Of a DNA stretch of 64,000 bases, positions 1-64,000 are shown in pieces. The notes below the pieces were generated by a model. That model was given only the letters and a program-made list of their open reading frames with translations. It was not told the origin of the DNA and did no database searches. The DNA is from an uncultured Acidobacteriota bacterium. Its GTDB lineage: Bacteria > Acidobacteriota > Thermoanaerobaculia > UBA5066 > DATFVB01. Made by a program: the position numbers and the translations under genes. Where the stretch lies: NCBI GenBank assembly GCA_963813155.1, contig CAWEYG010000005.1, positions 192,001 through 256,000 on the forward strand, read 5' to 3'. Numbering within the stretch: the first letter of the stretch is position 1; each line of letters starts with the position of its first letter.

Positions 1-726
1 CAGCAGCCTTGTCACGGACTGCGCGGTTTCGACGCGGGCGAGCGCGTCGCCGTCCGTGAGGTGGCTCGCGACTTCCAGATTCAGGGAAAGGGCGGTCAGG
101 TGGTGGCCCAGGACGTCGTGCAGATCTCGCGCGATTCGCGCGCGCTCGGCGATCCGAGTGCTCTGCGCGAGCAGCTCGCGCGTGGCCTCGAGCTGGGCAT
201 TGGCGGCGGTCAGCCGCTCTCGCGCGGCCGATTCTTTGACGAGAAGCCGAGCCGCGGCGTCGGCGACGAGCTGGAACGACAGGTACGCAAAGACGAGGAC
301 GACGGCCCAGTGCCACCCCCACTGCACCCACATGATCGCGCCCAATCCGGCGCTCTGGGCCGCGATCCACGCGGCGGCAGCGCGCCTGGTCAAGAGTCCT
401 CCGAGCTCGAGGGCGACGAGCACGAGAAGGGCGGCCTCGAGGCCGAAGCAGGTGGGGAGCGCCAGCAGGGAAAGCACGGCCGCCGTCTGGCCGGCGACGA
501 GAACGATCGCTCCGGCGCGGTCCGGATTTCGGCGACGCGGCCGGCTCGCCAGCCCGTAGGCGAGGCCGAAGAGAAGGAACGAGGCAGCCCACGCGAGAAG
601 AGAGGTCCAGTCCCGCCCGCGAGCGGGAGCCAGGGCCTCTCCGATCAGGACCGGAGCGCCGACGGCGAGCCAGATCGCGAGACCGCCGGAGCGCAGGAGG
701 CGCCGGGAATCGTCCGGATCTCTCAT
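1..726 (-). CDS. Membrane sensor histidine kinase, HisKA_3 (NarX/DesK-like); runs off the window edge
   Basis: Manual translation from ATG at 726: several TM helices, then ERARIARDLHDVLGHHLTALSLNLE (HisKA_3 H-box). Not in the ORF track because no stop lies in the window. Confidence 0.9.
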   Translation of the reverse strand, partial: MRDPDDSRRLLRSGGLAIWLAVGAPVLIGEALAPARGRDWTSLLAWAASFLLFGLAYGLASRPRRRNPDRAGAIVLVAGQTAAVLSLLALPTCFGLEAALLVLVALELGGLLTRRAAAAWIAAQSAGLGAIMWVQWGWHWAVVLVFAYLSFQLVADAAARLLVKESAARERLTAANAQLEATRELLAQSTRIAERARIARDLHDVLGHHLTALSLNLEVASHLTDGDALARVETAQSVTRLL

Positions 727-868
727 GGTTGCAATCCGAGTATAGGCGCGGGCGGCCCGGCCCCGCCCCTGCCGGAAGTCATGGTCGCGGAAATCTTCGG
801 CAGGCGTGACCTTCGGCACACGCAACGCTTCGTTCCTTTCCGTAGCCTGAGACGTGAAAGGAGAGTTC

Positions 869-1246
869 ATGAAAAAGTTTCTGCTCCCGGTTCTGGTCTC
901 GCTCTTCGTGCTCGCGCTCGCGGAGGGAGTTCGCCTCTGCGCGGAGGAAATCCCCGCGGACGTCACGCTCAAGGGCACGATCGTCGACATGCATTGCTAC
1001 GTCACGCACGGCATTCACGACGCCGGGCACACGGCGTGCTCCAACGCCTGCATCGCGCGGGGCGTGCCGGCGGGCCTCCTCGCGGAAGACGGCACGCTCT
1101 ACGTCCTGTTCGAACAGAAGCCCTTCTCCGTGAAGGAAAAGGTGGCGGGACTCGCCGACGTTCCCGTGACGGTGACGGGCACTCCCGTCGTTCGCAGCGG
1201 CATCAAGGGACTGCAGATCAAGACGATCGAGAAAGAGGTGAAGTGA
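869..1246 (+). CDS. Secreted small protein with Cys/His motif (DUF5818-like)
   Basis: Signal peptide MKKFLLPVLVSLF; motif GTIVDMHC..H..H..CSNAC; purine-rich SD upstream. Confidence 0.75.
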   Translation: MKKFLLPVLVSLFVLALAEGVRLCAEEIPADVTLKGTIVDMHCYVTHGIHDAGHTACSNACIARGVPAGLLAEDGTLYVLFEQKPFSVKEKVAGLADVPVTVTGTPVVRSGIKGLQIKTIEKEVK

Positions 1247-1599
1247 TGGCGAGCGTTGCTTCGAAGATCCTCGCGGCGGCAATGATCGTCCTCGCGGTCG
1301 GGATTGCAGCGGCGGCCGAGGTCGAGCAATCGTGGAAAGGGCGTATCGGCGACAGCATGTGCGGTGTTTCGCACATGACCTCCGGCGACCCGTCGGCAAA
1401 GACGCCGACAGACGGGGATTGCGTCCGGTCCTGCGTCAAGGACGGCAGCGCGTACGTTTTCGTCAGCGACGGAAAAGTCTTCGCGATCGAGGACCAGGCC
1501 TTCGCCGACCTCGACAAGAACGCGGGCCGCGACGTGACGGTGTACGGAAAGATGAATAAGGACTCGATCCGGATCTCCCGGATTACACCGAACGATTGA
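1246..1599 (+). CDS. Secreted small protein with Cys/His motif (DUF5818-like), paralogue of the upstream gene
   Basis: TGATG coupling; signal peptide; GRIGDSMCGVSH...CVRSC. Confidence 0.75.
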   Translation: MASVASKILAAAMIVLAVGIAAAAEVEQSWKGRIGDSMCGVSHMTSGDPSAKTPTDGDCVRSCVKDGSAYVFVSDGKVFAIEDQAFADLDKNAGRDVTVYGKMNKDSIRISRITPND

Positions 1600-1615
1600 C
1601 CGTTCGCGGGGGGGG

Positions 1616-1652
1616 GTAGACATTCTTCACCCATGGGTGTAGATTGTCTACA
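1616..1652. promoter_or_regulatory. Putative tandem PadR operator
   Basis: Palindrome TGTAGA-TTG-TCTACA (1638-1652) reaching the padR start codon, plus degenerate copy GTAGACATTCTTC (1616-1628). Confidence 0.6.
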
Positions 1653-2014
1653 TGGTTGAGGGGGACGCCCCGGTCTCGCGGATCGAGCTGCTGCAGGGCA
1701 CTCTCGACCTCATCGTCCTTCAGACGCTCTGCTGGGGGCCGCGCCACGGATACGGCATCGCGCAGATGATCCGAGCCGGCTCGCGCGACCTGCTGCAGGT
1801 CGACACCGGCTCCCTCTACCCGGCGCTTCATCGTCTCGAGCGCCAGAAGGCGATCTCGGCGGAATGGGCCGTGTCGGAGAACCGACAGCGCGTCCGCCTC
1901 TATCGCCTGACTCCCGCGGGCCGCAAACGGCTTGCCGCCGAACGGTCGAAGTGGGAGCAGCTCTCCGGCATCATCGAGGGAATCCTGTCGCTGCCCGCGG
2001 AGAGCGAGGCGTGA
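1652..2014 (+). CDS. PadR-family transcriptional regulator (acidobacterial type)
   Basis: LLQGTLDLIVL..PRHGYGIA..GSLYPALHRLE; sits directly upstream of an ADOP permease. Confidence 0.92.
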   Translation: MVEGDAPVSRIELLQGTLDLIVLQTLCWGPRHGYGIAQMIRAGSRDLLQVDTGSLYPALHRLERQKAISAEWAVSENRQRVRLYRLTPAGRKRLAAERSKWEQLSGIIEGILSLPAESEA

Positions 2015-4653
2015 GGCTGCCCCGGCTCTTTCCCCGCAGCCGGGCGCGCCGCGAGCAGGAGCTGGACGCCGAGATCCTCGCCCATCTCCAGATGGCCGTC
2101 GATGAGCGGATCGCCCGCGGCGAGTCTCCGGAGGACGCGGCCGCCGCCGCGCGGCGCGAATTCGGCAACGTCGGGCACGTCAAGGAGACTTCGCGCGACA
2201 TGTGGGGCGGTCTCTGGCTCGAGCGGCTGGGGCAGGACCTTCGATTCGGATTCCGGATGCTCCGCCGCAGCCCCGGCTTTTCCCTTCTCGCGATCCTCTG
2301 CCTGACTCTCGGTATCGGCGCCAACGCCGCCGTGTTCAGCTGGATCGAGGGGATCCTGCTGCGGCCTTTTCCGGCCGTCGCCCATCAGGAAAGGCTCGTC
2401 GCCCTCAAAGGGACCGACCGCGGGTCGGACAATCCCGACATCTCGTGGCCCGATTTCCAGGACTACCGGAGAAACAGCGCGCTCTTCGAGTCGTTCATCG
2501 GAGACAAGATCACGGGGACGACGCTGACCATCGGCGACCGGGCGGAGCGCGCGAGCGGAAGCATCGTCTCGGCGAACTATTTCGACGCGCTCGGGGTCCG
2601 CCCGTTCCTCGGGCGCGGATTCCAGCCGGGCGAAGACGCCGGACGAAACGCGCATCCGGTCACGGTGATCAGCTACCAGACCTGGAAGGATCGCTACCGC
2701 GGCGATCCGGCGATCATCGGCAAGACGCAGCGCCTGAGCGGCGTGCTCTTCACGATCGTCGGCGTCGCGCCGCCGGGATTCGCGGGCACGTTCGTCGGAT
2801 ACGGGATGCAGTTCTGGGTGCCGGCGTCGATGGAAGAGACGTTCGAAAACGGCGGATACAAGCTGGACGACCGGGGGGCCCGATGGGTCGAGGGTTTCGC
2901 GAAATTGAAGCCCGGAGTCGGTTTGAGGCAGGCGCAGGATCAGATTTCCGCGGTCGCGAAGCGGCTCGAGCTGGCCTACCCGGAGACCAATCGCGGCCAT
3001 GGACTCCAGATCCTCCCGCTCTCGGAGACCCCGTTCAACAAGGCGAGCGAAATGCGGCCGACGCTCGGAATCCTCTTTGCGGTGGTGATCGGCGTCCTCC
3101 TGATCGCCTGCGCGAACGTCGGAAACCTGCTGCTCGTTCGCGCTTTTTCCCGGCGAAAGGAGATGACGGTCCGGCTCGCGCTCGGCTCCGGGCGCGGCCG
3201 CCTGATCGGGCAGCTCCTCACGGAGGGGCTCGTCCTGTCGGCCTTCGCCGCGGGGGGTGGGCTCCTGATCGCCCTCTGGGCGCACAACGGGCTTACGCCG
3301 TTTTTTCCGGCGCCGGCAGGAATCGTCATGAATCTGGGAGGGCAGCTCGACTGGCGTGTGCTCGGCGCGAGCGCGGTCGTCTGCCTCGTGTCGACCCTGC
3401 TCGCGGGCCTCGCGCCGGCGCTCCAGACGAGCCGGATCGATCTCGCGGCCACGCTGAATTCCGAGGCGGGCGGCGTCGTCGGGGGGCGCGGGAGGTCGCG
3501 GATCCGGTCCGCCCTGGTCCTGATCCAGGTCTCGCTCAGCTTCGTGCTGCTCGTCGGCGCCGGCCTGCTCATCCGGAGCCTTCGGGCCATGCAGACCGCC
3601 AACCCGGGGTTCTCGACGGGGGTGCTTGCGACGGGAGTGGACCTCTCGTCCGCGGGGTACGACGCGCCGCGCGCGCGAATCTTCCAGGACGAGCTGATCG
3701 ACCGGGTGAAGGCGCTTCCGGGCGTCCAATCGGCCGCGTTCGCGCGCGTGCGCCCTTTTACGTTCCTTCCGTACACGTCCGCCCCGATCGCGGTGGACGG
3801 CTACCAGCCCGCTCCCGACGAGCAGCCGACGGCAGACTCCGACGAGGTCGGGCCCGCCTTCCTCGCGACGATGGGAATTCCGCTCGTCAGCGGCCGCGAA
3901 TTCACGAGCGCCGACGACGAAAACGCTCAGCCCGTCGCGGTCGTCAACGAAACGATGGCGGCGCGCTACTTCCACGGTGCGAACCCGGTCGGACGACGGC
4001 TTCGCGTCAAGGACCGCTGGCTGGAGATCGTCGGTCTTGCGCGGGATTCGAAATACGGCTCGATGATGGAAAAACCGAAACCGCTTTTCTACGTGCCGCT
4101 TCGCCAGAAACCTTCGATCGCGGCAAGCCTCCTCGTCCGATCCTCGCTTTCGCCGGGCGCCATGAGGGCGGTTCTCGTGCGCGAGGTCCATGCGTTGGAT
4201 TCCGGCCTCGCGCCCGCCGAGGTGATCACCCTGCGGGAGCAGATCGACCGCATGTCGTCCGCGCAGAAGATCGGGGTGACGTTGCTCGGTATCTTCGGGG
4301 GGCTCGCGCTGCTCCTCGCCGCGATCGGCCTCTACGCGGTGATGTCGTACGCCGTTTCGCAGAGCTCGCGCGAGATTGGGCTCCGCATGGCCCTCGGCGC
4401 GAGCGGTTCGAACCTTCTGCGGCTCGTGATGTCGCGCGGGCTTTCGCTCGCCGCGGGGGGAGTCGTCCTGGGCGCGCTGGCGGCGCTCGCGCTCACGCGG
4501 CTCGTCGGCTACCTCCTGTACAAGGTCAGCCCGCGCGATCCCGTCGCGTTCGGGTTCGCGTTCGCGGTCCTCGCGGTCGTGTCGCTGGCCGCGTGCTTCT
4601 TCCCCGCCCGCCGCGCGACCCGGACGGATCCCGCCCGGGCGCTGCGGCAGTAG
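2011..4653 (+). CDS. ADOP-family duplicated ABC permease (MacB/FtsX-like)
   Basis: GTGA overlap; permease prefix ELDAEILAHL..ARREFGN; LLIACANVGNLLL; EIGLRMALGA. Confidence 0.92.
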   Translation: MRLPRLFPRSRARREQELDAEILAHLQMAVDERIARGESPEDAAAAARREFGNVGHVKETSRDMWGGLWLERLGQDLRFGFRMLRRSPGFSLLAILCLTLGIGANAAVFSWIEGILLRPFPAVAHQERLVALKGTDRGSDNPDISWPDFQDYRRNSALFESFIGDKITGTTLTIGDRAERASGSIVSANYFDALGVRPFLGRGFQPGEDAGRNAHPVTVISYQTWKDRYRGDPAIIGKTQRLSGVLFTIVGVAPPGFAGTFVGYGMQFWVPASMEETFENGGYKLDDRGARWVEGFAKLKPGVGLRQAQDQISAVAKRLELAYPETNRGHGLQILPLSETPFNKASEMRPTLGILFAVVIGVLLIACANVGNLLLVRAFSRRKEMTVRLALGSGRGRLIGQLLTEGLVLSAFAAGGGLLIALWAHNGLTPFFPAPAGIVMNLGGQLDWRVLGASAVVCLVSTLLAGLAPALQTSRIDLAATLNSEAGGVVGGRGRSRIRSALVLIQVSLSFVLLVGAGLLIRSLRAMQTANPGFSTGVLATGVDLSSAGYDAPRARIFQDELIDRVKALPGVQSAAFARVRPFTFLPYTSAPIAVDGYQPAPDEQPTADSDEVGPAFLATMGIPLVSGREFTSADDENAQPVAVVNETMAARYFHGANPVGRRLRVKDRWLEIVGLARDSKYGSMMEKPKPLFYVPLRQKPSIAASLLVRSSLSPGAMRAVLVREVHALDSGLAPAEVITLREQIDRMSSAQKIGVTLLGIFGGLALLLAAIGLYAVMSYAVSQSSREIGLRMALGASGSNLLRLVMSRGLSLAAGGVVLGALAALALTRLVGYLLYKVSPRDPVAFGFAFAVLAVVSLAACFFPARRATRTDPARALRQ

Positions 4654-4702
4654 CCGCGGGCACGAATGGTAGAGTCTCCCTCAGAAAGCAGGGAGACCAG
4701 TC

Positions 4703-5614
4703 ATGAATTCCGGAAACGTGATCGATCTCGACGCGCTCAAGCGCCTCCGCGAGAGAGCCCGATGGATTCCGCTCGCCATCGCCGTTCTGGCCGCCGGGAT
4801 CTTCGTCGCAAACTGTATGGTCTATATCCGTCCCGGCTCGGTGGGCGTACTGATCCACCGGAGCGGCGGCGGCGTCGACCGCACGCCGCTCGACGTCGGG
4901 TTTCATTTCAAATGGCCCGTGCTTCAGGAAGTCGTCGAGTACCCGATCTACATGCAGACCCTCGTGCTGACGCGATCCGACCGCGAAGGAAATGCGTACA
5001 ACGAAGAGATCAACGTCAACTCGGTCGAGGGCCAGCCGATCAGCTGCGACGTCTCGCTTTCCTTCGAGCTCGATCCGACCCGGGTTCCCTTCTTGTACAG
5101 CTCGTTCCGGACGACGATCGGAATGATCACTCATGGCTTCGTGAAACAGAGCATTCGTCAGGCTCTGCAGGAAGTCGTCGGGCGTACCGAGATCGTGAAT
5201 TTCCTCGGCAAAGACAAAGCGCTCGTCGTCAACCAAACGCAGGCCGATCTCCAGAAGCATCTCGGCGAGTATGGATTCGTTGTCAAGCAGTTCACGTTGA
5301 ATGAGGTTCGTGCGCCGGATTCGATCGTCAAGGCGATCGAAGCGAAGAACACGATGGCTCAGGAGGCTCTTCGCGCGCAGAACGAGATGCAAAAGAAACA
5401 GTTCGAGGCGCAGCAGAAGATCATCGAAGCGGAGGGGGACGCGAAATCGACGCTCACGCGAGCGAAGGCTCAGGCGGAATCGAATCAACTCCTGTCGTCT
5501 TCCCTCACCGCCCAACTTGTCGAATACCGCAAGATCGACAAATGGAACGGCCAGCTGCCGCAGGTTTCGGGCGGCGCAACACCGTTCATCACCCTGCAAA
5601 AGCCCGAGCGCTAG
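4703..5614 (+). CDS. SPFH/prohibitin/band-7 family protein
   Basis: N-terminal TM, SPFH domain, coiled coil with AEGDA and KWNGQLP motifs. Confidence 0.88.
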   Translation: MNSGNVIDLDALKRLRERARWIPLAIAVLAAGIFVANCMVYIRPGSVGVLIHRSGGGVDRTPLDVGFHFKWPVLQEVVEYPIYMQTLVLTRSDREGNAYNEEINVNSVEGQPISCDVSLSFELDPTRVPFLYSSFRTTIGMITHGFVKQSIRQALQEVVGRTEIVNFLGKDKALVVNQTQADLQKHLGEYGFVVKQFTLNEVRAPDSIVKAIEAKNTMAQEALRAQNEMQKKQFEAQQKIIEAEGDAKSTLTRAKAQAESNQLLSSSLTAQLVEYRKIDKWNGQLPQVSGGATPFITLQKPER

Positions 5615-5626
5615 AGCAAGTTCGGA

Positions 5627-6082
5627 CTACCCTCGCGCCGAGCGCTGCTCGCGCCGGGGGGCCATTTCGACAGGGGGCTGCTCGCGGCGTTCGAGGCTCG
5701 CGTCCACGCTCGCGGCCCATGGCCGCGGGATCGCCGAGAGCATCAGCGCCGATCCGAGCAGGGCGATGTTCTTCGTGAAGTTCACCATGTCGTTGATCTG
5801 CTCGGTGCCCGTCTCGCTCCAGAACGGGTGCATGTAGATCGTCACCGGGGCGAGAAAGAGCACGATCGCCCCGATTCCGACGGACGGTTTCCACCCGAGC
5901 AACAGACTCAATCCTCCGACGAGAAGGAACGCGCCGGCGACGGGAACGGCGACCTCCGGAAAGGGAACGCCCTTCGCGGCCGCGTACACCGCCGTCTTCG
6001 CGCTGTGCAGGAGCAGGTTCGCTCCGCTGAAGAGGTAGAACCCGGCCACGACGAGGCGGCCGGTCAGGAATGCGGTTTTCAC
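5627..6082 (-). CDS. DoxX family membrane protein
   Basis: GTG start after GGAGG; HPFW...FTKNIALLG motif. Confidence 0.88.
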   Translation of the reverse strand: MKTAFLTGRLVVAGFYLFSGANLLLHSAKTAVYAAAKGVPFPEVAVPVAGAFLLVGGLSLLLGWKPSVGIGAIVLFLAPVTIYMHPFWSETGTEQINDMVNFTKNIALLGSALMLSAIPRPWAASVDASLERREQPPVEMAPRREQRSARG

Positions 6083-6172
6083 AGGACCTCCTTTCTGTCC
6101 GGAAAAAGGTCTGATGCAAGAATCGTGAAACTCCGCGAAGTGCCTCGGAACGGATGGGTTAGACTCCCCGGG

Positions 6173-7021
6173 ATGCGGGTCTTCGACGTCCACATTCACG
6201 TTCAGCCTCACTCGGAGTTCAACGCGGTTTCGCGCGAGTTCCTCGAGCGTGGGCGCCGAGATCTCGAGCGGTACGCGAAGATCGAGGGCTCTCCCCGCGA
6301 GCTGCTTCGCTTCCTCGACGAACAGGAGATCGAACGCGCCTGCCTGATCAACTACTCCGCGCCCGACACCCTGGGCCTTTCCGAAAACGTCTTCGAGTGG
6401 GTGCTCCGCTACTGCCGGGAGGACCCGAGGAGGCTGCTCGCAACCGGGTCGGTGCATCCCCGGCTCGCGAAGCCCGGGGAGCACGCCGCGCGGCGCCTCT
6501 TCGAGAGCGGGATCCGGATGCTCAAGCTCCATCCCCCTCACCAGCTCTTTTCGCCCAACGACCACCTTTTCGGAAATGCGGTGCTGGCCGAGATCTACGC
6601 CGACGCGCAGGAGGCTGGACGGCCGGTGATGATCCACACGGGCACGTCGGTTTTTCCGTCGGCGCGGAACCGGTTCGCGGACCCGATGCCGGTCGACGAC
6701 GTCGCGGTCGATTTCCCGAAGTTGAAGATCGTCCTCGCGCACTGCGGGCGGCCGCTGTTCTACGAGACGGCGTTTTTTCTCGCGCGCCGGCACGAGAACG
6801 TCTACCTGGAGCTGTCCGGAATCCCGCCGAAAAAGCTCCTCCAGGCCCTCCCGCGGCTCGAGGACGTCGCGCACAAGACCCTGTGGGGGACCGACTGGCC
6901 CTCGCCCGGCATTTCCTCGCCGGCGGAGAACGTGGCCGCGTTCCGCGCGCTGTCGCTCTCGGAGGGGGCGAAGCAGAAGATCCTGTACGACAACGCGCAG
7001 GCACTGTTCCCCGAGAACTGA
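6173..7021 (+). CDS. Amidohydrolase_2 family metallohydrolase
   Basis: DVHIH, LKLHP, IHTG, LAHCG and WGTDWP motifs. Confidence 0.88.
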   Translation: MRVFDVHIHVQPHSEFNAVSREFLERGRRDLERYAKIEGSPRELLRFLDEQEIERACLINYSAPDTLGLSENVFEWVLRYCREDPRRLLATGSVHPRLAKPGEHAARRLFESGIRMLKLHPPHQLFSPNDHLFGNAVLAEIYADAQEAGRPVMIHTGTSVFPSARNRFADPMPVDDVAVDFPKLKIVLAHCGRPLFYETAFFLARRHENVYLELSGIPPKKLLQALPRLEDVAHKTLWGTDWPSPGISSPAENVAAFRALSLSEGAKQKILYDNAQALFPEN

Positions 7022-7050
7022 CCGGGCGGGAGCGGGTCTTCGAGGTCTCT

Positions 7051-7173
7051 CGTCGGCGCGGCCGGGGCCAACGCGCCAGCGCAGGCTGGTCTCTGAGATC
7101 CCGAGGGAAAGCGAATTGCGGCCGAGGGTCGAAGAGACTTGCCGAGCGGGTGCTGGGGCTGGCCGCGCCGACG
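7051..7173 (-). repeat. Dispersed long-hairpin element, copy A
   Basis: Perfect 13-bp terminal inverted repeat (7051-7063/7161-7173); reverse complement matches 54663-54754 with about 4 mismatches in ~92 nt. Confidence 0.85.
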
Positions 7174-7208
7174 GGCCGAGGTTTGACGGAACGTATAATC
7201 GAATCCGG

Positions 7209-8120
7209 ATGACCGCCTCGCACCCGCACGCGATCCGAACGGTCCTCATCGTGGGCTCCGGGACGATGGGCCGGGGAATCGCCTCGGTCACTGCGATTCG
7301 CGGCTTCGAGACGCTCCTCTTCGACGCCGACCCGCGCTCCCTCGGGGCCGCCCACGAGCTCATCGGGGCGTCGTGGGACAAAGCGGTTTCCCGCCAGAAG
7401 CTCTCCGCGGAGGACGTTCGCGCCGCTCGCCTGCGCCTCCGCTGCCTCTCGCGGCTGGCGGACGGGGCTCCTGCGGACGCTGCGATCGAGGCCGTTCCGG
7501 AGAGCCTCGATCTGAAACGTTCGATCTTTTCGGAGCTCGATGCGATTTGCGCCGAGAGCGCGCTTCTCGCCTCGAACACCTCGTCCCTGTCGATCTCGAA
7601 GATCGCGACGGCGACCCGCCGGCCGGCTCGCGTGATCGGGCTCCATTTCTTCAACCCGGTGGCCGTCAAGACGCTCGTCGAGATCGTCGCGGGGGCGGAG
7701 ACCTCGGCGGAGACCGTCGCCCGCGCCCGAACGTTCGTGGAAGCCCTCGGCAAGGAGCCGATCTCCGTCCGGGATTCGCCGGGGTTCGCGACGTCGAGGC
7801 TCGGCGTCGCGCTCGGGCTCGAGGCGGCGCGCATGCTGGAAGAGGGCGTCGCCTCCGCGGCCGACATCGACCGGGCGATGGAAGCGGGCTACGGCCATGC
7901 CATGGGCCCCCTGAAGACGTCCGACCTCGTAGGCCTCGACGTGCGACTGTCGATCGCGAACAGCCTGTCCGAAGAGCTTTCGGAAGAGCGGTTCCGCCCG
8001 CCGGAGATTCTGCGGCGGCTCGTGGCGGAGGGAAAGACGGGCCGGAAGGCGGGCGAGGGATTCTACCGGTGGGACGGCGACACGCCGGTGCCGGCCGGGC
8101 GCAAGCCGGGCAAGAGCTGA
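7209..8120 (+). CDS. 3-hydroxyacyl-CoA (3-hydroxybutyryl-CoA) dehydrogenase
   Basis: GSGTMGRG, IEAVPE, ASNTSSLS and GLHFFNP motifs. Confidence 0.92.
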   Translation: MTASHPHAIRTVLIVGSGTMGRGIASVTAIRGFETLLFDADPRSLGAAHELIGASWDKAVSRQKLSAEDVRAARLRLRCLSRLADGAPADAAIEAVPESLDLKRSIFSELDAICAESALLASNTSSLSISKIATATRRPARVIGLHFFNPVAVKTLVEIVAGAETSAETVARARTFVEALGKEPISVRDSPGFATSRLGVALGLEAARMLEEGVASAADIDRAMEAGYGHAMGPLKTSDLVGLDVRLSIANSLSEELSEERFRPPEILRRLVAEGKTGRKAGEGFYRWDGDTPVPAGRKPGKS

Positions 8121-8127
8121 CCTCCGG

Positions 8128-8970
8128 TCAGGCGGCGTCTTCTCCCGCGAACTCGATTCGAACGTCCCGAACGAGGCCCGCCCGGGCCGCGCGCCCGAGG
8201 AAGGTCTCGATCGCGAGCCGGCCCCGTTCGCCGTAGCCGCGCGTCCAGTCGTTGACGTACATCGCAACGAAGCGATCCGCCTTTTCGCGGTCGAGGTCGC
8301 GGGCGAACTGCATGGCATAGTCGAGCGCGTCCTTCCGGTGGTCCAGCGCGTACTCGATCGAATCCCCGAGCGCGCCCGACACTCTTCGAATCGTGTCCGC
8401 TCCAAGGTCCTTCCGGATGACGTTTCCCCCGAGCGGCAGCGGTAGTCCGGTCTCCTGCTTCCACCAGGCCCCGAGGTCGACGACCCGAAACAGTCCTTCC
8501 GTCTCGTAAGTCAACTGGCCCTCGTGGATGAGCACGCCCGCGTCCACCTCCTGGGACTGCACGGCCGCAAGGATCGCGTCGAAGGGGAGGGTCGTCGTGG
8601 CGGTCCCGGGCCTCCAGAGCTGGAGCGCGAGGGCGGCGGAGGTCTTCGCCCCGGGGATCGCGACGCGGATTCCCTCCAGGTCGTGCTTCGAGAGAGGGCG
8701 CGAGGAAACGACGACCGGGCCGTAGCCGTCTCCGAACGAGGCGCCGTGCGGGAGCAGCGCGTAGTGCTCCGCGACGCCGGGATAGGCGTGGAACGAAATG
8801 GCGGAGACGTCGAGCTCGCGGTTTTCCGTCCGGCGGTTGAGCGTCTCGATGTCCGACAGCTGGTGGACGAACTCGATTCCGCGGTCGTCGATCTTTTTTT
8901 CGGCGAGCGCGTAGAACATGAATGCGTCGTCGGAATCCGGGGAATGAGCGACCGAGATCGTCTTTCTCAC
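8128..8970 (-). CDS. mqnD: 1,4-dihydroxy-6-naphthoate synthase (futalosine menaquinone pathway)
   Basis: HSPDSDDAFMFYAL, LIHEGQLTY, LPLPLG and MYVN motifs. Confidence 0.85.
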   Translation of the reverse strand: MRKTISVAHSPDSDDAFMFYALAEKKIDDRGIEFVHQLSDIETLNRRTENRELDVSAISFHAYPGVAEHYALLPHGASFGDGYGPVVVSSRPLSKHDLEGIRVAIPGAKTSAALALQLWRPGTATTTLPFDAILAAVQSQEVDAGVLIHEGQLTYETEGLFRVVDLGAWWKQETGLPLPLGGNVIRKDLGADTIRRVSGALGDSIEYALDHRKDALDYAMQFARDLDREKADRFVAMYVNDWTRGYGERGRLAIETFLGRAARAGLVRDVRIEFAGEDAA

Positions 8971-8984
8971 AGGGACACCCCGCC

Positions 8985-9043
8985 AAAAAAAAGTTTGAAA
9001 ATCAAGAAATATTTCTTGCGTCTCGTCGAAAAACACTTAAAAT
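8985..9043 (+). promoter_or_regulatory. Putative sigma70-type promoter with AT-rich UP-like element
   Basis: TTGCGT (9016-9021), 16 bp, TAAAAT (9038-9043); A/T tracts upstream in an otherwise very GC-rich window. Confidence 0.6.
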
Positions 9044-9208
9044 GAAATCGCCGAAGGGAATCAAGCCCTCCGGCGATTTAGGAGCGAATGTTCCTACAAA
9101 CTAACGGTAGTGACAGTCCGCAGGTGTTACGCCCCTTCCCAATCAGGGGGGTCAACATAGCACCGGCCCAACGGTCTGTCAATCGACTACCGGGAGGGAG
9201 GTGACGAA

Positions 9209-9271
9209 ATGGCCACCAAAAAGAAAGCTGCCAAGAAGAAGACCGCGAAGAAATCCACCAAGAAGAAGTAA
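9209..9271 (+). CDS. 20-aa lysine-rich micropeptide MATKKKAAKKKTAKKSTKKK
   Basis: Perfect SD GGAGGTGA (9197-9204), ATG 9209, TAA 9269-9271, followed by an intrinsic terminator. Confidence 0.75.
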   Translation: MATKKKAAKKKTAKKSTKKK

Positions 9272-9293
9272 CTCAACTCTGTCTAGGGTTTGA

Positions 9294-9320
9294 CGGGGCC
9301 TTCGGGCCCCGCTTTTTTTT
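9294..9320 (+). terminator. Rho-independent terminator
   Basis: CGGGGCC-TTCG-GGCCCCG stem-loop followed by C and T8. Confidence 0.9.
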
Positions 9321-9359
9321 GTCCTTTTTCGCGGACGGGGCCGTCCATCGGCTCTTCAG

Positions 9360-9379
9360 CTATATCTGAGATGATATAG
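9360..9379. promoter_or_regulatory. Putative operator of the second PadR
   Basis: CTATATC-N6-GATATAG palindrome just upstream of the start codon. Confidence 0.6.
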
Positions 9380-9385
9380 TTGGCC

Positions 9386-9883
9386 GTGTCGCTCGAACAC
9401 GTTCTCCTCGCCCTCCTCTCCGATCAACCCGCGTCCGGCTACGAGCTCAAGAAGCGAATCGAGAGCGAGCTCGACCCGCTGTGGAGAGCGGAGGTCTCCC
9501 AGATCTATCCCTCGCTGGACAGGCTGCGTCGGGCGGGATTTGTGGCGATGAAGGTCGTCGGGCCCGGGCGGGGCCCGCGGAGCAACCGCCACCGGATCAC
9601 CCCCCGCGGACGCCGCGAGCTGGAGCGCTGGTGGAAGGAGCCTCTCCGGCCTCCGGATCTCCGGGACGAGTCCTTGCTGCGCGTTCTCGCGTCGGAGGCG
9701 GGCGGCAGCCGGGCGTTTGCCGATTCTCTTCGGGTCTACGACCGGGCGCTGTCGGACGAGATGGCGAGGCTTCGGAAGAAGACCGCCGCGACCGTGATCG
9801 CCGAGGCGGTCCGGCAGGCCGCGCTGTCCCGGCTGGAGGCGGCGAGGCGCTGGGCGCGCGCCCGGTACCCTACTTCTTCTTGA
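9386..9883 (+). CDS. PadR-family regulator (AphA-like)
   Basis: [28 protein letters not shown]; alternative TTG start at 9380. Confidence 0.88.
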
Positions 9884-10454
9884 GCTCGAGCAGGACGAGC
9901 TTCGCGATCGCCTTGAGCGTCTCGAAGACTCCGATTCCCTGGGGAGCGACGGCCTCGAAAGTCGGCTCTCCCTTGACGTTCAGGTGCTGGTACATCTCGT
10001 CGGCCGGCATGGCCGTCGGCAAGTCGCGCTTGTTGAACTGGAGGACGTAGGGGATCGTCGCGAGGTCGTACCCCTGCTCCTTGAGGTTCTTGTCCAGGTT
10101 CCGGAGCGACTCGACGTTGGCCTCCGCGCGCGCCCGCTGGGAATCCGAGACGAAGACCACTCCGTCCACCCCTTTGAGGATGAGCTTGCGCGAAGCGTCG
10201 TAAAAGACCTGCCCCGGCACGGTGTAGAGGTGGAAACGCGTGCGGAACCCCCGCACGGTCCCCAGGTCCAGGGGAAGAAAGTCGAAAAAGAGCGTCCGGT
10301 CGGTCTCGGTCGCGAGGGAGATCAATTTGCCTTTGGAGTTCGAATTCGTCCGGTCGTAGACGTACTGGAGATTCGTCGTCTTTCCGCCGAGGCCCGGCCC
10401 GTAGAAAACGATCTTGCAGTTGATCTCGCGGGCGGCGTAGTTAATGAACGTCAT
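9870..10454 (-). CDS. mglA: MglA small Ras-like GTPase
   Basis: [48 protein letters not shown]. Confidence 0.96.
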
Positions 10455-10477
10455 GGGCGTGTCGCGGCGGTCGGAGG

Positions 10478-10975
10478 CTACTCGGAAAACAGATTGTCGA
10501 TGTCTTCGTCCGTGATTTCCGCGAACGGGGATTCGAATCCCCCGACGCTGCTCTTCTCGACCTCGACCTTCTTGAGGAGATCCGCAAAGACCTTTTCGAG
10601 CTCCAGGGAGGCTTTTCGGACCCGAAGACGAACGAGTCCCAGCGACGAACGATCGTCGAAGATGACCACGAGGATCACGCGTTGCCCGACAATCGAGATG
10701 TGGATGTTGTCCTTTTCCCCCTCGTGGAACAGGATCGAGAATTCCTTTTCTCCGATGAGGCGCGCGAGGCCGTCGGTCGCGGCGACGTTTCCGGCCGTCA
10801 GCGACGCAAGGGACGTGGTATCGACGGACTCCAGATCCCCGTTCGCGGCGATCTGCTGGCCGTTCTTATCCACAAGGAAGACAATTTTCGCGTTCGCTTC
10901 GACCCGAAGGCGCGAAATGATCTCCTTGATCAGCTGGAATTCCTCATCGTACATGATGAGGTCGGGAGAGGCCAT
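10478..10975 (-). CDS. mglB: MglB roadblock/LC7 GTPase-activating protein
   Basis: [29 protein letters not shown]; adjacent to mglA. Confidence 0.95.
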
Positions 10976-11022
10976 GGAAGCTCTTCTACACCTTTCTCAG
11001 AATAAGGGTTTTATACCATATT

Positions 11023-11619
11023 CTAGATTTCCCGCCGGTTCAACAGCGAACGCGCCATGGTGACCTCGTCGGCATACTCCAGGTCGCCTCCCACCGGGAG
11101 GCCGAAGGCGATCCGCGTGACGGCGACGTTCTTCGGCTTGAGCAGCCGGGCCAGGTAAAGCGCCGTGGCTTCTCCTTCCACGTTCGGGTCGGTCGCGACC
11201 ACGACTTCCCGGACCCCGCCGTCGAGGCGGGGGAGCAGGCTGGAAATCTCGATCTCCTCGGGTCCGACGCCCTTCAGCGGGGAGAGCGCCCCCCACAGCA
11301 CGTGGTAGCGGCCGCGAAACTCCCTCGTTCGCTCCACGACGGAGACGTCCGCGGGGTCTTCCACGACGCACAGGATCGACGGGTCGCGCGCCGGGTCGGA
11401 ACAGATCTCGCAGGGGTCTTCTTCGGTGAGCATGTTGCACGTGCCGCATCGGCGCACGGCTTCCCTCGCGGAAAGGATCGCCGCGGCGAGCGCTTCCGAT
11501 TCGGCCGCGGATCCGCGCAGAAGGTGGTAGGCGATTCGGGCCGCGCCCTTCGCCCCGATGCCCGGCAGCCGCTCGAAGGCCGCCGACAGTTTCTCGAAGG
11601 ATTTCGGAAGAACCGACAT
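11023..11619 (-). CDS. recR: Recombination mediator RecR
   Basis: LPGIGAKGA, C4 zinc finger, Toprim EGEATA, GGDLEYADEVT. Confidence 0.96.
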   Translation of the reverse strand: MSVLPKSFEKLSAAFERLPGIGAKGAARIAYHLLRGSAAESEALAAAILSAREAVRRCGTCNMLTEEDPCEICSDPARDPSILCVVEDPADVSVVERTREFRGRYHVLWGALSPLKGVGPEEIEISSLLPRLDGGVREVVVATDPNVEGEATALYLARLLKPKNVAVTRIAFGLPVGGDLEYADEVTMARSLLNRREI

Positions 11620-11628
11620 TCGGTGGCC

Positions 11629-11922
11629 CTAGAAACCGGGGACCATGCCCCCCAGCATCCGAGAGGTCCGGGCCTGCACTTCCTCGTCGACCTTCCTGCC
11701 GGCCTCTCGCGCCGCCACGACAATGAGGTCCTGGAGCATTTCGAGATCCGACGGATCGACGAGAGTCTTTTCGATCCGGCAGGACAGGATCTCCTTCGTG
11801 CCGGACATCGTGATCGAGACGGCGCCCCCCCCGGCGGTTCCTTCGACGGCGACAGCCGCGAGCTCGGTCTGGACCTTGTCCTGCATGGCCTGCGCCTGCT
11901 TCATCATCTGCCGGATGTTCAT
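11629..11922 (-). CDS. ybaB: YbaB/EbfC nucleoid-associated protein
   Basis: MMKQAQAMQ, GTAGGGAV, DLEMLQDL; located between dnaX and recR. Confidence 0.95.
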   Translation of the reverse strand: MNIRQMMKQAQAMQDKVQTELAAVAVEGTAGGGAVSITMSGTKEILSCRIEKTLVDPSDLEMLQDLIVVAAREAGRKVDEEVQARTSRMLGGMVPGF

Positions 11923-13540
11923 TTCTTCTCCTTGATGTCGACGACTTCTCCCCGGAAAAGGGCCATCGCCTTCTGGACCATCGGGTCCTCCTGGGCGCGG
12001 CTGGACGCCCGCTCGCGGGAGAGAACCTGGGGCGAGACGCTGCGGGCGGCTTCGGTCAGGTTGCCGTCCGCCGGAGGTCCGCTGACGAGGCGGATCGCCA
12101 GGTCGCGGCCATAGGCCTCGCGAGCCGCTTCCGAGAGAAGCTTCGCGGCCTCGGGCCGGGAGAGCGCGTCCTTCGCCGTGGCCTTGTCGATCGGGAATTC
12201 GAGGACGAGCTCGCCGTCCTTCTCTTCGATCCGGTTCGCGAGCGACGCGTATGTCCCGATGAGCATCCGACGGGTCTCGACAATCTTCAGAAACCTTCGA
12301 GCGGGGTCTTCGGCGGACGGGGCGCGGGGCGGCGGTTCCGCTTCGGGGGCCGGAACGAGCGAAACGAAACGGGGCTCTCCCCGAAGAGAAGCGGGCGCTC
12401 TGCCGCCGCCTCCCGCCGGAGCGGCGAGGAAGAGGAAGAGGAAGACGATGCCGAGATCATGTCCTCGATCGCCCGAAGCCGCGGAAGCTCCGCCATTTTC
12501 AGCAGGGCCATTTCCCAGACGATCCAGGGGTCGGCCGCGCGCGGGAACTCCCTCTCGGTCTCGAGCTCGAGGGCGACGGCGCGAAGCAGCGTCTCGTACG
12601 GCGCGAGCCCGGCAAGCTTGGCAAGCCGATCGTCTTTCGACGGAGGATTGGCCGAAGCCATCAGCACCTCGCGGAGAAACGACAGGAACTCGCGCGATCC
12701 GTGCCGGGGGTCGAGGCCCTCTTCCCGGGCGCGGGACAGGATTCCGACGAGGGCGGCGCGGTCTCCCGCGACGACGGCTCCGAAGAGCGCCTCGAGAGTC
12801 GACCGGTCGACGAACGCGAAAATCTCCGCGCAGCGCTGTTCGTCGATTTTTCCTTCGGAGAGCGTCGCCGCCTGGTCGAGAAGCGACAGGGCGTCGCGAA
12901 GCGATCCGTCCGAGGCCCGGGAGATCGCCGCCAGGGCGCCGTCGGTGGCGGTGAGCGATTCCTTCTGCGCGACTTCGCGAAGGCGTTCCTCGATTTCCGG
13001 CTCCGTGAGCCGGCGAAAGGAGAACCGCTGGCAGCGAGAGATGATCGTCGCGGGGATCTTGTGCAGCTCCGTGGAGGCGAGGATGAAGATCGCGTGGGGA
13101 GGAGGCTCCTCGATCGTTTTCAGCAGCGCGTTGAACGCCGCCTTCGACAGCATGTGGACTTCGTCGAGAATCAGGATCCGGTACCGGTCGCGCTGCGGCG
13201 CGTAGCGCAGGATTTCGATCAGCTCGCGGGCGTCCTCGACGCTGTTGTTGGATGCGGCGTCGAGCTCGATCGTGTCGAGAGACTCGCCGCGCGCGGCGAT
13301 CTCGACACAGGAGGCGCACTTGCCGCACGGCGTGACCGTCGGCCCCTTCTCGCAGTTGAGGCTCGCGGCCAGCAGCCGGGCCGTCGTTGTCTTGCCGACT
13401 CCGCGGGGACCCGTGAAAAGGTACGCGTGGTTGACCCGGCCCGACTCGAGGGCGTGCGAAAGCGTGCGCGAAACGGCGTCCTGTCCGACGAGCGCGTCGA
13501 AGGTCTGGGGGCGCCATTTTCGGGGAAGGGCAAGTTGCAT
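11919..13540 (-). CDS. dnaX: DNA polymerase III subunit gamma/tau, split by a frameshift near 12370
   Basis: RKWRPQTF, GPRGVGKTT, DEVHMLS, SRC in 12287-13540; the C-terminal domain continues in another frame to 11919. Confidence 0.92.
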
Positions 13541-13574
13541 CGTCTAGCCTATAAGTCGAGAGCCGAGGCCGACG

Positions 13575-13680
13575 ATGAGTTCAGGCACCCCTGCGGCGCA
13601 CGGTGGCATCTCCTGATCGCTGCTTCCTTCCGGACCTGACGAGGTTCGGAGACTTCCGTCGCACAGGACCCGAACTCATC
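13575..13680 (-). ncRNA. ffs: SRP RNA (4.5S)
   Basis: Conserved TCAGGTCCGGAAGGAAGCAGC core within a long hairpin; directly upstream of dnaX. Confidence 0.95.
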
Positions 13681-13704
13681 CTCGGCCCCGGCAGGGAGAT
13701 TCTC

Positions 13705-13935
13705 TCACACTTCGCGGTTTGCCCGGGGATCGCGCCGGAGGGCCCACCGGGCCACGACCGCGCAGAGCGCGAACCCGGCCGCCAGGTCGAAATCGCGTCC
13801 GAAATGGGGCGGCAGGTCCGGCCACCCGGGGCCGAAGTCGATCCAGCTGAACACCGCCGCGAACGCGACGGTGAAGAGGAGCGAGGCGAAGACGATGCGG
13901 GTCGCGAAATGACCATCGGAAGTGAGATTTTTCAT
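13705..13935 (-). CDS. Small hypothetical membrane protein
   Basis: 76 aa with two hydrophobic segments; fills the gap between tRNA-Ser and ffs. Confidence 0.45.
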   Translation of the reverse strand: MKNLTSDGHFATRIVFASLLFTVAFAAVFSWIDFGPGWPDLPPHFGRDFDLAAGFALCAVVARWALRRDPRANREV

Positions 13936-13940
13936 CAAAA

Positions 13941-14030
13941 TGGCGGAGAGTCAGGGATTCGAACCCTGGGTACGGTTTCCCGCACACACGCTTTCCAAGC
14001 GTGCTCCTTAAGCCACTCGGACAACTCTCC
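13941..14030 (-). tRNA. tRNA-Ser(GGA)
   Basis: Cloverleaf with CACGC-TT-GGA-AA-GCGTG anticodon arm, long variable arm, TTCGAATCC, CCA end. Confidence 0.97.
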
Positions 14031-14074
14031 GCGAGCGGCAGGAGGGGCAGTATAGCCGAAGGGATCGGCGACCT

Positions 14075-15409
<1,335 letters not shown>

Positions 15410-15419
15410 GCTCCCTCCT

Positions 15420-15740
15420 TCAGGCGGTCAGGGTCTGTTCGCCGAGTTTCCGGAGATATTCGAAGGAATAGATCCCGTCGTTGTGGCCGTCCTGCCAGAA
15501 GATCTGGATCGCGTAGCTCCCGATTTTTTGCCAGCCGTGCATCAGGAACGCGCCGAGGCCGTACGGCCGATCGGGGCCCTTGTAGACGTTGCCGAAGAGG
15601 TCCTGTTCCCCCCGGCACATCGCGCAGGGGCAGTTGCGGCGGAGCGTTTCGAGGGAGAGATAGTCCTCGCGGCCGTCGGCCCAGGCGACGGCGAGCTCCT
15701 TGCCGATCTGTTGAATGGACGCTGGCGCGGCGGATCCCAC
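15420..15740 (-). CDS. DUF971 / GBBH-like N-terminal domain protein
   Basis: LRRNCPCAMC, GSYAIQIFWQDGHNDGIYSFEYL. Confidence 0.9.
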   Translation of the reverse strand: MGSAAPASIQQIGKELAVAWADGREDYLSLETLRRNCPCAMCRGEQDLFGNVYKGPDRPYGLGAFLMHGWQKIGSYAIQIFWQDGHNDGIYSFEYLRKLGEQTLTA

Positions 15741-15766
15741 CGCCGAATTCTATCCCGGGCGGGTTT

Positions 15767-16744
15767 CTACGATTTCTCTTTCAGCTCTTTGAGCGCGGCC
15801 GCGTCACCCGCCGCGAGGTCCTTGTCGAAAATCTTCACGTAGGCGGACTTGCGCAGATCGGCGAGATACTCCGCGAATTTCTTGTCGTAGATCTCTTCCG
15901 ACATTTTCTTCCGGATGTCCTCTTTGACTTCGTCGAACGGGCGAAATCCAGCCGGCTGCCGGCTCGCGACCGCAAGCAGCGCATAGCCGCCGCGGACCGA
16001 CACCGGCGAGGATAGGTCTCCGCCGAAGATGGCCGAATCGAGTTCCTGAGTGAGATCACCCTTCGCGACGAGCCCGAGATCCCCGCCTCGATCCCGGGCG
16101 GGACCTTGCGAAATCTCCCGCGCGACGTCGGCGAACGCCGCCCCCGCCTTGATCCGTTTCTGCGCCTCTTCGATCTTCGCCCGGGCGGCCTCCTGCGAGG
16201 CCGGGTCGTTCGGCGCGAACCGGACGAGGATCTCGGAGACTTTCGCCTTCTCGGGCACGGCGTAGAGCTTGTCCTTGGTTCGCTCGTATTCGGTTCGGAC
16301 GGCGTCTTCGTTGAGGTTGATCGGCACCTCGCGCGCTAGCAGTTTGTTCGTGAGGAGCGACTCCCGGAGCTGCGTCCGGAGCAGTTCCTTCGTGAGTCCC
16401 TGCGCGGCGAGCGCGCGGTCGAACTCCTCGTCGGTCTTCATCCCGTACTGGTTCTTGACCCGCTCGACGGCTTCCGCGATCTCGTCTTCCGACATGCTCA
16501 GGCTCAGGGCCGCCGCCTTGTCTTCGACGAGCTTCTGGCGAATCATCTGCTCGAGCACGATGAGCCGGAGCCGGTTCGCGTCCGGCGGAGCTGCCGGATC
16601 CTGCCGGGCCCGCTCGACGTGGCTGTCGAGATCGCTTTGCGAGATCATCGCATCACCGACGCGCGCCACGACGCGGTCGACAAGGTCCGCCCCGCCGAGC
16701 GCGAGCGGCAGGCCGAGGAACACAAGGCAGGCAAGTGTTTTCAT
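15767..16744 (-). CDS. SurA-like peptidyl-prolyl isomerase
   Basis: Signal peptide, VDRVVARVGD SurA N-domain, parvulin FADVAREIS..GGDLG. Confidence 0.88.
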   Translation of the reverse strand: MKTLACLVFLGLPLALGGADLVDRVVARVGDAMISQSDLDSHVERARQDPAAPPDANRLRLIVLEQMIRQKLVEDKAAALSLSMSEDEIAEAVERVKNQYGMKTDEEFDRALAAQGLTKELLRTQLRESLLTNKLLAREVPINLNEDAVRTEYERTKDKLYAVPEKAKVSEILVRFAPNDPASQEAARAKIEEAQKRIKAGAAFADVAREISQGPARDRGGDLGLVAKGDLTQELDSAIFGGDLSSPVSVRGGYALLAVASRQPAGFRPFDEVKEDIRKKMSEEIYDKKFAEYLADLRKSAYVKIFDKDLAAGDAAALKELKEKS

Positions 16745-17589
16745 GATTCCCTTCCTGGCGGGAGAAACTCTCCCGTGTAAACGAACGGCAACCGGTCCGG
16801 AAAGACGCGGACGCCCCTGTCGCGCCGCGCGTCCTCGACGAGCGATTGAAGATAGCGGTCGGCCTTCTCCCGCAACAGGCGCCGCCGGATCTCCGGCCCG
16901 GCCTGTTCGATCGTCAGCTCCCGCGCCGCCAACCTCTCTTCTGCCTTGAAGATCAAATACCCTTCTTCCGCCGCGATCACAGGCGACATCTCTCCCGCTC
17001 TCAAACGAAAAATCGCTCCTTCGAATTCCGAAGGAAGGTCTCCGCGTTCGACCCAGCCCAGCTGTCCCCCCGACGCGGCGTCGGGAGAACGGGAGGCCGA
17101 CTGCGCGACCTTCGCGAAATCCTCGCCTCTCGAGATTCTCAGGCGCGCCGAGTCGGCTTCGTCCCGCTGTTTCGTGAAGATCCTCTCGACTCTCACCTGC
17201 TCGGGCTTCCGATATCTCTCGCGGTGCAGATCATATTCCCTCTGAACGTCCTCCGCCGTCGGGAGGACGGCCGATCCGGCGCGGGAAAGCAGCAGGGAGG
17301 GGGCGTTGAGGCGATCGGCGTCGTCGTCGCTGCCGGACAGCTTCGCGGCCGCCCTCCAGATTTCCTCCCGCAGGAACTGGTCGAACAGCCCCGACACGAC
17401 TTTCGGGGAAGATTCGGCGATCGGCCTTCCAGAGTTCGCTTCGAAGTACGCGCGAAAAGCCCGAAGGGACACCGGCCGCCCTGCGACGAGCGCGGCGGTG
17501 TCGACGGAAACCGGGCGCGCCCGCCTCACGCAGGCGGAAAAGGCCGCGCTCGCGAGAAGGGCGAGTCCGGCCGCGGCCGGCCTTCTCAC
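16741..17589 (-). CDS. PpiC-type peptidyl-prolyl isomerase (lipoprotein)
   Basis: Lipobox-like FSAC; GEDFAKVA..SGGQLGW..FEGAIF. Confidence 0.85.
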   Translation of the reverse strand: MRRPAAAGLALLASAAFSACVRRARPVSVDTAALVAGRPVSLRAFRAYFEANSGRPIAESSPKVVSGLFDQFLREEIWRAAAKLSGSDDDADRLNAPSLLLSRAGSAVLPTAEDVQREYDLHRERYRKPEQVRVERIFTKQRDEADSARLRISRGEDFAKVAQSASRSPDAASGGQLGWVERGDLPSEFEGAIFRLRAGEMSPVIAAEEGYLIFKAEERLAARELTIEQAGPEIRRRLLREKADRYLQSLVEDARRDRGVRVFPDRLPFVYTGEFLPPGRES

Positions 17590-20500
17590 GCGGCCTCCGG
17601 CAGGAGGAGACGGTCGAGGAGGTCGATGACGGTCGGGATGGGCGTTTCCCCGGGGAGCGTCACGATCCCCGGCGGAGTCAGGGCGGCCCCCGAGACCCGC
17701 CCGATCGCGCGCACGAGGCGGGCGGGGTCGACGCGGGCGCTCTCCTCGAAGACGATTCGGTACGAGCTTCCGCGCTTCTCCACCGAACGGATCTCGAGCT
17801 GCTCGGCCCGCCGGCGCAGCCGTCCGTATTCGAGAAGCCGGGCGACGGATTCGGGAGGTGCCCCGAACCGGTCCTCGGTCTCCCTCGCGATCTCGAAGAT
17901 CTCGGAGTCGTCCCGGGCGCGGGCGATTCGCTTGTAGAGCGCGAGGCGCAGGCTTTCCTCGGGCAGGTAGGAAGGCGGGATCGAGAGCTCGTGCCCGAGG
18001 GAGATCGTGACGGTGCGTTCCTCCCGCACCTCTTCGCCGCGCAGCTCGCGCATCGCCTCGTCCAGGAGGTCGAGGTACATCTCGAGGCCGACGGCGTTGA
18101 TGTGACCCGACTGCTCGGCGCCGAGAAAGTTTCCGGCCCCCCGGATCTCGAGATCCTTCGCGGCGATTCGGAAGCCGGCTCCGAGATCGCAGAACTCGCG
18201 GATCGTCGCGAGGCGCGCCCGGGCGGTTTCCGTCAACGCCGCGTCCGGCTCCACGACGAGATAGCAGTACGCGGCCTTATCGCTTCGCCCCACGCGGCCC
18301 CGGAGCTGGTAGAGCTGAGAGAGACCGAACGTGTCGGCCCGGTCGATGAGGATCGTGTTGACGGAGGGGATGTCGATTCCGTTTTCGAGGATCGTTGTCG
18401 CCAGGAGGATGTCCGATTTTCGCGAGACGAAATCGAGCATCGTTTTCTCGAGCTGCCCCTCGCCCATCTGTCCGTGCCCGATCGCGATGCGAGCCTCCGG
18501 AAGCACCTCTTCGAGGAACCTCTTCTCGGCCGCGATCGAGTCGACGCGGTTGTGGATGTAGAACACCTGGCCGCCCCGCGCCAGCTCGAACGCGATCGAC
18601 TCCCGAACCACGTCGGCGCTCTTCGGAATGATCTGGGTCTCGATCGCGAGCCGGTCGCGCGGCGGCGTCTCGATGATCGACAGGTCCCGCAGTCCCGACA
18701 GGGAGAGGTTGAGAGATCGCGGGATCGGCGTCGCCGACATCGATAGCACGTCGATCGAGGCCTTCCACTCCTTGATCTTTTCCTTCTGCGCAACGCCGAA
18801 ACGCTGTTCCTCGTCGATCACAAGCAGGCCCAGGTCGCGGAACCGGATGTCCTTCGAAAGAAGTCGGTGCGTCGCGATGAGGATGTCGACCGTGCCTTCC
18901 GCGAGCTTCTCGGCGACCTTCTTCTGCTCCGAGCGGTCCCGAAAGCGGGAGAGCAGCTCGATCGTCACCGGAAACGACGAAAAGCGCCGCGTGAACGTGC
19001 GGAAGTGCTGGTCCGCGAGGATCGTCGTCGGGGCGAGGACAGCGACCTGCTTGCCGTCCAGGACAGCCTTGAACGCGGCGCGCATGGCGACTTCCGTCTT
19101 TCCGTAGCCGACGTCGCCGCACAGGAGCCGGTCCATGGGAACGGGCCTCTCCATGTCGCGCTTGACGTCCGTGATCGCCTGGGCCTGGTCGGGGGTCTCG
19201 ACGTATTCGAAAGCGTCTTCGAACTCCTTCTGCCACGGGGAGTCCTTCGAGTACGCGAAGCCCTGCGCCTGCGCGCGCCGCGCGTAGACCCGCAGGAGGT
19301 CCTGCGACAGGTCGCGAACGGCCTTGCGGACGGCCGACTTCTTTCTCGACCACGACGCGCCTCCGAGGCGGTCGAGCTTCGGCTCCGCGCCCTCCGCGCC
19401 GGAGTATTTCTGGATCCGGTCGAGCCGCTCCACGGGGAGCAGCAGCGTCTTCTCCTCGCCGTAGGAGATCTCGACGAACTCGCGCTCTTCCGCGTCGACC
19501 GAAAACCGTTTCAACCCCAGGAACTTCCCGACGCCGTAGTCGAGGTGCACGACGAAATCCCCCGGCTTCAGGTCGCGCAGGTCCGACAGGAACGCGTCGG
19601 CCGCCCGCTTCCGGGTCGGCGAGGCCGTTCGATCGGCTCCGAAGATCTGCTCTTCCGAAAAGAGCGAGAAACCGCTGCGACGCAGGCGGAACCCGGCCGA
19701 GATCTCGCCGGCGAAAATTTCGAGGGAATCGAGCCCGTATTCCCGCGCGACGCGCTGCAGCTTTTCCGTTCCTCCCCGCGGATGGACGGCCGCACCGACC
19801 CGGCCGCCGGAATCGAGGGCGATTCGGATCTGCGCAACGGCGTCGGGCAGCCTCCCTTCGAAGGACGGGAGCTCTTCTCCCGAGAGCTTCACCGGGACTC
19901 CCGGCGAGAGTCCGAGGCGGTCGAAAAGAAGACCGGCGCGGCCGGCGACTGCCGATTCGACGTCCGAAGCCGCGTGGAGGATTTCCTCGGGCAGGATCGC
20001 GGCGACATCCGGGTCGTAGTCCTGGCGAACCCGTTCCTCCCACTCTTCGAGGGCGGCCGCGACAGACGCCGGCTCGAGCACCGCGACCATGGCGTCCGGC
20101 GCGTGATCGAAAATCGTCGCGGCGCTTCCGGCGACCGCCGCCGAGAACAGGGTCCGCTCCGCCGCGCTCGGGGGATGGCCGAGGCGCCGCTCGAGACGAA
20201 CGTCCGCCTCGCGCGATTCGGAGACCGCCGAGAGAGGAGCGATGACGACGCGCTCGAGCCTCGCCTCGGAGCGCTGCGTGTCGGGATCGAACGTGCGGAG
20301 GGACGCGACGTCGTCTCCGTCGAGCTCGATCCGGAAAGGCCGCGGAGAGTCGGCCGGGAAGACGTCCACGAGGCCGCCCCGCGCCGCGAAGTCTCCCATC
20401 TCGAGGACGAGATCGGATCGGGTGTATCCCTCGCGCACGAGAAACGCGAGGAGCTCTTCCCGCGAAAGGGGGCTTCCCGCCGCGATCGCGAGCTGCCGCG

Positions 20501-20934
20501 AAGAAAACGACTCCCGGGAAGGAAGGCGCGACCCGAGGAAACGGGCGGGAATGGCCGCGAGACGGCACGTTCCGTTCGCGAGCCCGGACAGGAGCGAGAA
20601 CTCCGATTTCCGGTATTTCAGGGACGGGAGCACTTTCTGGTACGGCGTCAGGGAGGGCTCCGGCGCGACGCTGACCCCGGAGAGGCCGAACGCGGCGGCA
20701 TCGGCGGCGACGGCCGCGGCGGAGTCTTCGTCGGGCGTGACGAGGAGGATCGTCTTTCCCTGGACCCGGGAGAGCTCGGCGAGGACGAGCCCCGGAAGAG
20801 CGCCAACGGCGCCGGAAAGGACGTGGGGAGGGCGCACCTCCGCGCGACAGAGCTGCTTGAGCAACTCCTCGATTTCGGGGATTTCCCCGGCGAGGCGGGA
20901 CAGGCTATCGGGCGATCTTCCCCCAGGTCTCCAT
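17586..20934 (-). CDS. mfd: Transcription-repair coupling factor (apparent one-base insertion near 20910)
   Basis: MDRLLCGDVGYGKTEVA, DEEQRFG, SATPIPR, QLRGRVGR, DLEIRGAG; the N-terminus reconnects to ATG 20934 if one C is removed. Confidence 0.95.
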
Positions 20935-20990
20935 GCGGAGATCCAACGGTTTCCGCAGGCGAATCATTTCACAGATCCGCCGGAAGGGCC

Positions 20991-22151
20991 CTATCCCGCG
21001 GCTTCCTTCGTGATCGCCCGGCCGATGACGAGGCGCTGGATCTGGTTGGTGCCCTCGTAGATCTGGGTGATCTTCGCGTCGCGCATGAACTTCTCGATCG
21101 GGTAGTCCTTGCAGTAGCCGTAGCCGCCGAAGAGCTGCACGGCGTTGGTCGTCACTTCCATCGCGACGTCGGTGCCGAACACCTTGCACATCGCGGAGTA
21201 TTTCGTGAAGTTCTTGACTCCCGCGTCGATCGCGGAAGCCGCCGCGTAGATGAGCTGCCGCGCCGCCTCGATGCGCGTCGCCATGTCCGCGAGCATCCAC
21301 TGGACGCCCTGGAACGACGCGACGGACTGGCCGAACTGCTGCCGGTCGCGCGTGTACCGGATCGCGAGGTCGAGCGCTCCCTGGGCGAGGCCAAGCGCCT
21401 GCGCGGCGACGGCGGGGCGAGCCCGGTCGAGCGTCATCATCGCGTTGCCGAAGCCGCTTCCTTCCTTGCCGCCGAGGACCTGCGCCGCCGGAATCGAGCA
21501 GTTCTCGAAGTGCAGCTCGTGGACCGGGACGCACCGGATCCCCATCAGGTCTTCTTTCTTTCCGATGCGAAATCCCGGGTGGCCCTTCTCCACGAGGAAA
21601 GCCGTGATGCCGCGCGAGCCGCGCTCGGGGTTCGTCGACGCATAGACGGTGTAGATCGTCGCGGCGTTTCCGTTCGTGTTCCACTTCTTGTCGCCGTTGA
21701 CGAGAAACGAGCCGTCCGCCTGCTTCTCCGCGAGGCAGGAAAGGGACCCGGCGTCCGAGCCGGACTTCTTCTCCGAGAGGCCGAACGCGATGAGATTTTC
21801 GCCCGACGCGATTTTCGGGAGCCACTTCTGTTTCTGCTCGTCGGTGCCGCCGAGGATGATCGGAAACGAGCCGAGCGAGTTGACGGCGTAGAGCACGCCG
21901 AAGCCGCCGCAGACCTTCGAGAGCTCCTCGACGACGAGGCAGAGGTTCAGGACCCCGCCTCCGGCGCCGCCGTATTCCTTCGGAATCCAGACCTTGAAGA
22001 GGTCGAACTTCTTCAACCCTTCGACGGCCGACCAGGGATATTCGGCCGTACGGTCCCATTCGGCGGCGTGGGGTGCGACGTACTTCTCCGCGCACTCTTT
22101 CGCTCGGGCGATCCAGTCCTGATTTTCGGCGGACAGCATTTCGCGAATCAT
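20991..22151 (-). CDS. Acyl-CoA dehydrogenase
   Basis: FGLSEKKSGSD, RQQFG, QLFGGYGY, IYEGTNQIQR. Confidence 0.95.
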   Translation of the reverse strand: MIREMLSAENQDWIARAKECAEKYVAPHAAEWDRTAEYPWSAVEGLKKFDLFKVWIPKEYGGAGGGVLNLCLVVEELSKVCGGFGVLYAVNSLGSFPIILGGTDEQKQKWLPKIASGENLIAFGLSEKKSGSDAGSLSCLAEKQADGSFLVNGDKKWNTNGNAATIYTVYASTNPERGSRGITAFLVEKGHPGFRIGKKEDLMGIRCVPVHELHFENCSIPAAQVLGGKEGSGFGNAMMTLDRARPAVAAQALGLAQGALDLAIRYTRDRQQFGQSVASFQGVQWMLADMATRIEAARQLIYAAASAIDAGVKNFTKYSAMCKVFGTDVAMEVTTNAVQLFGGYGYCKDYPIEKFMRDAKITQIYEGTNQIQRLVIGRAITKEAAG

Positions 22152-22232
22152 CGGATTTCTCCTCGTTTGAGCCGCGGTAGGATACCCGAAAATCCGGTCC
22201 CGCGCCGGAACCGGGGAAGGCAGGAGGCCGCG

Positions 22233-22421
22233 TTGACAGCTCTCGTTTTCGGTCAGACGACCGGTTGCATCGGGTTGTTCATCCTGATCGTCGACATCCT
22301 CTGCATCATCCAGATCGCGGAGGCGAGGAAGTCGACGCTGAAGAAGGCACTCTGGATCGCCTTCGTCGTTCTCTTCCCCGTCCTGGGGGCGCTGATCTGG
22401 CTGCTGCTCGGAAAGAAGTGA
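22233..22421 (+). CDS. PLDc N-terminal domain small membrane protein
   Basis: AGGAGG then TTG; KALWIAFVVLFPVLGALIWLLLG motif. Confidence 0.8.
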   Translation: MTALVFGQTTGCIGLFILIVDILCIIQIAEARKSTLKKALWIAFVVLFPVLGALIWLLLGKK

Positions 22422-22435
22422 CGGGCGGGTCGCCC

Positions 22436-22457
22436 GTCATTCCCGCGAACGCGGGGA
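22436..22457 (+). repeat. REP-like palindrome, left part (interrupted by IS30)
   Basis: GTCATTCCCGCGAACGCGGGGA, completed by TCC on the far side of the IS. Confidence 0.85.
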
Positions 22458-23447
22458 GGTGGATTCACATTTGAAGTGCAACAGATGAGAGAAGACCTCG
22501 GCCGGGGTTTGGAAGTCAAGGCATTTCCTAGGTGTGTGATTGTAGAGTTGGGCAAGGCGGAGGATTTGGCTCGTGGGAAGGACTGCCAGGTCGGTTTTTC
22601 GGGGGAGGAAGCGACGAAGCCGGCCGATGGCATTTTCGACTCCGCCCTTCTGCCAAGGAGACCGTGGATCGCAAAAGAATGTTTCGACTCCGAGGGTTTT
22701 CCCCAGGCGGTGATGGAAAGCGAACTCGGTTCCGTTGTCGAAGGTCACGGTGCGGCGCAGGGACGGGGGAAGAGGTCGCAGAAGATTTTCGATGGTAGAG
22801 ACAAGAGGTGCGGCGGCCTTGCTTTGTTGACGCAGGATAACCGTCAGTCGAGAAGTACGTTCGTGAAGGGCCAAGACGGCCTGCCCATAGGTGGCAAAGA
22901 GCATGAGATCGGCCTCCCAATGGCCAGGGTTGGTTCGGTCACTGGCTTCTGGGGGTCGCAGAGCAATGGGGACACGGTTTTGGATGTGCACGGTCGAGTT
23001 GCCGTGTTTTGGGGAGCGTCGGCCGCGCTTGCTCTTGCCGCGGGGGAGGTAGAGCCGCCAGGAGTAATCCTTGGTGCGAGCGATCTGAGCGGCGATGAAG
23101 CGATAAATGGTTTCATGACTGACAACCGGCCGGCCTTCTTCGCGCGCGAGCCTGCCGGCGACCTCCTGCGGCGACCATCCCTGACTGAGGCGGTCCAAGA
23201 CCAGAGCCTGGAGGTCGGGCCGACGCAACAGTTTGCTGCCGGTCCAGCGCCGTGCCTTGGCCTGTTGACCGGCGTAAACGGGCTGATACCCGCCCGACGT
23301 CGTGCTGTTGCGCTTCAGCTCCCGAGCAACGCTCGATGGCGCGCGATCCAGACCTGCCGCGATTTGCCGGATCGATTGCCCGGCGCAGCGACGCCGGGCA
23401 ATCTCACACCGTTCCTGGATCCCAAGCTGCCCGTATTGGCGCCCCAT
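22437..23447 (-). CDS. IS30-family transposase
   Basis: HTH SIRQIAAGLDRAPSSVARELKRN; GHWEAD, TFDNGTEF, SPWQKGGVEN, PRKCL. Confidence 0.96.
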   Translation of the reverse strand: MGRQYGQLGIQERCEIARRRCAGQSIRQIAAGLDRAPSSVARELKRNSTTSGGYQPVYAGQQAKARRWTGSKLLRRPDLQALVLDRLSQGWSPQEVAGRLAREEGRPVVSHETIYRFIAAQIARTKDYSWRLYLPRGKSKRGRRSPKHGNSTVHIQNRVPIALRPPEASDRTNPGHWEADLMLFATYGQAVLALHERTSRLTVILRQQSKAAAPLVSTIENLLRPLPPSLRRTVTFDNGTEFAFHHRLGKTLGVETFFCDPRSPWQKGGVENAIGRLRRFLPRKTDLAVLPTSQILRLAQLYNHTPRKCLDFQTPAEVFSHLLHFKCESTSPRSRE

Positions 23448-23494
23448 CGCAGCACCCCCATCAGAAGGTGTTGCACTTCGTTTGTGAAATCAAA
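22458..23494 (-). mobile_element. IS30-family insertion sequence (1037 bp)
   Basis: Imperfect 26-bp inverted repeats (22458-22483, 23469-23494) ending GAAGTGCAACA; GGA direct repeats at 22455-22457 and 23495-23497; lower GC than flanks. Confidence 0.93.
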
Positions 23495-23535
23495 GGATCC
23501 CTCTCGTATCGACTTCGGAAAAAAACCACCTGAGC

Positions 23536-23585
23536 GATCCCCGCTTTCGCGGGGATGACGACGTCGTCGTCTGGGGGATGACGAC
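23536..23585 (-). repeat. Inverted partner REP plus a partial copy
   Basis: GATCCCCGCTTTCGCGGGGATGAC (23536-23559), then a partial GGGGGATGACGAC. Confidence 0.85.
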
Positions 23586-23592
23586 TTCGTCG

Positions 23593-24360
23593 TCAGAACG
23601 AGTGGCTGACGCCGAGCAGGCCGCGGTAGCGGATTCGCGTGCGCTCGCCCGCAACCTCGGAAAGCATCCCGGCGTAAAAGACCGACTGCATCCCGATCCT
23701 GCGCTTCACGCCGATCTCGACTCCCACCGTCGGCTTGCCGCCGGTCTCGACACTCTGGCGGACGTAAGCGTCCATCATTCCCAGCGTGTCGGTGTTCCAG
23801 CCGCCGCCCGGCGGCGAATCGAAACCGATGGCCGCGTAGAGGCGGTTGCGCCGTTCTTCCGGCCGCGTGCTGCCGATGTACATCGAGCCGAAGTTTCCGT
23901 GGACCCGAAAACCGTCGAACGATTTCGAGAGCAGAAGCTCGGGGACGAAATTCGTTCCGTGGGAGGCGAAGCCCGTGGCGAGCAGGGCATCGAACCTCAC
24001 CCCGATTCCCGGGCGGTCTCCGGTTTCGGTGACGACTTGCGCCAGGACGTGCAGGTCGAGATCTCCCGAGCCGATCCCGCGGCGGGCATTCAGCCGCGGG
24101 TTCGTCAGGAGGCGAGTCTCGCCGCCGATTTCGAAGTTCGGCGCGAAACCGTAGACGAGCGCCAGGGCCGGACCCGCATAGTCGACGTGATCGAGCCGCA
24201 CGGCGTAGGCGTAGTCGAACGAGCCCGAGTACGTCCCCGGGGAAATCGGGACCGAGTCTTCGATCGTGATCGGCCGCCCCGCCTCCAGGTTCGAGACCTC
24301 CTGTGCCCGCGCGCCCGCGGCGGGCAGAAGGGCGAGCAGGAGAAAAAGCGCCCTCCTCAT
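23593..24360 (-). CDS. Putative outer-membrane beta-barrel protein
   Basis: Signal peptide MRRALFLLLALL, amphipathic strands, C-terminal Phe (GVSHSF). Confidence 0.7.
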   Translation of the reverse strand: MRRALFLLLALLPAAGARAQEVSNLEAGRPITIEDSVPISPGTYSGSFDYAYAVRLDHVDYAGPALALVYGFAPNFEIGGETRLLTNPRLNARRGIGSGDLDLHVLAQVVTETGDRPGIGVRFDALLATGFASHGTNFVPELLLSKSFDGFRVHGNFGSMYIGSTRPEERRNRLYAAIGFDSPPGGGWNTDTLGMMDAYVRQSVETGGKPTVGVEIGVKRRIGMQSVFYAGMLSEVAGERTRIRYRGLLGVSHSF

Positions 24361-25190
24361 CGGAGACCGTATCTCTTCTCGGCCGCCCGGAGGCCGGCGC
24401 GGCGCGCGGCGGCGTCGGAAGACGAGAGCGCCTCGAAGAGCTCGATCCGAAAGTGCGTCGCGCGGTCGAGCACGGCGGCGACGAGCGGATAAGACTCCGT
24501 GAAGGCGGGCGCGAATCGCGTGTACCAGGAAGCCTCGATCGAATCCGGCGGCTGCTCGATCTCGCGGTCGTACCGATCGACGCTGGCTTTGACCTTCCAG
24601 CGCTGCTCGCGAAAGCTCGCGGCGGCGAGGTCGTCCGCCGACTGGGCGAAAAGCCAATCGCCTTCGAGCAGCAGCCTGGCCGTTCGGAATTCGCCAAACC
24701 TCGCGTCGACCCCGGCCGGCGCCGGCTCGGAGAGCGCGTACTGTGCGCGCCGATACTCCGTCAGACTTCGCTCGATTCGCACCTTCGTGTTGATGCCCAG
24801 CGCGTCGGTCGCGGCGAGAGCGTCGGCGACCTGGCGTTCGAGCCGGTCGGCTTCCAGGATCGCGCCGAAAGCGCGGGAAGCTTCGCGCGAAAAGCGGGGA
24901 GCGCAGAGACGGGCGTCGGGCGGAAAGTTCGGAAGGCGATGGATCGCCGCGAGGACCGATTCTTCGAGCGTTTCGTCGAGCTCGCGGCCGATCCCCCGGG
25001 TCCACGCGTTCTCGAGAGCCCTCCAGCGGCCGTACCGGATCGCGTTCTCTCGCGCATCGAGATCGGGAAAGAAGCGGTGAACGGAGTGAGAGGAGAGACC
25101 CTGAAAGGGAAGCCGGAGGGACGTTTGCCCGGAACAACCGATCCCGAGGAGGAGCGGCAGAAGCGCCAGTCGCAGCATCAACTCCTTCAT
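24357..25190 (-). CDS. Hypothetical lipoprotein
   Basis: ATG 25190, lipobox LLLGIGC, own -10-like TAAAAT upstream; in frame with the upstream symporter. Confidence 0.6.
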   Translation of the reverse strand: MKELMLRLALLPLLLGIGCSGQTSLRLPFQGLSSHSVHRFFPDLDARENAIRYGRWRALENAWTRGIGRELDETLEESVLAAIHRLPNFPPDARLCAPRFSREASRAFGAILEADRLERQVADALAATDALGINTKVRIERSLTEYRRAQYALSEPAPAGVDARFGEFRTARLLLEGDWLFAQSADDLAAASFREQRWKVKASVDRYDREIEQPPDSIEASWYTRFAPAFTESYPLVAAVLDRATHFRIELFEALSSSDAAARRAGLRAAEKRYGLR

Positions 25191-26576
25191 GGATCGGAGA
25201 ATTTTAACCCGTAATCCCCCGGGCACCGTCCCCTTCAGGCGAGTGCGCGCCATTCCGAGGAGGAGGATCGCGAGGTTGATCGCGGATCCCGCGATGACCG
25301 GGTCGACGTGAAAGAGCAGTCCGGGGAAAAATCGTCCGAGCAGCGCGGCCGAGCCGCCGGCGACCATCGCCGCGATCGCGTCCCGCGGCGGAACCCAGAG
25401 AACCGGGAAGAAGCCGAAGAGAATCGGAAGGATCATCCCCGCCGCGAAGATCGAATATCCGAGCTTCAGGGTCTCCACGATTTCCCGCATTCCGAGCGCG
25501 ACGAGCAGGCCGAGCGCCCCGTAGACGGGCACGAGGAGTCGGGCCGCGCGGAAATCCAGCGCCCGGCCCGCGAGCGGCGCCACGTCGCGGGCCGTCGCGG
25601 AGGCCGCCGTCAGGAGCACCGAGTCCGCGGAAGACTGCATGGTTGCGAGCAGGGCAACGGTCGCGAAGGAGGCGAGAACAGCGGGAGGGAAAGTCGCGAG
25701 CGCCGCCGGCAGCGCCTCGGAAGGATTCGCGCGGGCCAGTCCCGCCGCGCGCGCGCCGAGGGCGATCGCGGCGACCGCGCCTCCGAAGACGACCTTCGAC
25801 GCGGCCGCGCCGAAAGCCGAGAGGCGGGCCGAGCGCTCGTCGCGGCAGGAGAGCAGCTTCGAGTAAATGTCGCCGCCGACCAGGTGGGGAAGCCCGATCA
25901 GCACGAGCCAGCCCGCGACCTCCTTCCAGCCGAGCGACGGCGACACCGGAAACGTGCCTGCCGCCCGGGGGAGCGCGGCGCGGAAATGCGGCGCGCTCGC
26001 GATCGTTCCGACGAGCAGGATACCGGCCACCATCAGCGCGTACTGGACGAGATCGGTCGCGACGACCGCGTACTGTCCCCCGATCGCCGTGTACGCAATG
26101 AAGACGGCCGCCGACACGAGGAGCGCCGCGGTCGGGGGCACGCCGAGGGCGGCCGTGAGCACGATTTGAGAAGCCTCCGTCAGCAGGGCGAACCACGCGA
26201 TCTCGGCGACGACCACGAGCACTCCCGCCGCGGCCCGCGCCGACGGCCCGTAGAAACGGCCGGCGATTTCCGGGAGCGTGAAAGCTCCCGTGCGGCGCAC
26301 CTTTCCCGCGAGAAAGGCGCCGAGCAGGAAGAGACCGAGGGCGCCCGAGAGGTCGAGCCAGACGCCGGCGAGGCCGTGGCGATACACGAGGGCGGCGCAG
26401 ACGATCGTCGCCGACCCGCCGGTCGTCGTGGACGCGAGCGCGGCAAACCCCCGCCAGGGACCGTACGAACGGTCCGCGACGTAGAAGGACCGCTCGCCCG
26501 CGGAGGCCTTGCGCCGCGTGGCGAGGCCGATCGCGAGCATCGCCGCGAGGTAAACCGCGAGAAAAGCGACGGTCAT
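25191..26576 (-). CDS. Sodium:solute symporter family protein (3' end uncertain)
   Basis: YVADRS..ASTTTGG, TLPEIAGRFYG, YTAIGGQYAVVATD, ATMQSSADS. Confidence 0.88.
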
Positions 26577-26583
26577 GGGCCGG

Positions 26584-27754
26584 TCAAGCGCCGGTCAAAC
26601 TGTCGCCGACGGTTCGTGCGGAGGCTTCGAGGACGAGCGTTCCGATCGCGAGAGCCCTCTCGTCGAAATCGAAGACGGGGGAGTGGTGGGGCCGGTGCGG
26701 GCCCTCGAGGGCGGACCCGACGAAGAAGAAACAACCCGGGACCCGGTCGAGGTAGACCGACATGTCCTCTCCCCCCATCGTCCGGGTCTCGACGATCGAA
26801 CCGGGCCCGAGGACGCGCTCGACGGACTCCGCGACGAGAGCGGCGATGCCGGAATCGTTGACGGTCGCGCGGTTGATGCGCCGGTAGTCCACGCGGCACG
26901 AGAGGCCGTGCGCGGACGCGACGCCGTTCGCGATGCGCGCGATCTTCTCCGGGATCGCAGCGGAAGGCATCCTCGGAAAAGGAGCGCGCCGTCCCGAGGA
27001 GGCGGACTTCTTTCGGAATGATGTTGAAGGCGGAGCCGCCGTGGACGGACCCGATCGTGACGACGGCCGGGTCGAACGGCGAAATTTCCCGGGCGACGAT
27101 GCCCTGAAGCGCGTCGATCAGTCGCGCGGACGCGACGATCGGGTCGAACGTCTCGTGCGGCGCGGCCCCGTGCCCCCCGGGGCCGGAAAGGACGATCTCG
27201 AACTCGTCGACGGCGGCCATCTGCGGGCCTGCGACGAGACCGATCTTTCCGACGGGAAGCTGGTTCCAGAGGTGGATGCCGAGCGCCGCGCCGACCCCTT
27301 CGAGAACGCCGTCCGCGGCCATCGCTTCCGCCCCTCCTCCGCCTTCTTCCGCCGGCTGAAAGAGCGAGCGGATCGCGGCCCGGGAGGGAGCCGCGAACAG
27401 GCGCCGCGCCACCGCGAGGCCGATCGCGACGTGTCCGTCGTGGCCGCAGGCGTGCATGCGGCCGGTCTCTTCCGAGGCGTAGGGAACGTCGTTCTCCTCC
27501 TTCAAGGGCAGCGCGTCCATGTCGGCGCGGATCATCAGCCTCGGCGTTCCGGCCGGCCCGAAGTCGCACGTGACGCCGGTTCTCCCGATCCCCTCGCGGG
27601 GCGACAGGCCGATCGAGCGAATTTCCCGGCAGACGACCGACGCCGTTCGGGTTTCCGAAAACGCGAGCTCGGGATGCCGGTGGAGATCTCTCCGGATCGC
27701 GACGAGCGAGGCGAGCTCCGGCTCGGGAAAGGATTCCGGCGCCGTTCCGGGCAT
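26584..27754 (-). CDS. M20 family amidohydrolase (frameshift near 26965)
   Basis: RRDLHRHPEL, RADMDAL, MHACGHDGH, FQPAEEG; C-terminal MGGED..HHSPVFDFDE in a second frame. Confidence 0.9.
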
Positions 27755-27762
27755 GCGGGCGA

Positions 27763-28155
27763 TCATAGCTCTCCCTCGAGCCGCTCGATCTTGCCGCGCA
27801 GCTCCTCGGAAAACGGCCTCTTCGCGCCGGCATTCCAGTCCCACAGGACCTGCGTGCTGCGGGCTTCGGCGACGAGCTCGCCGCCGCGCGTGAGCCGGTA
27901 GGAAAAATCGAAGGACGTCTTCCCGATGCGCGTGCAGCGGATCTCGACCTCGAGGAGATCGCCCATGTACGCCGGCCGGCGGTACTCGATCGAAGCGCTC
28001 GCCATGATGAACCCGATGTCGAGGATGCTCCGCAGACCGATGAGGCGGTCCCAGTACTTCTGCCGCGCGTACTCGCAGTAGCTGAAGTAGACGGCGTTGT
28101 TGAGGTGCCCCATGGCATCGATGTCGCGGTAGGGAACTTCGACAGAGACTTTCAA
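27763..28155 (-). CDS. Acyl-CoA thioesterase (YbgC/FadM hot-dog family)
   Basis: DIDAMGHLNNAVYFSYCEYAR; TTGA overlap with the MFS stop. Confidence 0.9.
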   Translation of the reverse strand: MKVSVEVPYRDIDAMGHLNNAVYFSYCEYARQKYWDRLIGLRSILDIGFIMASASIEYRRPAYMGDLLEVEIRCTRIGKTSFDFSYRLTRGGELVAEARSTQVLWDWNAGAKRPFSEELRGKIERLEGEL

Positions 28156-29315
28156 ATGCTCTCCTGCGCGGCCGGTTTTGCGGAGACGGCCCAGACCGCG
28201 AGCGCGCCCGCCGACGCCGCGACGAGCGCCCCCGTCCACTGCGGACCCTTCGGCCCGAAGCGGAAATACGCGTACTCGCCCCAGAGGGGGCCGAGGATTC
28301 TTCCCAGCGACGACATCGACTGGTAGGCGCCCAGGACCGTTCCGCGCTCCCGGCTCCCGGAGAGCCGGGAAATGAAGGACGAGAGCGCCGGGTTCGCGGC
28401 GCCGATTCCGAGCGTCAGGGGGACGAGCACGAAGCGCAGAGCGCCCGGCGTTCCCGAGAGCGGCATCAGGAAAAGCCCGAGCGCGACGAACAGAATGCCC
28501 GCGACGGCGAGCACGGGTTCGCCGAAGCGCCGGGAGAGGGGGCGAATCGCGCCGCCCTGCACGAGCGAGATCAACACGCCGATGTACACGAAGAAAAACG
28601 CGACAGCCGTCGGCGTCGCTCCTATCCGGTCGTGCAGGAACTGCGAAAACGTCGCCTCGAAGTTCGAAAACGCGAACGTCACGAGGAAAAAGACCGCGAG
28701 GACGAGAAGAATCCGGCGATCGCGGATCGCCTGGAAAATGCCGCGGCGGCTTGCCCGCGCGGGGCCCGAGTGCTCGGGCTCGCGGAGAAAGAACGCGGTT
28801 GCGAGCAGCGCGCAGGCCGATAGGGCCGCGGCCGCGAGGCCGGGGGCCGCGGGTCCCCACAGGACCGTCACGCCCGCGATCGCGGGGCCGAAGATGAATC
28901 CCAGGCCGAACGCGGCTCCCACCACCCCCATTCCCTTCGCGCGATCCTCCGGCTTCGTCACGTCGGCGACGTAGGCCTGCGCCGTCGAGATGTTGCCGCC
29001 GGAGATTCCGTCGATGATTCGCGCGGCGAAGAGGGCGGCGAGCGAGCCGGCGAAAGCGAACAGCACGTAGCCCGCGACCGAGCCCGCGAGAGAGACGAGC
29101 AACACCGGTTTTCGGCCGAACCGGTCGGACAGGCGTCCGAGGACGGGAGCGAACAGAAACTGCATGGCGGAAAACGACGAAAGCAGGAGCCCGAACTCGA
29201 GCGCCGAGGGGTGGTACCTCTCGGCATAGAGGGGAAGGAGCGGAATCACGATCCCGAACCCCAGCAGGTCGATGAAGACGATCGCGAAGATCGTCGCGAG
29301 GGGGCGGGATTTCAC
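28152..29315 (-). CDS. MFS transporter, DHA1/TetA-like
   Basis: DLLGFGIVIP, GRLSDRFGRKPV, GFIFGPAIAG. Confidence 0.9.
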   Translation of the reverse strand: MKSRPLATIFAIVFIDLLGFGIVIPLLPLYAERYHPSALEFGLLLSSFSAMQFLFAPVLGRLSDRFGRKPVLLVSLAGSVAGYVLFAFAGSLAALFAARIIDGISGGNISTAQAYVADVTKPEDRAKGMGVVGAAFGLGFIFGPAIAGVTVLWGPAAPGLAAAALSACALLATAFFLREPEHSGPARASRRGIFQAIRDRRILLVLAVFFLVTFAFSNFEATFSQFLHDRIGATPTAVAFFFVYIGVLISLVQGGAIRPLSRRFGEPVLAVAGILFVALGLFLMPLSGTPGALRFVLVPLTLGIGAANPALSSFISRLSGSRERGTVLGAYQSMSSLGRILGPLWGEYAYFRFGPKGPQWTGALVAASAGALAVWAVSAKPAAQESI

Positions 29316-29387
29316 GCGTTCAATCTACCGGAGAGGGGAGAGGTTGGCAAAGCGGGGATAAGATCACCGCTTCAGAAGGGGGTTCCC

Positions 29388-29636
29388 ATGGAAGATTTCT
29401 TGGATCCCGAAATTCCCGCCGGCGCGGCGAATGCCCCCGGCGAAGACTCGTCGCTCTGGGAAGAGGCGAAGTCGCGAAGCCGGATGGCGGGCGAGCGGAT
29501 CGGCCAGGAATGGGAGCGTCTGTCCGAGGGCGCTCAGGAATACGCGGACGAGCACTCCGTGGGCGTCGCGTTCGGCTCGTTCGGCGTCGGAATCGCCCTC
29601 GGGGTCCTGATCGGGATTCTCGTCGCCCGGGATTAG
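29388..29636 (+). CDS. ElaB/YqjD/DUF883-like small tail-anchored protein
   Basis: Helical N-terminus and C-terminal TM GVGIALGVLIGILV. Confidence 0.65.
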   Translation: MEDFLDPEIPAGAANAPGEDSSLWEEAKSRSRMAGERIGQEWERLSEGAQEYADEHSVGVAFGSFGVGIALGVLIGILVARD

Positions 29637-29980
29637 CGAACCGGCTCGATTTTCACGAGCCGGATCTTCCCCGATTCCTTCTCCAGCGTTCCCAGGATCC
29701 GGACGAGACGATTCGCGAAACGGCGAGCCGCCTTCTGATCGTCGATCTGGTAGACGTCTCCGGTCGTGTGGTCGGCGAGGACGTATTCCTGCTTGTATTT
29801 TTCGCAGCACTCCCGCGTGCACACGAGGTCGTTGGGAAGATGGTGCTGCTTCTTCATGCGCGCGTGGTCGAGGCCGCATTCGCTGTCGGAGACGATGCCG
29901 GAAAACAGCGCCGGGGCGTCGGCCGCGCGCGCGAGCGTTGCGGACAACAACAGAACGAGGGCAGGGCGAAGAGTCCTCAC
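29633..29980 (-). CDS. Secreted Cys/His-motif protein (DUF5818-like), third paralogue
   Basis: Signal peptide; SGIVSDSECGLDH...CTREC. Confidence 0.72.
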   Translation of the reverse strand: MRTLRPALVLLLSATLARAADAPALFSGIVSDSECGLDHARMKKQHHLPNDLVCTRECCEKYKQEYVLADHTTGDVYQIDDQKAARRFANRLVRILGTLEKESGKIRLVKIEPVR

Positions 29981-30402
29981 GGAACCGTCTCCCCTTCGCA
30001 CTCCGGGCAGGGCGCCCACATCTCGCCGTCGGGGGGGATCGGGTGCGCTTTCGTCTCGAGCCGGCCGAACGCGCCTCCCTTGATGTGCCACAGGTAGCAT
30101 TCGTGGCGGAAGCTCTCGAGTGGGGTCGCCGCGACCGTCCAGCCGAATAGCACGTTCTCGCAATCGGGCCCGCACCGCGCGATCAGGGCCTTGCGCAGGT
30201 CGCGCTCGTCGCGGCCCACGGATTCGCGGATTCCGCCGCGCGGCAGAACTTCCTTCAGGTAGAAGGCCCCGGGCAGCTGCGCGACGACGCAGCGGCGGAC
30301 GATCTTCTCCGCGAGCCGCTGCGCCTGGTAGATGACGACTTCTTCTTCCAGGCCGGGGAAGAGCGACGCCTGCAGAAACGGCTCGGAGACGGCCGCCTTC
30401 AA
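29977..30402 (-). CDS. Hypothetical Cys-containing protein with C-terminal CPEC
   Basis: 4-bp overlaps with both neighbours. Confidence 0.55.
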   Translation of the reverse strand: MKAAVSEPFLQASLFPGLEEEVVIYQAQRLAEKIVRRCVVAQLPGAFYLKEVLPRGGIRESVGRDERDLRKALIARCGPDCENVLFGWTVAATPLESFRHECYLWHIKGGAFGRLETKAHPIPPDGEMWAPCPECEGETVP

Positions 30403-30659
30403 GGTTCGCCGACCGCGCGCAGGGCCTTTCGCCGGACCCGGCCCTCGGGAGAGAGCGCGATCGCCTCGCCGCAGCCGGCGCAGTCGAACTCCGGAGACAG
30501 GGCCAGCAGCGACGTGTCGACGCACAGGATCGCGCCGCAGTCGGGGCAGGAGACCTCGAAGAACTCGCCCAATTCCGAAAAGCGCGAGTGGGGAACCTTG
30601 TCGGCGCTCCCATGTCGCAGGGCATAGGGAGGCGCTTCGAACGGTCGGGTTCGGTTCAT
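30399..30659 (-). CDS. Small zinc-ribbon protein
   Basis: GGAGG SD; CPDCG...CAGCG. Confidence 0.6.
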   Translation of the reverse strand: MNRTRPFEAPPYALRHGSADKVPHSRFSELGEFFEVSCPDCGAILCVDTSLLALSPEFDCAGCGEAIALSPEGRVRRKALRAVGEP

Positions 30660-30789
30660 CGGATCCTCCATTTTCGAAAATGAGGGCTCGCCCGCAAGAT
30701 TGAGGGGAGAGCGGCTTGGAAAGATCGCCTCGAGCTCCGGGAGGTGCGGATTCATGCCGTTGATCCTCTCGAACGCGACAGCTCGTGTG

Positions 30790-32146
30790 TCAGTTCATTG
30801 TAGAACCCTCGCCGGAAAATCGCAACGAAAAACGTTCCAGGCTTGCCGACATTCGCGCCCCGAGCACGAGGAAGAGGAGGGGAACCAGAGCGATCGTCAC
30901 GCGCGCGAAAGTGAAATCGGCGAAGCGAGCCGCGTCGGTCCACGCCGAGGCCGCCGGGGCGACGGCGTAAAGGGCGATCATCGCGCCCAGGGGGACGAGG
31001 AGCGGGTCCGCGAGCGACCGGCGCGTCGCGAGGAGGACGAAAGCGACGCCGAGGATCGCCGGGAGCGCCGGAAGGACGACCGAATGCAGCAGGCCGACGG
31101 CGGTCTCCTGGAGCCGCTGAAGGAAAACGGCTCCTCCCCTTTGAGCGATCAGCGACCAGCGGAAGGCCGCTGTCGGAGGCCGCTCCCCGGATCGCCCGCA
31201 GCAAGGCCTGGTGGAGGACCGGGACCGCGGCGAATATGGCCGCGGCGGTGACGGAGCTCCGCCCCCGGTCGCGGATCCAAACCCACGCGGCCGCGGCCGC
31301 AAGGAGCAGGAGAAACACCGCGCCTTCCTTTTTGAGGCTGCAGCAGAAGAGCGCGGAGAGGAGGAGCGGCCGCGCTCTCGCCGAACCCGGCGCGTCGAGG
31401 GCGTCGAGAAGGGCAGACCCCGCCAGGACGAAGCCGAGCGCCATCGGGATGTCGGCGAGGCCGACGAGAAAGCTCTGGTACAGCGGGAAAAATCCGGCCG
31501 TCAGCACCGTGCCCGCGGCGGCCGCCGCCGGCCCGCAGCGCCGCTTCAGGAATCCCCACGTCAGGAGGAGGGTCGCGAGCTCGAAGGCGGGGTACAGAAG
31601 CGCGAGGGCCTGCGAGTCCCACCCGCCCGCGAGGGTCGACAGCGCCGAAAAGAGCAGGGACAGCAGAAACGGGTAGGACGGGTGAACGAAAGCGAGCTCG
31701 GGATCGTGGAAAAAGCGCGGCGGTAAACCTCCGGAGAGGTAGAGCATCTTCCCCTTGAGACCCCAGATGGCGACGAAGTCCCAGGCCCACATCGGCTCGG
31801 AGAGCGCGTTCACGCTGAAAAGGACGAGGCCGCCGAGAGCGAGAATCCCGGCCGCCGTCGCGATCCGGCTCGGGGCGCCGGCGGTTCGCGGCGCCTTTGG
31901 AGCGCGGTCGCGGAAGGCCAGGGCCAGGGCGGCGAGAATCGTCCAGAGCTTCCAGGGGGCTGCCCGCAGGCCGAAGAGGAGGACGATTGCCTGCGCGCCG
32001 GCCAGGGCCAGCAGGCCCGCGATCCAGGACCACGCGGCGAGCTCGGCGTTCGAAAGGTCCCTCAGGCGGCGGACGAGCGGGTACCCGAGGACGCCGAGAG
32101 CGGCGAAGATCACGGCCATTTCGGCGAGATCCCGGGCCGCCCTCAT
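30790..32146 (-). CDS. Polytopic membrane protein, GT-C (ArnT/PMT-like) glycosyltransferase candidate; frameshift near 31170
   Basis: WDFVAIWGLKGK, HPSYP, ADIP and KKEG motifs; many TM helices. Confidence 0.65.
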
Positions 32147-32532
32147 CGCAGGGCCTTCAAAGAGCCGCGGGCCGCCCCTTCGCCGCCGTAGACCGCGAGA
32201 AAGTCGGCCTTCGCGCCCTCGTGAAACTCGGTTACCGGGCGCGGCGCAAGGGCGTAGTGGGCGGTGTAGAAGTACAGCCGGTTCGTCTCGGGCAGCGAGA
32301 CGGCGACCGAAGCGTCCGGGGGAACGCGCCGCCGGACTTCTTCGAGGAAGGAGCCGAACGCCGGATCGAATTCGTACAGGGTTCCGCGGCGCTCCGCTTC
32401 CCCGACCGGGAGGCCCGCGAGCCGGGGCAGCTGCAGGGCCCTGCGTTTCAACTCCCACCGACGAAAACTCGCCGCGTCGGAAAAAAGGAGAAGAGTCAGG
32501 CCCAGGGCGACGAAGACCTCTCGGACCCGCAC
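32143..32532 (-). CDS. Hypothetical membrane-anchored protein
   Basis: N-terminal TM; Y..HYALAPR motif; ATGA overlap with the downstream gene. Confidence 0.6.
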   Translation of the reverse strand: MRVREVFVALGLTLLLFSDAASFRRWELKRRALQLPRLAGLPVGEAERRGTLYEFDPAFGSFLEEVRRRVPPDASVAVSLPETNRLYFYTAHYALAPRPVTEFHEGAKADFLAVYGGEGAARGSLKALR

Positions 32533-32581
32533 GTTGGGGGAATAGTAGCGCCTTTTGCTAAGATCGCTCGGGAGGCTCTGC

Positions 32582-33773
<1,192 letters not shown>

Positions 33774-33779
33774 AGATCC

Positions 33780-34475
33780 GTGATCAACAAGGTCGTCGCG
33801 TCCGCCGATGAAGCCGTCCGGGACGTGCCGGACGGCGCGGTGCTCGTCGTCGGGGGATTCGGCCTTTGCGGCATTCCGGAAAACCTGATCGCCGCTCTCG
33901 TGCGAAAGAACGTCAGGAACCTGACGGCGGTTTCGAACAACTGCGGCGTCGACGACTGGGGCCTCGGGCTGATGCTCCGGAACAAACAGATCCGGAAGAT
34001 GATGTCTTCGTACGTCGGCGAGAACGCGGAATTCGAGCGCCAGTTCATCTCCGGGGAGCTCGAGGTCGAGCTCGTGCCCCAGGGCACGCTCGCGGAGAGG
34101 ATGCGCGCGGGAGGAGCCGGGATCCCCGCCTTCTACACGCCGGCGGGCGCGGGCACGCTCGTCGCGGAAGGAAAAGAGACGCGGTCCTTCGACGGCCGGG
34201 AATACCTGCTCGAGCGGGGGATCGTGGGCGACTTCTCGATGGTCGCCGCGTGGAAAGGGGACCGGTACGGAAATCTCGTGTACCGGAAGGCCGCCCGCAA
34301 CTTCAATCCGATGGCCGCGACGGCGGGAAAGATCTCGATCGCGGAAGTCGAAGAGCTCGTCGAACCGGGCCAGCTCGACCCGGAATGCGTGCACACGCCG
34401 GGAGTGTTCATCCATCGGGTCGTCGTCGCGCCGCGCGAGAAACGGATCGAGCGGCGAACGGTGTCGAAGGCGTGA
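33780..34475 (+). CDS. scoA: 3-oxoacid CoA-transferase subunit A
   Basis: [30 protein letters not shown]. Confidence 0.92.
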
Positions 34476-34495
34476 AGCGATGAAACGATGAAGCA

Positions 34496-35161
34496 ATGAC
34501 GTTACCGCGCGAGGGGATCATCCGCCGGGCCACGAAAGAGTTGCGCGACGGATTTTTCGTCAATCTCGGGATCGGAATGCCGACGCTCGTCGCGAACCAC
34601 ATTCCTGCCGGCATGGAGGTCATCCTTCAGTCGGAAAACGGCATCCTCGGCGTCGGACCGTATCCGACGGAGGACAGGGTCGACGCGGACCTCATCAACG
34701 CGGGAAAAGAAACCGTGACGGTTCTGCCCGGCGCTTCGTACTTCTCTTCGGCAGACTCGTTTGCGATGATCCGGGGCGGGCACATCGACCTCTCGATCCT
34801 CGGCGCCATGCAGGTGGACCGCGAGGGCTCGATCGCGAACTACATGATCCCCGGAAAGATGGTCAAGGGGATGGGGGGGGCCATGGACCTCGTCGCGGGC
34901 GCGAGACGGCTCGTCGTGACGATGGAGCACGTTTCGCGCGACGGCTCGCACAAGATCCTGGACGCGTGCACGCTGCCGCTGACCGGCCGGCGCTGCGTCC
35001 ATCGGCTGATCACCGATCTCTGCGTGTTCGACGTGATTCCCCGGGGGGGAGGATTGCGCCTCATCGAGACGGCCCCCGGCGTCTCGCTCGAAGAAATCCG
35101 GACGAAGACGGGATGCGATTTTGAGGTCGCGGAACGTCTGGCAGTCATGGATGTCTCCTGA
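34496..35161 (+). CDS. scoB: 3-oxoacid CoA-transferase subunit B
   Basis: [22 protein letters not shown]. Confidence 0.92.
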
Positions 35162-37574
35162 CGCAGGTCGGCGAGCGGCATTCGTCTTCGTCGGCGTCCT
35201 CGCCGGCCTTCTCGGCGCCGGGAGCGCGGGAGCCCAGGTCGCCCAGAACTCTTTCGACGCGAGCGATCCATTCGCTTCGCGGTTCAAGGAAAAATCGCGG
35301 TTCGAGATCAAGCTCAAGCCCGTCAAGCCGGGCGGCCCGGTCAAGATTACGGCGCGCCAGGAGAACTGCCACGAGGACCTGAACGTTTGCGTCGCCGAGG
35401 GCGACGTCGTCGTCGAATACCAGGACGTGAGGATCCAGGCCGACAAGGTCACGTTCGACCGGCGCAACAGCCAGGGAGAGGCCGAAGGGCACGTGGTCAT
35501 CGACCAGGGGCCGACGCGGATGGCGGGGAGCACCGGGACCTTCGACCTGATCGCGAAAACGGGAACGCTTCACGAAGCGGAAGCGGACCTGGAGCCGACC
35601 TTCCACGTGATCGCGAAGACGATTTCGAAGGTCGGGGAAGACACCTACGACATCGAAGACGGCATCTTCACCGCCTGCGCGGTTCCGAACCCGGCCTGGT
35701 CGTTCGCGATGAAAAAGGCGAGGGTCACGCTTGACGACTACGCGCGGATGAAAGACGTCGCCTTCCGCGCGGGGCGCGTGCCGCTGCTGTTTTCGCCCTA
35801 CCTGCTCTGGCCGACGAAAGAAGGGCGGGTCTCGGGATTTCTCGTTCCGGGGCTCGGGTTCAACAGCACGCGCGGAGCGTTTCTCGGGCTCACGTATTAC
35901 TGGGTGACGGGGCGCTCGACCGATCTCACTTCGGAGCTCGACCTGTATTCGAAAGGCGTCATCGGGCTCGGCGAGGAATTCCGGTGGGCGCCCTCGACGG
36001 AGTCCGCGGGCGTCTTTCAGGGCTTCGTGATCCGGGACAACCAGGCCGACATCTGCGTCCCCGGAACGTCGGCCGACCCTTCGAAGTTCTGCATCCAGCC
36101 GAACGGGACGTCGGGAATTCTCGAAACGACCGCCCAGACCCAGACGCGGTGGAAGATCCGCCTGGATCACTCCTCGAGCGATCTTCCGTGGGACATGCGC
36201 GGCGTGCTTTCGATCCGCGACTACTCCGACCCGAACTATCTGCAGGATTTCGAGCGGTCGTACGCGCTCAACTCGGCCCGGCAGATCGTTTCGACGGGTT
36301 TCCTGACGAAAAACTTCGGCGACGATTCGCTGAACCTGCGGCTGGAACGAAGCGAGACCTTCTTTTCGAGCGATGCGCTGCTGGAGCGCACGCCGTCTCT
36401 CGAGTTCTCCCACCGGACCTCGAAGATCGGGGAAACGCCGCTGTACGCGGCGCTCGACGCGTCGTTCTCGCGCCTGTTCGTCAACCGCGGGCCGGACGCG
36501 CCCCACGGCGGGTACGACCGGGCCGACCTGCATCCGGTCCTTTCGCTGCCGATCAAGAACATCCCCTGGCTTTCGCTCACCGCGCGGGTCGGCGGCCGCG
36601 TGACGGAGTACACCGATTCGGTGACGCCCCTGACCGGAACGGGGCAATCGTTCACGGGCCAGTCGCTTCTCCGGACGTATTCGGAAGCGAGCGCGTCGCT
36701 CGTCGGCCCGTCGTTCTCGCGGATCTACGATTTTTCGCTCGGGCCCTTCGAGCGCTGGAAGCACATCCTCGAGCCGCGCGTCGACTACAACTACGTCGCC
36801 GACGTGCACTTCTCGCCCGCGCGAGACTGTTCCGACGTTGCATCCGGGTCGGAGTGTCCGCAGAACACGCTTGCGAACGTGCCGTTGTTCGACGAGATCG
36901 ACTCCATCTACGGACAGAACTCCGTGACGTACCGGCTCGTAAACCGGCTGCTCGCCAAGGAAGGCGGCGAAAACGCCCCCGCCGCCCAGGAGATCGCGTC
37001 GCTCGACGTCTCGCAGACCTACAACTTCTCGTACCCGCAGACCGCTGTCTCGCCCGGAACGACGATCACGCTGCCCCCGCGGTCGGGCCCCATCCAGAGC
37101 GTTCTGCGGATCGCGCCCGTCCCCGCGTTCCACCTGGATGCGCAGGTCGCGTACGACCAATCGGTCTCGCGCGCGACCTCGTTTTCCTTTGCGGCGGGCG
37201 CGAACTGGAAGAACCAGTACGCGAGCGTTACCTGGACGGCCTCGCGGCCGACGCTGACGACGCCGCCGGGTCCGCCTCCGCCGGTCGGCTATCCCGTGAC
37301 GTCGCCGAATTCCGATTTCATCCGGGCTTCCGCGGGCGTCAACCTGTTCACGCCGAAGCTTCGGCTCGACACGATGTTGAACTACGACGCCCAGCTCAAG
37401 CAGGTGACGGAGGACCGGTCTCTCCTCACGTACAACGGCTCCTGCTACACGATCCTGCTCGAGGTCCGCAACCTCCGCGTGCCCGTCACGCGGCACGACT
37501 ACCGCCTCGTCATCAACCTGAAGAACATCGGGACGCTGCTGGATTTGAACGGCGGACTGGACAAGATTTTCTAG
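35151..37574 (+). CDS. lptD: LPS-assembly protein LptD
   Basis: OstA-like N-domain, FTAC..P.W, SGFLVP, KHILEP, C-terminal beta-barrel. Confidence 0.88.
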
Positions 37575-37599
37575 CTACTCCTGATAACATTGCCCGCCG

Positions 37600-38664
37600 A
37601 TGAAAGGCCTCATCCTCTCCGGCGGAAAGGGCACGCGCCTGCGGCCGCTGACGCACACCTCCGCGAAGCAGCTCGTGCCGGTCGCGAACAAGCCCGTTCT
37701 TTTCTACGCGATCGAGGCGATCGTCGCGGCCGGAATCCGCGAGATCGGGATCGTCGTCGGCGACACGCGCGAAGAGGTCAAGGCCGCCGTCGGCGACGGC
37801 TCCCGGTTCGGCGCGAAGATCCGCTACATCGAGCAGGACGCGCCGCGCGGACTCGCGCACGCGGTGCTGATCTCGGAGGATTTCCTTCGCGGCGAGCCGT
37901 TCGTCATGTATCTCGGCGACAACCTCATCGCGAGCGGCATCACCTCGCTCGTCGACGAATTTCAGCGGCTGAAGTGCAACTCCCAGATTCTCCTTGCGAA
38001 AGTTCCGAATCCGTCGTCGTTCGGGGTCGCCGAGCTGTCGGACGGCAAGATCGTGCGCCTCGTCGAGAAGCCGGAGCACCCGAAGTCGGACCTCGCTCTC
38101 GTGGGCGTGTACATGTTCGACGATTCGATCTTCGAGGCCGTCCACGCGATCCGCCCCTCGCCCCGCAACGAGCTGGAAATCACCGATGCCATCCAATGGC
38201 TCGTCGATCACGGCCGCTCGGTGCATCCGCACCTGGTGACCGGCTGGTGGAAGGACACGGGCAAGGTCGAGGACATGCTGGAGGCCAACCGGATCATCCT
38301 CGACACGGTCCAGGCGACCGTTCCGGCGGCGCTCGGCCCGGGGTCCCGGCTGGAGGGGAAAGTCGTGCTCGAAGAAGGCGCCACGCTTCACAATGCGATC
38401 GTTCGCGGCCCCGCCGTCATCGGCAAGGGTGCCGTGATCGAGAACGCGTTCGTCGGTCCCTACACGGCGATCGGCGCCGGTTGCCGCATCGTGAACTGCG
38501 AGATCGAGAATTCGATCGTCTGGGAGGGCTCGGAGATCCGGGACATTCCGGTGCGGATTGCGGACTCGCTGATCGGGCGCGGCGTCAAGATTCATCGCGG
38601 CGAGATCCGCCCCAAGGTCCACCGGTTCCTCGTGGGGGACAACTCGGAAATCGGGATCGTATGA
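37600..38664 (+). CDS. rfbA: Glucose-1-phosphate thymidylyltransferase (long form)
   Basis: GGKGTRLRPLT..AKQL, PSPRNELEITDA, C-terminal beta-helix. Confidence 0.93.
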   Translation: MKGLILSGGKGTRLRPLTHTSAKQLVPVANKPVLFYAIEAIVAAGIREIGIVVGDTREEVKAAVGDGSRFGAKIRYIEQDAPRGLAHAVLISEDFLRGEPFVMYLGDNLIASGITSLVDEFQRLKCNSQILLAKVPNPSSFGVAELSDGKIVRLVEKPEHPKSDLALVGVYMFDDSIFEAVHAIRPSPRNELEITDAIQWLVDHGRSVHPHLVTGWWKDTGKVEDMLEANRIILDTVQATVPAALGPGSRLEGKVVLEEGATLHNAIVRGPAVIGKGAVIENAFVGPYTAIGAGCRIVNCEIENSIVWEGSEIRDIPVRIADSLIGRGVKIHRGEIRPKVHRFLVGDNSEIGIV

Positions 38665-39674
38665 AGATCCTCGTTACCGGCGGCTGCGGCTTCATCGGCA
38701 GCGCGTTCATCCGCAACCTCCTCGGGGGCCGCTCCGGGGTTTCCGTCGTCAACCTCGACAAGCTGACCTACGCCGGCAACCCGCGAAACGTCGCGGCGGT
38801 CGCCGATTCGCCTTCGTACCGTTTCGTGCTCGGCGACATCTGCGATCCGGCCGCCGTGGCCGACGCGATGGCGGGATGCGACGTCGTCGTGAATTTCGCG
38901 GCGGAGACGCACGTCGACCGGTCGCTGCTGGGAGACGCGTCGTTCATCGACACGGACGTCAAGGGCGTCTTCGTGCTGCTCGAAGAGGCGAAGCGAATCG
39001 GCGTGAAGAAGTTCGTCCAGATCTCGACCGACGAAGTGTACGGGTCGATCGAGTCCGGGAGTTTCACCGAGGATTCGAAGCTGACGCCCCGAAATCCGTA
39101 TTCGGCCTCCAAGGCCGGGGGCGACCGGATCGCGTACTCGTACTGGGCCTCCTACAAGGTGCCGGTCGTCATCACGCGGGCGTCGAACAACTATGGCCCC
39201 TACCAGTACCCCGAGAAACTCATTCCCCTCTTCGTGACGAACGCGCTCGACGATCTCCCCGTCCCTCTTTACGGCGACGGGAAAAACGTGCGCGACTGGC
39301 TCCACGTCGACGACCACGCGGCCGCCGTCGAGTTCCTGATCGAGCGGGGCGAGCCGGGCGAGGTCTACAACGTCGCGGGCGGAAACGAGACGGAAAACAT
39401 CGAGATCACGAAGAGGATCCTGAAGATCCTCGGAAAGCCGGAAAGCCTGATCCGGCCGGTCGTCGACCGGTCCGGCCACGACCGCCGCTACTCGCTCGAC
39501 GCGGGCAAGCTCGCGCGGCTCGGCTTTTCGCCGAAGCGCCGCTTCGACGAGGCGATCGAGTCCACCGTGTCCTGGTACGTCGATCATCCCGAGTGGTGGA
39601 GGCCGATCAAGGACCACGACCCGCACTACCGCGATTACTACAAGACGCAGTATTCCGAACGCCTGCGCTCGTGA
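38661..39674 (+). CDS. rfbB: dTDP-glucose 4,6-dehydratase
   Basis: AAETHVDRS, STDEVYG, YSASK, QYPEKLIP, GHDRRY. Confidence 0.95.
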   Translation: MKILVTGGCGFIGSAFIRNLLGGRSGVSVVNLDKLTYAGNPRNVAAVADSPSYRFVLGDICDPAAVADAMAGCDVVVNFAAETHVDRSLLGDASFIDTDVKGVFVLLEEAKRIGVKKFVQISTDEVYGSIESGSFTEDSKLTPRNPYSASKAGGDRIAYSYWASYKVPVVITRASNNYGPYQYPEKLIPLFVTNALDDLPVPLYGDGKNVRDWLHVDDHAAAVEFLIERGEPGEVYNVAGGNETENIEITKRILKILGKPESLIRPVVDRSGHDRRYSLDAGKLARLGFSPKRRFDEAIESTVSWYVDHPEWWRPIKDHDPHYRDYYKTQYSERLRS

Positions 39675-40522
39675 AGCCTCGGATCCTCGTCACCGGCGGC
39701 GGGGGAATGCTCGCGCTCGACCTGAAGCCGCGGCTCGAGGCCGCGGGCTACGAAGTCGTCTCGCCGAAAAAGGCGCAGCTCGACATCACGCAGGCCGGCC
39801 ACGTTTCCGCGATCCTCGCGACGCTCAAACCGCAGGCGGTTTTCAATTGCGCGGCGTTCACGAAGGTCGACCTCTGCGAAACCGACCCGCTTGCGGAAAC
39901 CGTCAACGACGCGGCGGTCGGAAATCTCGCGGAGGCGTGCCGTGCCGCCGGCGTCCGGCTCGTGCAGGTTTCGACGGACTTCGTTTTCGACGGGGAGAAA
40001 CGGGAGCCGTACCGCGAAGAGGACGAACCCGCGCCCCTTTCGGCGTACGGCCGGACGAAACGCGGCGGAGAGCTCCGGGCCCTGTCGCTGCCGGGCACTC
40101 TCGTCGTGCGCGGCTCGTGGCTGTTCGGAAACCGCGGCCCGAACTTCGTCGAGGCGATCCTGAAACAGGCGGAAGCGGGTAAACCAAATGTTCGGGTCGT
40201 GACCGACCAGGTCGGCCGCCCGACGGCGACGACGGATCTCGCGGAGGCGCTCGTCGAGCTGTACCGGATCGGGACTGAGGGGATTGTTCACTTCGCCAAC
40301 TCCGGCGAGGTCACGTGGAACGAATTCGCGAGAGAGATCCTGCGGCAGGCGGGCCATTCCGGCGTCGAAGTCGTTCCGATCACCTCCGAGGAGCTGAACC
40401 GCCCCGCCCGCCGCCCCGCGTATTCCGTTCTTTCGACCGAGAAATACGAGAAGTTGACGGGCAACCAGCCGCGCGACTTCCGCGAACCGCTCGCGGAGTA
40501 CCTGGACCGTCGGAAGAAATAG
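39671..40522 (+). CDS. rfbD: dTDP-4-dehydrorhamnose reductase
   Basis: NCAAFTKVD, STDFVFDG, YGRTK, ARRPAYS. Confidence 0.94.
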   Translation: MKPRILVTGGGGMLALDLKPRLEAAGYEVVSPKKAQLDITQAGHVSAILATLKPQAVFNCAAFTKVDLCETDPLAETVNDAAVGNLAEACRAAGVRLVQVSTDFVFDGEKREPYREEDEPAPLSAYGRTKRGGELRALSLPGTLVVRGSWLFGNRGPNFVEAILKQAEAGKPNVRVVTDQVGRPTATTDLAEALVELYRIGTEGIVHFANSGEVTWNEFAREILRQAGHSGVEVVPITSEELNRPARRPAYSVLSTEKYEKLTGNQPRDFREPLAEYLDRRKK

Positions 40523-40730
40523 CTCGCTTGCCGTCGTTCGCGGCTTGGCCCCAGCGCCGGCTCGGCGAGCGGGTCCTGTCGCGGCACTCGACCCACTTTT
40601 CCGCTCGCTGCGGGTATTAGGACTTTGCTACGACTCCGCGCCGCGAGCGGCAAAAGGGGTCTCGCGCCCCGCCACCCGCTCTCTTCTTTGCGCCTGCGCG
40701 TTGGCCCGGCCGCGCCAGGGCTTCGCTTCG
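40520..40730 (+). repeat. Dispersed long-hairpin element, copy C (different, longer core)
   Basis: Arms TAGCTCGCT..CGCGGCT..GCCCCAGCGCC.GCTCGGC and GCGCGTTG.CCCGGCCGC..CTTCGCT are shared with copy B; the internal hairpin is unrelated. Confidence 0.7.
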
Positions 40731-40731
40731 G

Positions 40732-41641
40732 TTACGGCCGCGCCTGCGCGAGCGGGTAGCTGCGCTCCATGCCCTTCCGTCACGCCGATCGGGTCGTAGC
40801 CAAGGTCGCGGCGGGCTTCGGAATTGTCGGGCGCGGCGTCCTGCTCGATGCGGCTGATCGCGTAGCGCGTCAGCGGCGGGTTCTTCATCGTTTTTTCCAG
40901 GACGAAAGCCGCCGCGCGGCAGATCGGGAGCGGAATGTGGACGAACGGCTTGGACACTCCCTGGTGGCGGAGCATCAGCTTCGCGAGGTCGCGGATCGAG
41001 ATCTCCTCTCCGCCGCTGAAGTTGTAAATCTTGCCGTGGCTCTTCGGGTTGTTCGCGATCGCGAGAAGGCCGCGTCCGATGTCTTCGACGAAAACGGGGT
41101 TTTTCTTCGCGAGGCCCCGTCCAACGAAAGGAACGACCGGGTATTTCAGGAGCGATTCGAGAAATCCCATGAATTCCAACCCGCCACCGTTTTCGTACGC
41201 GAGCGTCGGACGCACGATCGTCCACGCCATCGGGCTCGCGGCGCGGACGATCTCCTCCGCGTCCGCCTTGGAGCGGGCGTATTCGGAAATCGGGTCGATC
41301 GCGGAAGTCGAGGAGATGAACACGAAGTGCTTCGCGCCGGCGCGCCGCGCCGCCTCGACGACGTTCCTCGTTCCCTCCGTGTTGACGCGCCGGAAAATCG
41401 ACGGATCGCTCGACAGGATCACGCCCGCCAGGTGAAATACCGTCTCGACTCCTTCGAAGAGTCCGGCGAGAGTCTCGGCCCACGCGATGTCGCCGAAGAC
41501 GATTTCGGCGTTCACGCCTTTCAGCCGCGCCGCGTTCGGGTCGCCGGGCAGCGTCAGGGCCCGCACGCGGTGGCCGGCCGCGGCGAGGTCTTTGACGAAC
41601 CGCGCGCCCATCACTCCCGCGCCCCCCGTGACGAAGATCAA
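40732..41641 (-). CDS. NAD-dependent epimerase/dehydratase (SDR); frameshift near 40772
   Basis: VTGGAGVMG, YARSK; removing one G gives a stop at 40732. Confidence 0.85.
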
Positions 41642-42381
41642 GCTTCGCCCCCGACGAGCGTCCCATAGTAGCCGCGCCGGTAGCGTCGAACGACGGCGAG
41701 CACGTCGAGGCCGTAGGAAACCGGCTTCAGGTGCGAGACCTCGTCCGCGTATCGAGTGGGAATCGCGATCTCCGCGATCCGCAGGCCGAGGATTCGCGCG
41801 CACACGAGCATTTCGAGATCGAAGTCGAAGGAGTCGGACAACCGGGCGAACGGAATCGACTCGAGCGACTTCCGCGAGTAGAGCATGTAGCCGCTGTGGA
41901 ACTCCGCCAGGCGCATGCCGAAAGCCCGGTTCTCGACGGCCGTCAGGAGGCGGTTCGCCGCGTACTTGTAGAAGGGCATTCCGCCGGCGAGCGCTCCGCC
42001 TCCGAGCATTCGCGAGCCCTGCACCAGGTCGGCTTCGCCGCGGCGCAGGGGCGCGGACAGTTCCGGGAGCTTTTCGGGGGCGTATTGCCCGTCCGCATGG
42101 ACGATCGCGGCGATGTCCACCCCGGTCTCGAGGGCGTGGGCCAGGAGCGTCTTGACCGCGCCGCCGTACCCGCGGTTTTTCGGATGCCGAAGGATCACGA
42201 GCGTCGGCAGCTCGGATCGGAGACGTTCGAGAACCTGCGCGGTGTCGTCCGAGCTGCCGTCGTCCACGGCCGCGTAGTGCATCTCCAGGCCGGGGGAATC
42301 CCGGGGAATTCGGCCGACGAGCCGCTCCAGCGTGAGCGCCGCGTTGTAGGCCGGAATCGCGATCAGAAGAGAATCAGGCAT
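41638..42381 (-). CDS. GT2 glycosyltransferase (DPM1-like)
   Basis: IPAYN, VDDGSSD, NRGYG, HADGQY, EFHSGY. Confidence 0.9.
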   Translation of the reverse strand: MPDSLLIAIPAYNAALTLERLVGRIPRDSPGLEMHYAAVDDGSSDDTAQVLERLRSELPTLVILRHPKNRGYGGAVKTLLAHALETGVDIAAIVHADGQYAPEKLPELSAPLRRGEADLVQGSRMLGGGALAGGMPFYKYAANRLLTAVENRAFGMRLAEFHSGYMLYSRKSLESIPFARLSDSFDFDLEMLVCARILGLRIAEIAIPTRYADEVSHLKPVSYGLDVLAVVRRYRRGYYGTLVGGEA

Positions 42382-43492
42382 CCGATCGGGTGCGGCCGGG
42401 CAACGAAGGGGAGGTCCCGGCCGGCTGCCGGGCCGCTTCGCGGCGGGCGTTCACGTAGTACTGCATGGTGGGAACCAGCATTTCGGACAGCCCGGTTTTC
42501 GGCTGCCATCCCAGAAGGCGCTGGGCCTTGCCGATGTCGGGGATGCGGCGGTCCGAATCCTCGTATCCATCCCCGTAAAACTCCTTCGCGGAGACCTCGA
42601 CGATTTCCGGCAGGGAGGCGTCCGGGGCGAAGTGGCGCGCGTACAGCTCCCTCATCAACTCGGCCAGCCGGCGAATCGAGACTTCGTTGTCCGGTGAACC
42701 GATGTTGAAGATCTCGCGGTCACATCCTCCCCCCGGGTTTTCCACGATCCGCGCGACGCAATCGACCGCGTCCTTGATGTAGGTGTAGCAGCGGCGCTGG
42801 GCGCCGCCGTCGACGAGCTTCATCGGAGTGCCTTCGAGCAGCGCTTCCATGAAATACGAGAAGACGCGCGGCACGCCGTCGGTGTCGCCCGGCAGGTAGT
42901 CGATCTTCGGGCCGATGAAGTTGAACGGCCGAATGATCGTGTAGTTGAGGCGCCCTTCCAGCCCGTAGGCGTGGATCACGCGCTCCAGGAGCTGCTTTGC
43001 GCAGGCGTAGATCCATCGGTGCCGGCCGACGGGCCCCATGATGAGGTCGGTGCGGTCCTCCGCAAAGGTCGCGTAGGCGGGGTTTTCCGGGTCCGCGATC
43101 AACTCTCCCAGCACGGCCACGGGCGTTTTGCCGTAGACCTCGCAGGAAGAAAACTGGATGAGCCGCCGATTCTTGCGAATGCACGACTCGGCGATCCGAA
43201 GATTCTCCTGGAAGTTGAGCCGGAAGACCTCGAGCGGGCTTCGGACGTAGATCCCCGGGTTCGCGTGCGCGACAAGATCGACGACCACGTCCGCCGCGGC
43301 GACCGCGCCGTCGAGGTCGAACGTCCGGTCGGTCACGTCCCTTTCGACGAACGTCAGGCGCGGGTGGTTGAGCAAATCCGCGATTTTGTCCGTGTGCACG
43401 TCGATTCCGGTCACGTCGTGCCCGTTTTCGAGCAGACGTTCCGCGAGATGCGCTCCGATGAAACCCCCCGCCCCCAGACTCAGCACCTTCAC
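42374..43492 (-). CDS. UDP-glucuronate decarboxylase, UDP-apiose/UDP-xylose synthase-like
   Basis: GAGGFIG, FSSCEVYGK, RWIYACAKQL, RPFNFIGP, GVPRV, FYGDGYEDSDRRIP. Confidence 0.75.
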   Translation of the reverse strand: MKVLSLGAGGFIGAHLAERLLENGHDVTGIDVHTDKIADLLNHPRLTFVERDVTDRTFDLDGAVAAADVVVDLVAHANPGIYVRSPLEVFRLNFQENLRIAESCIRKNRRLIQFSSCEVYGKTPVAVLGELIADPENPAYATFAEDRTDLIMGPVGRHRWIYACAKQLLERVIHAYGLEGRLNYTIIRPFNFIGPKIDYLPGDTDGVPRVFSYFMEALLEGTPMKLVDGGAQRRCYTYIKDAVDCVARIVENPGGGCDREIFNIGSPDNEVSIRRLAELMRELYARHFAPDASLPEIVEVSAKEFYGDGYEDSDRRIPDIGKAQRLLGWQPKTGLSEMLVPTMQYYVNARREAARQPAGTSPSLPGRTRSDA

Positions 43493-43641
43493 GATTCCCC
43501 CTCCTGTGCGCGCCCCGGCGAATTCCGGCCTACGCCGGCTCGATTCCCTGGTTCCGCGGCAGATAAATGTCCGTTTATCTTATCCTCGCCGGGGGTCGGC
43601 CGGAAAGCGGGAAATCGCGAAGATGTTAGATTCCCGGCGGG

Positions 43642-45021
43642 ATGGCCCCGAAACCGCGAATTCCGGCCCACGATGGGAAGCGAAAGGCGCTCCACGCGGG
43701 GATGGGGCTGTTCGCGGTCGCGCTGCGCTTCCTCTCCTGGCCGGCCGCGGCCGTGCTTGCCGCTGCCGCGCTGGTCTTCAACGTCCTGGTCATGCCCCGG
43801 TTCGGGCGGGGGGTCTACCGGGACGCGGGCAAGCGGCACGATCCCGGGATCGTCGCCTACCCGGCCGTCGTGCTCGCCGTGGTCCTGCTCTTTCGGCACG
43901 ATCTGGAGGTCGCGGCGGCGATCTGGGGAATGATGGCGCTGGGCGACCCGCTGGCCTCCGTTGCCGGGAAGAAGATCGGCGGACCAGCCCTTCCGTGGAA
44001 CCCCGGGAAGACCTGGTCCGGCTCGATCGCCTACGCGGCGCTGGGTGGCCTGGCGGGCTCGCTTCTGTACGGGTTCGTCGGGCGCATTCCGTTCAGCGCC
44101 GCGTTTTCCGCCTTCGCCGTCTTTGCGGTGCTCGGAGCTTTCCTCGAGTCGATCGAGACGGGATTCGACGACAATCTGACGCCGGGCCTCGGCGTTGCGT
44201 TCGCCTACGGGACTTTTCACCTCGGGGTGTTCGTCTGCGGAGGGTTCTCCCTTTCCGGCGTCGCTCCCGTTTCTCTTCCCGTCGCTTTCGCCGTCAACAC
44301 GGCGATCGCCGGCCTCGCGACCGCCCTCCGGGTCGTTTCGCTCTCGGGGGGAATCGCGGGAGCGATCGCGGGTCTCGTCGTTCTTCGCTTCGGGGGATGG
44401 GGAGCCTACGCGGTCCTCTGGGCCTTCTTTCTCTTCGGGACCGTCGCCTCGAAGCTCGGATATTCGCGCAAGGAGCGACTCGGCACCGCCCAGGCGAACC
44501 GGGCTCGCCGCGGCGCGCGCCACGTGGCGGCGAACGTCGGAGTCGGGGCATGGCTCGCCTTCGCGGCGGGCTCTCGAGCGGCGGCGGCGCCGATCCTGGC
44601 TCTCGCGATTTCCGGGGCCTTTGCGGCGGCGCTTGCCGACACGTTCGGCACGGAGCTCGGGACGCTCTACGGGCGGGCCCCGTTCCTGATTTCGCGAGGA
44701 CGGTCCGTCGCGCCCGGCACCCGGGGGGCGGTCTCTCTGGCGGGGCTTCTCGGAGGTCTTCTCGGAGCGGCCCTCATCGGCACCGTCGGGGCGGCCGCCG
44801 GCCTCTACGCCGCCCGTCTCGTCTGGATCGTCGTCCTGGCGGGGATGCTCGGATCGGTCGGGGAGAGTCTCCTGATCGACCTCTCGGCCCGGAGCGGGAT
44901 TTCTGCCGACCACGAGTTCTGCAACGCGTTCAACACTCTCGTGGGGGCGGCAGCCGCGGTCGAGATCGCGGCTTCCCTCGCGCTCGGCCGCGCGTATCTT
45001 CCGTTTTCGGGGCTCGCGTGA
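43642..45021 (+). CDS. Prenol/dolichol-kinase-like domain fused to DUF92 (TMEM19)
   Basis: RKALH..GD..AS..G..PWNPGKT..GS..DDNL, then RGARHVAAN..DTFGTELG..GTRGAVS. Confidence 0.8.
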   Translation: MAPKPRIPAHDGKRKALHAGMGLFAVALRFLSWPAAAVLAAAALVFNVLVMPRFGRGVYRDAGKRHDPGIVAYPAVVLAVVLLFRHDLEVAAAIWGMMALGDPLASVAGKKIGGPALPWNPGKTWSGSIAYAALGGLAGSLLYGFVGRIPFSAAFSAFAVFAVLGAFLESIETGFDDNLTPGLGVAFAYGTFHLGVFVCGGFSLSGVAPVSLPVAFAVNTAIAGLATALRVVSLSGGIAGAIAGLVVLRFGGWGAYAVLWAFFLFGTVASKLGYSRKERLGTAQANRARRGARHVAANVGVGAWLAFAAGSRAAAAPILALAISGAFAAALADTFGTELGTLYGRAPFLISRGRSVAPGTRGAVSLAGLLGGLLGAALIGTVGAAAGLYAARLVWIVVLAGMLGSVGESLLIDLSARSGISADHEFCNAFNTLVGAAAAVEIAASLALGRAYLPFSGLA

Positions 45022-46010
45022 AGCGTTCCTCGCTGGCCGCCCATCTCGCCCTGTGGCGGCCGTTCACGCTGTTGCCGCCGCTTCTCGGGATCCTCTCCGG
45101 CGCGATCTGCGCGTACGGGTCCGCGCACAACCCGGACCCCGCCCGCCGCGTGACGGGGGCGGTGCTCTTCACCGTGATCCTCGGCTCGATCTGCGCCTCG
45201 GCGATGAACGCCGCTTCGAACATCGTCAACCAGATCGCCGATCTCGAGATCGACCGGAAGAACAAGCCGGGGCGCCCGCTCGTCACGGGCGAGGTCTCGA
45301 TCCGATCCGCCTGGAGGGTCGCCTGGGGGCTCTACGCTTTTTCGATTCTGCCCACCTGGTTCGTCGTGCCGTTTCCCCGGACGAGCTTCCAGGAGCGCCT
45401 CACGGCCCCGTTGATCGAGCACGCCTGCTTCTTCATCTACGCGATCGGCCTCCTCGCGACGTTCGTGTATTCCTTCCCGGCGCTCGGCCGCACCAAGCGC
45501 CACTGGTTCTGGGCGAATTTCACGATCGCGTCGACCCGGGGATGCCTCCTGAAGGTCGCGGGATGGTCCTTCCTCGCCCGGGTGAGCAGCTGGGAGCCGT
45601 GGGCGCTCGGGGGCGTGATGGGACTCTTCCTTCTCGGGGCGACTTCGACGAAAGATTTCTCCGACATCGAAGGAGACGCAATGCACGGGTGCCGGACGCT
45701 GCCGATTCGTTTTGGCGTTTCGGGCGCCGCGAAGATCATGGCCCCGTTTTTCGTCGTTCCGTGGCTGCTGCTTTCCGCCCTTGCTTTCGCGCCGGACCCG
45801 GCTCGCGCGGGATCCCCGCTCCTGACGGGCAACCATGCCTTTCTCCTGTCGTTCGGCATTGCGATGGCGGCCTGGGGGGCCTACACGGCGTCGCTGCTTC
45901 TCCGCGACCCCGACGCCCTGACCTCGACGGAGAATCACCCGGCCTGGCGGCACATGTACTTGATGCTCATGGCCGCTCAAACGGGTTTCGCCGCGGCATA
46001 TCTGGTGTAA
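45018..46010 (+). CDS. UbiA-family prenyltransferase
   Basis: NQIADLEIDRKNKPGRPL and KDFSDIEGD aspartate-rich motifs. Confidence 0.9.
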   Translation: MKRSSLAAHLALWRPFTLLPPLLGILSGAICAYGSAHNPDPARRVTGAVLFTVILGSICASAMNAASNIVNQIADLEIDRKNKPGRPLVTGEVSIRSAWRVAWGLYAFSILPTWFVVPFPRTSFQERLTAPLIEHACFFIYAIGLLATFVYSFPALGRTKRHWFWANFTIASTRGCLLKVAGWSFLARVSSWEPWALGGVMGLFLLGATSTKDFSDIEGDAMHGCRTLPIRFGVSGAAKIMAPFFVVPWLLLSALAFAPDPARAGSPLLTGNHAFLLSFGIAMAAWGAYTASLLLRDPDALTSTENHPAWRHMYLMLMAAQTGFAAAYLV

Positions 46011-46019
46011 AATTTTTGC

Positions 46020-46388
46020 ATGAGCTGGGAACGGGGGGTCCACTTCGCAGGTCCGATCGCCCTCCTGCTCATCAGCCTGCGGCCCCTCCTTCGCCGCCGC
46101 GGCCACCACACGATCGACCGGAGGACAGCGTGGCTCTGCCTCCTGGGCGGATTCGTGTGGCCCCTCTCGGTCGTGCTTCGCCTGGCCTCCGGCTTTCCGA
46201 CGGACCGCGTGTTCGAGTTGCTCGACTCCGCTTCGATTTTCTTCGGCGGGATCCTGTTCGCCTACGGATTCTGGGCCCTGCGGCGCGTTCGCTTCTCGCT
46301 TCACTCGGAGGGCGACGACTGGTCGTTGAAGTACCGGAAGTCGGAGCGCCGCGTGAAGAACCGCTCGAACTCCGAGCGGCCCTCCTAA
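46020..46388 (+). CDS. Hypothetical membrane protein
   Basis: Three hydrophobic segments; TAAAAT 6 nt upstream. Confidence 0.55.
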   Translation: MSWERGVHFAGPIALLLISLRPLLRRRGHHTIDRRTAWLCLLGGFVWPLSVVLRLASGFPTDRVFELLDSASIFFGGILFAYGFWALRRVRFSLHSEGDDWSLKYRKSERRVKNRSNSERPS

Positions 46389-46394
46389 ACTCGA

Positions 46395-46985
46395 CTAGCG
46401 GTCTTTCCCCTCGGCGACGATGCGCACGTTGCCGTCTTCGCTTCGGATCGAGACGATTTCTCCCGGGCCGAGAGAATCGATGCGGCGGAGGATTTCCTTC
46501 GGCGAGATCGGCTTCTCCTGCGCGAGCCCCGCGAGGAGGGGTTTCGGCAGGACGATTTCCGCTTCGCGGCGACCGCCGTCGTGGATGACGTGGACCCGCA
46601 CCTCGGTTCCGTCCTGAAACACGTCGAGAGCCTCGTCGTCTCCGTGAATCGCGATTCGCGAGGGATGCTCGGGCGTCCCCTTCTCCGCCGCTTCCAGAAT
46701 GTCCCTCGGCGTGATCCGCCGTTCGTCTCCGCCGGCGGAAAACGTCCAGTCCCGCCAATCGTCGTTGTCCCACGAGTGCGAGACGAGCTGCGAGACCTTT
46801 CCCACGAGAAAGCCGGGGAGGCGGACGGAGATGTGCTTGTCGCGGCCGTTTTCGTGTCCGTTGATCTCGACCCGGAACGAGCGGACGCGCGTCATGCCCG
46901 GAGCCGGCCGCCGGAAGAAGCCCCACCCGAGCGCGATCAGCACGACCACGACGAGGCCCAGGACGATCGCTCGAAGCTCTTTCAT
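46395..46985 (-). CDS. Hypothetical membrane-anchored protein
   Basis: N-terminal TM; internal repeat (ITPRDIL / ISPKEIL). Confidence 0.65.
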   Translation of the reverse strand: MKELRAIVLGLVVVVLIALGWGFFRRPAPGMTRVRSFRVEINGHENGRDKHISVRLPGFLVGKVSQLVSHSWDNDDWRDWTFSAGGDERRITPRDILEAAEKGTPEHPSRIAIHGDDEALDVFQDGTEVRVHVIHDGGRREAEIVLPKPLLAGLAQEKPISPKEILRRIDSLGPGEIVSIRSEDGNVRIVAEGKDR

Positions 46986-47061
46986 CTCACTCGATCCTAC
47001 GGCCGCCGGCTGGAAAAGTTCCCCGCGGGCGACTATGATACGCTGATTTTTTGGGAGCGTG

Positions 47062-47511
47062 ATGCCTCATTTCATTCAAGATACGTGCATTGGTTGCGGG
47101 GTTTGCGAGGTCAAATGCCCGACCCACACGATCACGGGCGACAAGAAGGAAAAGTACGTCATTCACGCCGATCGCTGCATCGATTGCTCGGTCTGCGCGC
47201 GGTATTGTCCGGTCTCCTGCATCGAAAACAATGCCGGCCAGCTCGTCGAGAAGGTCAAGCCCAAGGACATCCCGAAGGCGATCGTCGACCGCGATCTGTG
47301 CACGGGCTGCGAGTTCTGCATCGACATCTGCCCGTTCGACTGCATCTACCTGATCGAGGACCCGCTCCACGAGACGATGGTTCACAAGATCGCGGAAGTC
47401 GAGGCCGGGCCCTGCGTCTCCTGCCGCCTGTGTGAAACGGTCTGCGACAAGGACGCGATTTTCGTCCCCAACCCCATCACCCAGGCCAAGCGCTTCCTCC
47501 CGGTGCTCTGA
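47062..47511 (+). CDS. Polyferredoxin with four [4Fe-4S] motifs
   Basis: Four CxxCxxCxxxC motifs. Confidence 0.92.
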   Translation: MPHFIQDTCIGCGVCEVKCPTHTITGDKKEKYVIHADRCIDCSVCARYCPVSCIENNAGQLVEKVKPKDIPKAIVDRDLCTGCEFCIDICPFDCIYLIEDPLHETMVHKIAEVEAGPCVSCRLCETVCDKDAIFVPNPITQAKRFLPVL

Positions 47512-47512
47512 C

Positions 47513-48379
47513 GTGGACGAAGAACCCGCTCCCCCCGAGCCGCGCGGCGGCCGACTCGTCCTGCAGTTCTTTCTCGTTCCCCTCCTCGTCGTCGCCGTGT
47601 GCGTCGGGATCTTCTTTCTGTTCTCGCTCCTCACGTTCGAGCGCAAGTCGCCGGCCGACTACCTCGCCGACGTGAAGGGCGGGGCCGCGAACCAGCGGTG
47701 GCAATCGGCCTTCGAGCTCTCGCGCGCGGTCGCGAGGATTCCTCCCGGTCCCGAACGCCAGAAACTCGCGGCCGGCACGCTCGAGGTCTTCCTCCACCTG
47801 AGGAGCGACCGGGCCGACGACCGCGACGTCAAGCGTTACCTGGCGCTCGTTCTCGGCCGCCTGCAGGATCGCTCGGCAATCCCGGCGCTCGAGGAAAGCG
47901 CGCGCGATTCCGACCCGATGATTCGGCTCTACTCGGTCTGGGCCCTGGGGATGATGGGAGACGCGGGCGCGGTGCCGACGGTGATCGCGGAGTCCTCCGC
48001 CGAGGACCCCGGAGCGCGCAAGATGGCCGCTTACGTCCTCGGAAAGATCGGCGATCGACGCGCCATTCCCCGGCTGACGGCGATGACGGCGGATCACGTC
48101 GCCGACGTGCGGTGGAACGCCGCGATCGCGCTCGCCGAGCTCCACGACGGCGGCGGAAAGGAAGTGCTCCGGTCGATGCTCGACCGCCGCGCTCTCGCGC
48201 GGCAGGCCGAGAACCTGCGGCCCTCGCAGTTCGAGGAGGCGATGATCAACGCCGCGAAGGCCGAGGCGGTGCTCGGCGACGAACAGGCGCGGCCGATTCT
48301 CGAAGAGCTCGCCCGGAGCGACGAGAGCCTGAGGGTTCGGGACGCGGCGCAGCGTGCGGCCGAAGCGCTGAAGCGGTAG
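47513..48379 (+). CDS. Membrane-anchored HEAT-repeat protein
   Basis: N-terminal TM; repeated ALG/VRWNAAIALA units. Confidence 0.85.
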   Translation: MDEEPAPPEPRGGRLVLQFFLVPLLVVAVCVGIFFLFSLLTFERKSPADYLADVKGGAANQRWQSAFELSRAVARIPPGPERQKLAAGTLEVFLHLRSDRADDRDVKRYLALVLGRLQDRSAIPALEESARDSDPMIRLYSVWALGMMGDAGAVPTVIAESSAEDPGARKMAAYVLGKIGDRRAIPRLTAMTADHVADVRWNAAIALAELHDGGGKEVLRSMLDRRALARQAENLRPSQFEEAMINAAKAEAVLGDEQARPILEELARSDESLRVRDAAQRAAEALKR

Positions 48380-48448
48380 GGAGATACGGTCTTGAGCGTG
48401 CGACGAGGGTTTTGATATGGTGAATTCCCTAGCGATGGAAATACTCTG

Positions 48449-49000
48449 ATGTCGGCCCGCGAACCGAAAATCGTTTCGAGCGCGCGCCCTTCCGCGGCGT
48501 CCGACCCGGAAGCCATGACCCGGCGCGACGCCGTCAAGTGGCTGACGCTGGCCTGGGTCGGGTTCGCCGCGGCGGTCGGAGCCGCGTTGACGGCCACGGC
48601 CCGCTTCATGTTTCCCAACGTCCTGTTCGAGCCGCCGACCCTCTTCAAGGCCGGCCTTCCGTCCGACTACGGCCTCGGAGTCGACGAGCGGTGGAAGGAG
48701 CGTTACGGCGTCTGGGTCGTCCGGAACACGACGGAAATCTACTCGCTCATTTCGGTCTGCGTGCACCTGGGCTGCACGCCGAACTGGCTCGCGGCGCAGA
48801 ACAAGTTCAAATGCCCGTGCCACGGTTCCGGCTACTACATCTCCGGAATCAATTTCGAGGGGCCGGCGCCCCGCGCGCTCGAGCGGGCGGCGATCTCGGT
48901 TTCCCCCGACGACGGCCAGCTGATCGTCGACAAGGGCACGAAGTTCCTGTTCGAGCAGGGCCAGTGGACCGACCCCAAGGCTTTCGTGAAAGTCGGATAA
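48449..49000 (+). CDS. qcrA: Rieske iron-sulfur subunit of a Rieske/cytochrome b complex
   Basis: Tat motif TRRDAVK, TM, CVHLGC, CPCHGSGY, GPAPR. Confidence 0.93.
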   Translation: MSAREPKIVSSARPSAASDPEAMTRRDAVKWLTLAWVGFAAAVGAALTATARFMFPNVLFEPPTLFKAGLPSDYGLGVDERWKERYGVWVVRNTTEIYSLISVCVHLGCTPNWLAAQNKFKCPCHGSGYYISGINFEGPAPRALERAAISVSPDDGQLIVDKGTKFLFEQGQWTDPKAFVKVG

Positions 49001-49067
49001 GATCGCTCGCGATTTTCCTGAGGATGCCGGTGAATCAACTGCTGCGTGACGAGTGCGAGGTTCGGGC

Positions 49068-49857
49068 ATGATCGACAGGCTCCGCGACATTCAGAAGTCG
49101 GTCGTCGACAGCCAGATCTGGAAATCGATCTTCCGGGTCGGCGTGCCCAACACGAACCGCAAGCGCGTTCTCGCGATGCTCGGCAACGTCGTCCTCCACC
49201 TGCATCCGGTCAAGACGCGCAAGTCGGGCGTGAAGATGCGCTACACCTGGTGCGCCGGGGGAGTGACGTTCTTCCTCTTCCTCGTGCTGACGTTCACGGG
49301 CCTGCTCCTGATGTTCTACTACCGGCCGACCGTCGAATACGCCTACGTCGACGCTCTCGACCTGAGGGAACAGGTGCCGTTCGGAATCATGCGCGAGATC
49401 CACCGATGGGGCGCGCACGCGATGGTGATCGCGGTCTGGATTCACATGTTCCGCGTCTTCATGACCGGCTCCTACAAGCCGCCGCGCGAGTTCAACTGGG
49501 TCGTCGGCGTGATCCTGCTCGTGCTGACCCTGCTCCTGTCCTTCACCGGCTACCTGCTGCCGTGGGACCAGCTCGCGATCTGGGCGATCACGGTCGGCTC
49601 CAACATGGCGGGCGCCACGCCCCTCGTCGGCACGCAGGGCCCGGGCACGGCGCTGCTCAAGATCGGCGACATCTCGCTCGTGACGTCGACCGACGACGCG
49701 CGATTCGCGCTGCTCGGCGGGCGGTTCGTGGGCGCCGGAGCCCTGCTGCGCTTCTACGTTCTCCATTGCGTCGGCATCCCGCTCGTCGCGGCGTTTCTCG
49801 ATGGCGGTTCATTTCTGGCGCGTCCGGAAGGACGGCGGAATCAGCGGACCGGTCTGA
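49068..49857 (+). CDS. qcrB: Cytochrome b6-like N-terminal subunit (frameshift near 49800)
   Basis: WCAGG (heme ci Cys), [34 protein letters not shown]. Confidence 0.92.
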
Positions 49858-49870
49858 GCGGCGGACAGCA

Positions 49871-50959
49871 ATGATCGTCGTTCAGTTTCTCGAATCCGTC
49901 GTCAATTTTCTGTGCAAGCCGCAGATCTTCGTGCCCGCTCATGGGCATCGCGCTCTTCACCGCGCTCTACACGAAGTGGCTGTGGACTCCCCGGGGCGGG
50001 TTCACGCTGATCCTGGCGGTCAGCCTGTTTTTCCTCGTTTCGTATTTCGACCCGAATTTCAAGAAGGTCGCCTCCGCGCCCGACAACGTTCCGATCGTCG
50101 GGATGATCTTCATCATCCTGTTCTACCTCTGGTACGCCATGCACCAGGCGAAGAACAACGACGAGCGCATCGCGCAGGGCCTCGGGCCCAACGAGGGACG
50201 AGGATTCCTACCAGAAAGTCTTCTCGTGGCCCGACCTCGTGTACATCGAGCTGATCTGCCTCGTCCTGGTCTCCGCGCTGCTCATCGTGTGGTCGATCTT
50301 CCTGAAGGCCCCGCTGGAAGAGCCCGCGAACCCGACGAACTCACCGAATCCCGGCGAAGGCCCCCTGGTACTTCCTCGGGCTGCAGGAAATGCTCGTGTA
50401 CTTCGATCCGTGGCTCGCCGGCGTCGTGCTGCCGGGCCTGATCATCGTCGGACTGATGGCGATCCCGTACATCGACGTCAACCCGAAGGGCAACGGCTAC
50501 TACACGTTCAAAGAGCGGAAGTGGGAGATCTCGATCTTCCTGCTCGGGTTCCTGATCTTCTGGATCGTCCTGATCTTTCTCGGCACGTTCCTCCGCGGCC
50601 CGAACTGGAATTTCTTCGGCCCGTACGAGCTCTGGGACCCGAACAAGCTGGAGCCGCTGAACAACATCAACATTTCCGAAATCGTCTGGGTCAAGATGCT
50701 GCACAAGGGGCTGCCGACGTTCTGGCTGCTTCGCGAGGTCGTCGGCCTCGGCTTCATCCTGGTCTATCTCGGAATTCTTCCGGTCGTCCTGTCGAGGACC
50801 CTCTTCCGCAGGTTCTACGAGAAAATGGGGCCCGTCCGGTATTACGTCGGCTGCCTGCTGCTGCTCGTGATGTTCCTGATGCCGATCAAGATGTTCCTGC
50901 GGTGGACGCTGAACCTGAAGTACATCGTCGCGATTCCGGAAGTCTCCTTCAACATCTGA
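49871..50959 (+). CDS. Cytochrome b subunit IV-like protein (several frameshifts)
   Basis: Reconstructed [47 protein letters not shown]. Confidence 0.8.
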
Positions 50960-50969
50960 GGAACGCGAA

Positions 50970-53900
50970 ATGCCGAGGAGACCGCCCGCCGAGCCCATCG
51001 ACCACCACTACAACATCGCCCGGCTGACGCGCGTTTTCGCGCTGTCCGGCCTGATCGTCCTCGTCTGTTCGGTCGCGATGATCTGGACGGACTATCGCGA
51101 GCGGCTGGAGCTTCACGAAGAGCTGGAAGGGCTACCAGCTGCAATTCCTCGAAGTCGATCGCCAGAAGACGAAGCCAGGACCTGGCCGCCGCCCGCGAGA
51201 AGGTCTCTCGCGAGGACTACGACGCGGCCGAGACGCAGCTGCACGCGGCGCAGGCCGAGCAGGCGGAGAGCCGCAAGGCGGCCGCCCGGCTGAATCAGCA
51301 GATCAAGGATACCGACGCCGTCCGGTACCGGGACGACCAGAACTATCGGTTCGAGAAGGCGGTCGTCGACACGGCGCGGTACGAGCTGGAAGTGGCGGAG
51401 GATTCCGGGAACGATGCCGCGATCCGGAAGCGGCGCAAGGAGTTCGACGATCTCGCAGCCGATCTGCAGAAGAAACAGCTCCAGCTCCAGGCGACGACCG
51501 CGAAGCTGAACGACCTCAAGTCGCAGGCCGACGCGCTGACCGAGAAGGGGACCGACGCGGACAAGAAGATCAAGGCCCTGACGGCGAACTTCACGCTCGC
51601 GGCCAGGAAGCTCGGGTCGCTCAAGGAAGACGCGATCTTCAAGAGCCGGAATGCCCCGATCCTCGACATGGTCAACCCGTCGATCAAGGTCCAGCAGGTG
51701 ATCCTGCCGGACCTGTTCAACGACGTGAACTTCATGAAGATCCCGCGGGTCGACCGCTGCATGTCGTGCCACATGGGCGCCGACAAGAGGGGCTACACGC
51801 CCGAGGCCGTCGCGAAGATCCCGGAAGTCTTCCAGAGCCATACGAACCTTTCGCTCATTCTCGGAAGCGAGTCGCCGCACACGCTCGCCGATTTCGGGTG
51901 CACGTCCTGCCACGGCGGACACGACCGCTCGACGTCCTTCTTCCACTCGGCTCATCAGCCTTCGAGCAAGGCCGAGGAGGCGAAGTGGGAGAAGAAATAC
52001 GGCTGGGAGCTCGACGAGTTCGTCGAGATGCCGATCTACCCGATCCGATACGCGCAGGCCGGCTGCTACCGCTGCCATTCCCGGGAAGTGAACTTTCCGA
52101 CGGCGCCGCGGCTCGACGCGGGCCTGCGCATCATCGAATCTCTCGGCTGCTGGGGATGCCACCGGATCAAGGGCTTCGAGGATCAGCACCTTCCGAAAGT
52201 CGGCCCGTCGCTCGCCAAGATCGCCGGGAAGGTCAGCCCGGACTGGGCGGTTCGCTGGATTTCGAATCCAACGGCGTTCCGCTCGAGCACGAAGATGCCC
52301 AGGTTTTTCTACCTCGACAATTTCGTTCACAACGAAGGGATCGACCCGAAGACGGGCCGATACCGCTCACCCAATCGGATGCAGCAGAGCCAGAATGAGG
52401 AAGGGCGCCGCATCAACGACACGATGGTGCGCGCGATCGCCGCGTACCTGTTCGACAAGTCCCAGAAACCCGCGGCTCCCGTCGCGGCAAGAACGGGCGA
52501 CGCCGTCCACGGCAAGTGGCTGTTCGAAAACCGTGGGTGCATGGGGTGCCACGTGCTCGAGCCCGGCGCGAAGCGCGACCTGATCGGGACGTATCGGCAG
52601 TTCGGGCCCAATCTCGCGGGCGTCGGTTCCAAGGACAGCCGGGACTGGATCTTCGCCTGGATCAAGGACCCGAAAGCGTGGAATCCCGAGACGAAGATGC
52701 CGAATCTTCGGTTGTCCGACGAAGACGCGGCGGACGTCTCGGAATACCTGTCGCGGCAGAAAGCGCCCGCCGGGTTCGACGCCGAAGGGATTCCCGAGCC
52801 CGACAAGGCGTCACTCGACAAGATCTCCATGTATTTCGAGACGACGACGAGATCGATCGTCGACGCGAGGGCGGACCTCGCGAAAATGTCGCAGCCGCAG
52901 GAGCTGTCGTACGCGGGCGAGAAGCTGATCGCCCACTACGGATGTTTCGCCTGCCACGACATCCCGGGCTTCGAAGACGCGAAGCCGATCGGCACGGAGC
53001 TCTCGGAGTGGGGAAACAAGGCGCCCCACCGGCTGGATTTCGGGTTCATCGACATCGACCACACGCGGCAGGACTTCATCCGCACGAAGCTCGGCAACAC
53101 GCGCATCTACGACCAGGACAGGGTCCGCGGGTGGGAAGAGAAGCTGAAGATGCCGCTGTTCTCCTTCTCCGAGCCGGAAAAAGACGCCGTGATCACGGCG
53201 GTGCTCGGCTTCCAGAAGGACGACATGGCGGACTCGAAGAAGAAGCGCCTCTCGGCCGAGGAAGTTTCGATCGAGCGCGGCCGGCGCATCATCAAAGACC
53301 ACAACTGCCAGGGCTGCCATGTCCTGGAAGGCCGGGGAGGCTCGATCCGCGACACGATGCCCGACGTGTCGCTCGCGCCGCCGATCATCAAGGGTGAGGG
53401 CGCGAAGGTCCAGAGCGACTGGCTCTTCGCGTTCCTGAGCTCGCCGAAGACGGGGCAGATCCGCCCCTGGCTGCAGGTCCACATGCCGACGTTCGGCTTC
53501 ACCGACGGGCAGCTGAACGACCTGACGCGCTATTTCGCGTCGCTGTCGAAGGCGTCGTACCCGTTCCTCCTGGCCGACAGCCAGCCCGATCCGAAGTCGC
53601 TCGCCTCGGGCAGGAAAGTCTTCGAGATGTACCGCTGCTTTCAGTGCCATCCGAAGAGCCAGCAGGAAATGGATAAGGTCGAAGACAAGTCGTCTCTCGC
53701 GCCGAACCTGCAGATGGCCCATGGCCGGCTGCGCCACGACTGGATCAACGACTGGATTTCGCGCCCCGATGACTGGCTGCCGGGAACCCGGATGCCGACG
53801 AACTTCCCGAAAGACGACACGACCGGAAATCGTTACGTCACGCTCGCGCTCGGCTGGGACTCGCCCCAGATCGCGAAGGACCGGGCGGAGCTCGAGCGAA

Positions 53901-54061
53901 TCTGGGGAAGCCCGAAGGCAGCCGCGGACTTCATCCACGACGTCGATCGCGTGACGCGCTCCCTGCGCGACTACGTCTGGTCGATCGGGGAAGGTTCGCC
54001 GGCGCAGGCCGAGAACGCCCCGAAACCGGCGAAGGCGCGCCGGCTCTCGGCCTCTCGTTGA
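50970..54061 (+). CDS. Membrane-anchored octaheme cytochrome c (frameshifts near 51100-51180)
   Basis: N-terminal TM, coiled coil, 8 CxxCH motifs: CMSCH, CTSCH, CYRCH, CWGCH, CMGCH, CFACH, CQGCH, CFQCH. Confidence 0.9.
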
Positions 54062-54639
54062 TTCTCTCCGCCCTCCTTTCCGCGCTGCTCCTGGCGGCCG
54101 CGGGGGGTCCGGTGGCGACCGGAACCGTCGTGGGCCGCTCCCCGGCAGCGTCCGTCGTGTTTCTGGCCGTCCCGGTGTCCGAAGTCCAAGTCCCGCCGCC
54201 GGCGCCGGGCCCCACGGTCCGGCTCGCCGTTCAGAACGGACGCGTCGCGCCGAAGATCTCCGCTGCGGGGATCGGCTCCTCGCTCCAGATCACGCTCCTC
54301 GACGCGGTGTTCGCCGATCTGTCCGTGTATTTCGGGCTCTCCGATCTCGCGTTCCGCCACAAATTCGTCACGCCGGGCGACGTCTCGAAAACGAAGCTCT
54401 CCCGCCCGGGTTTGATGACGATCGAAAACGAGAACGCGCCGACGGAGCGCGCCTACGTCTACGTGACGCCGACCCCGCATTTCGCGGTCGTCGGCAGCGA
54501 CGGCCGCTACCGGCTCGACGGCGTTCCGACAGGAAAGCGCCGCGTGACGGCCTGGGACGAGGCGAAAGGCACGCAGGACCGCGACGTCGTGGTGCCGGCG
54601 GGCGGGGCGGTCAACGTGGATTTCGAGTTCAGAAAATAG
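54058..54639 (+). CDS. Secreted protein with carboxypeptidase-regulatory-like beta domain
   Basis: TTGA overlap; signal peptide; PHFAVVGSDGRYRLDGVPTG..TAW. Confidence 0.7.
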   Translation: MILSALLSALLLAAAGGPVATGTVVGRSPAASVVFLAVPVSEVQVPPPAPGPTVRLAVQNGRVAPKISAAGIGSSLQITLLDAVFADLSVYFGLSDLAFRHKFVTPGDVSKTKLSRPGLMTIENENAPTERAYVYVTPTPHFAVVGSDGRYRLDGVPTGKRRVTAWDEAKGTQDRDVVVPAGGAVNVDFEFRK

Positions 54640-54780
54640 CTCGCTCGACCCGATTCGCGGCTAGCCCCAGCGCCAGCTCGGCAAGTCTCTTCGACCCTCG
54701 GCCGCAGTTCGCTTTCCCTCGGGATCTCAGAGACCAGCCTGCGCCGGCGCGTTGACCCGGCCGCTCTCGGGCCTTCGCTC
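54637..54780 (+). repeat. Dispersed long-hairpin element, copy B
   Basis: Near-identical to the reverse complement of copy A in the core; outer stem differs in sequence but still pairs. Confidence 0.85.
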
Positions 54781-54803
54781 GCCGGCGGCGGTAGAATCCT
54801 CCC

Positions 54804-54932
54804 GTGCACGCCTCGATCTACATCTTCTACATGGTCCTCTTCACCGGCCTCGTGGCGTTTTGCGTGTTCCTGTGGGCCGTGAGGGAGGACGACGACGCCG
54901 GCGAGGCGTCCAAGGACGACAAGGACGACTAG
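54804..54932 (+). CDS. 42-aa single-TM peptide with CcoS-like FLWAV motif
   Basis: GTG 54804 to TAG 54932; TAGAAT 6 nt upstream; acidic tail. Confidence 0.55.
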   Translation: MHASIYIFYMVLFTGLVAFCVFLWAVREDDDAGEASKDDKDD

Positions 54933-55475
54933 CTAGTCCTTTTGCGCGAGCAACGCTTCGACGTTCTGCGTCACCTCGGCGGAGTCCCAGTCGATCGCCT
55001 CGGCGAGGTGGTACAGGATCCTGCCGTTCCGGTTCGCAATGTAGGTCTCCGGAAATTTCGCCGTTCCGAACCTGTGGGCGGTCTTCGCGCCGGGGTCGCG
55101 GTATTCCGGCAGGTCGAACGGCGTCTTCTTCCGGAAGTCGTCGATCGCCTGCCACGAGTCGTCGACCGAAACGCTGTAGAGCGCGATTTGCGGGTTGTTC
55201 CGGAACTTCGCCCAGAAGGTGTTCAGTTCCGGCAGCTCCTCGACGCAGGGAGGGCACCAGGTCGCCCAGAAATGGACGACGACGACTTTTCCCTTCAACT
55301 TCGACAGATCGACCTTTTTCCCGTCCCGCGTGAAGACGTCGAGCTTCGAGATCGAGGACAGCGACGTGATCGCGTTGGAACCGTTGTCGGGCGGCTTGAG
55401 CGACGTCGTGAAGACGAACGCGACGGCGATCGCGACGACCAGGGCCGCGAGCAATAAGACGGTCCGGGTTCTCAC
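54933..55475 (-). CDS. TlpA/ResA-like disulfide reductase
   Basis: N-terminal TM, HFWATWCPPC, FPETY. Confidence 0.92.
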   Translation of the reverse strand: MRTRTVLLLAALVVAIAVAFVFTTSLKPPDNGSNAITSLSSISKLDVFTRDGKKVDLSKLKGKVVVVHFWATWCPPCVEELPELNTFWAKFRNNPQIALYSVSVDDSWQAIDDFRKKTPFDLPEYRDPGAKTAHRFGTAKFPETYIANRNGRILYHLAEAIDWDSAEVTQNVEALLAQKD

Positions 55476-56395
55476 GCGACCTTCGGGTTCGCGACTCGCC
55501 GGCTGCCGACCGGGCAGACGGGGCGGGCAAGGCATTCCGGACATTCCGAAAGGCGGGGTTTCGCGCGGCAGATCTCGAGAATTCCCAGCCGGCAGATCGC
55601 GAAGTCGTACTTCACGGGATCGTTCGCGTCGAGACGGGCGAGCCGTCGGGTGATTTCGACCGCCGTCGTCCAGTCGGCGGTCTTGCGGCGCGTGAGGCCG
55701 AGGCGCCGCGACACCCGGTGAACGTGCGTGTCGGTGGGGACGACGAGCGCGCGCGGGGGAATCCCGTCCCAGATTCCGAAGTCGATCGCGTCGCGGCGAA
55801 CCATCCAGCGCAGGTAGAGATTCCATCTCTTGCACGCAGAGCCCCCGGACGGGGACGGAAAGAGAAATCGCAAGGCGGCGTTCGCAGCCGGCACCCTCCC
55901 GAGCAGATCGGCGCAGACGCGATCGAGAAGGGGGCCGGTGTCCGACTCTCCCCGGTAACGGCTCTCGAAGAAGTTCTTCACGGATCCTTCGCTTCGAATG
56001 ACCCCGCCGATGAGGGAAAAAAGAGTCGCCGCTTCCTCCGGACCGTGGAAGCGATGACGAAAGAAAGAGAGCGCGGCCAGCGCCGGCGGGTTCGACGCGA
56101 GCGTTTCCGCGGGATGTCGGCCGAGCGATTCGAGGAGGCGCGAGACGTTCGCGAGAATGATGTCGACGCGTCCATAGGCGAACGCGGAAGCGATCCAGCC
56201 CGCGACCTCGACGTCCCGGGGATCGGAATAGCGGTGAACGAGACTGACCGGATCCGACCCGATCGACTCCGCGCCGTATCGCCGGGAGAGGCTTTCGAAC
56301 GCGGAACGAAGATCCGAGTCGCGGCGCGACATCCCCAACGCGCCTTGCCGGCGCTGGATTTCGAGCGCGCCTTTCCGGCGCGACATTGACTCCAT
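55472..56395 (-). CDS. TIGR02757/DUF2400 family protein (start uncertain)
   Basis: SACKRWNLYLRWMVR, DTHVHR, DPVKYDFA, C-terminal Cys cluster. Confidence 0.9.
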   Translation of the reverse strand: MESMSRRKGALEIQRRQGALGMSRRDSDLRSAFESLSRRYGAESIGSDPVSLVHRYSDPRDVEVAGWIASAFAYGRVDIILANVSRLLESLGRHPAETLASNPPALAALSFFRHRFHGPEEAATLFSLIGGVIRSEGSVKNFFESRYRGESDTGPLLDRVCADLLGRVPAANAALRFLFPSPSGGSACKRWNLYLRWMVRRDAIDFGIWDGIPPRALVVPTDTHVHRVSRRLGLTRRKTADWTTAVEITRRLARLDANDPVKYDFAICRLGILEICRAKPRLSECPECLARPVCPVGSRRVANPKVA

Positions 56396-56474
56396 CCGCG
56401 CGATATCCTACTCTATTGGCAATGCTTCCCGGCCGGGACCTCAGCAAACATCGTTCAAGAGACTGTCCATCGCA

Positions 56475-57680
56475 TTGACCAAAGAAAAAGTCGTTGTCGT
56501 CGGCGTCGTGACGCGCGGCCTTCGCCGGGCCGAAGTCGAAAAACACCTGGACGAGCTGGAGCGTCTCGTCGACACCGCGGGAGGCGAGGTCGTGGCCCGC
56601 GAGCTCCGCGAGCGCGCTTCATTGGATCCGGCGACGTTCATCGGATCGGGCGCGGTCGAGGAAATCGCCGGGGAGGCGGCCGCCCTCTCCGCTGGGCTCA
56701 TCGTCTTCGACGACGACCTCTCCCCGGGCCAGGTCAAGAACCTCGAGAAATCGCTTCCGCGCGTGACCGATCGCGCCGGCCTCATCCTGGAGATCTTTTC
56801 GCTGCACGCCCGGAGCCGCGAGGCCCGCACCCAGGTCGAGCTCGCCCGCTACGAATACCTGCTGCCTCGCCTGACGGGCAAGTACAAGGGTCTCTCCCGT
56901 CTCGGCGGCGGCATCGGAGGAAGAGGAGCGGGCGAGCAGCAGCTGGAGCTCGACCGCCGAAAGATCCGGCACCGGATCTCGCTGCTCAAGAAGGATCTCG
57001 CGAAGATCGAGACGTCCCGGCGCGTGCAGAAACGCGGCCGGCGGCACTCCTTCCAGATCGCGATCGCCGGCTACACGAACGCTGGCAAGACCACGCTGTT
57101 CAACCGCCTGACGGCGGGCTCGGAGCTCGCGGCCGACCGCCTCTTCGCGACGCTCGACGCCCGTGTCGGGAAGATTCAGGGAAGCGGCGCGCTCGTCATC
57201 GACACCGTCGGCCTGATTCGCAAGCTGCCGCCCGGCCTCGTCGCCTCGTTCCGCTCCACTCTTTCGGAAATTCGCGACGCGGATCTCGTTCTCCATGCCG
57301 TCGACGGCTCGTCGGAGTCGGCGGACGAGGAAAAGGAGATTGCCGAGGCGACGTTCGCGGAGCTCGGAGTGGATCCGGCGCGCGTCCTGACCGTCTACAC
57401 GAAAGCGGATCTCGGCTCCGGGCGCAACGGGGCTCTCGAAGTGTCCTCCCTGACGGGCGAGGGATTCGACCGCCTCCTCTCGGAGATCGAGAAGAGGAGC
57501 AGCCCCGACGAGCTGGAAATGGCCGTTCGCATTCCCTACTCCGACTCCCGCGAGATCGCGCGCGCGCGGTCGGGAGCGCGGGTGCTCTCCGAATCGGACG
57601 AGGGCGACGCGCTCGTTCTTCGCCTCTCCGGCCCGCGGCGGCAGCTCGACCCGCTCTCCGCATACGAGATTGACCGCTAG
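56475..57680 (+). CDS. hflX: GTPase HflX
   Basis: QVELARYEYLLPRL, GYTNAGKTT, LFATLD, DTVG. Confidence 0.95.
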   Translation: MTKEKVVVVGVVTRGLRRAEVEKHLDELERLVDTAGGEVVARELRERASLDPATFIGSGAVEEIAGEAAALSAGLIVFDDDLSPGQVKNLEKSLPRVTDRAGLILEIFSLHARSREARTQVELARYEYLLPRLTGKYKGLSRLGGGIGGRGAGEQQLELDRRKIRHRISLLKKDLAKIETSRRVQKRGRRHSFQIAIAGYTNAGKTTLFNRLTAGSELAADRLFATLDARVGKIQGSGALVIDTVGLIRKLPPGLVASFRSTLSEIRDADLVLHAVDGSSESADEEKEIAEATFAELGVDPARVLTVYTKADLGSGRNGALEVSSLTGEGFDRLLSEIEKRSSPDELEMAVRIPYSDSREIARARSGARVLSESDEGDALVLRLSGPRRQLDPLSAYEIDR

Positions 57681-57703
57681 CTGGTAGACTCGCGCTCCTC
57701 GGA

Positions 57704-57801
57704 GGAAGCGCAAGGAGTCTGGTGGCTTCCGCGGACTTCAAATCCGTTCGAGTCGCGGCTCAGCCGGGACTGGTGGGTTCGATTCCCATGCGCTTCCGCC
57801 A
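57704..57801 (+). tRNA. selC: tRNA-Sec(TCA)
   Basis: 8-bp acceptor GGAAGCGC/GCGCTTCC, anticodon loop CTTCAAA, long variable arm, 5-bp T stem, GCCA end. Confidence 0.93.
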
Positions 57802-57824
57802 CATTTCATGCTCTGATTGGTTTC

Positions 57825-59756
57825 GTGGCGGATCGGGATTTCGAGCGCAAGACCCGGGGGGAGCCTTCGGCGATCGCGGCCGAGGCGAGACCGACCGGGA
57901 AACGGCTCGCCGTGCTCGTCCTGGGCGCCCTCGGCATCGTTTACGGCGACATCGGAACGAGCCCCCTGTACGCGCTGAAGGTCTGCTTTTCCGGGCTCCA
58001 TTCGATTTCTCCGGGCCGCGAAAACGTGCTTGGCGTCCTTTCGCTCGTGTTCTGGTCGCTTGTCGTCGTCGTGACCCTCAAGTACCACGTCTACGTGCTG
58101 CGGCTGGACAACCGGGGCGAGGGTGGGATCCTCGCGCTGATGAGCCTCGTTCGAAAATCGAAGAAGAGAAGCCGGCGCGTGCACGTGGGCCTCGTCACGC
58201 TCGGGGTCTTCGGCGCGGCGTTGCTCTACGGCGACGGAATGATCACGCCCGCGATCTCGGTGCTCTCCGCCGTCGAAGGGCTGGGCGTCGCGACGCCGAT
58301 TTTCGAGCCGTTCGTGATCCCCATCACGATTGCAATCCTCGTGGGACTCTTCCTCTTTCAGTACCGGGGGACCGCGGCGATCGGGAAGGTCTTCGGCCCC
58401 GTGATGCTGGTGTGGTTCCTCACGCTCGCGACGCTCGGCCTCGCGAGCATTCTCCGCTACCCCGGGGTGCTCGTGGCCGTGAATCCCCTGCACGCGGTCG
58501 CTTTCTTTGCCCACAACCGTTTTCACGGATTTCTGGTGCTTGGAGCGGTCTTTCTCGTCGCGACGGGCGGAGAGGCGCTCTACGCGGACCTGGGGCACTT
58601 TGGAGAAATGCCGATTCAGATCGACTGGTTCTCGATCGTCGGGCCGTCCCTGCTACTGAATTACTTCGGCCAGGGCGCTCTCCTGATCCGCTTTCCGGAA
58701 GCGGCGGGAAACCCGTTCTACCGGTTGGCTCCGCCCTGGGCTCTGTATCCCCTCGTCGCGCTCGCGACGATGGCGACGATCATCGCCTCCCAGGCCATCG
58801 TCTCCGGCGCCTTTTCGCTGACCCGCCAGGCCGTCCAGCTCGGGTATCTCCCGAGGGTCAAGATCGTGCACACTTCGGCGGCGGACATCGGCCAGATCTA
58901 CATTCCCGGGCTCAACTGGCTGCTCATGACGGCGACGATCGGGCTCGTTCTCGGGTTTCGCAGCTCCAACAATCTCGCGGCCGCCTACGGGGTCGCCGTG
59001 TCCGCCACGATGGTCATCACGACTCTGCTCGCCCATTCCGTGACGAAGGACCTGTTCGGCTGGAAGCCGTGGGCCTCGGGTCTCGTGACCGTCGGGTTTC
59101 TCGCCTTCGACGTCTCGTTTTTCGCGGCCAACATCGTGAAAATCGCGAAGGGCGGATGGTTTCCGATCGCCGTCGCGGTCGCGGTGTTCACCCTGATGAC
59201 GACCTGGCGAACGGGGCGCAGTCTTCTGAACCGCCAGCTCCGAAGGCGGCTCGTTTCGGTCGAGGAGTTTGTCGCGGACGTGAAACAGAAGAACCCGATT
59301 CGCGTGTCGGGGACGGGCGTCTATCTCTCGATGATTCCGGACGTCATTCCGCCCGCGCTGTTGAACAATTTTCGCCACAACCAGGTCGTCCACGAGCAGG
59401 TCCTGCTCGTGACGATCCTCACCGAGGAGGTTCCGCGGGTGGCGGAGGCGAAACGAATCGACGTCGAGACCCTGTCCTGCGGCTTCCATCGAATTCTGCT
59501 CCATTACGGATTCATGGAAGATCCGGATCTCCTGGGGCCGCTTGGAAAGGCGGTCGCGGGCGGAATCGAGCTCGAGTCTTCGACGACGACGTTCTTCCTC
59601 GGCAAGGAGACGATCCTTCCGTCGGAGGTCGCGGGAATGGCGGGGTGGAGGGAAAAGCTGTTCTCCGTTCTGTCGAACAACTCGCACAGCGCGACGGCGT
59701 TTTTCAAGTTGCCGGTGGATCAGGTCGTGGAAATACGGGGGCAAGTGAAGATCTGA
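57825..59756 (+). CDS. kup: Potassium transporter Kup
   Basis: GIVYGDIGTSPLY, GEGGILAL, EALYADLGHFG, YFGQGA. Confidence 0.96.
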   Translation: MADRDFERKTRGEPSAIAAEARPTGKRLAVLVLGALGIVYGDIGTSPLYALKVCFSGLHSISPGRENVLGVLSLVFWSLVVVVTLKYHVYVLRLDNRGEGGILALMSLVRKSKKRSRRVHVGLVTLGVFGAALLYGDGMITPAISVLSAVEGLGVATPIFEPFVIPITIAILVGLFLFQYRGTAAIGKVFGPVMLVWFLTLATLGLASILRYPGVLVAVNPLHAVAFFAHNRFHGFLVLGAVFLVATGGEALYADLGHFGEMPIQIDWFSIVGPSLLLNYFGQGALLIRFPEAAGNPFYRLAPPWALYPLVALATMATIIASQAIVSGAFSLTRQAVQLGYLPRVKIVHTSAADIGQIYIPGLNWLLMTATIGLVLGFRSSNNLAAAYGVAVSATMVITTLLAHSVTKDLFGWKPWASGLVTVGFLAFDVSFFAANIVKIAKGGWFPIAVAVAVFTLMTTWRTGRSLLNRQLRRRLVSVEEFVADVKQKNPIRVSGTGVYLSMIPDVIPPALLNNFRHNQVVHEQVLLVTILTEEVPRVAEAKRIDVETLSCGFHRILLHYGFMEDPDLLGPLGKAVAGGIELESSTTTFFLGKETILPSEVAGMAGWREKLFSVLSNNSHSATAFFKLPVDQVVEIRGQVKI

Positions 59757-59771
59757 CGGCGTCGCGCCGCC

Positions 59772-59795
59772 GTCATTCCCGCGAAAGCGGGAATC
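59772..59795 (+). repeat. Intact REP-like palindrome
   Basis: GTCATTCCCGCGAAAGCGGGAATC, same family as the IS30 target. Confidence 0.85.
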
Positions 59796-59845
59796 GCTCC
59801 CCCCCTCCAACGTTCTTCGCACGACTCGAATTAGAATCACGCTTC

Positions 59846-61111
59846 ATGTCGGCCGCTGCCAGTCCCGCGCGCGCAAGCTACCTCGAGGTCATCCGCGAGA
59901 ATCCCGATTTTCGCCGCGTCTGGATCGGACAGGTCGGCAGCCTGCTCGGGGACTGGTTCAACCAGGTCGCGATCCTGTCCCTCCTGCTCCGGCTGACCGG
60001 GTCCGGCAGCGCCGCCGGCCTGTTCTACGTGCTGCAGATGGTGCCGATCTTTCTCGTCAGCCCGATCGCCGGCCGCGTCGTCGATCACCTCCCGAGAAAG
60101 CTCGTCATGGTCACGGCCGACCTCGCGCGCGCGGGAGTCGTGCTCGCGTTCCTGCTCGTGGATCGCCCGAGCCGGATCTGGATCATCTACCTCGCGACGG
60201 CCGCCCAGATGTCGCTCTCCTCGTTTTTCGAGCCGGCGCGTAACGCCGTGATGCCGAAAATCGTGAAGCCGGAGCACCTCGTCGGCGCGAACGCCGTCAC
60301 CGCGACGACGTGGTCCGTGATGCTCGCGGCGGGTGCGGCAGTCGGCGGCCTCATTACGGCGCTGCTCGGAGAGCGCGCCGCTTTTCTGCTCAATTCCGCG
60401 AGCTATCTCTGGTCCGCGGCCTTCGTCCTGCGCGCCGTGATCCCGCCGATCGAATCGCGGCCGCACCATTCCGAGCGGGGGTTCGTTTCGGGGCTGCGCG
60501 AAGCGCTCCGGGCACCTTCTCTGCTGCCGATTCTGTGCGCGAAAGCGCTGCTCGGCTTCGCCGGGGGCATGGGCCTGCTCCTGGCGATCTGGGGCGACCG
60601 CGTCTTCCGGATCGGAGCGACGGCCGCGGGCGGCATCGGGGCGTTGTTCGCGGCCCGCGGCGTCGGCACCGCGATTGGGCCGATTGTCGCGCGCCGATGG
60701 GGAAAGTCCCACGGGGAAGGAGCGCGGCGCACGATCGCCGTCGGATATCTCGTGTGCGGGGTGTTCTTCCTCGCGGCCTCGCTCGCGCGGTCGCTGCCGG
60801 TCGCGCTGGTTTGCCTCGTCGGCAGCGGCATCGGGACCGCCGTCACCTGGGTCTTTTCGACCGTCGCGTTGCAGCAAGAGACGACGGACCGTGTGCGGGG
60901 CCGCGTCTTCGCGGCGGAGCAGACGCTTTTCACGCTGACGGTGTCGATCTCCATGCTTGCGACCGGGCGCGCGCTCGACCATCCGGGTTGGACGCCGAGG
61001 GGAGTCGGGATCGCGCTTTCGCTCGTTTACTTCCTCGGCGCCGCGACGTTCGAGCTGTTGCTGATTCGGGCCCGCCGGCTCTCGGTTGACGCCGCTCCAA
61101 CGCTCGAATAG
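59846..61111 (+). CDS. MFS transporter
   Basis: DFRRVWIGQVGSLLGDW, GRVVDHLPRK..ADLARA, RGRVFA. Confidence 0.9.
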   Translation: MSAAASPARASYLEVIRENPDFRRVWIGQVGSLLGDWFNQVAILSLLLRLTGSGSAAGLFYVLQMVPIFLVSPIAGRVVDHLPRKLVMVTADLARAGVVLAFLLVDRPSRIWIIYLATAAQMSLSSFFEPARNAVMPKIVKPEHLVGANAVTATTWSVMLAAGAAVGGLITALLGERAAFLLNSASYLWSAAFVLRAVIPPIESRPHHSERGFVSGLREALRAPSLLPILCAKALLGFAGGMGLLLAIWGDRVFRIGATAAGGIGALFAARGVGTAIGPIVARRWGKSHGEGARRTIAVGYLVCGVFFLAASLARSLPVALVCLVGSGIGTAVTWVFSTVALQQETTDRVRGRVFAAEQTLFTLTVSISMLATGRALDHPGWTPRGVGIALSLVYFLGAATFELLLIRARRLSVDAAPTLE

Positions 61112-61137
61112 GATTTCCGTCTCTTCGTTCTCTGCGT

Positions 61138-61214
61138 GGGGCTGTAGCTCAGCTTGGGAGAGCACCTGAATGGCATTCAGGGGGTCGCCAGTTCGATCCT
61201 GGTCAGCTCCACCA
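61138..61214 (+). tRNA. tRNA-Ala(GGC)
   Basis: GGGGCTG/CAGCTCC acceptor with G3:U70; CCTGA-AT-GGC-AT-TCAGG anticodon arm; CCA end. Confidence 0.96.
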
Positions 61215-61333
61215 TCCGCCTTCGCCTTTCTTCGAAGCCCAAAACGAGGGTTGCGGCTACGGCGCGATTGACGGTCCGCTGCGACGAATTCGAAGGACGT
61301 GCCGCTGGCGCCCTCGAATCCCGGGCCCTCAAA

Positions 61334-62344
61334 TTACTCCACCGAATGGCGCATGAATCGCTGCAGGCCGCTGCGGGCCGCCTCCGCGCCGATCTTCGGC
61401 GGCGGAACGCTGGCCCAGAGCGGGTACCTCACGCCTGTCAGTCGATTGATGATGATCGCCTGGACCACGAGCAACCCGACCGCGACCTCGAGGACGATGA
61501 GATAGGGAGGCTTGCTGACGGCTCCCAGCGACACGATCAGCGCGGTGGCCCCGGCTGGCGGATGGGGAGAATTCAGAAGAATCATCAGCGCTCCCGCCGT
61601 GCCCAGGGAAAGGGCCGCGGCCAGGACCCGGGTCCAGCCCAGCTCCGAGACGATCGCCGGTCCGGCATGTTGCAATCCGGTCACCCACAGCGCGGCATAT
61701 CCGGAAACAATCCCGATGGCGTGACCGCACAGCGTGTTCCGAGGGCTCGCCGCCGGTGCCGTTGGCGTGAAAAACAGCAGGAAGGCGCTCGCTCCGAGCG
61801 GAGGAAAAATGAATGGCGTCTGGAAAGCCATCGCCAGTCCGCAGAGGATGCCGATACTGATGAAACCGTTGATGAACATGAAGAGCGCCCACATCCGTGC
61901 CAGTCTCGTCGTGCGGATCGTGTTTGCCCGGATCTGCCGCTGTCCCGTCTGGGACAACACGTCGTTCAGCGTGTAGCGCCGCATGAGGATCGTCTCGAAC
62001 TCCGCCTTGGGAATTCGGAGAAGTGTGGTGTCCTCACACGCGCGAAGGCTTGCGCCGCGACGCCCGGAATGGCCGGGCAACAACGACTGCTCGCCGACGT
62101 GGCTGAGCTCCTTGAGCTGCGCCAGGACGACTTCGTCGCCGTTGCGGTCGATGGCGAAAACCTGGACCGAACCCCGGACGACGACATAAGCGCAGTCGCC
62201 CATTTCGCCTTCGCGGAAGATCAGCGCCGAGGCCGAAAACGTGACCACCTGGGCGACGTCGGCCAGCGCCCGAAGCTCGCCGGCTTCCAGCTCGCTGAAC
62301 AAAGCCAGGCGCTTGAGGAACCGCTCGCGTTCTGAAGGAGCCAT
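61334..62344 (-). CDS. cNMP-binding domain fused to an HPP-family membrane domain
   Basis: IFREGE..GEQSLL..RGAS, then PPLGASA..SPRN..GH..PHPPAGA. Confidence 0.85.
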   Translation of the reverse strand: MAPSERERFLKRLALFSELEAGELRALADVAQVVTFSASALIFREGEMGDCAYVVVRGSVQVFAIDRNGDEVVLAQLKELSHVGEQSLLPGHSGRRGASLRACEDTTLLRIPKAEFETILMRRYTLNDVLSQTGQRQIRANTIRTTRLARMWALFMFINGFISIGILCGLAMAFQTPFIFPPLGASAFLLFFTPTAPAASPRNTLCGHAIGIVSGYAALWVTGLQHAGPAIVSELGWTRVLAAALSLGTAGALMILLNSPHPPAGATALIVSLGAVSKPPYLIVLEVAVGLLVVQAIIINRLTGVRYPLWASVPPPKIGAEAARSGLQRFMRHSVE

Positions 62345-62534
62345 TGCGGTGGCCGGGATTCTACCGCGGGACAGTTCGAGGCCGCGGACCGCGAACCGAA
62401 GCGCCCGGTGGGTGGGCCAAGCGTGGACAGAGTGACACCGTTCTGGCGACCCAGATACAAATTCGCAGAAATTTTGTTTTTCGCAGAGACCGGGCGTTTC
62501 TCAACCTGCTAGAATTTGCTCGCTGGAGGTTCAC

Positions 62535-63539
62535 GTGAAAAAGAGAGCTTTTCTTGGGTGCTCTATCGCGATCGGACTGCTGGTCTTCTCCATGAACGTT
62601 TCGGCGCTGACGAGCGACAACCTTCTCGTCAACCCTGATTTTGCGACGGATCTCAGCGGGTGGGCGTACACCCCGTTGCTCACGGAGTGGTCCACCAAGG
62701 ACGTGAACGACGACGTCTCCTCCGGGTCGGCGGGGATCGCCGAGACGGACAACGTCGGTGGTGCTGAGGTCATCTCTCAGTGCGTCGTGCTTCCCGGTCC
62801 GGGACCATTCGACGTTGGAGCGTTTTTCTTTCTTCCTTCAGGACAGGGCCAGCGGGCCGGCGGGGCTTCGTACGCCATCTGGTACTCGTCGAACGATTGT
62901 TCCGGGACTGCGCTCAGAACGGACGAATTCGACACCCCGGATCCGCCGCCGACCGACACCTGGACATCGAATTTCGGGCTCCGGGTGACGCCTCCCGGGG
63001 GGTCGGTTTCGGCGTTCGTGGCCTTCGGGATCTACAAGAACGACAACGCGAGCGGCCCGAACGTCGTCGGATACGTCGACGGCACTACCTTCCGCCTGAC
63101 CCAGCTGGGCTCCGCGCGCTCTGGGTGCTGCAATTCGGCCGTCTCACCCGCGCCGCTGGCCTTTGTGTTCGGACGAGCGGGGACACCTCCTGAAGTCAAT
63201 ATAACTGGAACCTGGAACGGGCTTTACACGGAGTCGACTTCCTCCTCCGGTCCGCCTACCCAACATACGATTCCGATGTCTCTTACGCAGACGAATGCAG
63301 ACGTAACGGGATCCTTTTCCGTCAGCGCCTCAAATGGCGTATCAAGTGGCACGGTCAGTGGAAGCGTATCGGGAAGCGCGTTTATCTTTACTCTGACGAT
63401 TAGTTCAGGATGCGCGACCGTTATCGATGGAATAACATCCGTCACGGACGGGGGAGATCAACTCTCAGGTCGTATGGCGAAGCACAGTTGCGGTGGTGGG
63501 CACGACGACGGGACGTTTACGGCCACAAAGGCCAAGTAG
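62535..63539 (+). CDS. Secreted two-domain hypothetical protein
   Basis: GGAGG SD, signal peptide, LLVNPDF..W N-domain, Ser/Thr/Gly-rich C-domain. Confidence 0.7.
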   Translation: MKKRAFLGCSIAIGLLVFSMNVSALTSDNLLVNPDFATDLSGWAYTPLLTEWSTKDVNDDVSSGSAGIAETDNVGGAEVISQCVVLPGPGPFDVGAFFFLPSGQGQRAGGASYAIWYSSNDCSGTALRTDEFDTPDPPPTDTWTSNFGLRVTPPGGSVSAFVAFGIYKNDNASGPNVVGYVDGTTFRLTQLGSARSGCCNSAVSPAPLAFVFGRAGTPPEVNITGTWNGLYTESTSSSGPPTQHTIPMSLTQTNADVTGSFSVSASNGVSSGTVSGSVSGSAFIFTLTISSGCATVIDGITSVTDGGDQLSGRMAKHSCGGGHDDGTFTATKAK

Positions 63540-63611
63540 CCCTCGCGAACCGAGGCGATCCCGTTCAGCTCCCCCATCCGTTCGAGCGAAAGAGGCGGGT
63601 CAGTAGGACGC

Positions 63612-64000
63612 CTACCGTTTCTCCTTCTGAGCGTTCAGCCGAGCGACCTCCGCCGCAGAGACGCCTTCGAGGACGAGTCCGTACGACAACCCTTCCTGCA
63701 GCCGGCGGCGAAAGCGATTCGAGAGCGCCATCCTCGTGTACCGCAGCGTCAGCGGGCTTTGCTTCTTCATGTATCGCGCCAGTTCCCAGGCTCGCGGCAG
63801 CAGCGCGTCTCGAGGAACGACCTCGTTGACTGCGCCGTACTCCTTCGCTTGTGCCGCGCTCAGTTTCTGGCCGCTCAACAGGAAATAACGACCGCGAATT
63901 TCCCCGATGACTTCGGGCCAGACGATATGCAGGCCGTCTCCTGGCACGATGCCGAAGGCGGGATGAGGCGCATCCTGAAAGTCGGCGTCTTCGGTGGCAA
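63612..64000 (-). CDS. Enoyl-CoA hydratase/isomerase family protein (partial)
   Basis: FQDAPH..GIVPGDG, YFLLSGQKLSAAQA..GAVNEVVP. Confidence 0.85.
   Translation of the reverse strand, partial: ATEDADFQDAPHPAFGIVPGDGLHIVWPEVIGEIRGRYFLLSGQKLSAAQAKEYGAVNEVVPRDALLPRAWELARYMKKQSPLTLRYTRMALSNRFRRRLQEGLSYGLVLEGVSAAEVARLNAQKEKR

Follow-up and report, generated by a model that had tools for sequence, protein, structure and literature searches.

The 20-amino-acid, lysine-rich ORF at 9209-9271 of the window (the whole stretch of DNA analysed, 64,000 nucleotides, from an uncultured Acidobacteriota bacterium with a 3.8 Mb genome of 66% GC) can be taken with high confidence as a real gene under purifying selection, and the module to which it belongs is, as judged from pattern searches, a single-copy component of the core genome across one Thermoanaerobaculia order of uncultured Acidobacteriota. 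Comparison of the homologous loci indicates that the ORF is selected and that both predicted promoters, both predicted terminators and a fold on the minus strand are conserved; from these we infer antisense expression, the direction of control, translation of the peptide, its ligand and the trigger. Our overall reading, to which we give a probability of about 0.45, is that the peptide would condense the nucleoid, or another polyanion, and would be kept under cis-antisense repression, an arrangement comparable in purpose to that of the HctA/IhtA pair of Chlamydia.

The peptide gene, its distribution and its neighbours

The features discussed below are listed here with their positions in the window and their strand.

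9016..9043, + strand: predicted sigma-70 promoter of the peptide mRNA (TTGCGT-16-TAAAAT), with a start near 9049
9088..9204, + strand: possible mok/ldrX-like leader ORF of 38 codons, its TGA inside the Shine-Dalgarno (SD) sequence; doubtful
9105..9192, + strand: long hairpin of the leader (fold A), in which the left arm 9105-9116 pairs with 9176-9180 and 9186-9192
9197-9204, + strand: SD sequence GGAGGTGA of the peptide gene, invariant in 27 of 27 aligned loci
9209-9271, + strand: gene of the 20-aa Lys/Ala/Thr peptide, ATG at 9209, product MATKKKAAKKKTAKKSTKKK
9294-9320, + strand: intrinsic terminator of the peptide mRNA, a 7-bp GC stem with a cUUCGg loop (9294-9311) and a T run after it
9154..9182, - strand: predicted sigma-70 promoter of the antisense RNA (TTGACA-17-TATGTT, extended TG)
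9147->9040, - strand: predicted cis-antisense RNA of ~105 nt, complementary to the leader in its 5' part
9048..9076, - strand: predicted antisense terminator, a hairpin of about -22 kcal/mol plus a minus-side U tract
8128..8970, - strand: divergent neighbour, a menaquinone gene of the MqnA/MqnD family (PF02621)
9380..9883, + strand: downstream neighbour, the PadR-family regulator gene padR (family match)

A perfect SD, a lysine-rich ORF and a cUUCGg terminator had been recognised in the preliminary description and all three are present where it had put them, as is the AT-rich, promoter-like region that it had reported upstream: the segment 8985-9050 has 27% GC, against 66% for the window, and the sigma-70-like box is predicted at 9016-9043. 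The limits then given to the unit, 9197..9320, do hold the SD, the ORF and the terminator, but they leave out this promoter, the leader of ~160 nt and the opposite-strand gene which lies inside the leader. An equivalent TTG...TAnnAT box was found in 93 of 104 homologous cassettes (the set left after dropping duplicates and loci with <270 nt upstream; genome G008, locus L011, is counted in the tallies and does not enter alignments A4 and A5, and none of the claims depends on it alone). The leader measures 155-162 nt in families f1 and f3 and 193-222 nt in family f2. Family f3 (L008-L024) also displays a second promoter-like box on the + strand, ~250 nt before the ATG (TTGACT/A-17-GAGAAT or CACAAT), which in some genera lies inside a TTGACTT...AAGTCAA inverted repeat.

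With 11 lysines among its 20 residues, the peptide has a net charge of about +11, and its lysine fraction of 0.55 is the highest among the 85,568 ORFs of 10-100 aa, with any start codon, in the whole genome. Throughout the 104 cassettes the length ranges from 18 to 28 aa and the lysine count from 10 to 13, the latter being exactly 11 in 94 of them; the other residues after the methionine are A, T, G, S and P, plus three V and one R, no hydrophobic segment was found, and 92% of the lysine codons are AAG (1,064 AAG versus 87 AAA). As to residue order, conservation is limited to composition. Variant codons are mostly synonymous, with a coding-selection ratio of 0.13 for 33 distinct 19-aa ORFs and of 0.16 for 10 distinct 20-aa ORFs, and the first six codons show eight synonymous changes versus none of the other kind. 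This bias, added to the conservation among relatives, supports the earlier proposal of a stand-alone gene for a polycation. Since the lysine count is fixed while length and spacer residues vary, selection would act on charge and not on a fold; constant charge together with free order and length points to a charge-driven binding of polyanions. Pfam and NCBIfam gave no match for the peptide or for look-alikes of 28-148 aa, and neither did the Hc1/Hc2 and NCBI H1-like profiles, short length and low complexity being limiting in both cases. Exact look-up of six proteins, including this peptide, found none of them among ~15 billion called proteins.

Lack of conservation was one of the two outcomes which, according to the preliminary description, would speak against its proposal; the ORF is conserved. 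When 40 relatives were searched at the DNA level, 30 loci came back: 28 with an SD and a lysine-rich ORF, and two unrelated low-complexity matches. The leader motif is present in 136 of the 151 genomes of the order (84 of the 89 good ones), once per genome in all but two of the positive ones, versus no match for a reversed control. Searching for this motif followed by the SD, with one genome per species, gave at least 119 matches: 87 precede a lysine-rich ORF and two end after four matching codons, 88 of these 89 among the matches listed coming from records labelled Acidobacteriota, Thermoanaerobaculia or Holophagales; the remaining 30 of the matches listed have no lysine-rich ORF and all belong to records labelled outside Acidobacteriota. 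Outside the order, a strict ORF pattern matched none of 189 genomes of the class and a covariance model of the f1 and f3 leaders none of 114 genomes, yet this model recovers only 2 of 16 f2 genomes and is therefore too insensitive to show absence there. None of 32 pattern matches in viral contigs carries the peptide ORF (they were other genes), and the module was not found in a plasmid search. A loose ORF pattern run across the phylum (132 of 301 genomes) was rejected, its matches being mostly ordinary proteins starting with MAEKK or MAKKK.

The MqnA/MqnD-family gene, which we take to be mqnD from its HSPDxDD start motif, stands divergently before the unit in 79 of the 80 loci that reach far enough; downstream, a padR-like motif (a loose one) was found in 78 of 78 loci. 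The palindrome CTATAT-N8-ATATAG at 9360-9379, directly before padR and detected by a looser pattern in 74 of 102 cassettes, is likely to be a PadR operator. Farther along the window, on the - strand (9870-10975 and 11023-13540), lie an MglB-like roadblock and MglA-like small GTPase pair, then dnaX-ybaB-recR, all ordinary core genes. Another lysine-rich stretch before a terminator (G000:C1:715036-715170, +) is the end of a longer frame.

A looser pattern matched 31 of 351 genomes across the phylum, and the 30 loci fetched comprise five from this order, 20 other stand-alone lysine-rich ORFs and five lysine-rich starts of other proteins. The 20 stand-alone ORFs outside the order encode 12-148 aa with KKAT/KKAA repeats, mostly behind short leaders, and all lack an antisense promoter at the equivalent place; the peptide class would thus not always depend on antisense control. 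Of 19 loci outside the order, 14 have their next long frame on the opposite strand (automatic pick). Look-alikes are found between ppk1 and ppx (two loci), beside a CHAD gene (two) and before pstB (one), i.e. in 5 of the 20, four of which come from one family. These five (L181-L185, from other Acidobacteriota) are lysine-rich ORFs of 19-20 aa with their own promoter and terminator; in L186, L188, L189, L272 and L273 a lysine-rich ORF, varying from 14 to 148 aa between genomes, stands behind a sigma-54 response regulator gene, and shorter ones of 12-14 aa with an SD occur in other families (L262, L278-L281). Two proteins of 72-85 aa (L198:751-1005 and L177:1300-1515, both on the - strand) carry a lysine-rich tail at the N-terminus, joined to what is probably a histone-fold core, and are candidate tailed bacterial histones; the 85-aa protein of L198 matches PF00808 weakly, under the cut-off (E 0.0019), and used as a single query it found no such partner in the present genome.

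Near-identical contigs were found in RNA libraries of soil, peat and sediment, from three runs of three studies; they cover 9057-9287, 9057-9268 and 9060-9250 with 0, 1 and 0 differences. They extend over leader and ORF, starting shortly after the predicted start site, for which this is a weak hint. The fourth of the four runs examined out of 24 listed (X1) gave no contig over the peptide unit, and mqnD and padR had no near-identical contig cover in the RNA runs, where contigs give no level and cannot rank expression. Being strandless, level-free and possibly due to DNA carry-over, the contigs are a hint of transcription.

The leader and its predicted antisense RNA

The simplest reading of the minus-strand signals is a conserved cis-antisense RNA gene, a prediction in which we have good confidence. 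The antisense promoter is present in 28 of the 28 first loci and in all 29 scored loci (30 fetched) found by the ORF pattern alone. Its consensus has 32 matches in the genome, most of which precede long ORFs, versus two in the reversed sequence, and the unpaired bases of the promoter are invariant while the spacer varies. From there to the terminator hairpin the distance is ~105 nt, and 119-149 nt in f2; a tract with at least five U within nine nucleotides accompanies the hairpin on its minus side in 79 of the 104 cassettes (all 26 of f2, 53 of the 78 of f1 and f3), versus 3 of 104 on the plus side. The antisense RNA of the window folds at a z-score of -5.2. When the terminator is left out, the body folds better as minus than as plus strand in 69 of 73 f1 and f3 sequences (z -2.4 versus -0.6), and in f2 it is only weakly better than shuffles (z -0.36). 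A consensus fold, built on 60 of the 73 f1 and f3 sequences, has 96% of its cells paired and nine pairs changed on both sides; this number was reached in 2 of 500 shuffles, a control which overstates the covariation because the sequences tested are related to each other and are also those from which the fold was built. The body stem contains 175 G-U cells versus 4 A-C cells, an asymmetry which indicates that the fold belongs to the minus strand. Rfam gave no match near the gathering score for the leader or for the antisense RNA; the idea of a 6S RNA was dropped for want of an Rfam match and because the 6S RNA of the genome lies on another contig.

Two folds are possible for the leader. The long hairpin of fold A is 96% paired over 70 f1 and f3 sequences, its two-sided changes coming mostly from six f1 sequences, and f2 possesses an equivalent, invariant leader stem. 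In fold B the right arm can pair over the SD instead, CAYCUC facing GAGGUG in 64 of the 70 f1 and f3 sequences. For this second fold no excess of compensatory change was observed in f1 and f3 (388 of 500 shuffles reach it) and only four of the six SD pairs form in the family of the present genome; in f2, a 9-bp helix with compensatory changes lies over the spacer between SD and start (covariation 0.106 versus 0.054). According to the folding model, blocking the antisense-covered part of the leader raises the cost of opening the ribosome-binding site (RBS) from 10.6 to 14.1 kcal/mol in 67 loci and from 12.1 to 16.5 kcal/mol in 26 loci, an increase of over 1 kcal/mol being computed for 79 of the 93 loci and a decrease for none; removal of this part thus tends to bury the SD. 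Compared with shuffled arms, the native right arm gives the more strongly closed SD in 93 of 96 loci, though it outdoes 23 or more of the 25 shuffled versions in only 53 of the 96. Within the antisense body, exposure in f1 and f3 is higher for the segment complementary to the left arm (0.58) than for the remainder (0.29), a difference not seen in f2. In the full-length leader, opening the SD already costs 10-12 kcal/mol and the SD is paired in several minimum-energy folds of f3, so the ON state would not be a clean one.

The in-frame ATG of the leader ORF is found in 72 of 78 f1 and f3 cassettes and in none of 26 in f2. That this ORF could encode a selected protein was rejected (ratio of 3.2, no protein-level selection), and the antisense fold pairs only one base of the complement of its start codon. 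It might possibly serve as a mok-like coupler in f1 and f3.

We propose that in the nascent leader the left arm would pair with the right arm and leave the SD more open, whereas binding of the antisense RNA to the left arm and the apical loop would free the right arm to fold over the SD; the leader/antisense duplex may in addition be cut by RNase III. That the antisense RNA represses the peptide seems to us probable. A fall in antisense RNA under stress, starvation or dormancy would then let the peptide be made in bulk, and it would coat or condense DNA, possibly other polyanions as well. Most likely the antisense RNA shuts off a peptide that would do harm if made at the wrong time. The simple, strong expression unit of the preliminary description survives as far as promoter, SD and terminator are concerned; the long structured leader, the fold over the SD and the overlapping antisense gene make an output that is probably repressed or conditional.

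Candidate functions and known systems

Binding to the nucleoid or to other polyanions is the best reading of the peptide that we can offer. Its Lys/Ala-rich, highly basic composition is shared with Hc1, Hc2 and the H1-like families. The term 'protamine-like', used earlier, fits it poorly: protamines are arginine-rich, and arginine is nearly absent here (1 R versus 1,151 K in the 104 cassettes). Nucleoid condensation is preferred by analogy with HctA (Hc1), an H1-like protein rich in lysine and repressed in translation by the small RNA IhtA (PMC3469542; PMC4355289); HctA is reported to be lethal and to condense the nucleoid in E. coli, and IhtA to relieve this (PMC3469542). IhtA comes from a gene of its own and acts in trans, and HctA is a protein of full size for which Pfam has a model, whereas the RNA predicted here lies in cis inside the leader, off the SD and the start, and the product has 20 residues. 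Hc2, with its variable lysine-rich pentamers (PMC2848022), which the KKAT/KKAA repeats of the look-alikes recall, and the C-terminus of Pseudomonas AlgP (PMC9239181) resemble the peptide in composition and repeat style, the look-alikes too being of varying length, but the peptide is ten times smaller, is devoid of a folded domain and has no profile match. As to control, a further parallel is the Inc RNA and the rep leader peptide/repZ unit of ColIb-P9, where a long-range pairing holds the initiation site open, the antisense RNA competes against it and the leader ORF stops at the RBS structure (PMC4705826). The present locus differs in being chromosomal, in having a strong SD and AUG rather than a weak SD and GUG, and in that no pseudoknot was found.

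Type I toxin-antitoxin loci are commonly patchy, repeated or mobile, whereas the present module occurs in 136 of 151 genomes of its order with one match in all but two, keeps a fixed synteny as a single-copy core gene (84 of 89 good genomes) and was absent from the viral and plasmid searches. These data, and the occurrence of similar peptides without an antisense promoter in other lineages, make it unlikely that the polycation is a growth-arresting toxin, acting in persistence or abortive infection, with the antisense RNA as its antitoxin. The layout does recall hok/mok/Sok and ldrD/ldrX/RdlD, which also have a long 5' UTR, an internal antisense away from the RBS, a possible leader ORF and a tiny protein, and overproduction of LdrD or Fst condenses the nucleoid (PMC4147584); but the product here is a hydrophilic polycation, not a membrane toxin, and it is devoid of the hydrophobic segment which the same account gives as near-universal in type I toxins (PMC4147584). 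About as unlikely is a polycation of polyphosphate granules, one that would size, space or tether them in starvation and would be similar to the C-terminal part of AlgP; granule spacing requires the KPAA-repeat tail of AlgP (PMC9239181). The look-alikes beside ppk1/ppx, CHAD and pstB in other Acidobacteriota keep polyphosphate binding among the rivals, although they amount to the 5 loci of 20 (four of one family) mentioned above, their homology to this ORF is a matter of low-complexity likeness only, and the gene is flanked by mqnD and padR in the present order.

Small basic ribosomal proteins such as bS22, bTHX and eL41 offer another model, that of a lineage-specific ribosomal or ribosome-hibernation peptide, with which the size, the charge, the strong SD, the preference for AAG, the near-universal single copy and the presence in RNA libraries would all agree. 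We hold it improbable, as residue order is unconserved beyond composition and look-alikes reach 148 aa, unlike a protein which fills a pocket; arginine is almost missing, the gene is not within a ribosomal operon, and neither a profile match to such proteins nor a fixed sequence was found in the peptide. The association with ribosomes suggested in the preliminary description gets no support from the genomic context. It is still less probable that the minus-strand unit has a job of its own, as mqnD leader or promoter or as trans-acting sRNA, and overlaps the leader without controlling it. The antisense RNA does have its own fold, and in the family of this genome mqnD, which starts ~75 nt past the terminator hairpin, is without its own -10 box (0 of 7), so that transcription from the antisense promoter may read through into it as well. 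But the antisense terminator is strong, the unit is kept in f3 and f2, families in which mqnD mostly does possess a -10 box (49 of 50 and 16 of 20 loci, respectively), and with a full overlap pairing to the mRNA would be hard to avoid if both RNAs are made. The least probable of the alternatives is a leader peptide, inert in itself, that would sense lysine or translation and attenuate transcription into padR. Eleven Lys codons do stand directly before a terminator with a same-strand gene behind; yet padR is not a lysine gene and is preceded by a palindrome of its own, the next long frame outside the order is mostly on the other strand (14 of 19 loci, as above), and the non-Lys residues are confined to A, T, G, S and P.

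Significance of the locus

The literature searched (mostly open-access, main texts) contained no description of the peptide or of the antisense RNA. As predicted from the comparison of genomes, the locus joins a layout like that of type I toxin-antitoxin loci to a polycation like an H1 tail, in a core genome. Gene callers and tryptic proteomics would both miss such a peptide, and yet the leader motif is near-universal in a soil-dwelling order; the locus also offers a new, predicted family of structured antisense RNA. With 21 codons and a 105-nt RNA, it lends itself to a cheap and direct test in E. coli of whether free lysine micropeptides compact DNA or polyphosphate in dormancy. In its boldest form, which we consider rather unlikely to hold as a whole, the proposal is that of a core chromosomal 'dormancy switch', in which a free histone-tail-like peptide of fixed charge (+11) would reversibly collapse the nucleoid while a cis-antisense RNA, from afar, would flip the leader between a fold with an open SD and one that buries it, and which would be one of several independently invented RNA locks on widespread, unannotated lysine micropeptides.

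Follow-up and report, generated by a model that had tools for sequence, protein, structure and literature searches.

An IS30-family insertion sequence of a widespread clade that very probably homes to one position of a CGTC-tagged hairpin repeat, and whose transposase frame ends in its target

The insertion sequence at positions 22458-23494 of the window (the whole 64,000-nt stretch of DNA that was analysed) is very probably an active IS30-family element of a widespread clade, which homes to a single position of a CGTC-tagged hairpin repeat and enters it in a single orientation. The element comprises 1037 bp and is flanked by a 3-bp duplication, GGA, read at 22455-22457 and again at 23495-23497 with 1037 bases between. 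Its sole long frame (22437-23447, minus strand, 336 aa) encodes the transposase and lacks a stop codon of its own: it passes through the terminal inverted repeat and reaches a TGA six codons beyond, in the flanking hairpin repeat. The features are:

22434..22457, plus strand: part of the hairpin repeat (CGTC-tagged REP / NTS-like) on this side of the element, with head (CGTC-AT), loop and both stem arms, including duplication copy 1; from sequence and pattern search, with an equal structure beside all 7 copies
22455..22457, no strand: target-site duplication copy 1, GGA; from sequence; the same 3 bp stand on both sides in 5 of the 7 copies of this genome and in 70 of 77 related loci
22458..23494, minus strand: IS30-family insertion sequence, 1037 bp; from 7 genome copies
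22458..22482, minus strand: right inverted repeat, by the transposase 3' end, encoding ..LLHFKCEST, stop-free; from sequence, frame and repeat search
23470..23494, minus strand: left inverted repeat, upstream of the transposase start; from sequence and repeat search
22437..23447, minus strand: transposase frame, 336 aa, with HTH_38 (residues 6-47), rve core (174-264) and D180, D237, E271; from profiles, alignment and structure model
22437..22457, minus strand: six repeat-supplied codons (SPRSRE) and TGA; from sequence and frame
23495..23497, no strand: target-site duplication copy 2, GGA; from sequence
23495..23502, plus strand: tail of the interrupted repeat (last stem bases and unpaired tail); from sequence, other copies having tails ..GAATCGC.. 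or ..GGATCGC..
23536..23559, minus strand: intact inverted repeat copy, the doublet partner; pattern search, 0 mismatches
59772..59795, plus strand: intact solitary repeat copy; pattern search, 1 mismatch

The stretch 22436-22457 reads GTCATTCCCGCGAACGCGGGGA, and together with the C before it gives the CGTC head. The final codon encoded by the element is ACC (22458-22460), after which the codons TCC CCG CGT TCG CGG GAA (SPRSRE) and the TGA at 22437-22439 are read from the flank; this TGA is the complement of TCA in the GTCAT head of the repeat. The original prediction was thus correct in that the terminal inverted repeat contains no stop and that the REP provides SPRSRE and TGA, as well as in its claim that excision of 22458-23494 and one GGA restores the repeat. 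The doublet partner and the intact family member at 59772 that it described were also found, and the repeat pattern has three matches in the window versus none in 100 shuffles. The element ends are imperfect inverted repeats, with arms of 20 nt (22464-22483 and 23469-23488) that are 85% complementary; followed by eye out to the tips, 18 of 25 positions match.

A scan of the locus yielded no promoter-like site, and its single terminator-like hairpin (1.7 expected) is uninformative. The RNA fold of the 3' end has z = -3.3, and in its minimum-energy structure it is the neighbouring hairpin, rather than the repeat, that is paired. One metatranscriptome contig (run X7, 298 nt, depth 2.6) lies inside the gene at 23048-23345 and shows no differences; it was rejected as a sign of transcription because DNA carry-over is possible.

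On sequence grounds the element is a member of the IS30 family, and the proposed insertion of an IS30 element in a REP palindrome was borne out by the transposase profile and by the CGTC-tagged hairpin. The transposase matches NF033563 (transpos_IS30) with 238.7 bits (cut-off 80) over profile positions 1-267 of 267, and HTH_38 at residues 6-47 with 48.4 bits (cut-off 27). For the rve core (174-264) the score of 27.4 bits falls short of Pfam's 32.6; the region is covered by NF033563 and has a pLDDT above 90 in the structure model, of which the mean pLDDT is 87.7. Across 59 sequences, residues D180, D237 and E271 show no or almost no variation, and 33 residues lie between D237 and E271, the spacing between the second catalytic D and the E in the IS30 family. 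The layout is that of the family as well, whose elements have about 1.0-1.25 kb, one frame, terminal inverted repeats of 20-30 bp and a duplication of 2-3 bp: 1037 bp (1028-1040 bp in relatives), one frame, terminal inverted repeats and a duplication of 3 bp. Among the assembled contigs of public runs, no circle junction linking the right end of the element to its left end was found, and the plasmid collection contained no relative of at least 60% identity, the best plasmid-borne relative having 44.2%.

The genome holds seven copies of the element, each listed at 100% identity (rounded) over positions 1-1037. In all seven the same repeat is entered at the identical base and in the identical orientation, and the sequence farther out is unrelated; the common pattern is ..GCGAT[T/C]C, element, T[T/C]CCCGC-loop-GCGGG[G/A]A-TGAC. 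The duplication differs at its middle base (TTC versus TCC) in two of them, and three of the occupied repeats have an inverted partner within about 60 bp. All seven frames are read through without a stop. The C-terminal tails of the other copies are FPRARE, FPLSRE, SPRSRG and SPRARG, each following its own hairpin. Seven of the 20 repeat copies are occupied and 13 are intact; the description of these REPs as abundant therefore does not apply here, since the 3.8-Mb genome contains only these 20. The copy in the window, for which the position was checked, is intergenic.

Assembled public data contain the locus both with and without the element. A 508-nt contig of run X1, the one metagenome contig that shows the window locus without it, connects window position 22455 to 23497 through a single letter, leaving out 1041 bases, and a 54-nt contig of the same run spans the occupied left junction. 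The empty-site contig differs from both duplication copies at the middle base, so that this allele is not the exact pre-insertion sequence of this copy. A collapsed metagenome contig of 1039 nt covers exactly 22457-23495. Joints of 22455 to 23535-23540 (20-36 letters between, sides of 20-24 nt) were rejected, as they stem from other repeat doublets or organisms and not from this locus. In sister genome G001 at least 11 repeat matches are present and no element was found (the genome being 78% complete), and in sister genome G002 all four visible element 3' ends adjoin such a hairpin. The intergenic regions of both sisters that are orthologous to the one studied have the flanking genes, with neither repeat nor element and with different content; being repeat-free, they provide no empty site with an intact repeat.

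Judged by its sequence, the repeat is a CGTC-tagged REP of the type called NTS/SRM in the Ssn nuclease literature; the published CGTC-tagged REPs (Di Nocera et al. 2013) and the NTS/SRM hairpins of the SsnA nucleases (Chenal et al. 2025) are the same hairpin type. Against the published NTS string CGTCATTCCCGCGMAVGCGGGAATCYRG of Neisseria, the rebuilt target and the copy at 59772 each agree at 25 of 28 positions, the mismatches being situated in the tail plus one stem base. Repeats of this type are short palindromes that owe their orientation to an unpaired (C)GTC tag at one end; positions 22434-22437 read CGTC, GTCA precedes all 20 copies and is itself preceded by C in ten, and GAC does not vary among the 69 related targets. 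The repeat differs from those of NTS/SRM hosts in its tail (..ATCGC.. here, ..AATCCAG in other hosts) and in its number of just 20 copies, and no small GIY-YIG (ssnA-type) gene was found in the genome (90.8% complete), where the one match to PF01541 lies in an open frame of 727 aa. The head, GTCA, also sets it apart from the RAYT-associated REPs of the GTAG type; PF01797 had no matches in the genome, so that no RAYT gene was found, whereas 6 of 14 control genomes match. A counterpart of the NTS/CGTC hairpin is dRS3 of Neisseria, which is described as an integration site of filamentous phages. Di Nocera et al. describe CGTC repeats as lacking a dedicated transposase and their associations with other transposase genes as merely fortuitous, and the main text of Chenal et al. 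does not use the term IS30.

The same habit was observed in relatives with 50-86% protein identity, in hosts labelled from at least six phyla. From 577 relatives found, 80 loci in named genome records were kept; the set of sites with both flanks, including the seven copies of this genome, comprises 84. Of these sites 69 have a strong hairpin, nine a partial one and six none. Position and orientation specificity, as originally predicted, thus extends from the seven copies mapped here to 78 of 84 sites, none of the 78 being reversed. The target logo is conserved only over TGGA-TyC-CCGC-nTnC-GCGGGaA-TGACG, with about 0.1 bit per position in the outer flanks, and at each of the six non-repeat sites the element has unchanged boundaries and is flanked by a clean 3-bp duplication. 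Among the 80 loci, 54 combine a hairpin (at least 6 of 7 pairs) with a TGA at codon 7, six have a weaker hairpin with TGA, ten a hairpin without the codon-7 TGA (nine with a CGAC head and one with TGGC) and nine neither, while one flank is too short; the TGA therefore occurs at codon 7 in 60 of the 79 loci that could be used. The best 120 homologue clusters are all read through without a stop which, together with the seven genome copies, excludes an indel error that hides a stop. Exactly six residues follow the element-encoded end in 115 of these clusters. The C-terminal motif that was predicted for homologues, x-P-x-x-R-[EG], was recovered in 88 of 113 six-residue tails. One alphaproteobacterial MAG contains three copies of 99.9-100% identity (L048, L056 and L058), with tails of 8, 218 and 65 added residues, respectively, and without TGA. 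Because the end is supplied by the target, annotations have a constant 336 aa in some hosts and long nonsense tails or fusions in others, the longest frame with a fused tail being 788 aa (L077).

The 3-bp duplication is thus made within the tail-side arm of the hairpin stem, and the complete hairpin with its GTCA head stays beside the 3' end of the transposase gene. Since this gene has no stop, translation continues through the right inverted repeat to the TGA in the repeat head, six codons out. The element would move by the copy-out-paste-in route of its family, with a transposase that presumably reads the double-stranded target sequence. As the stem arms are symmetric, only the unpaired tail, 3-4 bases long and TGGA in most hosts, should reveal side and orientation. 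Joined to the first stem bases, this tail seems to resemble the tip of the right inverted repeat of the element (TGGATTC), a likeness that is weaker in this genome (GCGATTC). The repeats may serve as harmless intergenic landing sites. The element probably does not require the target-supplied stop: its frame overlaps the end-binding site, it resides almost always in the same sequence, and under these conditions the borrowed stop is most likely a by-product that is tolerated. The absence of an own stop throughout the clade and the prevalence of six-residue tails (115/120) would also fit selection for the arrangement.

The original prediction that the element depends on its target to complete its gene has a strong form, in which a functional transposase gene requires the repeat: activity would be confined to copies that acquire the six codons and TGA, and the orientation bias would reflect this selection. 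No examined clade member has its own stop, and the frequencies of the six-residue tail and of the codon-7 TGA (60/79) agree with such a need, but we consider it unlikely. The nine hairpins with a CGAC head and the one with TGGC (10 of 79 loci) give no stop at codon 7, and the three MAG copies mentioned above have remained nearly identical despite their disparate tails. Moreover, the added residues track the hairpin (FPLSRE, CRLSPA, PRLSPG, etc.) and conserve no residue of their own, and residues 323-336 are modelled as coil, with a pLDDT below 50 at 326-330 and a tail predicted to be disordered. Selection on activity would furthermore leave dead-end copies in reverse orientation, and there are none among the 78.

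The finding of the hairpin at the same end in every genome copy could also mean that it is part of a longer insertion sequence with its own 3' hairpin and stop, of which the solitary repeats are remnants or miniature derivatives. This is highly improbable: the hairpins vary among copies whose bodies are listed as 100% identical, which indicates that the hairpin is target and not cargo, and the halves of one repeat flank the element together with the 3-bp duplication. Solitary repeats lack element ends, G001 has repeats and no element was found in it, and an empty-site contig exists; in addition, the six non-repeat insertions share the element boundaries and the collapsed contig ends at 22457 and 23495. 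Equally, two copies on contig C1 lie 2.5 kb apart in the same orientation, as duplication or recombination of a larger segment might produce, yet beyond the 28-bp repeat the sequence is unrelated at all seven sites and at 69 distinct related sites (about 0.1 bit), and such an origin has next to no probability. Targeted transposition into the hairpin repeat is the reading that we prefer.

This targeting might be connected to the Ssn nucleases, in a joint reading that we regard as doubtful as a whole. The habit, known from the family, of targeting its own inverted repeats would have become homing on the host repeat by way of TGGATTC, formed by the tail and first stem bases of the hairpin: as this motif copies the tip of the right inverted repeat, the end-binding domain could dock there, which would fix both site and orientation. 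The hairpin is described as the recognition site of the Ssn single-strand nuclease, and the base just past the palindrome is reported as the most important one for SsnA binding. Every insertion puts the element between this base and the hairpin, and may thereby inactivate one Ssn site. If this is true, element and nuclease compete for one 28-bp motif across phyla.

The element unites REP-targeting insertion sequences, target-borrowed stops and the NTS/CGTC hairpins, recently identified as nuclease sites, which had been known apart from one another; no description of any of the three was found for the family in which they meet, IS30, with a habit that persists over the identities and phyla given above. 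A natural DDE transposase that enters a 28-bp site at a single base and in a single orientation is convenient for studying target reading, and tools for site-directed insertion could perhaps be developed from it.

IS30 of E. coli and IS1655 of Neisseria meningitidis share the family and its layout with the present element: an N-terminal HTH and a DDE core, one frame that fills about 1 kb, terminal inverted repeats and a duplication of 2-3 bp. The frame of E. coli IS30 stops inside its right inverted repeat, whereas the one described here lacks its own stop; the nearest clades (at most 49% identity) end in ..VALQT or ..CCTSN. A further difference is the target, which here is a genomic repeat family, entered at one base and in one orientation. 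IS30 is described as favouring nearly palindromic hot spots and its own inverted repeats (PMC9333248), and IS1655 was reported near REPs in just 2 of 13 and 2 of 6 copies (PMC1525189).

Other IS families include elements that target REPs and elements that take their stop from the target; for IS30 neither is apparently described. The original prediction could not confirm whether REP targeting is described for IS30, and the literature search found no description of it or of a target-supplied stop in this family; the supplementary IS-REP and NTS-gene lists of PMC1525189, PMC3733652 and PMC11893778 might hold one. Insertion in REPs is shared with IS1397 and ISKpn1 (IS3), IS621, ISPpu9, ISPpu10 and ISPa11 (IS110) and ISRm22 (IS4), ISPpu9 being reported with seven copies in REPs (PMC12288879). 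The REP-targeting families that Tobes and Pareja name are IS3, IS110, IS4, IS256 and IS5, with IS30 absent; their "type 1 association" (Tobes and Pareja 2006) is what all seven copies and the empty-site contig display. The known REP-targeting elements belong to other families, with other chemistries, and each to a single species, in contrast to the IS30 clade. In IS870, ISMt1 (CTAG target), IS1547, IS1110 and IS1239 the transposase frame is likewise open at the element end and closed by flanking DNA (PMC13630536, in which the word IS30 does not occur). IS870 obtains its TAG from a 4-bp target, whereas here a 28-bp hairpin supplies a fixed tail of six codons and TGA. In IS1239, which we take to be a member of the IS30 family, the stop comes from whatever follows and the tails are variable, unlike the fixed tail of the present element.

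The transposase identifies the 1037-bp element as a member of the IS30 family: it scores 238.7 bits against the NCBIfam IS30 model (cut-off 80), a domain search places HTH_38 at residues 6-47 and the rve core at 174-264, and D180, D237 and E271, the last two separated by 33 residues, are conserved in an alignment of 59 sequences. The element ends in imperfect inverted repeats (85% over 20 nt for the arms 22464-22483 and 23469-23488; 18 of 25 positions, counted by eye, when extended to the tips).

Features of the window
22434-22457, plus strand: left-hand part of the interrupted repeat, reading CGTCATTCCCGCGAACGCGGGGA (sequence reading)
22437-23447, minus strand: transposase frame, the sole long frame of the element, 336 aa
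22455-22457 and 23495-23497: the two copies of the GGA duplication flanking the element
22458-23494: element block, 1037 bp, followed by GGATCC.. from 23495
23536-23559: intact copy of the repeat, inverted (pattern search)
59772-59795: intact copy of the repeat (pattern search)

The transposase frame has no stop codon within the element, the final element codon being ACC (22458-22460), and the flank provides six further codons (SPRSRE) and a TGA (22437-22439). The original prediction, an IS30 element inserted in a repeat that supplies SPRSRE and the stop, is therefore correct to the base on the window sequence. Its repeat pattern has three matches in the window, namely the interrupted copy and the two intact ones, versus none in 100 shuffles. 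The borrowed stop also lies in a 9-bp stem, TGACGGGCG / CGCCCGTCA (22419-22439), which carries one TGA per end on opposite strands, i.e. the stop of a plus-strand gene (22419-22421) and that of the transposase (22437-22439); it is the sole terminator-like match in a scan for which 1.7 are expected by chance. Within the HTH-coding 5' part of the transposase gene, two 12-nt arms separated by 6 nt (23374-23385 / 23392-23403) form a perfect inverted repeat.

Mapping of the other copies in the assembly (3.81 Mb, 23 contigs, 90.8% complete) bore out the expected constancy of the site: the genome contains seven copies, each listed at 100% identity (rounded) across all 1037 bases, and all seven occupy the same repeat position in the same orientation. 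The left flank ends in ..GCGAT[T/C]C and the right flank starts with T[T/C]CCCGC, a four-base loop, GCGGG[G/A]A and TGAC at every copy, while the outer flanks, past the repeat, are unrelated. The stop is in each case the TGA from the head of the repeat, and the frames end in SPRSRE (three copies), FPRARE, FPLSRE, SPRSRG or SPRARG, the six added residues tracking each copy's own hairpin. A search with head and hairpin found 20 repeat copies, 7 of which continue into the element end and 13 into the repeat's own tail (TCGC..), an occupancy of 35% in a small repeat family. The duplication is identical at five copies and reads TTC on one side versus TCC on the other at two (contig C8:20215-21251 and C1:492239-493275). 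The latter copy and another at C1:495778-496814, outside the window, occupy separate repeats 2.5 kb from one another, point the same way and bracket a single open frame of ~830 codons in a composite-transposon-like layout.

A scan of one genome per species yielded 577 relatives. According to the record titles, the hosts of the best 80 are Chloroflexota/Dehalococcoidia, Nitrospirales, Alpha- and Gammaproteobacteria, Binatia and one Verrucomicrobia MAG.

Flank classes among the best 80 of the 577 related loci
Hairpin with at least 6 of 7 pairs and TGA at codon 7: 54
Hairpin with at least 6 of 7 pairs, without TGA at codon 7: 10
Weaker hairpin and TGA: 6
Neither hairpin nor TGA: 9
Flank too short: 1

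The ten hairpins without the TGA have the head CGAC (nine) or TGGC (one); the CGAC loci are alphaproteobacterial by title, except for one Verrucomicrobia and one Nitrospirales MAG. When the related loci were combined with the seven copies of this genome, 84 sites had both flanks: 69 carry a strong hairpin and, in our reading, 9 a partial or decayed repeat and 6 none, and at none of the 84 does the hairpin lie on the other side of the element. In a logo built from the 69 distinct targets, information is confined to TGGA-TyC-CCGC-nTnC-GCGGGaA-TGACG, with ~0.1 bit per position in the outer flanks. In the unpublished sister genome G002, counted separately, elements of 84-85% identity adjoin such a hairpin at all four visible 3' ends. 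Two of the 80 related loci, L027 and L029, have elements that are 99.9% identical and share 45 downstream bases, with different upstream flanks, in MAGs labelled Hyphomonadaceae and Oleiharenicola, i.e. different phyla; this likeness could be due to a binning error, a chimeric contig or recent transfer.

The hairpin might be thought to travel with the element as cargo, but five lines of observation contradict this and agree that it is the target. Hairpin sequences vary between copies whose bodies are all listed as 100% identical, and the halves of a single repeat stand on opposite sides of the element. The sister genome G001 (78% complete) has at least 11 repeat matches, and the element was not found there. 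Related elements outside any repeat have the same boundaries and clean 3-bp duplications. Finally, public run X1 contains 90% of the sampled words and is possibly the source sample; one of its contigs, 508 nt long, connects 22455 to 23497 with one letter between them, skipping 1041 bases, and matches the right flank perfectly for a further 304 bases. The run also has a 54-nt contig that spans the left junction in its occupied form, and one of 1039 nt that covers exactly 22457-23495. The empty site has an A where both duplication copies have G, and it thus represents a neighbouring allele rather than the exact parent of the window copy. The middle base of the duplication is unstable: it differs at two of the genome's seven copies as well as between this contig and both window copies. 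Polymorphism among the repeats, gene conversion or a feature of the repair step could account for this. Neither repeat nor element occurs in the orthologous intergenic regions of G001 and G002, which therefore provide no further test of target against cargo. At the site orthologous to 22422-23592, G002 (C273:1648-1750) carries a different inverted hairpin-repeat pair with a GTCAT-type head, suggesting that one repeat family can replace another at the same site.

By its sequence the repeat belongs to the CGTC-tagged REP super-family, as described in the available text of Di Nocera et al. 2013 (PMC3733652), since it consists of a (C)GTC head, a stem, a G-rich four-base loop and a tail. It matches 25 of 28 positions of the 'NTS' string CGTCATTCCCGCGMAVGCGGGAATCYRG in the available text of Chenal et al. 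2025 (PMC11893778), where NTS is a hairpin bound and cut by the SsnA single-strand nucleases and includes the dRS3 repeat of Neisseria; phages are known to integrate at dRS3/NTS. The tail is ..AATCCAG in most other hosts of the clade, as in NTS, and ..ATCGC.. in the present genome. A PF01797 search of this genome found no RAYT gene, and a GIY-YIG search gave a single match, inside a 727-aa open frame. Searches of runs X3 and X7 with 22436-22455 / 23536-23559 returned many soil-metagenome contigs that join two inverted repeat copies across 20-36 unrelated letters starting with AATCCAG; NTS-type doublets therefore appear to be common in those samples.

The element inserts at a single site in a single orientation, and the 3-bp duplication is made within the tail-side stem arm, so that the intact hairpin and head stay beside the 3' end of the transposase gene, whose frame is open through the right inverted repeat. 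Judging from the family, transposition would be of the copy-out-paste-in type and the transposase would read duplex DNA. Because the stem arms are mutually complementary, either side of the hairpin offers the context A-TTC-CCGC, preceded by CTGG on the tail side versus CGTC on the head side; the tail side received all 78 repeat-associated insertions, so orientation must be read from those 3-4 bases or from the loop. The tail bases and the first stem bases form TGGATTC, and the right inverted repeat of the element, when read inward, has the same seven bases at its tip; in this genome the likeness is weaker. By our rough count, the chance that a 12-nt tip and a 28-nt target have a 7-mer in common is roughly 1-2%. 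IS30 is known to target not only palindromic hot spots but also its own inverted repeats (PMC9333248, available text), and it is therefore reasonable that the end-binding domain of the transposase may dock on the repeat.

In a collection of 5.8 billion proteins, 7438 of 8000 scored candidates had E <= 1e-30. Among the best 120 clusters of these (67-99% identity), 115 extend exactly six residues past the inverted-repeat-encoded end (..CEST, ..CDST and the like) and five have longer tails of 10-36 residues. The predicted tail motif x-P-x-x-R-[E/G] is indeed present in 88 of the 113 six-residue tails caught by the anchor pattern, and x-R-x-x-P-x fits another 13; tails such as FPLSRE, CRLSPA and PRLSPG are those that a 7-base stem, a 4-base loop and the complementary stem would encode as the two arms of the stem vary in concert. 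Among representatives at 50% identity, 17 of 150 listed proteins match the repeat-encoded end, 16 of them adding exactly six residues; the lowest identities of full-length proteins among the latter are 51-59%. At 49% identity or less, full-length neighbours (P0131-P0270) end in ..VALQT, ..VALEM, ..CCTSN and similar; to judge from these protein ends, their genes appear to read the shared inverted-repeat word (GTTGCAC..) in the other two frames and to stop inside the repeat.

It had also been proposed that the element depends on its target to complete its gene, and here the evidence leans the other way. Such dependence is improbable, given that hairpins with a CGAC head supply no stop and that at three loci of one alphaproteobacterial MAG (L048, L056 and L058) the frame runs on for 8, 218 and 65 residues in copies that are 99.9-100% identical, an identity that suggests recent movement. 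The six added residues have no conserved identity of their own, and in an AlphaFold model (mean pLDDT 87.7) the final helix ends at residue 322, followed by coil at 323-336, with pLDDT <50 at 326-330. The 'self-completion' is probably a by-product: where a frame overlaps the end-binding site and the element nearly always lands in the same sequence, its stop may be lost cost-free. In a Dehalococcoidia record (L077, OZ240240.1), a copy outside any repeat reads into the downstream gene to give a 788-aa open frame, illustrating how elements of this clade produce fusion frames in annotation.

The literature search, with ISfinder and the papers' supplements outside its coverage, returned no account of an IS30 clade that inserts into these repeats, and 'IS30' is absent from the available main text of the Ssn paper (PMC11893778). 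In the available text of PMC1525189, REP targeting is documented for members of the IS3, IS110, IS4, IS256 and IS5 families and not for IS30, and its table places just 2 of 13 and 2 of 6 IS1655 copies close to REPs. According to Di Nocera et al. (PMC3733652, available text), CGTC repeats have no transposase of their own, and the associations seen with other transposase genes are only fortuitous. A stop codon taken from the target is documented for IS870, ISMt1, IS1547, IS1110 and IS1239 (PMC13630536, available text). The feature is genuine, well beyond chance and coherent as a mechanism. Its appeal lies in the constancy across phyla, the exactness of the orientation and the fact that the target overlaps the site recognised by Ssn; the element itself is a variant of kinds already known, rather than a new kind of system.
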